Under the pieces are notes generated by a model, which was not told the origin of the DNA, did no database searches, and saw nothing but the letters and a program-made list of their open reading frames with translations. Made by a program: the position numbers and the translations under genes. A stretch of 64,000 nt of DNA, from the NCBI RefSeq assembly GCF_000143415.4, contig NW_003314280.1, positions 558,001 to 622,000 on the forward strand, given 5' to 3'. Positions 1 to 64,000 of the stretch are shown here, piece after piece. Each line of letters starts with the position of its first letter. The stretch's first letter is position 1. Origin of the DNA: Selaginella moellendorffii. Lineage: Eukaryota > Plantae > Lycopodiophyta.

Positions 1-1914
1 GCGTTCTTCTCGAAGAAGCTGGACAAGGCTCAACGGAAGTGGCCTGCCCATGAGAAGGAATTGTTTGCGGTGGTCAAGGCACTCAAGGAGTGGCGACACT
101 ACCTTGGGAGACACTTCAAGGTTTACACGGACAATGTGGCGACGAAACACTTCTTGTCACAGCCCGACCTAAGAGGGAAACAAGGTCGGTGGGCCAATGC
201 CTTGGCCGAGTTTGATTGCGAAATTCTGTACAAGCCTGGGAAGAGCAACATCGTGGCGGATGCGCTAAGTCGAAAAGCGAGCTTGAAGTTGGCAATATCC
301 AGCGCAACAGCAACCTTCTGGGACGATGTGCGGACAGCATATGAGAATGATGGTCTAGCACAAGAAGTGTTGCTGAGGAATCTAGAGGCGCGGGAAGCTC
401 ACCAGAGAGGTGAGCTGCCAACGGAAGAGAAAACGGGCTATGCGGAACGCAACGGACTCATTTATTACAAGCAAACGAGGGTGTATGTTCCAGAAGGGGA
501 ACTAAGGAAGGTGGCCTTAGAAGAGTGTCATGACGGACCTCTTGCGGGACACGGCGGAGTGCCCAAGACGATGGGCTTACTCAAGAGGAAGTACCATTGG
601 CCAGATATGGCTAAGGACGTCCAAGACTATGTAAAGACATGTCCAACATGTCAGCAGGTCAAAGCCGTGACTAAGGCTAGTGGGGGCTTGTTACAAAGCA
701 TCCCAATTCCAGATCGCCCGTGGAAATGTCTTACGATGGACTTCATCACGGGACTACCCCCAAGCGAGGGGTTTGATGCGATATTCGTGGTGGTGGACCG
801 ATTTTCAAAGATGGCACATTTCATACCCACCACAACGGACGTGGATGCGGAAGGTGTGGCGAAGCTGTTCTTTGAACAAGTGGTTCGAGTGCGGGGAAGG
901 CCGGAAGAGATTATCTCAGATCGAGATAAGATCTTCACTAGTAGGTTCTGGAGGACACTCCTAGAACAGTATCGCACCAAATTGAAATTCAGCACAGCCT
1001 ATCACCCACAGACAGGTAATGGGTATTAAGTCAAGATTGATGGCACTAACACTTCTTGACAGACGGACGAACGGAAAGGGTGAATAGGCAGCTGGAGGAT
1101 TATTTGCGATGCTATGTCTCGGGAGACCAGACCGACTGGGTAAGTCATTTGGGACTTGCGGAAATGTGTTATAACAACTCACCACACTCAAGCATCGGGG
1201 TGAGTCCATGGGAAGTCATCAATGGGCGAGCTATTGAAGGTCCTGTGGAACTCGGCGTGGCCGAGTATCATGGAGAGTTGCCCGCGGTGGAGGCATTCAC
1301 GGCGGAAAGACTCAACATTTGGAATCTAGTGAGGGATTCCTTGGAACGGGCTCAACAAAGGCAAACCAAATACGCGAACCAGAAGCGTCGGGATGTAGAG
1401 TTCCAAGCTGGGGAGAAGGTGTGGCTGAACACCAAGAACCTCAGACTACCAAGTGGGATCAGCCGAAAGTTGACCCAAAGGTAAAGATGCATGTATTCCC
1501 GTAAATGAATTGATCTTGAGTTCCTTAAGCAGGTTCGCGGGGCCTTACGAGATTGAGGCACGAATCGGTAAAGTGGCTTACCGACTCCGACTTCCTCGAG
1601 AGATGGGGAAGATGCACCCAGTGTTCCACGTGAACTTACTCAAGCCGTACTTTGAGGATCCGCTTCGCAAGGACCAAGTGAGACCTTTACCTGAGGTTAT
1701 CCAAGGGGAAGAGGAATACGAAGTCGAGGCCATCCTCAATGCGCGCAAGAGCAAGCGACAAGGACGCGAGGTGAGAGAGTTCCATGTGAAGTGGAAAGGA
1801 TTTCTACACTGCGAAGCAACATGGGAACCGGAGGAGAACCTAGCAAACGCACGAGATCTAGTGGAGGAATTTCTGCAAGGCAGAACTTTATGTACTTATG
1901 CAAAATTCAATTAA
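1..1914 (+). CDS. pol polyprotein C-terminal part, continuous after splicing: exons <1-1015, 1063-1480, 1533-1914
   Basis: ORFs 61-1029, 1056-1484 and 1510-1914 join in frame when two GT-AG segments are removed, restoring AYHPQTDGRTERVN and RKLTQRFAGPY; no other stops or frameshifts. Confidence 0.9.
1016..1062 (+). other. 47-nt spliceosomal-type intron in integrase core
   Basis: ACAG|GTAATG...GCACTAACACTTCTTGACAG|AC; CTAAC branch-like motif; removal restores Q-T-D-G. Confidence 0.85.
1481..1532 (+). other. 52-nt spliceosomal-type intron before the GPY motif of integrase
   Basis: CAAAG|GTAAAG...TTCCTTAAGCAG|GTTC; removal restores Q-R-F-A-G-P-Y. Confidence 0.85.
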
Positions 1915-1978
1915 AAATATCAATTTGCAAAGTTGAGCAAATGGCATATGTTGGGACCCGAAGGCGCGCCAAAGGTAA

Positions 1979-2296
1979 GCTAATTAGCATGGGTTGGATA
2001 GGTCGACCAGGCGTAGGGCACTACGCCCGACTCCCCGCGGGGATGTCGAATCCGTAGACGTATTCTACGGAGGTTGGGTTCGAGTCCCAACCCCCTAGTA
2101 AAGCAAGGCTGGGTTCAAGTCCCGACCCTATACTAGGGCGTGGTGAAGTGAGGAATATAGGGACACCTATATTCCGTTGTCATGGGCTCTTGGCCGGGGA
2201 GGCTAACTTAGGCACACCGCTAAGTGGGGGGATGCCCCCGGAGACATGGACAACAAGTCGTAGGATAAAACGAGACGTTCGATGTGGGCATCGAAC
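1979..2296 (+). other. Array of consecutive stem-loops in the retroelement 3'UTR, two with tRNA T-loop/B-box sequence
   Basis: Stems GGCGTAG/CTACGCC (2010-2027), TCCGTAGA/TCTACGGA (2051-2071), GGTTGGG-TTCGAGT-CCCAACC (2072-2092), GGG-TTCAAGT-CCC (2111-2123), CCCTA/TAGGG (2126-2138), GGAATATAGG/CCTATATTCC (2152-2175), GTTCGATG/CATCGAAC (2277-2296). Confidence 0.75.
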
Positions 2297-2303
2297 TTCT
2301 TCT

Positions 2304-2317
2304 ATGGGTGGTGGAGT
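2304..2317 (+). promoter_or_regulatory. Polypurine tract
   Basis: ATGGGTGGTGGAGT directly before the LTR TG. Confidence 0.75.
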
Positions 2318-3464
2318 TGTAAGGAACCGACTCCCCGAGATGTCGTAGGCTAAAGGATCCCCAAAAGCTTGACCGAAATGACAAAGAGTTCATCGGATGG
2401 GACCAAGTCGAGGATCGAGTCCAAGACCGACTCTAGGACCGAGTTCGAGATAGAGTCCGGAATCGAGTCCGAGACCGACTCGGGGACCGAGTTCGAGTCC
2501 GAGTTCGAGACCGAGTTCGAGACAGAGTCTGGATCCGAAATCGGGTCCGAGACCGAGTCCGAGGTCGAGTCCGAGGTCGGGTCCGAGGTCGGGTCCGAGA
2601 TCGAGTCTGTGATCGAGTCCGAACCCGAATCCGAAGTCGGATCCGAAATCGGGTCCGAGATCGAGCCAGAGACTAAGTCCAAATACTAATACGGGTCAAG
2701 GGGTGAAAGCCCAAAGCGTGCGTCTCCCAGGGGGGGGGGGCTGCAGGGGGTTCCAAAAGTATAGTAGGGATAGTGAGGTCCAGGAACCAGTTTAGAAGGG
2801 ACTCTCCAGTTGGGCTTCCAAACCGACTTGAGGTTGGGACTGGGACCGAGGGGCCTTGGGTGGGAGTGAGCATGGACTTGGCTGGTGCCGGAGGGGCCAT
2901 CCAAGGAAGTGCTCAAGAGCAGCTCCCACTCCCGAAAGGGAAACCGATTGCGGTGCTCCCGGCTCAGGTGGAGTGGTGCCCCACTTGAGTACCTTGTGGC
3001 TCATTGGTCCTCGCCCTTCCGGGGGCTTGGGCCTTTCCTTCGGGATGGAAGAGGGGGGGTAGAGGTACCCATACCGGGCCGTTAGGCCACGGTGTTTCGC
3101 CCCGACGTCCCGAAGCAAGTGCTGCTCCCAAGGCTTGGGATTTAGAGGGTCCCATGATCAAGCCTTGTGATACCTTGGGGTGTTAGGAATCTGGAGGCTT
3201 GGTGTGCTTGGTTGCTTGTGCCTGCGGGGAGTGTAGCCGAACCTTAAGTCCAGTCTAACCCGGGGAGGGGGATTGGGAGAGATTTGGGAATCCGTAGATG
3301 GATGGCTAACACTCCGTTGCTCGTGCAGTAAGTAGTTGAAACCAAGTAGGAGCTGGCACCATAAGCGAGAACCTTGGCGAGGGAACTTAGCACAAGCCAA
3401 GGCGGAGTTGGTCGGATAGGCGAGGTAAGCTGGCAAATTGGAAAGGAAAAATTTGTGGCTTACA
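2318..3464 (+). repeat. 3' LTR (about 1147 bp)
   Basis: Inverted termini TGTAAG...CTTACA after the PPT; 3' end resembles the LTR ends at 10977 and 13706. Confidence 0.9.
2400..2680. repeat. Degenerate 6/12-bp tandem repeat (GAGTCCGAGA(T/C)C) inside the LTR
   Basis: Visible periodicity; source of the E/S- and D/S-rich ORFs. Confidence 0.9.
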
Positions 3465-4680
3465 ATAAGACATTGTCACTTGATTGAGAAGTTATGTACA
3501 CCTTTCTATTAGCCAGAAATGCACTGTAATGTTATCCAGTATATACATAATTGCGTTTGGTGCCAAGCTCCTATTACTCCCCCTCATGCTATGGAAGGAT
3601 GGTTGGAATTAATTACAATTTCCCATTCGTTTGAGTTAGTGGCATTTGATTTGATGGGACCTTTTCCATAATTGACTGTTGGTAATAAGTATGTCATTAT
3701 TGCTTTTAACTTCTAGCATTCTTGTCCGAAGCGGATTCTTTCGGATAATGGTCCTGCATTTATAACTGAGGCATTTCACGTTTTGACATCTCAGTTGGGG
3801 ATACGCCACAATTTTACAAGTGCTTATCATCTGCAGTTAAATAGTATGGTGGAACAACTCATTTAGACCTCCAAAAAGACGATTGCAAAGTACGTGAATT
3901 TTCAATATTCGGATTAGGATGATTATTTGCCATCTCTTTGGTATGTATATGTCACAGAGGTGTAGAATTCAATTGGTGCTTCTCCATATAAATTTTATGT
4001 GGTCATGATCTAATATTGCCAACAGAGTTGGGTTTATCTTCATGATTGCTACAAGCTACTAATACTAGGTTAAATATTTAACAAGCATTCTTCCACTTGT
4101 CCGAGCAGAGTTTGTCAAACACCTGAACTGCATACAAATGGGACAACAACAGTGTTACAACTCCCATAATTGTCCACTTGTGGAGTATAAAATAATTTGT
4201 TTTCCCCATCTTATAATATGTGGTTTATTTAAGGGGCTCTTTGCTCAATGGAAAGGACTATATCAGGTGTTGTGGCAAGTTGGACTGCAAGTTTATGAGG
4301 TTTGGCATGATGTCTAACAAGCTGATCCTCTAGAAATTGTGCATGTGCAACAGCTGAAATGTTTCGTACAAAGGGGTCAAGAACAATTGACACCACCTAT
4401 AGATCCATAGATGCCTCCTTCTAATGTTCCTTCAGTTCCCAGCTTATCCACGAGAGAACCCTCACAGTCCTCCATCATTCTGAGAGGAAGGGATAATGTG
4501 AAGTCTAAGTGTATAACTACAATGCCAAATGTTAGTATTAGTATAATGGGATTTTGGTAGCTATCAGATTGGTTTCAATCTAGACCATTCGCTCATGTAT
4601 ATAAGCTAAAGATTTTGGGTTAATTCTTGTATTCTCTTTCCATATTCAATGCACTCATAATATGTTAAACTTGCATAACA
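3465..4680 (+). mobile_element. Decayed Ty3/gypsy integrase relic with PPT and short LTR (about 4497-4680), interrupted by the young element
   Basis: FELVAFDLMGPFP*LTVGNKYVII, ILSDNGPAF, FTSAYHLQLNSMVE, with stops; GAGAGGAAGGGATAA then TG...CA. Confidence 0.75.
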
Positions 4681-4849
4681 AGCACAGAAGTTTTTTTTCT
4701 TTATCGTAAACCCTCTTATGTAAAAACATTAGTTCTTTTGGGGCTGTTCATCATATATATAGCTAAGCACCTAGCACTGCGAGTATTTTGCTGGCTGCAC
4801 AAGTGATGGATTGCACTAGGGCATCACAATTTAAGCACTCTGCCATGGA

Positions 4850-5550
4850 ATTCTGAAAAATAACATACTTAATTGTTTCTACCTAGAACTTTTGTGAAGT
4901 GTTAGAGAAGGTCCATAATGGTATGAATCTTGCACTCTGCCACCCCATTATGTTGGGTTGTATATAAACTGGCACTAGATTTTAATATAATTTTTTGATA
5001 ATTGAGTTTTTGGGAACAAATGCTATTGAAAGCATGATTCACAAGTTTAACACCATTGGTCATGTTAATGTCTTGATTTGATAACTAATATAGTTTTAGA
5101 CCAAGGCTTTCCAATCTATAAAACAATCAAAGAAATCAGATTTCTTCTTCTAAGATCATCTATGAAAGTCAGAAAATACTTAATGTTCTTGAAGGATAGA
5201 GCTTGCACTAAACCACAAATATCAATATGGATAAACTCAAGTAAATTGTTTACTCAACTTCCAATTGTCTTAAAACATTGACAAAAGTGTTTTTCAAGCT
5301 TATAGAGCAAGAATTACTTCATAAAATACATCATGGAGCAAGAATTAGCTCATAAAATACATCCAAACCATTCACCATGTTCCTTAAGGTGGAATTCCCA
5401 AACAATAATGAGCAAGGGCTAAGCAGTTTATGCCATAATCACATGTGCTTTTACTAATAAATAGTTGGTAAACTCCTTGTGCTTAAGTCAGTATAGATTT
5501 CCTTCCTAAGAGCTATATTAACCATGTCATGACTTTGTGCATTTGAATAA
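4850..5550 (-). mobile_element. Decayed Ty1/copia integrase relic
   Basis: Minus strand LEFIHIDICGLVQALSFKNIKYFLTFIDD and YTTQHNGVAECKIHTIMD, matching copia motifs. Confidence 0.75.
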
Positions 5551-5657
5551 CACAAATTGATGATCAAAGTATCTAGTAATAATTTTATTATCAACTTTTA
5601 TTAACCATAACAGACGCATGTAACCAAGTACAGGCAAAACAACTTGCAGGGCTGCTT

Positions 5658-6672
5658 CTAGTGAAACTCGCAATCGTCACTGAGATCTCGATGCCAAATT
5701 TTAGCTGCAAACTCGTCCACGTCAGGGACGCATGTGTTTCCTTTGTAAACACCGGGTGGATCCTCCCACTTAATTAGCGGGTCTGGATCCTCAACCAGAA
5801 ATGCCATCATCTGCCTTCCCCGAATGACGGTGCCCTCCACTATTCCAATCACCATCAGGATGTCCTCGTCGTTGGGCGGATAGAACCTCCAAGTCACCGC
5901 CGGCGCGATGTTCCTAGGAAAGGCCAGGTCTCTAAACAAGAAAGAAAAAGAGGAAAGAAAAGATACCGAACGTCCGTAACCTTGCAGAACTTGTTGCCAG
6001 TTTTGTCCTCCTGAAACAGTGAACGAAAAACTAAAAACCTTCCTGATTTCCAAACTCTCACGCCATACCTGTGGCTCTCCAACTTGAAGATCCGAATCGC
6101 CTGGAGGCGGGAGGTGTCGGGTAACGGTAGCTCGAAACAGCCTCCTCACACCGTCCTTGACCTGCGCATGGTTCACCACACTCTGATCGCGATGCCAGAT
6201 GCGAGCTACAAACGCATCCACGTCGGGGATGCATGTCTCCGAAAATCGAACTTTGGGACGAAGAAGCGGCTCGGGATCATCGATCAGGTAAGCGACCCTG
6301 ACCATTCCCGGAATCTCGCAATCCATTATTCCCAGCACGAGCAGCACCCCGTCCGCGTTGGGTGGATAGAACCTCCAGATGACCCGTATCATACGAATCT
6401 TCCTGCTTACACACAATTCTCTTTTTATTAAAGCGAGAGAGATAGACAGAGAGAGTCAAACAAACCTGGTGTCGGTAACAAGGCAGAATTTGTTCCCACG
6501 TTTATCAGCCTGATCATAGAAAACCAGTCAATCTGAGATGAGGAAAAGGCAAAAATCAGGAGACCTGTAGCTGCCCAACTTGTAGATCCGAGTCGTTTGG
6601 AAGAGGGTGAAAAGAGGTGTCTTGCGCTCGCGCAAATAACCTCCTCACTGCGTCCTTCGCCTGCACCTCCAT
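5658..6672 (-). CDS. Orphan protein (about 267 aa) made of two tandem homologous domains; exons 6672-6565, 6509-6466, 6402-6069, 6010-5967, 5931-5658
   Basis: All introns GT-AG and frame-preserving; each half has KDxVRRLF...DSDLQVG, GNKFCxVTD (44-nt exon), WRFYPPN, DPxPL and TCxPDVDxFxAxIWHRD. Confidence 0.8.
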
Positions 6673-7553
6673 GGCCCTATTGCCGAATTGCCCTAACGTT
6701 ATAGCTTCAGGGAAAACTTCCGCTTTGCTGGCGTACTGTGAGCCGTTGGATAGAGAAAGTTTTCTAGTCCCTTTGACGACTAATTGTTTCCTTTGATTGC
6801 TTTTAGCTTTTCGTGCTGGGTGATCAGTAATAAAAAGAGACAAGAAATTTCGTTTAACACAGCTATCGAAAATACTTTAGTGGCCTGATGGTCTTATTTG
6901 AGCTGATCAGCACAGGTGGACTCAGCGGGTCCACGGAGATCAATGTTGCAAACAAGCACTTCCGGTGGAGCCAAAAGCCATGGATGATCCAGGGAGCCTG
7001 TTAAAGAGGCTGAGGCTGCTGAGCTTACACGGCGGAAAGATGCTGGTGCTCAACTTACGGCCGCTCTACATGGAAAATTGGAGTTAAACCATTGTCCACC
7101 GAAAAGTTTATGGGCTTTCCGCCTTCCTATGACATAAAGCAATGAGAGTCCAAAGGCATTTTAGTAGCTACTACGCACCACAACACAAGCTTCCAGCTGA
7201 GAAATAAGATCATGTTAACATTCCAACTTGCTGAGCTTCCCACCAATCCACGGCAGCTGATGGAATCTTATCAACGGCAAACACTGACATCGGCATAAGA
7301 TCTGATCGTGATTGGTTCATTATCTCCTCTCGAGCAGCCAAGGAAGCGGTCCTGCAGAAGACTTTACGTAAGAATTGAAGCTTTAGCACCTGTTTCGACA
7401 CGATCGAAGGCCCTAAGGAAGACTCCTAGCTTGAGAGACGAACTGATTGGCACTAGAGCAAAATTTTCGGGCAGTGCCAAGCGAGAGCAAGTCCTGAAGC
7501 ATGTTATCCACAAACGTCCGTTATATGTTGTACTACCTTGATTCTTTCCCACT

Positions 7554-9021
7554 TTAGCAAACAGTCATCTTAACCAGCATGGAGTCTGTCACAGCATACA
7601 CTTCATCGTACACCGAGCTAAAAACACCATCGTGTAGCTCACCTGTGGATCCTATGACAGAGCAGAAAAGGATATCTCCGCCACAAGTCCGTGGAGCTTT
7701 CTTGCAAGCCTCCAGAACACCAAGCAGAGCAACGCTGACACATCCGACATCACTGTCAAGCCGTCCCTTGTTCTCCTCGACGAATTCGTACCAATATTTG
7801 CTGCCACAACCGATAGAGAGCAGAGGCCCTTCCTGTATTGCTCCTGTGTGATGGATCACGAACGCTCCAATGGTTCCGTCGAGCTTCCTTGCGGTGACTA
7901 TTGCTGCTACCTCAAAACTGCCTCCCTTCCTTTCCACGTGCGTCTCTTGCAACAGCTCCACCATCACAGCTTGAGCTCCCCTGCTCATGCTCCCATAAGG
8001 ATCTGCTTTGTCGAAATGCTCACTCTCCACTACTTCATGCAGCCTTGGAAACAATCTCTGACCCCACTTCCACTTTCCAGCGATCCCCACAAACACCTTG
8101 TGCTCCTCCGATACAAGCCTAAACTTAACTGCTCGTTTAACTGATTTTGCCGGGTCAGGGAACGATGCTAGTGACTCGCTGCAGAGGACAAGCCCCTTCG
8201 GCATGACGATGGCCGCTATACAAGACCCCAAGGCGAATTGGCGAGCACTGATAGCGTCGAAAATCATGCTGCATAGTAGGCAGAGAATCTGCAGAAAGAC
8301 ACTCTCTTAAGAGGAAAAGAAACGAGAGGATCCTCACCTCAAAACTTATAACGATCAGAGCAATCCACTTGCATAACTTGGCATTTTGCTCCACAAACTT
8401 TCTGATGTTGTCGATTTCACCCATGGGATCATTTGGCAAGTCCTGGATATAAACGAGCCATAAGAACAAGGGAAAAGGCTGGACAAGATAGTTACCTGTT
8501 CCCATGACTTGTCAAAGAAAATGAAGGCCACAAGAGACGATTGAAGCAAGAGTAAACTTACAAAGACTATAGACGACTGGTAAAAAGTCCAAGTAACGAT
8601 AGTTGACTTAAAGATATTAGAAACGAAATGGGACTTACGCAGCACAGGCAGCGGCCTCTCAGAGCTTGGGCCCCAACGCATCCAATTAAGCACAGGCAAA
8701 TTCCCACTCCCATGAAAACATACTCAAACCTATAGAAAAAAACACCACACGATTAAAATCATAAAACAAGCAATAAAAATTATATACCATGGAACGGGGA
8801 GAGAGAACTCCAGCGCTATCACTCGAAGCAGATCAGATCGAGAAATCGGACTGCATCCATCGTTGTCCCCGTGCTTCAGGAGCTGATCGATCATCCACAT
8901 TGTATAGAGGATTGCACCTACACGAACAACAGCAGTCGATAAAGCATCCACATTGGATCATACCTAGCCCGATGAGGAACAGGAGCTTGACGACGATCTG
9001 GAGGTATCCCCGGCATTTCAT
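7554..9021 (-). CDS. Chimeric TOM2A/TET18-19-like four-TM protein fused to a proteasome-beta-like (Ntn) domain, about 399 aa; exons 9021-8964, 8917-8788, 8729-8639, 8576-8496, 8442-8338, 8288-7554
   Basis: MKCRGYLQ...LPVPWFEYVFMGVG...GRCLCC...AFIFFDKSWEQDLPNDPMG...KWIAL matches the TOM2A family; last exon ILCLLCSMIF runs into G-SCIAAIV..GLVLCSES..K..GIAG..IGCGSKY..TCGGDI; telo-box AAACCCTAA at 9047-9055. Confidence 0.82.
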
Positions 9022-9559
9022 CTTGCGCGGAGCTCTGGATTGCCCTAAACCCTAATCTTGGATTTTCATTTTCATGTTTTTCCCGCCATTTCCTTGCAAG
9101 CGTCTAGGGTTTATGGAGAAGGAAGAAAAGTAAATAGTCACTTTTTTCTAAATCATTTGAAAGCTTCTTTGTAACAAAAATTTTACTGAGGACCTTTTTC
9201 CTTCTGCATAGATGGAAACTAAAGAACTCACCATTAAAATGTTATCACTCAATGTCCAAACATTTATGCTTTTAAAAAGTCTTGTTTACTACTCTAGAAC
9301 TCATGAAGCTAGTGGATTGATGAGAAACATAAAATCTTTTAGACAATTATGAATTGAACTTTTATTTGTTGCTTAGATAGAGATTAATATTATATATAAA
9401 CATAACAAGTCATCCTCAAGATTTCTTCAAAGAAATGTTTGATATTTAGGTATAATTAAGGCATTTTTTAGCCTTAACCACCGTTTCACACCCTCAAACA
9501 TACACTCACATGCCCGCAATTCCATGCTTATAATTCCAAGCTTAAGCATAAGAGAAAAA

Positions 9560-10560
9560 AGCCATGAAAGAATATTCTAGAGACTTAAATGTTATGCTCT
9601 CTCAAACTAGAAATCTAAATTATGATAGTTGCTTATAATCTTCCACCATCTGATTCACATACTTTGTTTGCCCATCTGTCTAAAGATGATCTCCGCTTAA
9701 GAATTTCAAAGTCACTTGTATAATCTTTGCAAAAATCTTTTAAAATCCATTAGTGAACTTTGAATCTTGATCACTAATGATATTCTTTGGCAAACCAAAA
9801 TTAAGAAAAACCTTTTCTAAGTAAACTGCAATCAAGTATGAAACAATGACAATTTTCCGAAAGGTTAACAATTGTATATATTTCATTAAATGATCTATTA
9901 TGACCCATATTTGCTCCTTTTGCTTTTGTATTCATAACAAACAAGTGATGAAATCTATAAAGATACTACATTAATAACTCTAAAGAATAGATAAAGGTTG
10001 CAAAAGACCCCCTAGCTTCTCCTATGGCGCATTTACTCGTTGACAAAGTTTATATGATTTACAATACTTAAAAATATCAGCATTCATATTCCTCCAATAA
10101 AAATTGAGCTTAATCAACTTATATTTCTTCTTCCCCCCAAAATGACTAGCCTCTAGACAATCATGATAATGAAAAACTTGAGTAATTAATGCATCCACCT
10201 ATAGGCAAATATCCATGACTATTGTTGTAAAGAATCCAATCTATCAATGAGAAAAATGCTTCCATCTAGAAACTACCTCAGTATCCTGAGCTTAGGCACA
10301 CTTAACCAATTGCCCAAACTTGTTGACCACCTTACTCAAATGATGACAAAATTGTATTTATAATACTGTCATATGACAAGCACGAGATAAAGTGTCCTTG
10401 ACCACTATATTTGATTTTCCCAAATGATGCTTAATAAGAAACTCCCCAAACTCCATGAGTTTGACTATCCAGCGAGCTTACCTAGTATTCAACCTCTTTA
10501 GGGATTGCATGATAAAATATATACAACTTGGGGAATTCCTTATAAAAGTAGAGTTAATAC
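9560..10560 (-). mobile_element. Heavily decayed Ty3/gypsy RNase H-integrase relic
   Basis: Minus strand GKSNIVVKDTLSR and GGLLQPLSI...IDFITCL with many stops. Confidence 0.7.
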
Positions 10561-10927
10561 ACAAAGAGATAAAATGGATATATGCTCTAAGTATAAGTTC
10601 CATGCTTTGGGAAAAAGTAAAAAAATCCATAGCTATGGCAGATACTACTCATAAACATTGTAAGTTCCTGAATTTAGACTTTTTAAGAGGTCATCTAACC
10701 CAATACTATTCAAACCCAAAAACATTTAACCCCAAATATCCCAAAACCCTTAACCAATTGGAAAAAGGGGTGTAATTTTGTTCATAGGCCTTTTCCCTTT
10801 ATATTTGAACCCTATGGATTGTCCTTGAGTCATTCCCTTTGGTTGCTTACAATCCACCATGCTTCTTTACAAGGTCACGCCCTCGTGAATGGAAGCTGAG
10901 AGCTGTAGCTCTCCTAAGAGCCCCGCT

Positions 10928-13706
10928 TGTGAGACACAAATCCCTAAGCCCCAAAGTGGAGCCGAAAGGGTGCCACTGTAAGCGACTAAATTTTTCATTC
11001 TACTTTAGTCACTTGACCACACCTCCGACCACTTGAAGGAGTCTTATTCACAACCTCCATAGGTCCAATTCAGGACTTGGGACTTGCTAGCCCCAAGAGT
11101 GGCATCCATGCCACTCCACCCTTGCATCTGGTCCAAGTGCTCCACGTGTCCGATCCCATGATCGACACTCAAAGGTACCACCGACATAGCAGCCTGTTAC
11201 GCTAAGGCCATGCCCAATCCCCTTTGCTGCACTGGTAGTCCAATACCACTTGCACCACAGTCTTGTCTCTCTAAGACTGGGCCAACCATCCGTGAGTGGT
11301 TATCCCAGATCCACTCCTTAGCATCCTTCGGATGCCCACTGACAAGGGGAATAGCCTTCCCCAATATCCCTCTGTCTGTCCCCATTAAGTCCCTTTCTGC
11401 CCTTGGCCGTGTTTGCCAACACTGCCACTGGATCGAGGCCCACAGGCCTGACCACTAAGTCCCATGGTCCTCTGGGACTTCCTCACCACGTGACTGTATC
11501 CTTGGCCACCACACCAAAGGACTGCTCCTTTTCCTTTCCACAGTCTGGGACTTTGGGACAACACTTCGGAACACCGTGGCTTTACGCGAGCCACCTGGGT
11601 ACTCTCCCCGCCTTCCGCCTTTGGGTGCTCTAGCCATAGGCTTAGAGCAAGGTTCCGTTGAGCCACGTCTGATATCCAAGTAGGTAGTGCCACCCACACT
11701 TGGACTGGGAGCATCGGCCAGTCAATCTCCCGGGGGAACTAGAGCCAGCTCTTGAACACTTCACCAAGCTACCCCGCTTGTCGGTCTGTATTCACTCTAG
11801 TCTTGGACTTCCCAGTGGTCAGTTCATCACCAAACACTGGGTCTAGCCTTCCTGGGCCAAACTAGCCTTTCCTGGCCAAACTGGCTCCACTGCAGTCCTC
11901 CCCCCTTACTATACTTTTGGAGCTCACCAAACCCCCTAGGGTTTGGGAGACGAACGCTTTGGGCTTTCACCCTCTCAAACTCGAACTCAGACTCGGACTC
12001 AGACTTGGACTCGGACTCAGACTCGGACTCGGGCTCGGTCCCGACCTCCGCCTTGGTCTCAGTCTCGGTCCTGATCTCGGTCTCGGTCTCGGTCCCGGTC
12101 TTGGTCTCGGTCTCGGTCTCGACCTCGGACTCCATCTCGGGTCCTTCTCGGACTCCATCTCGGATTCCATCTTGGGTCCATCTTGGACTCCATCTCGGAC
12201 TCCACTTCGGACTCCATCTCGAACTCCATCTCGGACTCCAACTCGGGTCCATCTTAGACTCCATCTCGGACACTTCTACGTGCCATGTGTTGGTCCTTTT
12301 GGGTCCCTTTTGAAGCCTCGCTTATTGCTCGCTCCGTGCTTGTTCCTCGAGCAATTTGTTGGGAGTTCCACTCCTGCTCTCGACCTTTCAAGTCGGAGCT
12401 TTTAGTCCAAATGTGTTACGCTCGTTTGGCTTTCGCTTCGGCCACTACCACGTGGCACCCTTCTGGCTCCACTTTGGGGCCTAGGGATTTTGTGTCTGAA
12501 GATGGAGTCTGAGATGGACCCGAGATAGACCGAGATAGAGTCCAAGATGGACCTGAGATGGAGTCCGAAATGGACAGAGATGGAGTTCGAGATGGACCTG
12601 AGATGGAGTCCAAGATGGAGTTTGAGATGGACCAAGACGGAGTCCGAGATGGACCTGAGATGGAATTTGCGATGGAGTTCGAGAAGGACCCGAGATAGAC
12701 CGAGGCCGAGTCCGAGTCCGAGTCCGAGGGTGAAAGCCCAAAGCTTCATCTCCCAAACCCTGGGGGGTTTGGTGAGCTCCAAAAGTATAGTAAGGGGAGC
12801 ACTCCAGTGGAGCCAGTTTGGCCAGGAAAGGCTAGTTTGGCCCAGGAAGGCTGTGCCCAGGTGTTGGGTGATGGGATAACCACTAGGAAGTCCAAGGCTA
12901 GAGTGAATATGGACTGACAAGCGGAGTAACTTGGTGAAGTGTTCAAGAGCCGGCTCTAGTTCCCCCGAGAGATCGAATGGCCGATGCTCCCAATCCAAGT
13001 GTGGGTGGCATTACCTACTTGGATACCTGGTGTGGCTCAATGGAACCTCGCTCTAAGCCCATGGCAAAAGCACCAAAAGGCAGAGGTGGGGAATCCTACT
13101 GTCCTTTGGGACTTCCTCACCATGTGACTGTATCCTTAGTCACTGCACTAGAGGATTGCTCCTCTTCCTTTTCACAGTCTGGGACTTTGGGATAACATTT
13201 CGGAACACCGTGGCCTTACGTGAGCCTCATGGGTACTTGGGCCTACAGGCCTTGTTCCAATGGTAGTGTTGGCGAACACAGCCATGGATAGAAAGGGACT
13301 TGGTGGGGACTGAAAAAGGGATTGGGGAAGACTGTTCCCCATGTCTACGGACATCTTAAGGATGCTAAGGAGTGGATCTGGGATGATCACTCATGGACGG
13401 ATAGCCAAGTTTTTGAGGGATGGGACTGCGATGCAGGTGGTGTTAGACCATCTGTGTGATCAAGGTGAATGGGCATGGCCTTAGTGTAATGGGCTGATAT
13501 GTCAGTGGTACCTTGGTGTCGATCATGGGATTGGACACGTGGAGCACTTGGACCAAGTGCAAAAGTTGAGTGGTAGGGATGCCATTCTCGGGGCTAGCAA
13601 GCCCAAGTCTAGAATAGGACTTATGGAGGTTATGAGTGAGACTCCTCCAAGTAGTCAGAGGTGTGGTTAAGTGACTAAAGTGGAATGGAAAATTTAGTTG
13701 CTTACA
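10928..13706 (+). repeat. Solo LTR (related to the 2318-3464 LTR) with 5-bp TSD, carrying an internal inverted LTR copy
   Basis: TGTGAG...CTTACA flanked on both sides by CCGCT (10923-10927, 13707-13711). Confidence 0.85.
10977..12497 (-). repeat. Inverted LTR copy nested in the solo LTR
   Basis: Reverse-complement match to 12500-13706 and to 10931-10976; includes the 12-bp tandem repeat block 11980-12270. Confidence 0.8.
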
Positions 13707-15114
13707 CCGCTCTTTTGACACCCTACCCCTTGAGTTGAGCCTAGCAGGAGTAAATTAGACTTATCAGATGTCAATCAACATATGGTGAGATTCTCTTAAC
13801 CAACCAATAGAGTCAGACCCGAGACTTCTCTAATACCAAACATAAACTCATGAATTTAGATTTCCTAGAAGGTCATATAGCATTGTATTATTCAAACCCA
13901 AGGACACTTAACCCTAAATATCCCAAGACCCTTAACCAATTGAAAAAAGGGGTGCACTCTTGTTCATGGGCCCTTTCTTTCTAAATTTGAACCCCATAGA
14001 TCATCTCTCGAGTTATTCCCTTTGGTTGCTTACAAGCATTTACTAGAGGCAACTAGATTTGGTTGCTTTTCTAGAAGAGAATAGTCTAAAAATTGGTTTT
14101 TCAATCCAATTAGACATAAACTTATCATCTTCATTCTCAAGAATTGCCTCAAGCTCTTCCACAGCAATAAGTGTGTTGCAAATACCTATTTTATAATTAT
14201 CTATGTCCAAGCTTATATGCACAACATCCAAACTCTATGTTGGTGCTGAGAGATCCTTAGTAAGAAAGAAAAACTAGTATATATCTAGCATGCTCTACAT
14301 ACTATTCAGCTTTAGAAAATGGTACTTTAGGTGTTGGAGTTGCAAAAGTGGCTGGAGGAACCACCACCTTGTTGGATTCCCCACTATATGGCAACAAATG
14401 GATTAATGTGAAATCCCTAGATTCTGAAGTCAAGGGGCCTCTAGAATTGTGTAATGATGGTAAAGAAGTTAGGTGTGATTATTATCCAGTTAAAGAAGTC
14501 AATCATATTATATTGAACAACTTACATCTCCAACAATATATCATCTTTCATGAGTTCTGAGGAAAGAATTTTGAGATCTTGGTTAACTTTAATAATAAAA
14601 GTAGTATCTATTTTAGATGAGCTGGATGAAAGTGGAAAATAGCCATAAGCATTGAAAAGAGTCACTATATAGATGCTATTGGTGATTGTTAATTCTCCTT
14701 TAGCCGAAGTTGTTATAGAACTTATTGTAAAATGCCACAGCTATTCCAGGATGATGGAGTCTTTCAAGGTTCTAGAGTTGAGTTGTTGGTAATCCACTAT
14801 GATAAAGTCAAGTGTCAAAATCATATAGTGCACCAAAATCTTGATGTTGCATCAAATGTTTGCAAGGATCACAATATAGTTGGCTAATATCTTGGGGAGC
14901 CACTTCTAAACCACTAGAGTGTGTCAAATTGAGAAAGATGATGTTGCTCTAAGAGCATAAATAAAGTAATGCTTATGCCTTTAAGGAAGAGTTTTTGATT
15001 CGAACCTCCATAACAAATGCTCATGAATTGTGAGTAATCTATCTACTATTTGCATATTATGTTAAGTTGCCATATGGAAACTTATGAACTTTGCAAATGC
15101 CTCTAAATGAGAGT

Positions 15115-15262
15115 TGAAACTCTTAAAAGAATCTATGGGGTTTAAATATAGAGGGAAGGGGCCCATGAATAAAAATGCAACCCTATTCCAATTAATTAGG
15201 GTTTTGGGATAGTTGAGGTTAAATATCATTGGGTTTGAATAGTATTGAGTTAGATGACTTCT
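15115..15262 (+). repeat. Cassandra-like LTR fragment
   Basis: Reverse complement of 10690-10830; cut at the 5S C-box-like GATGACTTCT by the next LTR. Confidence 0.7.
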
Positions 15263-18200
15263 TGTAGCGCACCTAAATTTGGAGCTGAACTCCAAGCCTA
15301 TTGTGCTACAAAATGAGGGTTAAAATGAGGGTTAAAATGAGGGTTCAATACAAACACAATCCCACGAGCACCAGCTCCCCAAATCCAACACCTACATGCT
15401 AAATGGTGTTAAATAGGTGCTTAGCAAGATTTTGGCATACTAGTGGCATAACGCGAGGAGGAGGGTACCCCACCGACTAGAGTAGCATGGAGCTTTGGTT
15501 TAAACCCAAGTTGGATGCAAACCAAAGAGCGACACAACCTAGCAAGAGCCAAATTAATATCTAAGGTGGTCAGACATGCATTCCAACCACTATCTCTATT
15601 ATACATTTGGAACCCCCTATAACCCCCCTTTACTCATGAATACACACTTTGGGCTTTTACCCCAAGCCTCCCTTAGTACTAGGAGTGAGTCTTTGGGACA
15701 AGCGTGAAATTTATTAAATATGGAATGGCACTAAGTTGCAAATCTGGAAATATGAAAAACACCATAAGATTAAAGACACTCTCTACATTCCATGCCTCTT
15801 GGGCAGATTTAAACACTTGCCATAAATAGCATATAAATCTGGGATGGAACCAACACATAGGGCATGATAACGAGGGTGTTTGGCAAACACAATAAACTAT
15901 CATGGAGGGATTAGACTCAATACGTAAGAGTTCTTGCTAAACCAGTGCAAGACAGAGCAGAGAACCAATAAGCTGGGCCAAGTATACTTAGCTAAATAGA
16001 TACTTAGGAATTCCTTTCTTATAGTGTAGATGCTAAGTCTAATTTATTAATACTTGGATAATAGGGGTTAATAAAGGGAACTAGCAATACCAACCTCCTA
16101 CCATCATGGTAGTAAGGAGAGAGTGTCTGTAAAGACTAGCTGACAAATATCTTTCGATACCCGAAGTCACAGTCACAACACTCCCTCCCTTAGGGAAGAT
16201 CAACGTCCTTATCGATGCATACTTGAGTCTAGCAAACTATCAAGGAAACAACTTCGGAAGTTAATGGAAAGCACACTATATAGGAAATATACCGACTTAA
16301 ATGAGTTATAAGATTACCTCTTCTCTACATCTAAAGATGTTAAAACTTAGACACCCTCTGGCTGTTATTAACAAGGAAATGACTAACAGAGTTTGCTACC
16401 CTTGCTACTCCGAGTACCACTCGGCTTACAAAGGAATGATACATCCTTGCCCACGAAAAAGGGCCAATGGCCAAACTTCCCTTGAGTAAAAATCAACCCT
16501 GTCAGGAAGATTTAAACAATTATTATAAACTGGCAGATGAAGTTATTTACACGACCACACCCCTTTTAAAAAATGAGTCATCGAGAGAAAGGTAGGACTT
16601 ATGATCAGTCTATAATAGTTATCCCCATAGTTATGGATTGAACATATGCACCAAAGTGCCAAAGTCAGCCTACCAAAACTAACCCAAGAACTAATGATCG
16701 AGAGAAACAAAACTTTTGATTTTTAATAGAAATGTATTACTTTATTAATTTGCAAGATTTATTACAAGATTAAAATAACTACTTTTTATTACGATTCTCA
16801 TACTCTGTGACAAACTCATGAGCATGTGTAAAATCCCTAAGAAGCTCCCAAGTTGATTCACAAGTTGGATAACCTTTCCACTTAACTAGATACTCTCGAC
16901 GTTTGACACGTTTAAGCCAGAATAGCTTCCACTTCATATTTAGGTTCACCATAAACAACATCTGGAGCTGGATGGACATCCTTAGAGTGGCCAGGATCCT
17001 CATGATATGGGGCCAGTAAACTGATATGAAACACATCATGAAGACTAGACATCTCTTTTGAAAGATCCAACTGATAAGATACAACACCAATCCTTTTCAA
17101 AACCCAATAGGCTAAAATATATCTTGGTAACAACTTCCGAGAGAAAAATCCCTTAATATTCAAGTTGTTAGAAGATAGCCACACCTAATCTCCCACTTGA
17201 TAGGATACATTTTGATAATGCTAATCTTTATCATGTCGATACCTATCCTGAGCTTTGCCCATTGCCTCAATAGCTCTAGACCAACCTTGGTATAGCTACT
17301 CTTATAAGTCTTAGCAATTGGGATTAACACTTTGGATATTGGTTTTGGTACAACAATCTGTTGAGGAACCTTATGAGCATTCCCTTGCAACATCTCCTAT
17401 AGAGAACGGCTAATAGTGCTATGAAACCTGTTATTATAACAAATTTCTATTGTGTCCAAATGCTCAATCTTGTTGCGTTAATCCGCCGCAATATAGTACC
17501 ACAGATAACCCTTAACTTGAGCATTCATACGTTCGGTTTGCCTATCGATTTAAGGATTGTAAGCCATAATAAACTTCAACTTGGTACTAAATAATTGAAA
17601 CAATGTGCCCCAAAACTTCCTTGTAAATCTCGAATCTCTATCCAAGATCATATTTTTGGGAAGACCACGAACTCGCACTACTTCATGGAGAAATAGCTTT
17701 GTTGCTTGCTTTGCATTCACTGTTTCCATAGTTGAAATAAAGTGTGCAATCTTCAACAACTGATCCACAACCACCATCAAAGTATCATAACCCTTAGACT
17801 TCGGCTTGCAAGTGACAAAATCAAGTGTCACACTCTGAAATGGCCATGCCAGTGTTGGAATGCACCACAACTTCCCAGCCTGCTTCTCAGTTCTGCGCTT
17901 ACATTGCTGGCATATAGGGTAAGAATGGACATAATCTACTATATCACTTTTTATAACAGACTAGAAAATCCCTTTTTCAATGAAGCAAGAGTCTTTTATT
18001 TTCCACCATGTCCCATTACTAGAACATCATGATGTTCCTACAAAAACAACTATTGCAGATCCTTAGAAGGAATATACAACTTTTCTTGCTTATAGAAAAT
18101 AAGCCCATCTTGACTAAGAAGTGAAGTTTCGCATTGGTATGACTAGCAACTTTCCCTGCTTTTCTAATAGGGTTCTGCTTTGACAACTCCACACGAAGCA

Positions 18201-18737
18201 AAATTGCCTTCGCCAATGGATCACTTCCATATGAAGCCCGAACATCCTCCAACTAGTCCGAATTGATTGTTGATATTGCCCAAAATTGAGCTTGACGACT
18301 CAATGCATCCGAAACAATATTGTCTTTACCAGGTTTATAGATAATTTCAATATTGAATTTAACGAGCTTCTCTTGCCAACAAGCCTGCTTCGGCATAAGC
18401 TTTGGCTGCATATAAAAGTAACTTAGTGTATTGTTATACATATAAACCTTGGTATGCCTACCTAAATAGTGTCTTTAGTGTTCCAATGCTGACATTATAG
18501 TAAACATCTTTGTCATATGTTGGCCATTTTTGTTGAGTTTCATCCAATTTCTTAGAAAAGAACACAACAGGACAATTGTGTCGCCTTAGTGTAACACTAA
18601 CCACTTTATCACAATCTTGCTACAACATAGCATTAATAACATAGCCAGATGCATCACAATGCACTTTAAAGGGTTTATCAAGATCTAGGATCCTAAGAAT
18701 AGGAACCATAATCAAGATCTCTTTCAACCATAAAAAA
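15263..18737 (-). mobile_element. Decayed chromovirus: 3' LTR 15263-16180, PPT 16181-16192, chromodomain-integrase-RNase H relic 16780-18737
   Basis: TG...CA LTR; AGGGAGGGAG PPT; EYLVKWKGYPTCESTWE, HDVFHISLL, TLDFVT, YKPGKDNIVSDALSR; many stops. Confidence 0.88.
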
Positions 18738-19672
18738 TGTCAGGAATGTGACTTTACATATAAGTTATCTGTCGACTAGTTCTTTCAAATATTCTTTCTT
18801 TACTGCCACAACAACAGAAGGTTGGCATTGCTAGACCCTTTATCAGTCCTTTTTGTTCAAGTGTTAATAAACTAAACTTTGGGCCGGATGAGCATAAGGA
18901 AGGAATTCCTAAGTGTTTATTTAGCCAAATATACTTGGCCCGGCTTATTAATTATCTTTTGCTATATCTTGCACTAGCTTGACAAGAACCCTCACATATT
19001 GAGACTAGTCCCTCAATATTGCTGGATGATAACTTAGCATGTTTGCCAAACACCTTTACTATTATGCCCTTTGCGGTCCCAAATGATAATTATAGAAAGT
19101 GTCTAAATTTGCTCATTTGGTATATCTACATAATGTAAAGATTGTTCTAAACACAATAGTGTTCATCCCATGTCCAAATTTGCAATTTAAAGACATTTTA
19201 TATTTAGTAAGTTTTGAGCTTGTTCTAAAGACTAACTCTTGGCATTAAAGGTGGCTAAGGGTGAAAGCCCAAAGCGTGTGTTCCTTAGGGTAGGTCAGGC
19301 ATGGTTGACCAACCTAAGGCATAGTTTAACTCCTTGCGTGTGTATCTTTGTTTTGCATTCGACTTGGGTCTAAGCCCAAATTCCATTCCATGCTAGCTGG
19401 TGGAGTACATATATCCTTGTGTTATGCCACCGGTATGCTGAAATAGTGTCAAATTCCATTTTGCTCCATTTTGCTGTGTTAGTCTTAGCATTAGGATGCT
19501 GGATGCTCTAGGACTATTCGAAGTTGCTCCATCCTCTTATCCCTTCGCTCCTTAGGCTATATGCTTGGGAGTTTCTCCATGCTCCGGTTCCTTCACTCTT
19601 TAGCTCCATGCTTAGGAGTTTAGCTCTATTCCTTCTTTCAATGGCCCAAGGCCCTGAAATGCAAGTTCTACA
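18738..19672 (+). repeat. LTR of the same family as 15263-16180, opposite orientation
   Basis: TGTCAG...CTACA; reverse-complement similarity to 15420-16180; no TSD. Confidence 0.75.
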
Positions 19673-19959
19673 CTAGTAGATTTTGGACATATGGCATGTG
19701 ACACGTGGCACATAGAGGGTTTACATTCCATTTTGTGGTTATCCTATGGTAAATCCATAGGACAACTCGGAGCTCCTCTTCATCGAGGAGCTAGCTGGGA
19801 ACAAGGATTACTTCAACTCAAATAAATTCTTCTTGCTGGAATACAGCTCCAGCAAGTTGTGCATCGATATCAAGGGCTGGAATTTCAAGGATATTGATCA
19901 AATCGAGCCAGAGGACCTAGATTTTGCATGGAAGGGCAAGAGGGATGATAGCTACTTAG

Positions 19960-20072
19960 AGGATAAGGATATGCAGCTGGAAAGAACTTCCAAGGACTCC
20001 ATTCCCAGAGTTCCATTTTACAAGATGTATGCTTTTGCTGATCCTCTCAACTATCTTCTTATGACACCATAG
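19960..20072 (+). pseudogene. Fragment of an ABCB/MDR transporter N-terminus
   Basis: RVPFYKMYAFADPLNYLLMT followed by a stop. Confidence 0.6.
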
Positions 20073-20374
20073 GATAAAAGGTAAAAACTGTATATGCTAC
20101 ATAAAAGCATACTAACAAACTGGTGTCCAATGAAATAGTATATTACTCTTCCTTAACTTAGTCAATGGAAGAGTAATTCTTGCAAAATTGGGGACAAACT
20201 TGCAATAGTATCCAGCCAAACTGAGAAAAGAACGAACATTTGATATAGTGATTAGGACTTCCTAGAACTTTATCGCTTCCACCTTCTTTGGATCCACCTC
20301 AATTACACCACCACCAACTATATGTCCAAGAAAATTCACGTGCAATTGTCCAAAAATGCATTTACTTTCCTTAG

Positions 20375-20908
20375 CATATAGTTAGTCTTTGGGACAAATG
20401 TGAAACATACTAAATATGGAATGGTATTATATTGCAAATCTAGAAGCAGGAACAACACTATGGGGTTCAAGACACTTTCTATATTGCATAAATATGCCTA
20501 TTGGGCAGATCTAAACACTTACAATAAATAATATATAAATCCGGGATAGAACCAACACATAGAGCATAATAGTGAAGGTGTTTGGCAGACATGGTAAACT
20601 ATCATATAGCAATATTAAAGGACTAAACTCAATATGCGAGGGTTTTTGCCAAACTAGTGCAAGATAAAGCAAAAGAAAACTAACAAGCTAGACTAAGGAT
20701 ACTTGGCTAAATAAACACTTAGGAATTCTTTCTTTATACTCATCCGGCCAAGTGTAAATGTTAAGTCTAGTTTACTAATAGTTGGACAACAAAGGTTAAT
20801 AAAGGGAACTAATAGTACTGACTTCCTGCCGTCATAGCAGTAAGGAGAGAATGTCCGTAAGAACTAGCCAATAAGTATTTTTCGATACCCGAAATCACAT
20901 TCGTAACA
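20375..20908 (-). repeat. Partial LTR, same family as 15263-16180
   Basis: Direct similarity to 15675-16180, ending ATTCGTAACA. Confidence 0.75.
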
Positions 20909-21189
20909 CTTTTAGAGATTAGGAGTTTATATTTGGTATCAAAGAAGTCTCAAATTTAACTTTGTTAATTAATTAGAGGAATTACACCACATGTTAAAAT
21001 TGCAAAATTGTACCTTCACAATTGTTACAAGATGTCATTAAGATTGACAACTTGTACCTTCAAAATTGCTACAAGCTGTTGATGTTAAGTCTCTTGGTTA
21101 CCAAAGGAAATCACACCATATATTAAGATTAACAAATTGTATTTGGTCTTGAAATTAATATTTGATGAACATTCTTCTACTAATTCGAA

Positions 21190-21620
21190 TAAATTTTATT
21201 GAACATTTGGGCAGCATACAAGTGGGACAACAACAAAATTACAACTCTCATCATCATCCATCTGTAGAGTACAAAACAAATAATGAATAAAGTGAATATA
21301 TGGTTTATCTAATGGGTTCTTGTTTTAATGGAAGGCACCATATCTAGTATTGTAACAAGTTAAACTACAAGTTTATAAGGTTTAAATAGCATTCAATAAA
21401 TCAATCCTCTAAAAACTGTGCATATGTAACAATTGAAACACTTTATATAAAGGGATTACAAACAAATTGTAATGGACCTACAAATGCCTCTTCTAGATCT
21501 TAGTTTATCAACAATAGAACTTTATCTTTAATCCTTCTGAGAGAGGAGATGATATAAAATCTAAATATATAGCTACAATGTTATATGTTATTAGTAGTGT
21601 AGTGGGTGATAGTGGTTAAA
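21190..21620 (+). mobile_element. Relic homologous to the 4120-4560 gypsy 3' end
   Basis: Shared GCATACAA(A/G)TGGGACAACAAC and PPT/LTR-start similarity. Confidence 0.6.
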
Positions 21621-21765
21621 TTGATTTTAATCTTATATATTATATAATTTTACAATTTTATAACTTATTTAGGGTTGAGCTATATGTGTATTATATTTAG
21701 TTATTATAAAACTTATTAAACATTATTTAAAAACTCGTATTCTGTGAAGACCAGATGGATCTGGG

Positions 21766-22072
21766 CTAGAACCTCCAGATGACCCGTATCATACGAATCT
21801 TCCTGCTTACACAGAATTCTCTTTGTTTGAGAGAGAGACACAGAGAGAGAGAGAGAGTCAAACAAACCTGGTGTCTGTGACAAGGCAGAATTTGTTCCCA
21901 CATTTATCAGCCTGATCAGTCAGGCGACAAGTGGTTTGAGGGAAAGGCAAATTAACGTTCAAGAGACCTGTAGCTGGCCAACTTGTAGATCTGAGTCGTT
22001 TGGAGGACGAAAAGAGGTGTCCTGCGCACGCACAAATACCCTCCTCACTGCGTCTTTCGCCTGCACCTCCAT
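21766..22072 (-). pseudogene. Truncated paralog of the orphan two-repeat gene
   Basis: Near identity to 6370-6672 including introns; WRFY codon TAT changed to TAG and homology ends there. Confidence 0.8.
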
Positions 22073-22265
22073 GCCCTATTGCCGAATTGTAATTGCAAAA
22101 ACATTCGAGCCAGCGATTTATCTTGTAGAGTTTTTAAATGCTACGAGGAAAAACTCTTCAGAACGAAAATATGCTTAAAAACTGGAGCAAAATCGCAACC
22201 AGCGCACAAGCTCACAAAATTTTCTTCGCGACAAAATTTTCGTGGCTACTTTTACAAAAAAAAGC

Positions 22266-23870
22266 TCACGCAACGATTTCGGGAGTGAGGTAGACCCTGT
22301 TGCCTTCAATCGTGAACCTGGAGCTCTTTGATAACTACAAAAATTTCTCGAGCTGAGCATCTAGATGCAAAAGAGGAAGAACGAAAATCACAAACCTTTC
22401 GCCGGAGTCTATCGATATCATTGAAAGAATCGGCACCAACAGCAGACGAGACATGCTTGTGGAGTTTCTTCAAGCTGACCTTCTGTTGTGGAGCCTGATC
22501 AAGGAGTAAAGAGTAAAGAATGAATCTGGAAATCTGGAGTAGCATACCTCCATCAAAAACTCCTGGCATATCTTTTTCCAGCTTGATCTCGTCTCACTAT
22601 CACTCCCGCTGCCACTTTCACGCTTTCTTTTCGTGTCTTTGGAAGCCTCTTGGAGCTCTTCTTCTTCTCCGGTATCTCCAAATGAAATTTTCTGGCCCTT
22701 CCAGTGAGCACCGCCAATTTTCTTTGCCCGATCCGCAATTCCTAAACCCCCTCTGCCCTTCGTAGCTTTGTCCTGCAAAATCCAAGATGTCATCAGATAC
22801 AAAAATTCCCACTATCTTATATACTTACATGAACGGACTTATACAACATCTCTTGGTCGTTTTCACTAAATGTCGTGTTTTTACTTGTACAATTGGAGCT
22901 TGCTCCAAGCGTTCCTGCTTTTACAAAACCGAGCTTGCTTCCCCACCACTCGGCTGGTGGATCGATCACTGTTATAAACACAATCAAAACCGGAACAAAT
23001 AAAAGCCAAGAATGGAACAAACCAGTGAGCTTCACTTCCTGTTTTGTGTGAACTTGCTTGACTGGAACGAACGTAATTACATGTTCCTTCTTTTCGGTTA
23101 CTTGTTCGCGTCCCTGGAAAATGTAACATACCATCAGCACTCACTTGTAGCGACTTGTAACATACCAAAATGGATTCAAGGTCTTGCTTTGAATAGTTGC
23201 GCACCATTTTCCCACGTTCGATCCTCTTGTACCTTTCACAAAAAGCAAGTTAGGTTTCGTATCTTTTTAGATGATCTCGTCTTACCGCCCTTGAGGCCGG
23301 CAGACTTTCTTGACTTCCACCTCTTCCTCTTTTTCTCTATCAGATTCATTGTTCTCGATTTCAGACTCGTCACTTTCTTCGCCGTCGGGTTGATCGCTTT
23401 GCCCTGCAAGAAACGAGCTGTAAACACAAGAAATATTTTTCCAGCTCTAGAAACTTACGATGCTGGGGCTTGTCAGTGACTTGCTGCATCACACAAAAAC
23501 ATCTGTTAGACGAATCAGCAAAACCAGCGACACATACCACTTTCAATTTCTTTAGAAGATTGTCAAAGTCAGTCGTGTTGAAAGTCCAATTGTGAGTTTC
23601 ATTCGCACCAACACCTACAGACGAGATCTTCTACCACACCGTCTAGGAAAAAAAATACCATACCTGCGGTATCATCCTTCTTCTTCACCACAAGGTGCTT
23701 CTTGATGCCCTGACTGTCCTTCCCCAGGCCAGATCCTTCTTCCCATCCCTGCGATCACATATTTGAGCTGCAAATCGGCAATTACAACCCTGGCAGCTCA
23801 CCATTTGCTTCATGAGGCGGAATGCCGCCGATTCCTTGCGCATACCCTGGAAGACGGCGCCTGGCGCCAT
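22266..23870 (-). CDS. GDP1: G-patch domain nucleolar protein (GDP1/GPATCH4-PINX1-like), multi-exon
   Basis: [77 protein letters not shown]-terminal WKKIC...SLKKL. Confidence 0.88.
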
Positions 23871-23980
23871 GGGACCCCGGCCTAGAACCCTAAAACCGCT
23901 ACAATGAATCCAACGGCCAGCATCGCTTTGAAACTTTTTTATTTTAGGGCGGGAGTGTCGATACTCCTGACAAACTGGCA

Positions 23981-25065
23981 ATGGCGAGCGAGGAATGCTG
24001 CTTGGCAGCGGCCGATCAAGACGCAAAGGTAGAGAATTTCCATTGAATCCCAAGGATTCAATCGCTTTCTTGGAGAACAGGTCTCAGAGCTAGCCAATCG
24101 GCTCACAGGTTTGTCCGATCGAGAATCGAAGTACTGCACAGACTCGTGCTTGCGGAAATTCTTGAGAGCTCGCAACTGGAGCGTCAGGAAAGCCGAGAAG
24201 ATGCTCAAGGAGGCCCTAAGCTGGAGAGCATCCTACAAGCCGGAAGAAATTCGCTGGGTAAGAAGAGTTCCTTCTTCTTTCTTTTGTTCTTCTCAGTGCA
24301 AAGAAATCTTCCAGGGAGATGTTGCTAGAGAGTCCGAGACTGGGAAGCTTTACAAAGCAAATTATCTGGACAAGCTCGGCAGACCAGTTCTTGTGATGCG
24401 TCCCGGTGCTCAAGTAAGCAGCATCTTCTTTCTTTTCTTTTCTTTTCTTTTATAATTCCAATAGCTTGTTTACTCCTGTTTTTCTTCTCTTTTTCTTATA
24501 ATTCAGAATACTTCAGCTCCAGCAGGCCAGATTAAGCAACTAGTCTATTTCATGGAGAATGTTATTGTTAATCTCCCTCCAAATGGACAGGACCAAATGG
24601 TTTGGCTTATTGATTTCAATGGCTGGTCTATTTTTAAGTCCCCATCTGTCAAGACAGCCAAAGATATAGCATACATCTTACAAACTTTTTATCCAGAGTG
24701 GCTTGGCCTGGCCATCCTTTATAATCCTCCTTACATATTTGAGACATTTTGGGTGGTATGTTTTGTTTTGTTTTGCTTCTTAATCTTATATTCTGTGTCC
24801 TATATAGGTAATCTGACCATTTTTGCATCCAAGCACTTGCAAGAAGGTTAAGTTCGTCTACAGCAGTAATTTGAAGCTGCTCCATGATATATTTGATATG
24901 TCTAAAGTCGAAACAGCATTTGGAGGTGGAAGCTCATCAAATGTCAACTGTCATGACTATGGCAAGGTTATGCAGCAGGATGATCTTCGTATAGACTCAT
25001 ATTGGGGTATTCAAAGGCCAGAAATTGAATCACCAGACAATAGTTCATTGTCAACAGAGGATTAG
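23981..25065 (+). CDS. Sec14/CRAL-TRIO lipid-transfer protein (RSC5/PDR16-like)
   Basis: CLRKFLRARNWSV, ESETGKLY, DKLGRPVLVMRPG, QMVWLIDF, YPEWLG...NPP, KKVKFVYS, AFGG. Confidence 0.92.
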
Positions 25066-25190
25066 TTTGGGATGTCAAGATTAAGAAGTTAATGAGTTGA
25101 AAACTTCTCAGCAGTTTCTTGAGAAATTTTATTTTCCCGAAAAAAAAACTTTTCCCCAGATTACCAGCATAGAGCTAAAATTCGAGATTA

Positions 25191-25234
25191 CGACCTTACT
25201 GAGGATGGAACCCAGAATCTATTGTTCCGTAGAT
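25191..25234 (-). pseudogene. Decayed partial tRNA-Arg(ACG) copy
   Basis: GAACCCAGAATCT...TTCCGTAGA matches 31422-31465 with mismatches; 5' half missing. Confidence 0.6.
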
Positions 25235-25573
25235 ACTAATCAATTCTTAAAAGGGTGAGAGATTATCTCCCAATATCGCAAACCTTAGCCACTACCTTTT
25301 GATGATTAAGAAAAAGGAAAAGAAATAAGGATTAGATAAAACTCTCGATACGTCCTACTAAAGAAACAGATAGCTGATTGCAAACGATAATCACAAAATC
25401 ACCAAAGGTTACTACTGTCGTGGCTTTCTAGACAAAAATCATCAAATCCAAAGGTGCCGCGTCCCCATAATTTACTCTGGTGTTGGCAAAACCCTGCTCC
25501 AACCCTGCTATTTTTCAGTAAATATCGTATAATGCCTAGACATAAAGATTTACTCGTCAACTAGTGTTTTAGC

Positions 25574-27365
25574 TCATCTCCGAAAGGCCGGCGGGCGAGG
25601 GGCGAACATCACCCGCGTCTCCTCATTCACATGCCACTTGAACCCCGGACAAGCACGAGTGAAGACGCTCGGCAGGGTGGAGAGAAAGCCCTCCTGCAAC
25701 GAGGTTACCAGGTTGTAGTCGTGGCACAGGTCACAGAGAATCCCCAGTCCCTGGCTCCTGCTCCACGCCTCGCACACATACATGCGTGGCCAGTCCATCC
25801 ACGCGAAGTGCCACTCGTCTTTGAGGTCCGTGATCACCATCCACGGCTTGAGGGTGTGGCATCTGATGTTCACTCCCAGCAACATCACGAGAGCCCTCCA
25901 GATGTCCACCTCGCTAATCTCTTCCTTGATATAGTAGCCCGTGATGATGTCCTTCGGTCACACTCATGTACAAGAGCATGGCGTCCAGTTTGAAGCGGAG
26001 TCCGGGGTTGTGGTCGATATCTCCTCCATGATTGTGCCCTCGTCGTTAGGTACATGCTCCAGTATAACAACATCGCCAACTTTGGCACCCTCCACCAGGT
26101 ACTCCATCGTGTCCCCTTGCCTCCTGCTATTCCACCCTGCGAAGGCTTGGCTCTCGATTTCCGCCCGCGGTTCTAGCCACCCTTCCCCTCTAATGACCTC
26201 GATCTTCGCCGCGGCAAGGACCAGCTGACAGCTTCCAAGTGCCATGAGACGAACCTCACATACCAGGCGATGAATGCTATCACGTATTCCAACAAAATCA
26301 TTTGGGTGGAATGTTAGCTCGTCTCCTGGAAAGATGGCATCGTCACGTTCCAGAGGACAGCCGTCCCTCACCAAGACGCCTCCGTTCCCCACCTTCGTCC
26401 AAAGCCTGTCTGTAATCTTAAGAGCCTGCTCCCCTGCGTCTGGAATGTCAAAGAGCTCCAGAAGTGACCCGTCTACGCTCCTCACCTGGCACTTGCCCAT
26501 CGGATGCGGCAGCACCGGATATGACTTCATAGTCTTGAGTAGAAAGACGCTAAACTGCAGGCAAGAGGAGCAGTCGGGTGAGCGGCCAACATGTAAACCA
26601 CGTACCGGATTCCCCTTTGATTCTCGTGTGCACCAAGCTCAGGCTCTACACGTTATGTAGACTAGTAGTCTTTTCCGTTCGGAGAAACAAGTCCAACTTA
26701 AGGACTTACCTCAGTAGCCAAACGACACACTACAGTCCACTCCAAAGACTCCATGTTCAGTAGCATGGTTTCTTTCGTAGCGCCTGTTATAGATATATCA
26801 GGTATAAACGGAGCAACAAGAAGCAAAACTTACCGCCAACAACATAGCACTGGTTTCCAGTGACTGCAGTTGCAAAACGTGCGGCAGGCACGAGGGCAGG
26901 ACCTTGATCTGGATACCTGGACCATTTTCTCTGCAAAACAATATCGCTAGACCATCAGAGCTGCATTTTACTCCGTGCATACCTTTATGAGATCTAGTGC
27001 GTATAGGTTCTTGCAGAAGCCAGACGAGCCAGCTCCGAAAAGGCACAGATGGTTGCCCTCATGCACCGCAGCATGGAAAGAAAGCGCTGGTGGGATGACG
27101 CCGTCCGCGAGTAAAACAGGAATTACGGATTGATATATTACCTTGCTTTAATCAGCTCCCACTTCTCAGATCGAGTGCATGTAGCTGACGGCGCAGCTGA
27201 CCACGAAAATCCACACCGCCATACACCCATATTTTGATCAAGGTGGCGGAGTGACCACGGAGTGTTACTAAGAACTTGAGACACTACTTAACTCACCAGC
27301 ACATCGTTCAAGTATCGGTCCCTGCAGCATCCTCCTCTTCTCCTCGATGGCAGCTGCGCCATGGT
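25574..27365 (-). pseudogene. Disrupted copy of the kelch-Crinkler-like fusion gene
   Basis: High identity to 28900-31160 but last exon frameshifted (two ORFs), deletions in kelch exons, first exon absent. Confidence 0.85.
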
Positions 27366-27414
27366 GCAAGGGATTCAAGGTTAAGAAAACCTCGAAGAAG
27401 GTGCTATGGCTAAA

Positions 27415-27487
27415 CGATCTCACTGGGGATCGAACCCAGAATCTCTGGTTTCGTAGACCAGCGCCTCGTCCTTTCGGCCATGAGATC
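27415..27487 (-). tRNA. tRNA-Arg (ACG)
   Basis: GATCTCA acceptor pairs TGAGATC; anticodon arm CTGGT-CTACGAA-ACCAG; T arm CTGGG-TTCGATC-CCCAG; 73 nt. Confidence 0.9.
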
Positions 27488-27689
27488 ATTACGTACGAAA
27501 CAAGAGGTATGAAGAAAACAGACAGAGGACAGTCACAAAACCACTCGGCTTTCAAACATCTTCAGCTTTGTTGAAGGAGTTTGAAGCCTCGCCATCTCAT
27601 GGGGAAAGAGTCTTTCACCGCCAATCTTTTCCAAATAGTCCTCAACTTGGCAAAACCTTCCAACGCAAAACATAAAGCTGCGCTGTCTT

Positions 27690-28745
27690 TGATCCAACAC
27701 AAGTTTCCAACACCGTGGGTAGCAAGAGATTTGTAGCAGTAATTCCTGTGTCCAGATCCAGATATCTTCCCTTGGAAAAATCCAGGGCGCGTCCGGCGCG
27801 TCCAGCAGGCTCTGACCATCAAAACCAGACTTATCAGGACCAAAAGATTTGCAAGTCTTTGCTGTTGCTACCTCCTACAACAATTGAACCAGCTGTGTGA
27901 TCCCCGGTATCCCTTGGAGGAAAACGAAGGTAAATCGCAGCGTCTCGTCTCACCATGGCCCCGTACTGTGTGACGCAGTCACTCCTAACATCTGCAAAGA
28001 CGTTTTCTAACTAAGAAAGCCATCGTGGAAAATGATCAGGTTAGCAACAGGGTTCGAAAAACTTTTTCTTTACAACCAGCATGAGGATCTGTGTTTTCAT
28101 CAGATATGAGAGATGTCCTTGCGCTTTGTAGCTGAGAAGTGCTTGCATAAGGCAGAATTATATTCTAAAACATTCTTAGAATATTCTATGAATGTTTTTA
28201 TAGAAAGAAATTCTAGAATATTCTATGAATGTTTTTCTGTTAAACTAGAAAGAATATTCTAGAATCGGAAAAAAGTTTTCTAACTGGCATATAAAGTCTT
28301 ACAACTTATTCCTGGGGTTGGCAAGATCCTTCCCTATGTTCAAGATTGTTTTAGATTTAGCTTTTTCATTATCCTTGTCTCAATCGATTGCACAAATAGA
28401 ATTGACGAGTTCAGTGATTCTTTGCAAATGGCCACTTTTCTCAAGTCTTCGGAATCCTACCAGGGACAGTAAAACAAGAGTTCCATCATCAAGGAGAAAA
28501 GAAATATGGCGAGCTTCTTTATTTGCCTGTGAGCCTGCAAATAAGAATTTCCATGAGAAGTTGTACATGATGATATGTTTTGTACCAGTCCGTTTTCCAA
28601 TAGTTTTCTCTGCATGGACTGAGTTCAGTAAGCATTAGGTCAGACAAGAATTTTCAAGAAAACGAAATTCTCTCCTTGCCGTAAGTTAGGTCATAGAGGA
28701 CTTTCCCCAAGCTTGTAGCGCAGCAAACAAGAGTTGCAGCCTGCA
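27690..28745 (-). pseudogene. SAL1/FRY1 pseudogene copy
   Basis: Homologous to 32000-33450 with deletions and an AT-rich ATTCTAGAAT-repeat insertion at about 28150-28265. Confidence 0.85.
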
Positions 28746-28848
28746 GGACGAAATAAGAGCCCGTGAGCCTCGAACTTGGATGTCCAATCCTTGCTCATAA
28801 AAATCTCAACGATCAAAGTTATTTACTCTGATCGTTGCAACTAATAAG

Positions 28849-31325
28849 CTAGTGTTGCTCAGGTCTATATCGCTTGAGTGCGCTGCCAGTTTTCGCACAC
28901 CTATGAAAGGCAGGCGGGCGAGGGGCGAACATCACCCGCGTTTCCTCATCCATATCCCACTTGAACGCCGGACAAGCGCGAGTGAAGACGCTAGGCAGGT
29001 TCGAGAGACAGCCCTTCGTCTCAGGCGAGGTTACCAGGTTGTAGTCGTGGCACAGGTCACAGAGAATCCCCAGTCCCTGGCTCCTGCTCCACGCCTTGCA
29101 CACGTACATGCGAGGCCAGTCCATCCACGCGAAGTGCCACTCGTCTTTGAGGTCCGTGATCACCATCCACGGCTTGAGGGTGCGGCATCTGATGTTCACT
29201 CCCAGCAACATCACGAGAGCCCTCCAGATGTCCACCCCGCTAATCTCTTCCTTGATATAGTAGCCCGTGATGATGTCCTCGGCCACACTCATGTGCATGA
29301 GCATCGCGTCCAGTTTGAAGCGGAGGGTGTAGGGGAACTCGTCCGGGGTTGTGGTCGATATCTCCTCCATGAATGTGCCCTCATCGTTAGCTACATGCTC
29401 CAGCCTGTAAAGACGAGGAACTTTGGCACCCTCCACCAGGTACTGCATCGTGTCCCCTTGCCTCCTGCTATTCCACCCTCCGAAAGCTTGGCTCTCGATT
29501 TCCTCCCGCGGTTCTAGCCACCCTTCCCCTCTAATGACCTCGATCTTCGCCGCGGCGAGGACCAGCTGACAGCTTCCAAGAGCCATGAGACGGATCTCAC
29601 ACACCTGGCGATGAATGCTACCACGTATTCCAACAAAATCATTTGGGTGGAATGTTAGCTCGTCTCCTGGAAAGATGGCATCGTCACGTTCCAGAGGACA
29701 GCCGTCCCTCACCAAGACGCCTCCGTTCCCCACCTTCGTCCAAAGCCTGTCTATAATCTTAAGAGCCTGCTCCCCTGCGTCTGGAATGTCAAAGAGCTCC
29801 AGAAGTGACCCGTCTACGCTCCTCACCTGGCACTTGCCCATCGGATGCGGCAGCACCGGATATGACTTCATAGTCTTGAGTAGAAAGACGCTAAACTGCA
29901 GGCAAGAAGCGCAGAGGATCAGTCGGGTGAGCGGCCAACACATAAATCACGTACCGGAATCCCCCCTGAGGCAATCAGAGCACCTCGACCTTTGATTCTC
30001 GCGTGCACCAAGCTCAGGCTCTACACGTTATGTAGACTAGTAGTGTTTTCCGTTCGGAGAAACAAGTGCACTTACCTCAGTAGCCAAACGAGGTTCGGCA
30101 CACACTACGGTCCACTTCAAAGACTCCATGTTCAATAGCATGGTTTCTTTCGTAGCGCCTGTTATAGATATATGAGATATAAACGGAGCAGCAGGAAGCA
30201 AAACTTACCACCAACAACATAGCACTGGTTTTCAGTGACTGCAGTTGCAAAAAGTGCGGCAGGCACGAGGGCAGGACCTTGATCTGGATACCTGGACCAT
30301 TCTCTCTGCAAACAATTTGGCCACACCATCTTACTCCGTGCATACCTTTACGAGATCCAGTGCGTATAGGTTCTTGCAGAAGCCAGACGAGCCAGCTCCG
30401 AAAACGTACAGATGGTTGCCCTCATGCACCACAGCATGGAAAGAAAGCGCCGGTGGGATGACGCCACTGCCATGGAGGCCGCGAGTAAAACAGGAATTAT
30501 GGATTGATATATTACCTTGCTTTAATCAGCTCCCACTGATTGCTTCCCAGATCGAGTGCATGTAGCTGACGGCGCAGCTGACCACGAAAATCCACACCGC
30601 CATACACCCATATTTTGTTCCCGATCAGGGTGGCGGAGTGACCACGAGTTGCATCCTATGGACACAAAGTCACGCGAAGTTTTAACGACAATCTAGAATG
30701 CTTGCTTACTGGAATGTCTCCCGTCGTTTCTATACGTGACCACTGATTTGTGTCAAATTGGTAGACTGTATACACGGATGAGCCAAAGCCATGGAAAGGA
30801 GGAAAACAAAAGTCACACAGTACCCCGCATCTTTTCATCAGACGGAATGCCAACAACGAGTAAGAGCGTTCTTCCTCTTGCTAACTGCAAAGCTCGTCGG
30901 CCGTGTTTAAGCAAAGCCCCGCCATAAACAACTTGAATAGCCTCAACTCACCACGCAATGGCCGGCACACGACACGGGACAAGGCTGGGCTGTCGACCAC
31001 CTCAAGCTTCCCAAATCCAAAACCTCCACGAGAGTGTTACTAAGAACTTGAGAAAAGATCCACGCTATACTCACAAGCACATCGTTCAAGTATCGGTCCC
31101 TGCAGCATCCTCCCACCACATACATCTTCTCCTCGATGGCAGCCGCGCCATGCTGCAAGGGATTCAGGTAAAGAAACCAAGAAAAATAGCATATACCTGG
31201 GATGTTGCACGGACATGTCGGCTAACATCTATCAACTGCCATTGAGGCGGCGCACCCTGATACAACCGCTTAAACAAGTACCCCACCGCACCCAGGCCCA
31301 TGATCACAAAAGGAGCTGCAGGCAT
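28849..31325 (-). CDS. Chimeric ACBP4/5-type kelch propeller + ubiquitin-like + Crinkler-type REase-like protein, about 649 aa, 11 exons (31325-31197, 31152-31075, 31023-30952, 30884-30824, 30765-30710, 30655-30516, 30466-30346, 30305-30209, 30158-30076, 30020-29955, 29895-28849)
   Basis: All junctions GT-AG and in frame; HGAAAIEEKMYVVGG, RGHSATLIGNKIWVYGG, ETMLLNMESLKW, ESLSLV resemble ACBP4 kelch; last exon has AFGGWN..QYL, FPYTLRFKLD and PWMVITDLKDEWHFAW. Confidence 0.8.
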
Positions 31326-31421
31326 AAAAAAAAACCCTAGAATTATGAGCTAACGTTCGGGTGAGCTAAGTTCACCAAAAACCTCACAGAAAAACTCTTT
31401 GATACCACAATCTAGCATTCA

Positions 31422-31494
31422 CGATCTCACTGGGGCTCGAACCCAGAATCTCTGGTTCCGTAGACCAGCGCCTTGTCCATTGGGCCATGAGATC
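31422..31494 (-). tRNA. tRNA-Arg (ACG)
   Basis: GATCTCATGGCCCAATGGACAAGGCGCTGGTCTACGGAACCAGAGATTCTGGGTTCGAGCCCCAGTGAGATCG forms a cloverleaf. Confidence 0.93.
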
Positions 31495-31591
31495 ATTACA
31501 TATGAAACATGTTTGTTCTTAAGAACCTTTTACAAGTTGGAATTATAAGAAAACTTCTTTAACTTCTTGTTTCCAGGAAAACAAATACAAC

Positions 31592-31873
31592 CTATACAGG
31601 ATAAAACAAAGAATCACAGAACCACCAAAGAAGTCTGTTATTACTATTGTTGTGGCCTTCTAGACAAGCATCTTCTTTTTCCTCGTCAACTCTCTTAGAG
31701 GAGTTTGACGCCCCACCGGGAGAATGTTTCTCCAGCTTCACATCGTCTTTCTCCGTTTCCCCGCCAATCTCTTCCAAATAGTCAGCTCGGTTTCGCTGTA
31801 TCCAAAGGCGCCGCCTCTCCATAATTTGCTCCGGTGTTGGCAAAACCTTCCAATTCTCTTGCTCCATACCCAC
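31592..31873 (-). CDS. Hypothetical small charged protein (93 aa)
   Basis: Open ORF with protein-like composition; decayed copies at about 25400-25500 and 27560-27665. Confidence 0.35.
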   Translation of the reverse strand: MGMEQENWKVLPTPEQIMERRRLWIQRNRADYLEEIGGETEKDDVKLEKHSPGGASNSSKRVDEEKEDACLEGHNNSNNRLLWWFCDSLFYPV

Positions 31874-31984
31874 AATATGACTCGCAGCTGTGGCAAGTTT
31901 ATATAACCATGGGAAAAGGTGTGGATTTAAGGAGCCTTTTCCAGTAATTAATCAAAACCCAAAACCCAAAACTCTTTTACCTCG

Positions 31985-33624
31985 TCACAAAAAACTCTTT
32001 GATCCAACGCAAGTTTCCACTGCAGTGAGTACTGCCGTGAGAAGCGAGGGATTTGTAGCAATAATTCCCGTGTCCAGATCCAGATATCTTCCCTTGGAAA
32101 AATCCAGGGCCCGTCCAGCAGCGTCCACAACCACACCACCAGCCTCTGACCATCAAAACCAAACTCATCAGAGTTTGCAAGTCTCTTGCTGCTGCTACCT
32201 TCTACGACGATTGAACCGGCTGCGTGATCCCAGATCTTCTCCCGGTATCCCTTGTGAGGGAAACGAAGGTAAATCGCTGCGTCTCCTCTCGCCATGGCCC
32301 CGTACTTCGCTTGGCTATCCATTCGGATCGGTGACGCTGTCACTCCCAGCATCTGCAAAGACGTTCTCTAAGAAGAAAACCATCGCGGAAAATATCACCT
32401 TAGCAATGCCAGACGTCAAGTCATGCTTTGAATGAGCCGATTCATACGATTCACAGAACGCTGCCAAGGCGGGGTCGCTGAGGTCGCTGACACGAACCTA
32501 CGTAAAAATCTCAAGAATGTGCCCTGTTTTTCGAGAGCTTGAATTTTTGAAGTACCTTCCGAGGCTGCACTGAACGATCGATCGCGTGAACTGTAGTTCC
32601 AGCTCCTCTCACAGCGGTGAACAAGCAACCGACTGGTGAGCTTCCATCGTCGGACAACCCGCTCAGCGGCAAGTTCGGACAGCCGAGAACACCAAGAACA
32701 ACGGATCCTCGGTCCAGCAATGCCAATGCGATTGCGTACTGCTCTCCACGAAGGAATCTGGGAATGTATAAAAGCTTTGAGCCAGACGAACTTGGAGACG
32801 TGTCACTACTCACCCCTTGGTTCCGTCAATAGGATCCAAAACCCAGTGTCGTCCTTGAACACCACCTTCGGCCTTGCCTCGATCGATTGCACAAAGAACG
32901 TCCTCCGAAGAAAGCACCGCATCCTTGGAAGGAATAGAATTAACGAGTTCTGTGATTCTTTGCAGCATGGCCTTTCCATCTTCTTTTCTCAAGTCTTCGG
33001 AATCCTATGGACCGTGTCAGTAAAACAAGAGTTTCACCGGAGAAAAGAAATATCGCGAGCTACAAACCTCTTCTGCTATCATGGAGAACGTTCCGGCGGG
33101 GAGTTGCCGCTCTAGAGCCCAGCTGACCACTGCCTGTGAGCCTGCAAATCAAAACTCCATGAGAAGTTCTACGTGGTGCCATGTTTTGTACCATAATCTG
33201 CTATAGTAACCGGAGAGTTGTCAGTTTTCGATTGCGTTTCGTTTTCCAATAGTTTTCTCTGCACGGACTGCCAAACACCAGGAAAAAAAAAACGATCGAT
33301 CAGTTCGCGTTTCATCCAGAAAGAATTCGATCACGTAGAAAAAAACGAGAAATCTCTCCAAAAGGAACAATGCCGATGCGCGAAACAAAGAGAGACTCTA
33401 AACAGGCTCATTTTTCTGGATCATACCTTAGTGAGGCCGCAAGCGAGCGTCACGGCCTCCATGGCGATCTTGAGCTCAAAATCATAGGCGCCAGTGCCAG
33501 TGGACGCCATTCGCGCGATCGCCGCGCCGCTCGCCGTCGCCCTTGCCCTAGACAAAGCCGAGCCGACGAAACCCTTGTATGGCAAACACTTCGCCACCAG
33601 TATCGAAATCCCGCCATAGCTCAT
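31985..33624 (-). CDS. SAL1: 3'(2'),5'-bisphosphate nucleotidase / PAP phosphatase SAL1 (FRY1) with transit peptide
   Basis: KSDNSPVTIADYG, HWVLDPIDGTKGFLRGEQYAIALAL, GVLGCPNLP, RMDSQAKYG, REKIWDHAAG, LDFSKGRYL. Confidence 0.95.
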
Positions 33625-33721
33625 GACTGAGTATATTCTCACTGCCCGTTTGTAACTCCACGTGGCTTTGCCCTATTCGTACTCCGTTTCCCCTAAGAAT
33701 TTTCTTGTGAAGGAGAGAGCG

Positions 33722-35068
33722 ATGAAAGCGTCGGTGAAGCTGAGAGAGGGCGATCAGCCGCTGCTGCGAGCAAAGCTCCCGCTGAGCTTGCTCGGGGTGC
33801 CGATCGTGTCAGGGATCGCGCTGGGGAGCTCGCGCGAGCTCTCGTTCCATCTTGGAACCCTATTCCAGACAGGGCCTTCTTGCAGGATCACGTACAGGCC
33901 TAACAGTGGAGAATGCCCGCTGTCGCTGCTGATCAAGAGTGGATTCGGGGTGTGGGGATCGCCGACGGACGCGCCGCTCGTCATGGCCGCGGAATTCAAG
34001 CTCTCCAGCAAAGGTACGCCGTCTTTGGCCGTCCAGGTGAAGCCCCGGCTGGGAAATTTCAGTCTCAGGAAGACCGCTGTCTCGCCAAGCCCGATCGCGC
34101 AGCAAGAATCGATCAAGGACAGTGCTAGCGGCCAGGAAGAGCCGCAGGAAGGATCTTTTCTTGGATCGAGCAAGGCTAGTGTGGGTCTTGGTCCTGGGTC
34201 GAGGATCGAAGTGATGCCAAGGACTCCTGAGAAGATTTCGCCCGACTTGGCCACCTTGAGCACTTTTAAAGCTAGCAGCCCGCCTTCTTCCGAGGGAAGC
34301 AGCATTGTCATGGTGGAAGACGTCGAAGACGATCATCAGGACGATCATCTCAAGGCTGCTGCGCCAAGCATCGAGCAGGGCTTTGAAGATCATCCTGTCG
34401 ACCTCCACGTCAAGACTGGACATCTAGCGCAGGCTCCCGGGAATGGTAACTGGAGCTTGGTCGCTCACACTGCGCTTCCTCTGGGTCGTCATGCGGTGGC
34501 TAGCGTACGCTGGCGAGTCAAGCTCGACTCCGATATCCTCGAGAGCTTCAAAAACGAGACGGACATCTTCTCGTTCAAAAAGCTCCCGGTTCTCGTTGTG
34601 GACAAGCTGAGCGTCAAGTCTCTGGAAGATCTAAACAGGCTGCGGACAGTCACGACGAGCACACTGCCGGTGCTTGACAGTGACGAGGCCATTGCACTTT
34701 CCGGCTTGATCAGAGAGCCCGAGCCTCCAGAGCTGGGAAAGGTGGCGAAGCTCTGCTCGTCAATGAAGCGTGAGCTTCATTTGCTTCACGCCGAGAACGA
34801 GGTTCTTAAGAATACCATGGAGGACATGAAAGCCGAGCTTGGGAGCAGTAAAAGAAGCGGCAAACGATCTCCATCGTACATGGTCATGGACAAGGAAATG
34901 CAGCGACAGTTTTCTAGCAATGGGAATCACCACCGCGGTCGTGACCACCACCAAGAGCAGCATCAGGAGCAAAGGCCAGCGTCGCCAAAATCCAACAAGT
35001 CGGGAAGGAGAGATCAGGAACTCGAGCTTGCTAACAAAACATCTGGGATTCGAGCAAAGGAACTCTAA
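33722..35068 (+). CDS. Intronless conserved plant protein of unknown function (At3g57990-like) with C-terminal coiled coil
   Basis: MKASVKLRE..PLLRAKLPLSLLG.P..SGI, GPS.RITYRPN, VKPRLGNFSLRK, LPVLVVDKL. Confidence 0.88.
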   Translation: MKASVKLREGDQPLLRAKLPLSLLGVPIVSGIALGSSRELSFHLGTLFQTGPSCRITYRPNSGECPLSLLIKSGFGVWGSPTDAPLVMAAEFKLSSKGTPSLAVQVKPRLGNFSLRKTAVSPSPIAQQESIKDSASGQEEPQEGSFLGSSKASVGLGPGSRIEVMPRTPEKISPDLATLSTFKASSPPSSEGSSIVMVEDVEDDHQDDHLKAAAPSIEQGFEDHPVDLHVKTGHLAQAPGNGNWSLVAHTALPLGRHAVASVRWRVKLDSDILESFKNETDIFSFKKLPVLVVDKLSVKSLEDLNRLRTVTTSTLPVLDSDEAIALSGLIREPEPPELGKVAKLCSSMKRELHLLHAENEVLKNTMEDMKAELGSSKRSGKRSPSYMVMDKEMQRQFSSNGNHHRGRDHHQEQHQEQRPASPKSNKSGRRDQELELANKTSGIRAKEL

Positions 35069-35417
35069 AGAAGACGGAGTTGCCGTGAAGTGATATGGAC
35101 GGAAAGACAGAAGTGGTCCCGCTGGATGGAAAAGAAAAAGCGTGAGCTGCTTTGGTATGGGTGGGGGTATCGCGGGATATGATACAGTCAAACCTGATAT
35201 TTTAGATTCCAGGTTTTGGAAACAGTGCTTTGGGAGATGTAAAGTCGGGCAAAGCGGCTAGTCGCCACTTGGGCTTTCGAATTATTGCCGCGTGTATTCG
35301 GGATGGAACTCGTGTCTTCACTGGAGACGGCCCGAAGACACTAGAACCTTTTTTATAAGGAGGAAAGAGGGAAGGGACCAGTCTATAGACGAGGAGGGTG
35401 TGACGTGACGAGCAGAT

Positions 35418-37303
35418 ATGGAGGCGATCGTTGTGAAAAGTTTGATGCCAGGAGCTCACCAGCTCGCTGGAATCAGGTGCTGTTCTTCACAGCAGCAGCT
35501 ACTGCCTCAGAGCAGATTGATTTGCCAGAGTCCGGGAGCGATGTCGTTGAATTCAAGCAACAGGTTGTGCGTGGATCGACGAAGTCGGGTGAGGAGCAAA
35601 GCCACGGAGTCCACATCCGAGGTGCCAACCAGCGAGAGGTCAGAGGAGACGAAGGAACTCGTGGCGGAGTCGCTGAAGAAAGTTGCCGAGGCGGAGATCC
35701 AGCAAACAAAGGAGTACCTGGAGAACGTTGCCGATAATGGTACTGCTGATCCAGCCACTCTGCCTCGGGAAGAAGTTCTGGAAACGAAGCAAGGTGATCC
35801 GGCTGTCGTCGAGCGAGAACCACAACCGGAGTTTGAACCACAGAAAGTTTCAAAGTCGCGAGGTGGCAACATCAAGTGCGATCCTCTCAACGTTGTTCTT
35901 TTCCAGGTACGTAGTCGTGATGCTTCGGTCGAAAACGAGTTATGATCTTTTGTGTTGCCTTTCAGGGATTTAATTGGGAGTCGTGGAGGAACCCTTGCTG
36001 GTATGATGTACTGATGAACACTGCAGAGGACTTGGCACAAGCTGGAGTCACGGACATTTGGCTGCCTCCAGCAACCCATTCTGTGGCACCACAAGGTAAG
36101 AACTTGTGTCTCTCGTTTTCGTGGATGTGGATGACTTTTGTTTTGTTTCTTCAGGCTACATGCCTGGAAGGCTCTACGACCTGAATGCGTCAAAGTACGG
36201 GAACGAAGAGAAACTAAAGCAAGTCATCGACAAGTTCCACTCTCATGGCATCAGATGCATCGCAGACATTGTGATCAACCATAGGTGCGGGGACTCTCAA
36301 GACCAGCGGGGGGTGTGGTGCATTTTCGAGGGTGGAACTCCGGACGAGCGTCTCGACTGGGGACCCTGGGCCATCACAAAGGACGACTACGCATACAGCG
36401 ACGGCTCTGGGGCTCCAGACACGGGTGAAGACTTTGGTGCCGCTCCAGACATCGACCACACCAATCCCAGAGTCCAGGACGACCTCGCAGGCTGGATGAA
36501 GTGGATGAAGGAAACGATTGGCTTCGATGGTTGGCGGTTTGATTTCTCCAAAGGCTACGCCGGAAGTTACACAGGTCTCTACATCGAGAGAACCACACCG
36601 GAGTTCTCGGTTGGGGAATTCTGGACGAACCTCAACTATGGTCCGGATGGTAGCGTCGAGTATAACCAGGACAGTCACAGGCAGGAGGTAGTCGATTGGA
36701 TCAATGCCACCGGTAATCGCTCCACAGCTTTCGACTTCACGACCAAAGGAATCCTCCAGGAGGCCGTCAAGAACCAGTTTTGGAGGCTGAGAGATCCCAA
36801 CAACAAGCCAGCTGGAGTGATCGGCTACTGGCCCCAGAAAGCGGTGACATTCGTCGACAACCACGACACCGGATCCACGCAGAAGCACTGGCCGTTCCCA
36901 GCGGACAAAGTTATGCTTGGATATGTCTACATTCTCACGCATCCCGGCATTCCATGCATCGTAAGTTCTTCCAAAGTTCAGGGAACTCTTCTTCTTCGTT
37001 TCATTGATTTCTTCTAACATTGTCCTTTTACATGTATAGTTCTATGATCACTACTACGAATGGGGGCTCAAGGACGAGATAAAAGCTCTTCTCGAGGTCC
37101 GGAAGCGCAACAACGTAGTGGCTAATTCCAGCGTCAGCATCATCGCTGCTGAGGAGGACGTCTACGTGGCGTCCGTGGCGGACGGCAAGCTGGTGGTGAA
37201 GATGGGGCCCAGGTTTGACATTGGTGACATGGCGCCCAGCTCGGACGAGTTCGCCATCGCGGCTCTTGGCAACGAGTACTGCGTGTGGGAGCGAAAGAAT
37301 TAG
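35418..37303 (+). CDS. AMY: Alpha-amylase (GH13) with N-terminal plastid-type extension, 4 exons
   Basis: [63 protein letters not shown]. Confidence 0.96.
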
Positions 37304-37869
37304 GTGGCGGTACACGTGGTGGTAGTTGAGTGTCCACGTTCACGCCAAGCTTGTGTTGCCCGGTCACGGGAGAGACAAAAGTGGGTCAATCGAAGCCGTC
37401 CCTTTCGGGGTAATTGCGACCGTCCAATTGGAATCTCAAGTGAGGCCGTCGGATGCCGGTGGTGCCGACGGCCCCGATCACCCCATTGCCGGAAGGACCA
37501 TTCTTCAATCGATGCATCGTTTTGTTCCAAGGGCGCTTGACTGTGGCGGGAGGAGCGCGCATGGAAATGGAGCGGTCGGGGCGACTGGATCGTGTCGCGG
37601 CACCATAAATATCACTCGCGAGCGCCATCGCATTCTAATTCTTTGCTTTTTCAATCGCTTTCGACCGCGGCACAGAAGCTTTTATTCAAGCTCTGGCGCT
37701 GCTGCTGCTGCGAGGTACGGTTGGATTGATTGTTCATTTGATTGCTAGCTAGGGATTGGATTTTTCACTTTCTTTGTTCGTGTTCTTGAGGTAGTTCTTT
37801 GTTGTTTTTTTTTTTTATCTCTATTTTTGATTTAGAATCTTTGTGTTGTTTGGTAAGCAGCGTGGAGCT

Positions 37870-39035
37870 ATGGCTCATTTGAGAGAGTATGACGATATCC
37901 AGTACTGGGATAAGAGGTATCTGGATGAAGGAGATGATACTTTTGATTGGTATCAGCGATTCAAAGAGCTCAAGCCTCTTTTGTGTCGTTATATCAAGAA
38001 AGATTCACGCATTTTGATGGCTGGCTGTGGAAACGCTGGTGAGTTTTTCCTGTGTTTCCTTCTTCTCTTGTGTGACAATCTCACCGGATATTTGGAACTT
38101 ATCGTGCAGTTCTCTCCGAGGAAATGGTTTTGAATGGATTCAAGGAGATCGTAAACATCGATTTCTCGTCGGTCGTGATCAAGAAAATGCAGCAAAGGCA
38201 CCGCCACATTCCTCAACTAACTTGTATCTTCTATCCTTGGTATAGCCATTTAAACGGCTCGCTATGACGTGCTTGGTGGCTGGTTCTAATCACAGTTTTC
38301 TCTCTTTCTTTTCTTTCAGATGTGACCATGGATGTGCGTAACATGGCTGTGTTTGGGGACAACTCTTTCGATGCCGTGATCGACAAAGGTAACGAACCAT
38401 TTCGTATTCTACTTTCTTTTCTGATCGAAGTAAACAACGCTCTTACATTGTCAGGGCTGATGGATTCCATGCTGGTGAGTATGGCTGTTTTTGAGCTCTC
38501 GTGAGTTGTCGCGTTTGTGACCTTGCTCTGTGCATGCCAGTGTGGATCGAATGGATTTATAGACGTCAGCTTCATGCTGGAGGAGACTCGGAGGTTAGTT
38601 TTCTGCCTTTCCTTACTCCAGTTCTTTGTGCCCGTAACAAGCTTTTTAGCTCAGGGTATTAAAACCAGGAGGAGTCTTCATACTGGTATGCTCAATCGTA
38701 AGCTTCCGCTGCAAAAGAATTGATCGGTAGCTCCGTGTTTAAACAGATAACTTACGGTGAGCCACTCCTCAGGATGCACCATCTCAAGCACCCGGCATTG
38801 GACTGGAAAGTTGTGCTTCACCTCACTCGTAAGATCGTCTTCTCTTCATTTTTCTTGTCCAGATTTCGAGTTTCCTTTGTTCCGGCTTACAGCCAAACCG
38901 GGTACCACAGCGTACATCCCGGAAGCATACGCAGGTGCGATACCAATGAATGGCAACTGGGAGTGTGATTTCTTGCTCGGGATCTCTGATCCCGACATTA
39001 ATTTTGTTTACGTTTGTACCAAGCCTTCGTCCTGA
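37870..39035 (+). CDS. Class I SAM-dependent methyltransferase (EEF1AKMT4/METTL13-N-like)
   Basis: YWDKRY..FDWYQ, ILMAGCGNA, IDFSSVVI, MDVRNM..F..SFDAVIDKG.MDS, ITYGEP. Confidence 0.92.
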
Positions 39036-42000
39036 TCAAGTTCTCAGGATGTTTGAGCTAAACAAAGACAGGCATTCATTGTCCAAGTTCACTGCAAAGT
39101 TCTTAAAAACTCCAGTCCATTTTTTCGCTTGTGGTTGTAGCATCTTTACAGTGAAAGCAAATAAAGCTAGTTCTAGGGTGGAACATATCTAGATCGCAAG
39201 CGTGGCGTAAGTTACTCCAAAAGTGTCGAGCTCGATGGGCCAGTTTTTTCAGTTTACATTTGCCACACCACTAAGACAATGACAAAAGTACCAAGTGCGA
39301 TGCACGCACACCAATTCCAGCTTGTTTGCGCTTTTGTTTTCTTCCACCTGGACTAAGTCTTGGTTTTAAGATGCTCTACTTATTCGTTGTTAAAATAATT
39401 TGAGACGAGGAACTTGGGACGAAGCAAGAAACTTAAACGCGGTAATAAAAGCCTTTTACTGGCTTGAATGCTCAAGTTCAATGGGATCATGCAAGCTCGG
39501 TGACTTTGCACTGAGCTTCTCTTTGTTAACTTACGATACCATGGATGTCTATGCGAATTTAAGCTTTGCCAGCCAAGTCTAGTGAGGATGGAATGGACGT
39601 TTGAAGATCTGGAGATGTCCAAAACTTTGTGCTCACAATAAGAATTGCGGTTCTTGCAGTAGCTTTGAGTGCTCTTTGTCCATCTACACTGAGACAAAGT
39701 CATGAATTGCAATTAGGTTTTTCTTCCATAGAAAGCTTCCTTTGCGTTTGTTTAGATGGAGCTTTCAATGAATTCTTAGCAAAATTGATGACTCTTTTTA
39801 ATGTTGTTCTTCCATTTGACTGGGGTGCATTCAACACATAAGCAGTCTCCTTTGTCTATTTCCAGCGAAAGATCTTTCAAAACCGGCGAGTCTTTTTGCT
39901 GATGCTAGCTCCCTGTTCTCGACTAAACATCGCTTATCTTAATCCGTTGTGGCTGATTAGAAAACCATACGTCCTGACGAGGCCGCATATTCCACCCCGG
40001 AGCTTTGACACAGACTCCCTTATCTCTTCCCCAAGACGACGAAAGCCTTCCAACCACACAAAACAAAGCGTTCAAACTTGGTCGTGGGGCTTAAACAAAT
40101 TAAAGCATCCAAATTGTATGGTCCAGCCCACAAACACATAAAAAATAGCTCTTAATATCTTACCACTGTTTGTGCACGGGCTCTTGATAGAGTGATGGCG
40201 AGAAAAACCTCTAATCTATGATCTATCAAAAGCAATGGGAGTTTGTAGCGGTTTTCTCTGCATCGTAGAAGTTAACAACAAGACAACTCTGCGCTGCTGT
40301 CGGTCAAAAGGGGTGTGAGAGCTCTGATTCCACCGCCGGAAAAAGATAGAGCTTGGAGTTCAAGCGAGCCACAGGGATGGAGCACGCGGGCAGTCCCCGT
40401 TGTGCCAGGCAAGGATTCAGGGGGTCCTCAGCAAGGATTAACAAAAGATATATACTCCAAATCCATCTCTTTCTCTCCTCACATTGCCCAATCTGGGGAA
40501 TTTCCAAGGCTTTGCGTGACTGGGACTCAACACACACACACACACACGCACTCCACTCCTGCTCTTCCACCAGGGAATCCGGGGTTCTCCATTACTCGAA
40601 CCGTGATCTCATCCTCCTCCTCAAGCTTGTGATTCGAGGAGATTTTGCAGGAGCAAAGCAAAGAAACTTAATCATCTCGATCTAGAAACCTGGGGCTTTG
40701 GGAAACCCCTCGCTCGAGGCATCAATCAGCTACAAAAAGATTGGAAACCAAAAAAGAAGGCCCATTTTTGTAAGTGTAAAGGTTCGTATCAATCAATCAC
40801 TCGTGGGTCAAACCCGGTTCAAACGAGAATATCCAGGGGCATTTGCCCGTTAGATAATATTCCCTTCCATGCGTGCATTCATGCATGTATGTATGGGGGT
40901 CTGTATGACCCATGCATGTGCCATGGCATGTCTGGCTCGAAGCCTACATCACCGCGGAGACTGTCGAGTTTCCAGCCGACGCCACCGGCGGGTTCCCGGC
41001 GAGTGCGCCGCAAAAATTGTCGGGCCAGGTGGCGGCGGCCCACCGAGCATGAGAAAAGAGACAAAAGCAAAGCTCCCCTATTCTATCCTCCTGTCTGGAG
41101 GATTTACTAGACTTTTGCTCCAAGGCTGGATAGATGGCGGTGGAAACTTCTCACAAATTCCAATACTCTTCCATCCAGTGGTGGGAGGATTTTTTGTTTC
41201 CCAGGCATTGGAAACCAGCCACGAAGATTGAGGATGTTTCCAGACGATCCAGGTGTATGTGCGGAAAGCAAGCAAATGCAAATGCAAACCAACGAACGGA
41301 AAAAAAAAATCTGTTATTGCTGCTTGTTGCTGGCGTGCGTGTGATTCCCACTGCCTGCCCCTTTGCGCCTCTGCGGCGACCGCGTTCGATCGACAGCAAA
41401 CGATTGCAAATTTGACCAGCATCAGAAAAAACTATGAGTAAATCACCGTCTAAGTCTAAGCGCCCCTTTTTCGCAGTAAGACACTTGGACATGGCAGAGA
41501 ACAACGCGCGTAAAGCTCCAAAAGGGTCTTGCAGAGGTCACATTTTGGCGCTCCACTGTGGGGATTCCTACAGCGACCTGGAAATCATTCGCAAGATCAG
41601 TCGAATTTGGTGACGCGCGAGAGGAGATTCGCTTGAAAATGCCATGGGGTATGGGTGAGATGGCATGGGCATGAGTGATATACCATCCCATGACATCATG
41701 ACCCATGGATGCTGATGATTTGCCATCATCATGATTGGCCATGTCTGGCCATGCTATCACGACCGTCCGTCCTTGACTGAGAACGTCCCACGTACACACA
41801 GCACACGCGCGCGGGGACCTCGACGCTCGCCCGATCCCTCGCATCGTCATCGTCCACCCAGCCTACAAGAAACCATAGCAAATGCTTTTTGATCAAATTA
41901 CATGCCACCTAATCTCTCAACTGAGAAGCATAGAATAATATCCTGGGCAGAGGATTCACCTCATGGTTATGGTCTCAATTGCGTATTTTCTATATCCCAG

Positions 42001-43929
42001 GTGAAGTGCTGAGTGGCGCTTCTGCGTTTCCAGGAAAAACAAGAAAAGCGAGCGCCCACCGCCTCGTTCGGTTCCGAAGGATCGGTTGATTTGGTTTTGC
42101 AATGGTTTCGAGGCAAAGGGAAAAGTACTCACTATATTACCTTTGGTTGTTAAACTATAGGTATAAACAAGAGGATCATGACAAGGAGAGAACATGCTGG
42201 TCGATCATACAATAGCTTAGACGATTATCATTTTCTCTCACACTCACACACACAGCCTAAGTTGGTGGGAGGGGATGATGAAAGGTTGGTGGTGACATTA
42301 TGCCAGCACAATCACACGGCGTCCGTACGGTTCCCCTCTCAACCGAACACTTTCACCGCGCCAGGAACCCTAATTCCCGAATCAATGCGCGGAGAGCGAT
42401 GGCTGCCACCCGCCGGAGGATGGAAATCGTGGAATGGGAATGGAAGGGGATGGAATCGATGGATGGGCGGGGAGGAGATTTGAATCATGACCAGGTCTTG
42501 GGGCTCACACCTAGGAATTGTGTCCGCCCCGTACGATTGGGCTAGGAAACGAGCAAAGAGTTAGGGACAGATAGATAGAACCCTAACAGGGTCAGGGTGG
42601 TGGTGGTAGTCCCGTACGCGAGAACTGAAGCATCAAATCAGAACGAGTGGGGCTTTTCACATGAGAATCTGGTGAAATCAACGTGCATTCAATCACCAGG
42701 GCCAACCTGGGTTAAGGACTAGGCCACCTTTTTATGTTGGTAATTAGGCCTTCTTTAACCCTTCTATTTTACCATGAGGCATAAAACTTACATGAGACCC
42801 GACCAATTCTCCGTCAATGGCTACCCATGTTCTCTAGAGAAACTATAGGCCGGAATATGCCTGGGAGTGAGAGGTCTCGCGCTCGATTCCCATCCCATTG
42901 CCAGCCGGAACGCACATAGAAAACGGGCATAAGTATATGTTCTAAGGCACTGCTTAGAGTTTTGTTGTCTGGCTCTCCGCGGATCGAGCCTTTTTTTCCT
43001 TGCTAGCAATAGTTCTTCCTTTCGATCCATGTCCATCGAGAGGGCGTGCTAGATTGATTCATCCACAAGTGCTGAAAGATTGAGCACATTTTGCTTCTGA
43101 TCGATCGATCTATGGCACAAGGCACGGACTTTGGATGGAAGAGAGCGGACGCCACCGAGAGATGGGACACGGTCGTAGCCATCTAAGCGAGCGAGCGGGC
43201 GAGCGATCGAGGAGGGAGCTTTTCTGGCGCTCTCTTCTTTTCCTTCCACTGGATTCTGATTGATTTCTCTTTGTCTGTCGATTTGGGGGAAGAACAGAGA
43301 GGATAGGACGTCCTGAGCGCTTGGAAGGCTTTTTAGAGGTGTGCGCTGTGCCGCTGTGTCAGTCGAGGACGATCGAGATACCGATCGAGATTGATCGATC
43401 CATCGCCATCACGCTCGCGCAATAGCCGGAGGAGTATCCGGATCCGAGACCCAGTGGCAGAAATCCCCTGCCATTTGTTCCCTCGATCATCATCTCCCTC
43501 TCACAAGGACCAAACAGCCACAACTATAAGATCTCGAGCGAAGAACCAGAGTTTTGGGCGATTTCATTGCGCGCGCTAAGCTAATCTCCTCCCTTTGGAG
43601 CATTGTAGTGGTACCCAACGACAGCCGTGGCAGCCATCGCTGTGGCCTCCCTGCGTGTTCTTGACTGATTTTGCTGGGTGGATAGACAACACCACCATTT
43701 GGTCCCGGCAGCGATCTTCCGGATCGTTTTTTTTTCCTGCTCTGGAGCAAGGTATGGAAGACAGACAAGAACTGATGTGATGATTCGGATTTTTGTTTGT
43801 TCTCTAAAGATCTCTCTCTCTCTTTCATGCAGGGGGTCTCTTTTTCCTCATCTTTCCTCAAAGAGTAAGATCCAGGGGTCGGTCCTTGCATCGCACTTTG
43901 TTTTTGTCTCTCTTCCCCCGTGAGACGAA

Positions 43930-46225
43930 ATGGGAGCCAAGCGGAGTGATTTCTGGCCGCGACAGCTGATCCGGAGGCTGCTCAAGTCCTCCGGGGATCA
44001 CGAAGCGCTCAGCTGCTCTTCCGACGAGGTGATGAGCGACTATGAAACTGGTATGCCTTTGTTTTTCCTTCTCGCTTGTGATCGATGGGAAGTTCTTGCA
44101 GATGGGTCGGCTCCTCGCGAAGTCCCGGTGATGCTGGTGCGTGGAATTTCCGAGACGCTCTTCTCGGATCACATCAACATCGAGGAAATCAAGTAAGAAA
44201 GACGAAGAAAAACTCTGTTTGTTTAATGCCACTTCTGTGCTTGATGACCGATCTCCTCGCTTTTCCTCTTCAATGTCTCGCTAGAGTGATGACCGCGACT
44301 TGGAATGTTGCTGGACGAAGCCCACCCAGCGATCTGGACGTGGAATCGTGGCTGGGCGCCACAACTGAGGAGGAACTGGCCGACATCTACGTGATTGGGT
44401 GAGTGATTTTTCTTTTCTCGAAGTGACCGATGGAAGAAGAGACTCTTCTCTCGTCATCCATCTCGACCGGCAGCTCCCGAGCTCCTACTAAGAAAAATCC
44501 CGCTGTGATCCACCAGGTTCCAAGAGGTAGTCCCGCTAAACGCCGGCAACGTTCTTGGGGGCGAGCACGAGGGCGCCGCCACGATCAAGTGGGACAACCT
44601 CATCAGCCGCGCGCTCAATCGCTCCAAATCGCCCATCCTCCCGCCCGCGGCATCGCACCACCGCCGCAGCATCTCGGTGGATCGCGTCAACCTCGCGCTG
44701 GTGGCCGATCAACCGATCACCCTCCCACCGGCGGCGGCGGCGCCGCCATCCTCCTCGTGGAAGAGCAAGCGGCGATCGTCCAAGAAGAGAAACATGGTGG
44801 TGATGCCCACCAACGGCGATGGATGGTTCGCCACCGCGCTCTCGGACGAGGACGAGGCGGCGCTTCCGTCGCAGCAGGGGACGCGATACCTGCGCATTGC
44901 GAGCAAACAGATGGTGGGCATCTTCATCTCGGTGTGGGCTCGCGCGGGCATCCAGCCAGCGATCCGCAACATCAAGGTCTCGTGCGTGGGCTGTGGATTG
45001 ATGGGCTATCTCGGCAACAAGGTGAGAACTCTTGCTTGGCTCTCGTCTTGATCGAGTTTGCATTGCTTGGTTTCTTTCTTCTTTGATTTGGCTGAGTGAT
45101 CTAGCTAGCAAGCTAGAGGAGGAGGAGGAGGAGGAGGAAGAACTGACTGTTCTTGGGCAGGGATCAATCGCGGTGAGCTTGTCCGTGCACGAGACGAGCT
45201 TTTGCTTCGTGTGCTCGCATCTCACGTCGGGAGAGAGGGAGGGCGACGAGCTGCGCAGGAATGCCGACGTTACGGAGATTCTCCGCCGAACGTGTTTCCA
45301 TCGCCCAAAGCTCACCTGGCCCGAGATGCCAGAGACAATCATGGGACACGAGTGAGTTCCCTCGAATCCATTCCCCATATCCATATCCTCGCATTCTTCT
45401 TCATTCATTCATTCATTCATTGACAAACAAAAAGCACTAACTTTTTTTCTCTTTTTTGTTTCTTTCTTCTTTCTTCTTTCAGTCGGATCATCTGGCTCGG
45501 CGACCTCAACTATCGGATAGCTCTGCCGGATGCTCAGACCCGGCTGCTCATTTCCAGACGAGATTGGCAAACGCTTCTGCGGCGCGACCAGGTAACGTGT
45601 GCACCGTGCTTTACTTTTCTCCGCGGCCCAGAGCTGGATTTCTTATACTTGTTGTTTGCTCTCGCCTTGCAGCTGAGGACGGAGAAGATGGCAGGGAGAG
45701 TTTTCGATGGCTGGCAAGAGGGCTGCATTGAATTCCCGCCAACTTACAAGTACGTGATTAACTCCGACCGATACTCTGGCCTGCTGCTCAAAGCTGGCGA
45801 GAAACGAAGAACGCCTGCCTGGTAAGAAGGAATCACAGCTCTCATCCGTGGCATGAAAGGAGAGAATATAAACTTTTGTGTGCTACCTGTATGTAGGTGC
45901 GATCGAATACTTTGGTACGGGAAAGGACTGAGGCAGCTCGAGTACCGGAGATCCGAGTCCAGGTTCTCCGACCACCGCCCCGTGTCCGCAGTTTTCCTAG
46001 CCGAGGTGGACGTGTTGGAGGACTCCAAGCTCAAGAGACTGTGGAGCTTCTCCAAGGCGAACGAAAACCTTCTCGCTTTCACGGAGCCGAGCATGGGCCT
46101 CGGCAATCAGCAGCAAAGTAACGACTCTGAGGTGCGTGGAAGTATTCCTTCCAGTCGTTGTTCCTTGTTCTCAGCCGCTCTTTCTTCTTTCTTGGCAGGT
46201 TGTATCGGCCATACCTGTGTTCTGA
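43930..46225 (+). CDS. Type I/IV inositol polyphosphate 5-phosphatase (CVP2-like)
   Basis: [81 protein letters not shown]. Confidence 0.96.
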
Positions 46226-46609
46226 GGTTCAAAACCATTGACAGGCAAAACAAATTAGTTCCTTCCGGAAGTGAAGACCGAAGTGCTCACTCATTCACTC
46301 GATCACGTCTTGTACATTCTTCTCTTTTTCTTCTTTCTATGAAAGGTAGTCTGACCGAGCCGGAAAGCAATGTAAAATATAGCCAGGAGTTCCGGGGCAG
46401 CAGTCTTTTTCGAGGGAAGATTTGTTTCTCTCTGGCTGCCTACAACATCCTTGTAATCTGCTCTACTGCCATCTTACACAAGTAGAGTTCAAGAAAAAAA
46501 AAAGAAAAAAAAAGTACCTAGCCTTTCGCTGGTTGCTTCCAGTCTCACAAAAGCTTTCTAGAAGCTGCAAAGGGCAAACAACAACAGTTAATTCGCGAAT
46601 GATTTTATT

Positions 46610-48095
46610 TCAAGTATCTGTATGGATCAGTCTCTCTAGGACAAGCTCGAGAACTTTTGATGCGTCCACGGTCCAGGCTACATCGACATGGGGCCTCCCA
46701 ACCCACGGATTCAGGCCGTTCCACCTACAGTGACAAGCTCGTTATACTTGGCAACAGAAGTGAGAAAGACATGGAGAAACAACAAACTTCTTAAGTCCCA
46801 TGTCGAACAGTGTGTATCCCCTACAAACTCCCAAAGTTTCCACCCGCAACGCTCCGGATTTATAAGAAAAGTAGGATGGTGCGATCAGAGCAGCCAAACA
46901 CGTAGGGCCATGAACATATATGCCTGCGAATGCCGTCTGGTTTGAGAACAAACAAGAATAGCTTTTACCATCGAAGAGATCCGACTTCTTGTGCCATTCT
47001 CTGTAGAGTTTGCACATCTCGTGCAGAGACCTTTTAGATTCCGTTGAGGAGTCACTCAGCTTGGACAAGTCGCGCCCTGCCAGTACGAATGGAGGAAGCT
47101 TAGAAACCGTGCAGTGTTTGAACAAAGATAGTTTTCCACCTTCCAAGACGACTTGAGTGCTGACGTTGATTCCAATCACGGTGATGCGAGCTCCGGACGA
47201 GAAAACCATGTCGGCAGCCTCTGGATCACAAATTACCTGTGTGACGATCAATCAACGCAACATACACACTCTCAAGTACCGTAAGGACTTACATTGGCTT
47301 CTGACGCTGGATTCGCGTTTCCACTCGAGAAAAAGGAACCTCCCAGCACAACTACACGAGCGACCAGCTTCACAACACACTCCTCCTTTTGAAACGCCTT
47401 CAAGAAAGAGAGAAGAGGCGTCACAAGAGCCACAAGGAAAAAATCTACACCTGGGAGAGATTCGTAAGCGGCCCAAGTGCGACAATTGTGATCTCCCCTG
47501 GATACTTCGAGACTGTGTCCACGAGAAAGTCGCATGCACTCATCGCAGATTTTTTCGTGGCTGGTTCTGCCGTGGCAATGTTTCCAAGCCCATCCAGGCC
47601 ATTTGCAAAGTCTTGAATGTATGGAACTCCTCCCTGCAAAGTCCAGCCTTAAGGTGAGAGAAACAAACAAAAACTTGTCAAGAACTTACTGCCATAGGCT
47701 TGATATTTCCTTCCGCGACTGGTACATGTGTCGATCCCATCACTTCAAGCTGGTAGATCGTAGTGTCATATACTTATAGGAGAAAAGAAAAAACCAAGAA
47801 TAAAAGAACAAGGGAAACAAAGAAACCAGATGGAGAGCGTTTCTTGTCACATCGGGAGTGTGGGCGCTTCCAAAGATGGTTGTGATTCCAATCACTTCCA
47901 CTTCCGGGGAACGAAGAGCCATGATGATCGCCATAGCTGCATCTGAAAACAAACCACAGTATCAAAAACCAAAGCCCAAACCGAAGAAAAAAGAAAAAAC
48001 TAGCTCTTACCGATGCCTGGATCGGCGTCGATAATGATCTTCGTCTTCCTGGATCGCCCAAAAGCAATGCCTTCATCGTCGCACCGCTCAGGCAT
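46610..48095 (-). CDS. Inosine/uridine-preferring nucleoside hydrolase family protein with altered active site
   Basis: KIIIDADPGID, IGITTIFG, GLDGLGN, ALGPLTNL, VVLGG...GNANPASEAN, DPEAAD, RWNGLNPW. Confidence 0.92.
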
Positions 48096-48210
48096 TTGAT
48101 TGCGCTTTTCAGAACACCGTGGGTTAAACCAAAGCCTGTATATATTTCATTTAACCAGTTCGTTTTTGCGTTTTTCCGTGTCGTCTAACAAAACTTCGGC
48201 TCTACAGTAG

Positions 48211-49735
48211 CTATTCCTTCTGCGGCCTCCGGCGAGGAGGAATTCCCAGCCACAGCTTCATCCCGTCGTAAACCACAAATCCAATCGCCACCGAAGGTAC
48301 GATCTACAGCGACGAAGATAAAAAATGAAAGAACAGAGAAGGACCCAGCCAGACCTTGAGGTAGTTTATAGTCACACCCGAGAACGTTTGCTTCCAGCCT
48401 TGGTTCCGCACCACCGAAGAGAGAGCGTCCAAGGTTCCCTTGAATGCTTTCTCCTGCGTCCCACTCGCGGGTGCTGGCTGGACCTGTGTTTCGAAAAGAC
48501 AATCAATCGTCACAAAGCAAGACAACGTTGCTAAAGCTTTACCTGCATCTGCCGCCGAACAACGTCCAAGGGATACGTGAAAGTTTGTCCCACCAGACCC
48601 GCCACCGCTCCACACGCGAGTTTCGCGAAGAGAGAGTTTTCGTGCTCGCTAGACAGATGACCTTGCAGGCTTTCGTACAGGTAGAACTTGAGCCCCGCGT
48701 AAGGCAGAATTCCATACAGCGTTGGGCCTGGAAATCGAGATTAGAATGAAGGAAGCTCTGGAGGTTGCTGGAGGCTCTTACATAGTCCACGATACAACCC
48801 ACGGATCCCGCTTTGCCTGTACACCGACTGGAAGACGCTACCAAGATCGCTATAAGTAGCGTGCGGATTTGTCGCCTGCGTGACACAAGAGTGGGAAGTT
48901 AAGTATGATGCTACGATGCAGCGACGATGCAACCTGGTAAGCTAATCTGGTACGAGCAAGATCCAAAGGATATGTACAAAGAACAGCGGTACCTCCTGCC
49001 AAAGATCCGGCGAAAAGGTGAACGGAAGGCCCGGCAGAGGGACACTTGTCGACTAACCATTGACGGTATCTCTCGTACGTCATGAAATGCAATGCCGCGT
49101 AAGGAACTATCCTTATCACGGCTGCTCCGTTGCCTCTGCCAAAATACACAACGTCAGCTTCACAGCACAGAGAAAAACACTCTCAATAGTACTTCCATCC
49201 AATCAGCTAAAACATGAAAACTCGCAACAGGCTTTCAATGCAACATAGATTAAGGAAGCGAGGACAAATCATGTCCAGACAAAGCACTTTCGACCAATAA
49301 TCTATGACTTCCAATCAAACTAGCAGGAAGAAGACTTCTTTTCGTTTTTCTCAGACAAACAAACAGAAGCAAAACAGAAAAGAATCGCGATGCACCTGTA
49401 GAGGCCCCAGAAGCCTTCGGTCTTATGAATGTGTCTCAACGATCGCAAAATTCCCATGCTCTGGAAATTGCCAAGCCGGGTCTGCCACAAAAAAGATAAA
49501 AATAAAAAAAATCCTCGTCGATTCCAAAACAAAGAGTGGAAAGAAGAGAAATATTCGCAAGTACCTGGAAAAGAATCTTGACACGCTCCAGAGGCGCCAC
49601 GGCGGTCTTGGCGAAGCCGCCCGCGATGCCCCCGGCGATGAATTCCCTCATGTAGATCGGCATGGAGTCGCGGAGGAGCACCACGCCCTTGGTGTCGCTG
49701 GCGCCATTGAGATTGAGCTCCGCTTGCCCCGTCAT
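48211..49735 (-). CDS. COAC: Mitochondrial carrier, CoA transporter CoAc1/CoAc2 type
   Basis: [83 protein letters not shown]. Confidence 0.93.
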
Positions 49736-49904
49736 GGCGATGGCGCTGGCGTTGGCGCTGTGCCTGCGCCCTCGGCTCCCACATTCGAAGAATTAGGGTT
49801 AAAGAGGAGATTTTAGGGATTTTTGCCCCTTGTGTTAGGGTTCTATGGAAGCAGCAGCTCGAAGCGAAGGGAGCACGAGCTCGGCGTCCTCGGAGCCTCA
49901 ATCC

Positions 49905-51095
49905 ATGCTCGCGCAGGTAGAAGTCAATCCCTCTCATTCTCTCAAGCATCTCTTTCACAGGGGGACGAGCCTCTGATTAGGGCTGCGGAATCCAGAGTCA
50001 CAGACATTCTCCAGCAGTTTGTGAGAGATGTGGAGACCCGGATTGCGTCGTCGCTCAAGGAGGCGGCCAGCGACGTGGTGTCGCATTTGGGAAAGGAGGC
50101 GGCATCGAGATTAGTCGCTGCCGAGAGGAAGGTGGCGTTTCTGGAGCAGGAGCTCGTCGGCGCCAAGGAGCAAGCCTTGTCGATGCTGCTCCGGCTCAAG
50201 CATCACACTGATTCTCAGGTGATGTAGGTAATTCTCGCTAGAAATCCCCGTGCTGTGCTGAAGCTCTTGGAGCTTTTGCTTCTTTTCTTTGCAGATTTTG
50301 GATCTCGAGAAGCTCCTCGTGGCTGAGAGGAGACGAGCCGACGATGCCGAAGCCAAAGTCGCGGCTTTGCACGAGACGCTGAGGCGTGCCAAGAGAAAAG
50401 GTGGAGGAGAATCTACGAGTGGAAGAGGAGTAAAGCACTCCCACTCTGGAGAGGCGACAGTGAACCAGGAGGAGATGTCCGACAGCCTCGCGCTCATAGC
50501 CGGTGTGGCCTGCGACGTGATGCAGCAGCCCAGGAACAACAACGAACAGTCCGACCAAGACAACGATTGTTCTTCGCTCTCGGAAAAGCTGAGAAACTCG
50601 GAGGAGCTGGAGGGTGACGAGCGCGAGAGCCCAAGCCACAACGCCAGCGTCGCCGCCAACGTCAGCACACGGAAGAGGAAGAGGAAGTCGAGATCTATTG
50701 CGGAGGAGCGGCAGCGGCAGCCCGAGGCCTCGGCGGACGAGCACAAGAGCGAGGACGAGGAGGACAACGACGACGACGATGCCTCGGTCGAGAACGGGGA
50801 TTCGAGCGAGAGGAAGAGGCCGGCCTCTGCGCGGCAGCAGCGAAACTCCAAGCGGAAGAGCAGGCAGATTTCTACGTCGGAGAAGCTGACCCGGTTGATG
50901 GTCGGGAGCAAACGAGCTCGGGGAAAGGCCGGTCGAGCGGACAAGAAATCGGCCTCGGTGCCCGAGTCTTCCTCTCGGGATAGCCGGAGACTAATGCAAG
51001 GTGCTCGCCAGGTACACGAAACCAGAACGGTGCTTTAGCTTGGCTGACTTTCGTTTTTCAAGCAGCTCTTCTCGATGGCCGAGAAGAAATGGTGA
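49905..51095 (+). CDS. Conserved plant coiled-coil protein of unknown function
   Basis: EAASRLVAAERK...KEQALSMLLRLK and terminal DSRRLMQGARQ-LFS motifs; GT-AG introns. Confidence 0.8.
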
Positions 51096-51168
51096 TGGAC
51101 GAAACAAAGCTCAACTCGCGAGCAGTCAAGAGCAGCTAGAACGAACCCTCTCTAGCGAGGTCGTGGTG

Positions 51169-51621
51169 TCACTCGTAGAACTTTTGGACGGAGGCCTTTG
51201 GTCGCAGCACTTGGGACCTGAATTGAGATGTGGCTTTTGGATTCGAGAGGTACTTGTCGTATACATTTGGATCCGGTTTGAGATGATCATCGTGGACGCC
51301 TTCTTCTCCTTCGGCAGCTACACGGTCACAGAAAGCGAGTGAGATGATCGAAGAGAAGAAATCTCGCTTGCCATGATTGATGGTGCTGCTAAGTTTGTCG
51401 AGAGCACCATTGTCACCGTTCTCCGTAGGAGGCGGCGGAGAGTTGTTCTTGGGTCGCGAAGAAAAGAGAATCACTGTGAATGTGAGAGCACCACCGATCA
51501 AGCCACCGCCGCTTCTCGTCGCGATCATTACGATCGTTGCGACACTGGCCGCTGCAAGCCACGGTGCACGGATAGTAGGGTTTATGGAAAGTATGAATTG
51601 GAGGAGATCGTGGCCGTCCAT
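51169..51621 (-). CDS. Hypothetical small membrane protein (150 aa)
   Basis: Single ORF with two hydrophobic segments, head-to-head with the roadblock gene. Confidence 0.5.
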   Translation of the reverse strand: MDGHDLLQFILSINPTIRAPWLAAASVATIVMIATRSGGGLIGGALTFTVILFSSRPKNNSPPPPTENGDNGALDKLSSTINHGKRDFFSSIISLAFCDRVAAEGEEGVHDDHLKPDPNVYDKYLSNPKATSQFRSQVLRPKASVQKFYE

Positions 51622-51727
51622 TCTGTTTCCCTTGCCTAGTTGGCAAATCCGACGTGGCTCGTACTTTCAGCTGAATCGGCTAACCACCAGGAGCCCTAAA
51701 ATTCCGTGGAGGAGCCATGCTACTATC

Positions 51728-52252
51728 ATGGTGCGTGACTTCCCCTCTCTTTTTTCCCTCTTTGATTCTCACAGGGAGGATCTTTCATAGAGTGAAGCTC
51801 AAGGGGCATTGAGTCGAATCAATGGCTTGCAGGTATGGAGATTGCTCGATCGCACAGGCATTTCTTATTGGACTTCCACTTGTGTAGGATGTGATTGGAA
51901 CGATGATTGTAGCAGCGAATGGAAATGTATTGCGAACTACACTGCCTCAGGTAAGAGGAGAGATCAATCACATCCGGATCAAGGAGTTCTCCCACCTTGT
52001 GTCTACTAGGATCTGGCTTTCAAGTATGCGACGAAGATCCCGAGCTTGGCAGCCATGGCTCGCAGCGGCGTTCGCGAGCTCGACCCCCAGAATGATCTCC
52101 AGATGCTGAGGATAAAGACGCTGCTCCACGAGATAATTGTCATAGCCGAGCCTCTGTTTACGCTCTTGGTGGTCCAGAATTGCAAGGAGAAAGACCCCAC
52201 GCCCGAGAGCTCTTCTTCACCCGACGAGGACAAAGAATCGTCCAGCGAGTAG
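51728..52252 (+). CDS. DYNLRB: Dynein light chain roadblock (LC7)
   Basis: Spliced MSEAQGALSRINGLQDVIGTMIV...LRTTL...ARSGVRELDPQNDLQMLRIKTLLHEII. Confidence 0.93.
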
Positions 52253-52366
52253 CTCGACCGTCTCCACTAGAAGTTTTCTCGAGAAAAAAATGCACCTGTA
52301 CACTGTTGCTTCATCGTCGTCATGGTTTGGAAATCCTGTAGAGAAAGCCACTCACAATGACGCGAA

Positions 52367-53725
52367 TCAAATCGAAAGCATGTTATACTTCTCTGGAAGG
52401 CGAGATTGTTGGTCTAGAGCTTGTCGAAACTCGGCGATCAAATCTCCAGCTCGAGCCAGGCCTTCGAGACGAGGACGCGGTGAGCTCCTATCACCCAGTG
52501 TCTTCACTAGAGCGCTCCCGATGATAACTCCGTTGGCCCCCCACTTGGCAATCTACACGAAGTGAGATTAGAGAGTTCTACGAGATGTTGCTCTTGTTCT
52601 TGTTCTTACTTGCGTTGCATGCTCGGGTCTTGAGATCCCAAACCCAACAGCGATGGGAATGTCGGTAAGCTGTGGCAGATACACTCGAATTAGCACGAAG
52701 AACACCGGCACTGTGGATACAAACCTCTTTCAACTCCTTCAGAAGGACCTCGACTTGGCCGTTGACAGTGGGACGAGGCCCAGTTAGTCCGGTGGAGCTC
52801 ACCTGGATTGGATCATGAGATGTTACACACAAGATTTAAGTAAGAAAAGTCGAAGCTCTCACCAGATAAATGAAGCCCCGTGAGAGTGCCGCTATCTCTT
52901 GCAACCTTCTCCTGGAACTCGTGGGTGTAGCCAACAGTACCTGTCCAAATCCAAAGTGATTCATGAGTTCCAACTTCCAAAGCAAAGTTCTAAAAGATTC
53001 TAGTGTAAAAAATGTTTCTCACGAGCTCAATGTCGTAGTCTGCGGCTAGCAGAGCAAACGCCCGAGTTGCTTCGGGTGGAAGATCCGGAACGATAAGGCC
53101 TGAAGAATCTCCAAGATGTAAATTTCGTTGCGATGAACGAGAGATTTCATACCAGAAACATCAGCTGCCTTGATGTCTCGAAAGAAACGTTGAGCACCAC
53201 ACTCGCTTATGGTCTCAAAGTACGTCAATAAAACCAGTGGCGAAGACAGCGTCGGGGCAACCTCGCAGACCATGGACAGAACAGATTCTAGATTCGTGCC
53301 GTTTTCTGTCGACTTCGTAACCGAATTCTGGATGAACCATTGACAAAGAGAAAAAAACACATAAGAAAACAAAATTTGAGAAGAACGATGATTGTAGAAA
53401 TCTTACGCGTATTATTGGACCGTCCGCGAAAGGATTTGAGCAAGGGATTCCAAGCTCGATCACATCGGCACCTCCGGCAGCTAGCAGCCGGAGTGCGTCG
53501 GCAGTAGTATCGAGACTTGGGCAGCCAGCGGTGAGGTATGGGATCAAAGCCCGCTGCAAGGAAACAGAACAATGGGGCTTTTCAGCCAACATTTTTAAGC
53601 ACTCCTACCTTGTTTTTCATCTGAAGTTGTGAAAGTTTCAGGCCCACTTTTCCCAGTTTTTTATGATTATCGATCGCAATGCCATGGGCATGGGGAGCAC
53701 AAGAAGGTAAGGTTAGCAAATCCAT
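52367..53725 (-). CDS. TSA: Tryptophan synthase alpha-like protein (divergent; possible indole-3-glycerol phosphate lyase)
   Basis: [68 protein letters not shown]. Confidence 0.92.
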
Positions 53726-53989
53726 CAAATGTTTGTGCATATATTCTTTCGATGAGCTCTTCTTATAAAGTGTGAGGCTTGTACTGTATTAGAACGCTGT
53801 TTTACACGAGACTTGTTACTTGAGCAAACGTGGAAAATATGAAACAATATGAGTGGCTGTTGATGTTTCAACAACCAATTGAAAACTGATGGAAGTGTTT
53901 ACATTGTTTTCAAATGGCCATATGTGAAAATGATATAAGCCATTTTCGTCTAGAGCAACAAGAAAGTTTGGTATATTTGAACAGCACCA

Positions 53990-54095
53990 TTCTTTTGTCT
54001 CTTTATATATGGCAAATCATTTTTTTATTAACACTTGCCCCACCACATATGGTATATATGGCAACCAATTCGTTATTAACACTTGCCCAAAGAGG
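53990..54095 (+). pseudogene. Possible Oxa1/ALB3-family gene fragment
   Basis: MVYMATNSLLTLAQ resembles the VYWxTNxxxxLxQ motif; isolated. Confidence 0.3.
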
Positions 54096-54198
54096 AAGGT
54101 TATATAACACCACATATGGCAGGATTAGGATTGGCTTCTTTTTAGGTAAAGTATGAAAAAGACTTCGATAAAAGGTGGGTAAAACTTGTGAAATAGTC

Positions 54199-54516
54199 AA
54201 GTCTTGTAAATATGTTTTTGGTTTGCTTAAGCAAACATGTATGGTAGTGGATATATTTAGAATATATTTGAATATTCTAGGATATTTTATATCTAACGGT
54301 TGTTATTCATTTAGATTAATATTGTATTTATAATTTATAAACTTTCTTAAACCTTTACAAACTCAAGTCTTCTAAATATTTTTTTGGTTTGCTTAAGCAA
54401 ACTTGAGTGGATATACCTAGAATATATTTAGATATTCTAGGATATTCTATCATCTAATGATTGTTATTCATTTAAATTAATATTTTATTTATAATTTATA
54501 AAATTTCTTAAACCTT
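54199..54516. repeat. Two-copy tandem repeat of about 165 bp, AT-rich
   Basis: AAGTCTT...TTTGGTTTGCTTAAGCAAAC...TTCTTAAACCTT occurs twice. Confidence 0.85.
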
Positions 54517-54959
54517 ATCTTTTTATTCTATCATTTGATGGTTGATATGCAATAAGATTAATCTTGTGTTTATGAATTACAAACATACTTATAATTATAA
54601 ACTTTATTTGATCAATTGGATTAATAAGTAATTATAATACTATTATTAAGCAAACCAAGTGTTGCTACATACAACACATAGCAATTTATTTTCATTTATG
54701 ATCATGCATAAGCATGCATTTTCATCTTGCCACATATACATATTTTTCCATCTAGTGCCACGTATGGAATATAGCTCAGCTTCGATGCAATAGAGCTAAG
54801 TATACCCCCACTCTTAGGACATTTAAATATTAATTTCCAATATTGATATATTTAATCACTAATAAAAGTTCAACTAAAGAACAGTTTCGATACCAAATTA
54901 TAAGTGATTAATTTTTTATTCTAATTTAATCATTTAACCACATGTTTGACCGCATAAAG

Positions 54960-55800
54960 GAGTCTCACTCACAACCTCTATAATTCCTTATCCCGACTTG
55001 AGGACTTACTACCCTCTGAAGGGTCACTTCAAAGTAACACCATCTTACACTTGGTCCAAGTGCTTTATGTGTCTAGTTACATTATAAACACCCAAGGGTA
55101 TTTTTGACATATCAATTTATAAACTTTCATAAATTTATGTTTATCTAGCCTTAGGCTTCTTAGTGGTTATATCATCAACCACTATATAGATGTAACCTTC
55201 TTTAATCACACTAACCTTTTCTGACCAAATTTGTTCCACTAAAGTTCAACTTATATACTCTCCTTATTATACTTTTGGAACCCCCACTTAAAAGATAATT
55301 ATTTTGGGTTTCATTGCATGACTTGTATTAGTAATCATACTTAGTCTTGCACTCGTACCCAGGGCCAAACTAGTTCCACTAAAGTTCAACCTTTATACTC
55401 TCCCTATTATACTTTTGGAATCCCCACTTATAAGATAATTGCTTTGGGTTTTCATTGCATGACTTGTATTAGTATTCAGATTTAGTCTCAAACTCATATT
55501 TAGAATTGGTTTTAGTCTCGATCTTGAACTCCATCTTGAATTGGTCTCAACCTCCATCTTAGACTTGGTCTTAATACTTTCACGTGTTATAACACTTGCA
55601 ATATGTTGGTCTTTTTTATGTCCCTTTCTAAAGACTTGTTGATTAATCACTTCATACTCATTCCTTTAGCACTTTTTTAGGAGTTCCACTTTTCAAATTA
55701 AAGCTTTTAATTTAAATATGTTATGCTAATTGGATTTTCTCTTTGGCCACTGCCATGTAGCCCACTTTTGGCTCCACTTTGGGGCTTAGGGATTTATATT
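54960..55800 (-). repeat. Decayed LTR related to 10977-12497
   Basis: Shared TGGTCCAAGTGCT and TGGCTCCACTTTGGGGC motifs; internal about 135-bp duplication 55233-55490. Confidence 0.7.
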
Positions 55801-55805
55801 TTAAT

Positions 55806-55922
55806 TGTAAATTTCTAAATTTAAATTTCCCAGGAGGTCACCCATATTCAAACTTAAGGACATTTAACCCCAAGTATTTCAAAACCCTTAACCGATTAGG
55901 AAAAAGGGTGCACTTTTGTTCA
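55806..55922 (-). repeat. Cassandra-like LTR fragment
   Basis: Similar to 10659-10785; TTCCCAGGAGGTCACCC (55827-55843) is the reverse complement of the 5S C-box region GGGTGACCTCCTGGGAA. Confidence 0.75.
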
Positions 55923-58399
55923 GTTGATCAAGGTTTAGGCAAAATCTCTATGTGCATAGGTGATATAACTATCATTCCTTTGTGTTTTAGACATGTTATG
56001 TTATCCAGACATTATTCTTGTGTTGTGAGATTTAAAGGTTACATCAGATTGTTGGTTAGGGGTTTTTATTTCTTATGTAATAAGCAAAGCTACTATATAT
56101 TATAACACGAGAAGATAGAGGAGAAGGTGTAACATGAAGAGATGGAAGAGGTGTTTTCATGCAAAAAAGTGCAATGTAAGGAGATGGAGGAGGAGTTTCT
56201 ATGCAAATGGTGAATAAAGAGTTTCATGTACAATGTAAAATCACTAACAAATAGAATTTATATAATTATAAAATAACCAAAGAGAACAACTTGAAAAACA
56301 ATTTATAAAGCTTTAAAATGCATGTTTTTGCTCTTCAAGTGCCTATGTCATGTCTAGATAGCATATACAAAAAAACAAAAGTCACGATTGCCTATGCATA
56401 AAAAGGTTTCACCCAAACTTTGGTCAATACATGCTCCTACTCTTTGTCGTATCCAAGATTGTGGGAAAGTTGTCACTTTCAGCTATATAGGAAGGAAGAG
56501 TGTAGTATAAAAGATAAAAAAACTTTATTAAATTTTATATGATATTTGCATCACATGTTTAAGTGCATTAGAAATAATATGTCATACTGATGTAGCAAAA
56601 CCCAATATTGACATGGCAAGACCTCATGCTATACTCATACATTTCAAATCATGTTTTAGTCCCTTGACAAAATGTAGTAATAATTGTTTTTATAATGTGA
56701 CATGAGTGTTTACTTTATGTATGCCTTTACTTTATCTTATATTTCTATTAACTATTAAATTTGTTACACTTTGAGATTAAGAGGTCCTTGGTTTGAATTT
56801 AGACTGAAACATACAATGGAAATTTAGTTTTTTCAAGAATATCATAGACCTTTTTGTTGCATTCTTGTAGGAAGAATGGAGTGAGTTTAACCTTTGATGC
56901 GGTGTTGGATGAGAATGAAAGTTGTGATTCTATGCATTATGGTTGCAATTGATTGTAGGGCATAGGTGTGAGGTCTTTTTTATAGGCTATATTATATTTT
57001 TATGTGTTAAGCCACTTGTTTTCTAGATTGTAATCATTGCCTTTCTCATCAAGGTATGGTGCTAATGCTATATCAATCCTATATATAAATCATTGTTGCA
57101 TTGAAGACTAAAAATAAGAGAATGTGTTGGTTTCTTTTGTTTCTCATAATATGTTTTATCTATGTTAATGGATGTCTTGAGCAATTACAACCTATGATCA
57201 CTTAAGCTTCCCTTAATAATGATCAACCACTCCACTTCTTAGTCGCTTCATCTTAAAAGCAAAATCCAAAAGATCAATTGCACAACAATAATGTTGTTTG
57301 ACGAGCTAGATAATAAATCAATGATCATAGAATTGTAGAACACTTGAAATGGAAGATTTTTGAGTAGACTAATAATAAAAAAATATAATAAGAATTCTGG
57401 ATAAAATGGTGAAAGTTATTAATTTCCAAGGAGTTTGATGGTAATAGAGATTCTTATAAACATTCTAGCATAATGAAATTAAAAATTAATCTCAATCAAT
57501 TTATTCACACTTATTTGGACGTCCCAAGGGGTTAAATTTTTTTTTTGGTAAAAATACTCTCAGTAAAAGAATTATCTTTCTAATGTAATGTTTTTCCTAA
57601 GTTTTTTCTTGACAAGCCAGATTTTGTCAAGAAAAAAAGATAAAAACCCATTAAGAGAAATACTTGTTAGTTATGATGTGTTTTATTCTTGTGACTTGCA
57701 AGATGGTCTATAATTAATTTCTGTTGCTTTTTATTAATTATGAGATCAATTAAAATCTATTGCATATTGGTAAGTGGTATGAGTGTCAAAGATGTTATTA
57801 GTAATCTTGAAACTCAGCTAGTGTTGTTAAACTTCTTAGATTACTAACTTATCACAAGCTTAGAAATATCATTCCACAAAAAACATAGGTTAAAAATTTT
57901 ATGTGGTGATTAAAAAATGTGTTGTAAAGATCTATGCATGTTAGCCAAATACAAATACACAATTTAGAGTGTGTCTTGCACTTAATCTTTACTTATTGTT
58001 ATAGGTAAGGAAGCATCCTAACCCAGGGTTCAATTTAATGGAAGAGGCTTAGAAATCCATGTAACATTGAAACATTATCTAAAGTGTTAATATTTACTAC
58101 AACAGTTTTGACTTTAAATTTTTACCTCAACCTCTTCAATTGGAGAAGTTCTAGTGACAGATAATATAAAATTTGCTCTTGCAAAGGTGGTCTTAAGTCT
58201 TGCATAAACTATAAAAAAAAAGAAAAAGAAAAAAAAAAGAAAAGTAAATTGATTATGAACCTGAAAGGGTATGAAAAAGTTCCAAAATCTAAGTGTACAT
58301 AATTTTAAATCCAAACATTCTAGTTTTTAGTATCTTAAAACAAGAGTTAAAGACTTAAGATCTAGAGAAGAAAAGCAAAGGGAAGAAGGAGATATTAGA

Positions 58400-58700
58400 A
58401 AGTTTGTAAAATGGGTTTTAAGGAAGAAATATGCTCCCAATTGGATAAAAGGAGAATCTATAATTGTCAAAACTATATAGCATGTCAAGTGGAAAAAAAT
58501 GACTTAACAAGAGGGAGGAAGTTTATCCATAAATGTTTAATGGTAGTAATTTATGAAGAAGATACAAGAGAAAACTTCTATAGAGTAGAACCTTATAGTG
58601 ATGCTTGCAAGCACAAGTGGGAGAGCCTTGAGGGGATGTATAAGAAGATCAAAAACTGCAATAGGAAAACATGTGTTCCAAACTTCCTCTTGCTTACATG
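58400..58700 (+). mobile_element. Possible Myb/SANT (Harbinger-type) DNA transposon relic
   Basis: DACKHKWESLEGMYKKIKN resembles CKxKWxxLxxxYKK; AT-rich decayed context. Confidence 0.35.
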
Positions 58701-59449
58701 TTTTTTTTTAATGTGATTGCAAATATTAAAAGTTTTAGAAGGCTAGATGCTCTAGAATTGTTCCAATATTATTTTATGCTTTTGCCCTTTCACTCTTTAG
58801 TTGTACACTTAGAAGTTACTCCATGCTCAAATTCTTTTCTTCCTTGGTTATATACTTGGGATTTTGATTTTATCCCTTTGTTTAGTAATTTAAAGCATTA
58901 AAACTTAATTTTTGCTCCATTGCCCTTGATATACAGGAAAGTGTGCCAAAGATCAAAGATCTTATAGAAAGAGATCTTTGATTTGGATAACCTATCAGAC
59001 ACACCATCTTTCTTTCCACTTGTAAAGGAATGGTCAATTCTTTTTTATAGCTTTTATTAGTTTTTCAAGTCTATTAGTGCCCACTTGGAAGCATAAGACC
59101 AATATGTACCAAATGGGGTAGAATTAACTATCTATACACTTTACACTCTCATGGATTTAAAGAGGCGGAAGGAGATGAAAACACAAGAGAATGAGAAGGA
59201 AGCTTTTATTGAGGTTTAAGCAGTTCACTAAGTTCACATCCTCATCAAAATTATTGATCTCCCTATAATAATTACTATTTTGGTTATGATAAGTTAAATA
59301 TATACCTTAAATTAGGTTATATACTAAACCTTCTATTCTTAACTATAAGGGGGAGGCCTGCTGGCCGTTGGATCCCAAGCCTGAGATTGACACAGCTTAG
59401 CTAACGATTGGCTAGTGCGAGAAAAAGAGAAATGTGACACATGTTGCAT

Positions 59450-60060
59450 TATCCTAGTCAGCTCATGGCAATTCAAGGTGGACCTCCCTTAATTTAGGGT
59501 GCTTGCATTGTGCTGGGCAACTCTCCTTGGAGCTATACATACCTCTATATCTCCTGGAAAAACTTCTAGCCCTGCTCAATCCATCCTGTGGAATCGCATA
59601 CCATGATAACAAAGAAGAATGTAAATCCATTCAGCTTAGTGCCCTCCTTTAGCAGCTTGCCAATGATCTCCACGACCTTGGCTGCATTGCCTTTGTAGCT
59701 ATAGCCTGCTATTAGTGTGTTCCACAAAACCATGTCCCTGGATATCACGGGGGAATCAAAGATGTGCTGAGCAATTCCACACTTGCCATAAGTACTGTTT
59801 GTGAAACTATTGCCTCTTGCAGGTCCCAGCATCAAATTCCCTTCTAGTTTCCAAATCCACCAAAGTCCTACAAGCCATCAGTAGCACCACTACAAATATT
59901 GGCAGTGTTTCTTTTAGCTCTATGCATTCAAAAACTTTAAAACCATCTTGCTCTCCCCTGTCTTAGCATATCCTAGTATGTCATGATGCTCTCATCTGGT
60001 TGAATACCTGAACATCCAACTTTGCATAAGTGTCAATCAGGGTGTTAGAGATTGGAGATC
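59450..60060 (-). pseudogene. PPR gene relic
   Basis: YGKCGIAQHIFD...RDMVLWNTLIAGY, NTLIDTYAKLD; stops and frameshifts. Confidence 0.75.
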
Positions 60061-60883
60061 AAGTGGCAGAGCTGCCATGGAATAAAAGATGTGTTGGCTT
60101 TCTTAATGGTGGAATCACAGCTTATAAGCTCACTTTCTTATAGTGAGCTAACATTGAAGACAGCTCTAACATTGCATGTGAGTCTGTGGCTTTATTGCTG
60201 CTACTTGCTCAGCTCGTAGCTCTAGAACAGGTTTGTGGAAAATATGATAGAGGCTCTTGACAGGATGGAGGATTAGATGGTTTTTTCCTGCCTAGGATAC
60301 AACAACCAGGTTCAAAGTGAACTGTTTAGCAATTGTCAAATCAGCATTGACATTGCTACCAGCAGTACCCATAGCTAAATGGCAACAGCAGGTATGAGCA
60401 AGAGCCAAAGGTAGGTGTTATTTTCTTCTCCCCACCAAAGCAATTTTGGTAGGCTCCAACAGCAGATCCTTGAATCAATTTCTAACTATGATAGGTTGTC
60501 CAAGAGAAGTTCAGCTTCAAGAGTGTAGAGAAGGTATGTAAACTTTTTTTGCACCATGGATTCGGGCTTGGGCTCAAAGTTCTTTCTTCTAGATTTTGAG
60601 AGTTATCTTTAAACATTTAAATTGGAATCAAGATGGTGAAGGACGGACATTGGGAAGAGGAGACAAATGTTAAACAATAAGTTTTGTCAACTGTCCAGAA
60701 CTTTAGCTTCAAGACTTCTTTTGCAAAGTTCTTTCTTCTAGATTGTGAGAGCTATCGTTAGACACTTTGTAGTTTAGGAGTTGATCAAGCAGCAAACATA
60801 GCTAAGCTCACTAAATCTCTTGAAATGGCATGACATTTGCTAACCACCCAGCATTCACTGGGCAACTGCTAATATATATAAAT

Positions 60884-61740
60884 GGCGTTCTGGAAGGGAA
60901 ATGGTGTCACGTTTGTTCATCGGCTTCCATACACCGCGATTAATTTCTACTCGTATGAACAGTACAAGGCGGTAAGTAACGCATCGTTTACTCTGCTTTC
61001 CTGGTTAAAAGCAGTGGAGATGAGCTCGATTGTTTGCTCGTTTCGTCGCCGGTAGTGGAGCTGGAATCACTGCTGCTGCGACAACGTACCCTTTGGATCT
61101 CGTTCGAACGAGACTAGCAGCACAGGTGAGTAGAGCTTGACCGTAGAGAAAGATGATGCGAGGGATAGTTTTTCCTTTCTAGGCAATTCCTGAGAAGCTC
61201 TTAGCTGAAGTATGGCTTTGACAGAGGGGTTCTTGGGACTTATTTTGCGCCTTCGCAGGTGAAATGACCGCTGTGATTTGCATCTACCACAGGAGAGCTT
61301 TCTTGGCCTTTACAAGGGGCTATGGCCGACGCTTTTAGTATGTTCTTCGAGAGCTTATTACTGGAACGCTCAAAGGTGGATTTTTTCTTAGTTTCGAGTT
61401 CTTGGACTAGAGTGTGAGCATGTTTACTTCCAGGCCCGAGTCGTCCAGGATGGTGACGAGCTTGATCTCCGGTGGAGTAGCAGGAATTGCTGCCTCAACA
61501 GGTAAGAGTCTTAAGATCGATTACGTTTGATCGCCATCGTTCTGTTTTCAGCGGTGTTTCCGATCGATTTGGTAAAGTGAAGGATGCAACTCGAGGGCGA
61601 TCGGAGATGGACACCAGGGATTGTGAGCGCGCTGAGGCACATTGTTCGCACCCAAGGCTACGCTGGGTTGTACAGGGGGATTTTACCCGAGTACCTCCCG
61701 GCCGTGGGGATTGCCTTCATGGTGTATGAAATGAAGTGAT
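60884..61740 (+). pseudogene. Mitochondrial carrier (ADNT1-like) pseudogene
   Basis: AFWKGNGVT...PYTAINFYSYE, TYPLDLVRTRLAAQ, FPIDLVK*RMQLEG with in-frame stops and missing exons. Confidence 0.8.
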
Positions 61741-61902
61741 GAAGAACATTAGCGTCGCGAGGGAGAAGAGGTGAATGTAAATGGTCCCCGAACAGGTGTT
61801 GGTCAGTGGCAGGTTCCCCGCGTCCCCTATTTTTTTCCAACCGTCAGATATTCTTGAATCGACGGCCTTGGTTGAATTTAGCAAATATTTAGGGTTCTTG
61901 CG

Positions 61903-64000
61903 ATGGATGGGAGCTCGCTTGTTCCGCGGCTTGGCAACGGCAGCGATCGATGCGCCGCATCAGCATTCGCTCTTTCGGAAGCGCCGCAGCGGGCGCCCGA
62001 TTAGCAGGCGGCCACGCTGGTGTCGGCGCTGAAGGTATGTGGCGGCACAAGGGATTTGCGCAAGGGCAAGGCGATCCAAGCCCAGGCGGCGGAGAGGAAA
62101 CAGCTGGGGATCCATGTTGCGAATGCGCTGGTGGACATGTACGCGAAAAGCGGCAGGATGGAGGATTCCCACCGCATTCTTCACCCAAACGTGACGTCCT
62201 GGAACGTTCTGATGCTGGGCTACGTCACGAGCCATGTGGCTCTGGATCTCTTCGAGAGGATGCAAGCCAGGCAGTCGGGCTGCAAGCCAAACTCCAGGAG
62301 CTTCATGGCCGCGGTGAAGGCTTGTAGCAGCCTCGCGGCAAAGGAAGACACTGTTTTTTGGTCGATGGGAAGCTCGTCAAGGAGGCTAGTCTCGAGACCA
62401 GCAGAGGCATCCATTCTCAAGCCAAGCAGATGGGACCGTCTTGCAGCGAAGACGTTTTCCTCTCGAGCTCGCTAATCGATATGTACTCCAAGTGCGGCAT
62501 CATGCTCGATGCTCGATCGGTCTTCGATGAGATGCCACGGCGAGGGAATGCTTTGATACTGGGCTACGTAGAGAATGGAGAAAGCGAGGTCGCTCTCGAG
62601 TTCTTTGGGAAGATGGGACTGCTCGCGGACTTTCGTTGCTGCTGCCAAGGCCTGTGCGAATCTAGCAGTGAAAGAGGAGGCCACTAAAAAGATGGAAAGA
62701 TGGTGAAGACGAAGAGCCCGGAGAGGGGCTCGCTGTTCACGATGGAGCTGTGAAAAGCCACTGCTGTGGAGATATCTTCGTGGGGAGCAGCCTCGTGGAC
62801 ATGTACTCAAAGTGTGGGCGTGGTGACGCGCGGATGGTTTTCGAGAGCATGCCTCGTCGCGATGTCGTGCTCAGAACGAGCTTGATACAGACAACGGGGA
62901 AAGCGAGCTGGCTCTCGTGTTCTTCGAAGCTATCCGGGTGCTGTCCAAACTCTCGAACGTATGTTGCTGCGCTTGCCACCTGTGCGAGATCGGCAATGCG
63001 AGAAGAAGCGGTGGATGTCGACGGGAAACTCGTGAAGAGAAAGAGCTTGGAAACTGGGGTGGCTATCCATGGTGAAGCTTCAAACAACAGGTGCTGCGAG
63101 GATGTGTTCGTGGGGAACACACTGATCGATATGTACGCGAAGTGTGGGAAGCTAGAGGAAGCTCGCAAGGCATGGCTGGCCGAGACGTGGTTTCGTGGAA
63201 CACAACGATCTAGGGATCTGCTGGAAGTGGAGACAGCAAGATGGCCTTGGAGCTGGTCTTCGGCATGGCTTGGGAGAACGATCCGGACGAGAGAACGTTT
63301 GTTGCTGCGCTCATGGCCTGCGTCCACCTTTCAGCGTCCGAACAACCTGTTCCGCGGGAAGATAGAAAGCTACTGCGAATCCAGAGTCTAGAAAAGGGGA
63401 TGCAGATTCATTCTCTTGCCGCGAAGTTTGAATGCTGCCAGTTGGAGCAGCTTAGTGGACATGTATGCCAAGTATGGAGATATGGTGAAAGCTCGAGCAG
63501 CTTTCAAAGGCATCCCTAGCCGGGACGTTGTTGGTTGGACGAGCTTGATCCAGGATATGTAGACAACGGTGAGAGTGAGCTTGGGCTGGAACTCTTGGAG
63601 AGCATGGACTGTGCTCCAAACTCTCAGACTCTTGTAGTGAGACTTACGGCCTGTGGGAACGTTGGGTCCAGTGAAGCTGGAAGGAAAATCCAGGCTGAGC
63701 TTTACAGCGTGGGCTGGAAGACGACCATGTTGTGGGGAAGTGCATGGTAAACTTCTACGGAAGTGCGGAATTATGAGCACTTGTTTGGATCTCTGGCAGT
63801 CCGAGATATCGTCGCCTGGAATGCACTGATCACAGGATTCGGCCGGGAGAAGATGGTGTGCGATCACGTTTGTCTCGCTCATCACTGCTTGCAGCCACGG
63901 CGACCTGGTTGAACGAGGCAGGGAGTTTTTCCAGGCAATGGACCCGGACTCTGGTATTGTTTGCGGGATTCATCACTACAGCAGCTTGGTGGATCTCTTC
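61903..64000 (+). pseudogene. PLS-class PPR gene, frameshifted; runs off the window
   Basis: Repeated ALVDMYAKSG, SLIDMYSKCG, VTSWNVLMLGY, DIVAWNALITG and ACSHG motifs spread over different frames. Confidence 0.88.

Follow-up and report, generated by a model that had tools for sequence, protein, structure and literature searches.

Can a four-pass plant membrane protein run straight into a proteasome-like domain, and what would become of the joined product? Proteasome-family proteins are soluble and assemble themselves into particles. A proteasome-like copy placed seven residues past a membrane helix, with its processing-site residues kept, is unexpected. It raises the question of whether the Selaginella moellendorffii gene described here encodes a self-cleaving protein, a new protease or evolutionary debris. 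The gene lies on the minus strand, from 9021 to 7554, of the 64-kb stretch of DNA that was analysed as a whole (the window). Its six exons, each bounded by GT and AG, total 1200 nt, that is, 399 codons plus a stop, and form a single frame in which TOM2A-like and proteasome-like parts are fused (Table 1). None of its introns has a length divisible by three. The exon 6 frame stays open for 244 codons, whereas the two alternative frames contain 12 and 13 stops. Kyte-Doolittle hydropathy predicts four helices (n=4) in the fusion protein, at about aa 7-28, 64-84, 94-115 and 145-167. The last of these spans the junction of exons 5 and 6, with VISFE on one side and ILCLLCSMIF on the other.

Table 1. 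Features of the fusion gene in 5' to 3' order, with coordinates of the window
Feature	Position	Strand	Description
Exon 1	8964..9021	-	Start codon at 9021; aa 1-19 plus one base; first half of TM1
Intron 1	8918..8963	-	46 nt; removed in RNA
Exon 2	8788..8917	-	Remainder of TM1 and loop 1
Intron 2	8730..8787	-	58 nt; position of TOM2A intron 1 (about aa 82 of TOM2A)
Exon 3	8639..8729	-	TM2 and short Cys-rich loop (GCVG..RCLCC)
Intron 3	8577..8638	-	62 nt; position of TOM2A intron 2 (about aa 113)
Exon 4	8496..8576	-	TM3 and family motif AFIFFDKSW
Intron 4	8443..8495	-	53 nt; position of TOM2A intron 3 (aa 140); removed in RNA
Exon 5	8338..8442	-	Loop 2 and first half of TM4; 3' end is the conserved Glu codon (GAG/GT)
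Intron 5	8289..8337	-	49 nt, GTGAGG...TTTCTGCAG; junction that decides the fusion
Exon 6	7554..8288	-	Second half of TM4, linker, proteasome-like domain, stop
Exon 6, codons 1-14	8247..8288	-	aa 156-169, ILCLLCSMIFDAIS; TOM2A-derived second half of TM4
Linker ARQFALG	8226..8246	-	aa 170-176, 7 residues; Gly176 is last, before the nucleophile position
Proteasome-subunit-like domain (PF00227)	7557..8225	-	aa 177-399, Ser177 first; intronless
Stop TAA	7554..7556	-	Protein terminus ...KMTVC
3' UTR	7506..7553	-	At least 48 nt, from the X5 RNA contig

Members of the TOM2A (TOBAMOVIRUS MULTIPLICATION 2A) family, which are tetraspanin-like membrane proteins of plants, bind TOM1 and themselves and sit at the tonoplast. 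Judged by alignment, residues 1-169 of the fusion protein are a divergent, complete four-helix core of this family. The homologues used for comparison were found with a degenerate DNA pattern for AFIFFD(K/N)SW over metagenome contigs, followed by local BLAST; the Arabidopsis reference (TOM2A_ARATH) is an exact sequence whose identity was verified by cluster look-up. BLASTP of the spliced protein against Arabidopsis and poplar TOM2A pairs aa 1-169 with aa 1-189 at 32-34% identity (E 6e-22 to 7e-26), and the match reaches 83-94 bits, against 23.9 bits for the best of 200 shuffles. TOM2A is a four-pass protein (PMC10576174, PMC8157909), and its family carries the Pfam Tetraspanin domain PF00335 (PMC10807211), which the homologues aligned here match at E of about 1e-17. 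Pfam returned no family for the TOM2A exons of the fusion gene taken singly, because such pieces are too short. TOM2A searches with the open reading frame that bears exon 4 gave no match, and Atlas searches with exons 3 and 5 gave nothing usable. Exon 1 aligns with TOM2A from Met1 onward.

Gene structure ties this half of the protein to TOM2A as well. Introns 2-5 of the fusion gene are TOM2A introns 1-4, at about aa 82, 113, 140 and 175, and intron 5 agrees in both position and phase with the intron that TOM2A genes conserve behind Glu175. Four plant genomic loci (L005, L008, L009 and L022) have their donor directly behind the Glu codon and their acceptor ahead of the second part of helix 4, identical in position and phase to those of the fusion gene; in a fifth, L011, the donor side was compared and agrees as well. 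On the far side of intron 5, aa 156-169 align with TOM2A ALLFVLALMVRAAN. The resemblance thus covers the alignment from Met1 to helix 4, the four predicted helices, the four common intron positions and the family hallmarks CRG, GCVG, CL-C, AFIFFDKSW and W-x-AL.

Several features set the fusion protein apart from its relatives. Compared with angiosperm TOM2A, about 20 aa are missing from loop 1, and an additional intron interrupts the gene at aa 19. The tail of about 90 aa that closes TOM2A is gone, with no remnant downstream in the window, and a 223-aa proteasome-like domain ending in KMTVC stands in its place. In the TOM2A proteins aligned here, the lost tail ends in RCTIM or RCTIL, which we take to be a CaaX farnesylation signal. 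A TOM2A variant lacking this Cys-motif tail could help to dissect what the tail does.

Profile and neighbour searches identify aa 177-399 as a very divergent proteasome-subunit-like domain. Exon 6 matches Pfam PF00227, the proteasome family (MEROPS T1), with 31.1 bits (E 2.3e-7; cut-off 22.4), and the domain by itself with 28.1 bits. Independently of the Pfam match, 37 of the 40 nearest Atlas clusters, found as language-model neighbours, belong to PF00227. The profile match starts at Leu175 and TOM2A similarity stops at aa 169; by these alignments, the fusion breakpoint lies within the linker, aa 170-176.

The putative processing site lies at the very start of the domain. Ser177 falls in profile column 5 of PF00227, as does Thr1 of Escherichia coli HslV, with Gly176 directly before it, and it pairs with HslV Thr1 in both pairwise and MAFFT alignments. 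The proteasome-like family uses Thr1 or Ser1 as nucleophile with Gly before it, Ser1 being an accepted variant (PMC8665760). Glu193 (Ser1 + 16) pairs without a gap with HslV Asp17, in an alignment that is weak as a whole (z 2.4; 7 of 300 shuffles match its score). Lysines stand at domain positions 27, 30 and 34, and which of them is equivalent to Lys33 varies with the alignment. A V-G-I-A-G motif occupies domain positions 46-50, the oxyanion-hole region of Gly47, in a register that likewise depends on the alignment. In the conserved G-S-G motif, the serine is replaced by cysteine.

The fold of the proteasome-like family is an alpha-beta-beta-alpha sandwich with helices H1-H4. From the single sequence, AlphaFold modelled the domain at a pLDDT of 41, too low to be of use. 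Guided by HslV rows, the model rose to 55.7 (core 60-89), with a TM of about 0.55 to at least 500 Foldseek matches, all of the proteasome family; these figures are biased by the input alignment. The elements of this alignment-biased model run beta-beta-beta-beta, alpha-alpha, beta-beta-beta-beta, alpha-alpha, beta-beta, as expected for the family. The domain resembles proteasome beta subunits in having Gly-Ser at the Gly-1/Thr1 columns, an acidic residue 17 and a G-x-G-S motif, and also in the order of its secondary-structure elements, as far as the HslV-biased model can be followed. Unlike those subunits, it has Ser for Thr, Cys in G-S-G, no relative detectable with a single sequence and, as its would-be propeptide, a 176-aa four-pass membrane protein.

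The depth of this divergence is clear from direct searches. phmmer yielded no true relative of the domain among 1.84 billion representative proteins, exon 6 drew no match in a word index, and NCBIfam returned nothing for the domain. The lone phmmer match, an Armadillo-repeat protein, is spurious and arose through repeats, and the sequence matches to PUF60 and eS17 in the PDB are due to chance. HslV, a two-ring protease of bacteria and organelles, is similar in core size, and the weak pairwise alignment with it begins exactly at Thr1/Ser177, but HslV profiles and NCBIfam fail to detect the fusion domain. The subfamily label was rejected: hhalign gave probabilities of 0.7% with 15 sequences and 1.9% with 80 species, and hmmsearch gave -0.2 bits. 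As HslV-specific profiles are not significant, the term HslV-like was dropped.

These lines of evidence confirm that the TOM2A/proteasome-like fusion gene is real. Both halves are significantly homologous to their families and four TOM2A intron positions are common, so the gene fusion lies far beyond chance. By intron position and alignment, the join falls within the exon next to the conserved helix 4 intron of TOM2A on its downstream side, seven residues past the helix. No second copy of either half occurs within the window, nor are there terminal inverted repeats, LTRs or target-site duplications around the gene or its last exon. Both halves are known families, while their combination is new to the literature and databases searched, neither of which held this exact fusion; the family survey of proteasome-like proteins (PMC8665760) lacks the words plant, transmembrane and fused. 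The original prediction had read the DNA as six GT-AG exons in one 399-aa frame, and the gene model and open frame bear it out. Its assignment of the N-terminal part to TOM2A agrees with BLASTP, the helices and the intron positions, and that of the C-terminal part to an Ntn/proteasome-like fold with the above-threshold Pfam match and the Atlas neighbours. It also held that helix 4 continues into an intronless domain replacing the TOM2A tail, which hydropathy, intron positions and alignments support, and that no such fusion was known, as our searches also found.

RNA data show that the gene is transcribed, in several runs. Contigs of run X1 show exact removal of introns 1 (8918-8963) and 4 (8443-8495), and exon 6 is covered without gaps from 7506 to 8275 by an X5 contig. 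Among the RNA contigs aligned to the gene, none crosses intron 5 (8289-8337), and the fused mRNA is therefore deduced from gene structure. Retention of intron 5 would give a 215-aa protein ending at 8155. These are low-depth Logan contigs with arbitrary ends. Exon 6 is covered more deeply and more often than exons 1-5: X2, X3 and X5 contribute exon 6 only, and X1 peaks there. This excess may reflect 3' bias, or else a shorter transcript made separately.

The second possibility leads to a reading to which we give a slim chance: an internal promoter and start (ATG 8267, Met163) would yield a separate 237-aa proteasome-like protein with a 14-residue propeptide, and the upstream exons would belong to a separate or decaying transcript. 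The uneven coverage fits this, as does the end of the X5 contig at 8275, 8 nt upstream of ATG 8267, and the open reading frame 7554-8267 appears as its own entry in the list of such frames. However, 3' bias can account for the coverage, and contig ends at this depth are arbitrary. Met163 matches a Met that TOM2A conserves in helix 4 (LALMVRA); it is therefore an inheritance from TOM2A and not the native start of the domain. Moreover, the splice acceptor of exon 6, at 8288, goes back to the ancestral TOM2A gene, and the frame passes from one half to the other without a stop. It is instead likely, in our judgement, that a transcribed six-exon gene yields a 399-aa TOM2A-proteasome-like chimera.

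Because the helix count is even and the N-end and the TM2-TM3 loop are basic, we infer that the N- and C-ends are both cytosolic. The added domain would then be attached to an endomembrane on its cytosolic side. In the proposed mechanism, a membrane-anchored precursor would be made first, with the TOM2A core acting as a giant propeptide. The domain would then cleave itself between G176 and S177, releasing a soluble product of about 24 kDa whose N-terminal Ser is the nucleophile and leaving behind a TOM2A core that has no tail. Precursor formation followed by this cleavage is, from the sequence, the most likely mechanism, although we hold it tentatively, at slightly less than an even chance. 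Inteins, Hedgehog Hint domains and ubiquitin-ribosomal protein fusions offer a working analogy only, in that a module is co-translated and then separated. They differ in fold and chemistry, both unrelated, and cleavage in the present protein is hypothetical.

The same residues bear on a reading that we find somewhat unlikely, in which the fusion stays intact and its domain, catalytically dead like alpha or inactive beta subunits and permanently held at the TOM2A core, provides a surface in the cytosol for oligomerisation or docking. The changes of Thr1 to Ser and of the G-S-G serine to Cys point this way, as do the ambiguous Lys33 register and the very low similarity to active family members. 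It also fits this reading that TOM2A multimerises (PMC8157909) and that proteasome-like subunits build rings (PMC8665760). However, the sequence has diverged beyond the reach of phmmer and still retains Gly -1, Ser +1 and acidic 17, which would be unexpected if the active site were long dead. Residue 1 is buried in the proteasome fold and lies just seven residues beyond the helix, which probably leaves little room to fold or assemble uncleaved.

The divergence of both halves also invites a selectively neutral account, which appears unlikely: a copy of a proteasome-like cassette, arisen by duplication, inserted into the exon encoding the tail of a TOM2A paralogue that was redundant and evolving fast, and the resulting gene is transcribed although its added part serves no selected function. 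A TOM2A core only 32-34% identical to its angiosperm counterparts and missing 20 residues of loop 1 would suit such a young chimera, as would a domain for which neither the word index nor phmmer, run against 1.84 billion representative proteins, turned up a relative. Yet the gene keeps a 399-codon open frame, canonical splice sites throughout, and the CRG, GCVG, AFIFFDKSW and W-x-AL motifs together with the residues at the catalytic positions, and it is expressed in several runs.

Self-release of the domain, if it occurs, would open a further and quite improbable scenario, in which the domain releases itself and, as a cassette, has spread through this lineage to the 3' ends of host genes that have no relation to one another. 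Insertion would be tolerated because the domain cleaves itself after translation at a Gly-Ser/Thr junction. If true, the cassette would be a protein-level hitchhiker with an intein-like lifestyle, giving two proteins per eukaryotic mRNA, and such a role would be the first of its kind for the proteasome-family fold. The weakest reading, and an extremely unlikely one, is an integrated decoy in which a virus replicase would be lured by the TOM2A part, and defence would be signalled or carried out by the protease part. TOM2A is a tobamovirus host factor (PMC10576174), and this is the sole point in its favour. The locus has no immune-receptor or NLR domain and no virus link, and PADLOC found no match, so the decoy-effector immune module that had been suggested is unsupported.

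Poplar-type TOM2A exon 1 spans aa 1-82 uninterrupted, and by this comparison intron 1 of the fusion gene is lineage-specific. Intron 1 can be aligned to the first part of exon 2 with a score of 42.5, against 23.5 +/- 3.4 for shuffled sequences, none of 500 shuffles scoring as high, and it resembles a tandem duplicate of that exon start that has since decayed.

The fusion gene joins a TOM2A core to a proteasome-like domain. The resulting domain architecture is new, and its proteasome-family part is orphan-like. No description of such a fusion was found in the literature searched, and the words plant, transmembrane and fused are absent from a survey of proteasome homologues (PMC8665760). The exons sum to 1200 nt, or 399 codons plus TAA, and are separated by introns of 46, 58, 62, 53 and 49 nt, none a multiple of three. 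Exon 6 is free of internal stops across 244 codons in its coding frame, against 12 and 13 stops in the other two. In a hydropathy scan, helices are predicted near aa 7-28, 64-84, 94-115 and 145-167; the last of the four straddles the exon 5/6 junction (VISFE/ILCLLCSMIF). The original prediction had the gene right in coordinates and description: six GT-AG exons, a single 399-aa frame and a fourth helix that runs on into the added domain.

Exons of the fusion gene and other open reading frames (ORFs) in the window
Feature	Position	Strand	Remark
Exon 1 of fusion gene	9021-8964	-	GT..AG-bounded
Exon 2 of fusion gene	8917-8788	-	GT..AG-bounded
Exon 3 of fusion gene	8729-8639	-	GT..AG-bounded
Exon 4 of fusion gene	8576-8496	-	GT..AG-bounded
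Exon 5 of fusion gene	8442-8338	-	GT..AG-bounded
Exon 6 of fusion gene	8288-7554	-	GT..AG-bounded
ORFs of 252 and 95 aa, downstream	5658-6843	-	common repeated unit
Long overlapping ORFs	11800-13000	both	low-complexity repeats: SPRW, GLGL, ESE motifs

Single exons of the N-terminal half matched nothing in Pfam, fold tools or large protein searches, and TOM2A relatives were sought with a degenerate DNA pattern for AFIFFD(K/N)SW over metagenome contigs. The pattern matched 25 plant loci, several of them intron-free transcripts with a 280-aa ORF; one ORF is exactly Arabidopsis TOM2A (TOM2A_ARATH), and another falls in the poplar TOM2A cluster. All 25 (L002-L026) are plant DNA or plant transcripts in "metagenomes", from Arabidopsis, poplar and other plants, and represent host material in plant-associated samples. 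Pfam Tetraspanin (PF00335) is found in all those TOM2A ORFs (E about 1e-17), a membership also stated in the literature (PMC10807211). In local BLASTP, aa 1-169 of the spliced model align to TOM2A aa 1-189, from the first Met to where helix 4 ends, with 32-34% of residues identical (E 6e-22 to 7e-26); 200 query shuffles reached at most 23.9 bits, compared with 83-94 bits for the real sequence. The two proteins share the motifs CRG, GCVG, CL-C, AFIFFDKSW and W-x-AL; in the fusion protein, loop 1 is short by about 20 residues. These alignments assign the N-terminal half to the TOM2A family. Its four helices, and the basic residues found at the N-end and in the loop between TM2 and TM3, point to an N-in/C-in topology. 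By analogy with TOM2A, which is located at the tonoplast (PMC8157909), the protein would reside in an endomembrane, with the added domain presumably on the cytosolic side.

The aligned TOM2A proteins continue for a tail of about 90 aa and end in RCTIM or RCTIL, a CaaX farnesylation signal, whereas the fusion protein ends in KMTVC. No tail remnant was found downstream in the window, in keeping with the earlier proposal that the TOM2A tail had been replaced. The window also contains no second copy of either half, and neither the gene nor its last exon is flanked by transposon-like repeats. GC3 is close in the two halves (0.58 and 0.54). That the gene is a young neutral chimera is a minority reading, though one with some weight.

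Gene structure ties the junction to TOM2A. In poplar-type and other plant genomic loci, TOM2A exons cover about aa 1-82, 81-115, 112-140, 140-176, 171-245 and 245-280, and introns 2-5 of the fusion gene occupy the first four TOM2A intron positions once the 20-residue shift is allowed for. At the junction, four plant loci (L005, L008, L009 and L022) read Glu(GAG)/GTAAGC ... TTGCAG/GCT (Ala-Leu-...), and a fifth, L011, has the same donor. Intron 5 of the fusion gene reads Glu(GAG)/GTGAGG ... TCTGCAG/ATT (Ile-Leu-...), at the same codon position and phase. Because exon 6 codons 1-14 still align to TOM2A helix 4, the acceptor at 8288 is the ancestral TOM2A acceptor, and with it the frame continues stop-free into the added domain. 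Since TOM2A similarity stops at aa 169 and the candidate nucleophile is Ser at aa 177, the breakpoint falls within the seven-residue linker ARQFALG. If intron 5 were retained, translation would instead stop at 8155 after 215 aa. The sole other in-frame acceptor at this intron, an AG at 8303 (minus strand), lies 15 nt upstream and would add five residues (SVFLQ) to helix 4 while keeping the fusion.

Contigs from four small sequencing runs of one organism (X1, X2, X3 and X5) were aligned to 7200-9400 (2201 nt), and all are identical to the window sequence. Those of X1 lack exactly 8918-8963 (intron 1) and 8443-8495 (intron 4), so X1 holds spliced RNA of the fusion gene. Exon 6 is covered by contigs at 7506-8275 (X5), 7618-7890 and 8132-8266 (X2), 7627-7875 (X1) and 7942-8192 (X3), and the unbroken X5 contig leaves no additional intron within its span. 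The predicted splicing thus stands for introns 1 and 4, and exon 6 is transcribed, but no contig from the four runs crosses intron 5 (8289-8337) to join 8338 to 8288; the nearest ends are 8340 (one X1 contig) and 8275 (X5). A fused mRNA very probably exists. Three of the four runs cover exon 6 only, which could reflect 3' bias or a shorter transcript. The 770-nt X5 contig ends 8 nt upstream of an in-frame ATG (Met163; 8265-8267, minus strand). A separate short transcript starting there is improbable, however, as Met163 aligns to a conserved TOM2A residue.

By profile, the C-terminal half is proteasome-like but strongly diverged. The Pfam Proteasome family (PF00227) scores 31.1 bits on exon 6 (E 2.3e-7; curated cut-off 22.4), over exon residues 20-174 and profile positions 3-153 of 189. 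Independently, protein-language-model features place 37 of its 40 nearest clusters in PF00227 families (top score 0.95), and the proteasome-like domain originally proposed is upheld on both counts. A word-index search found nothing, PDB sequences, NCBIfam and PADLOC held nothing relevant, and a complete HMMER search of 1.84 billion representatives returned no true relative; the single match, an Armadillo-repeat protein, came through its repeats and is spurious. HslV-like was rejected as a specific label: the domain went undetected by two HslV profiles, one built from 15 sequences and the other from 80. AlphaFold on the single sequence gave an unusable model (pLDDT 41). When HslV rows were added to the alignment that guides the prediction, the model reached pLDDT 55.7 (core 60-89) and showed the family strand and helix order. 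Foldseek matched it to at least 500 chains, all of the proteasome family, with TM about 0.55. This result is biased by the guiding alignment and is read as consistency only.

With E. coli HslV from the annotated K-12 record as reference, the nucleophile Thr (residue 2) falls in Pfam profile column 5, and Ser177 occupies the same column whether the query begins upstream or at Ser itself, which puts the Gly-Ser pair in the processing-site column. Pairwise and MAFFT alignments likewise begin at Ser177/Thr1 and set Glu193 opposite Asp17, although weakly (z 2.4). Compared with the proteasome-like catalytic centre of Thr1/Ser1, Asp17, Lys33 and Gly47 (PMC8665760), the domain keeps Gly-1, Ser1 and an acidic residue at 17; it has lysines at domain positions 27, 30 and 34, in uncertain register relative to Lys33, and Cys in place of Ser in the family's G-S-G motif.

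Mechanistically, the protein may be made as a membrane-anchored precursor that would cut itself between Gly176 and Ser177, yielding a soluble Ser-nucleophile domain and a tail-less TOM2A core. This self-cleavage is preferred, at somewhat under even odds, because three active-site positions are kept although the rest of the sequence has diverged beyond recognition, and because residue 1, a buried position in the proteasome fold, follows the helix after a spacer of only seven residues. An uncleaved, inactive module tethered to the TOM2A core is less likely, if still a serious competitor, and an immune decoy is very unlikely.

Beyond the fusion gene, the ORFs at 5658-6843 share the repeat ..K-D-x-V-R-R-L-F.. 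D-S-D-L-Q-V-G.. and W-R-F-Y-P-P-N.. I-W-H-R-D, have no Pfam match and may be parts of one multi-exon gene belonging to an unnamed family; those at 11800-13000 are probably a simple-repeat tract, not genes. Within the gene, the stretch 8860-8966 (minus strand) contains intron 1 (8918-8963), which poplar-type TOM2A genes lack. This intron aligns to roughly the first 50 nt of exon 2, both beginning TAG/GT, with a score of 42.5 that none of 500 shuffles reached (23.5 +/- 3.4). Read through, it gives GMIQCGCFI, similar to TOM2A GMIGYGIYL. By this resemblance, it looks like an intron gained by small tandem duplication, and it is spliced out in RNA.
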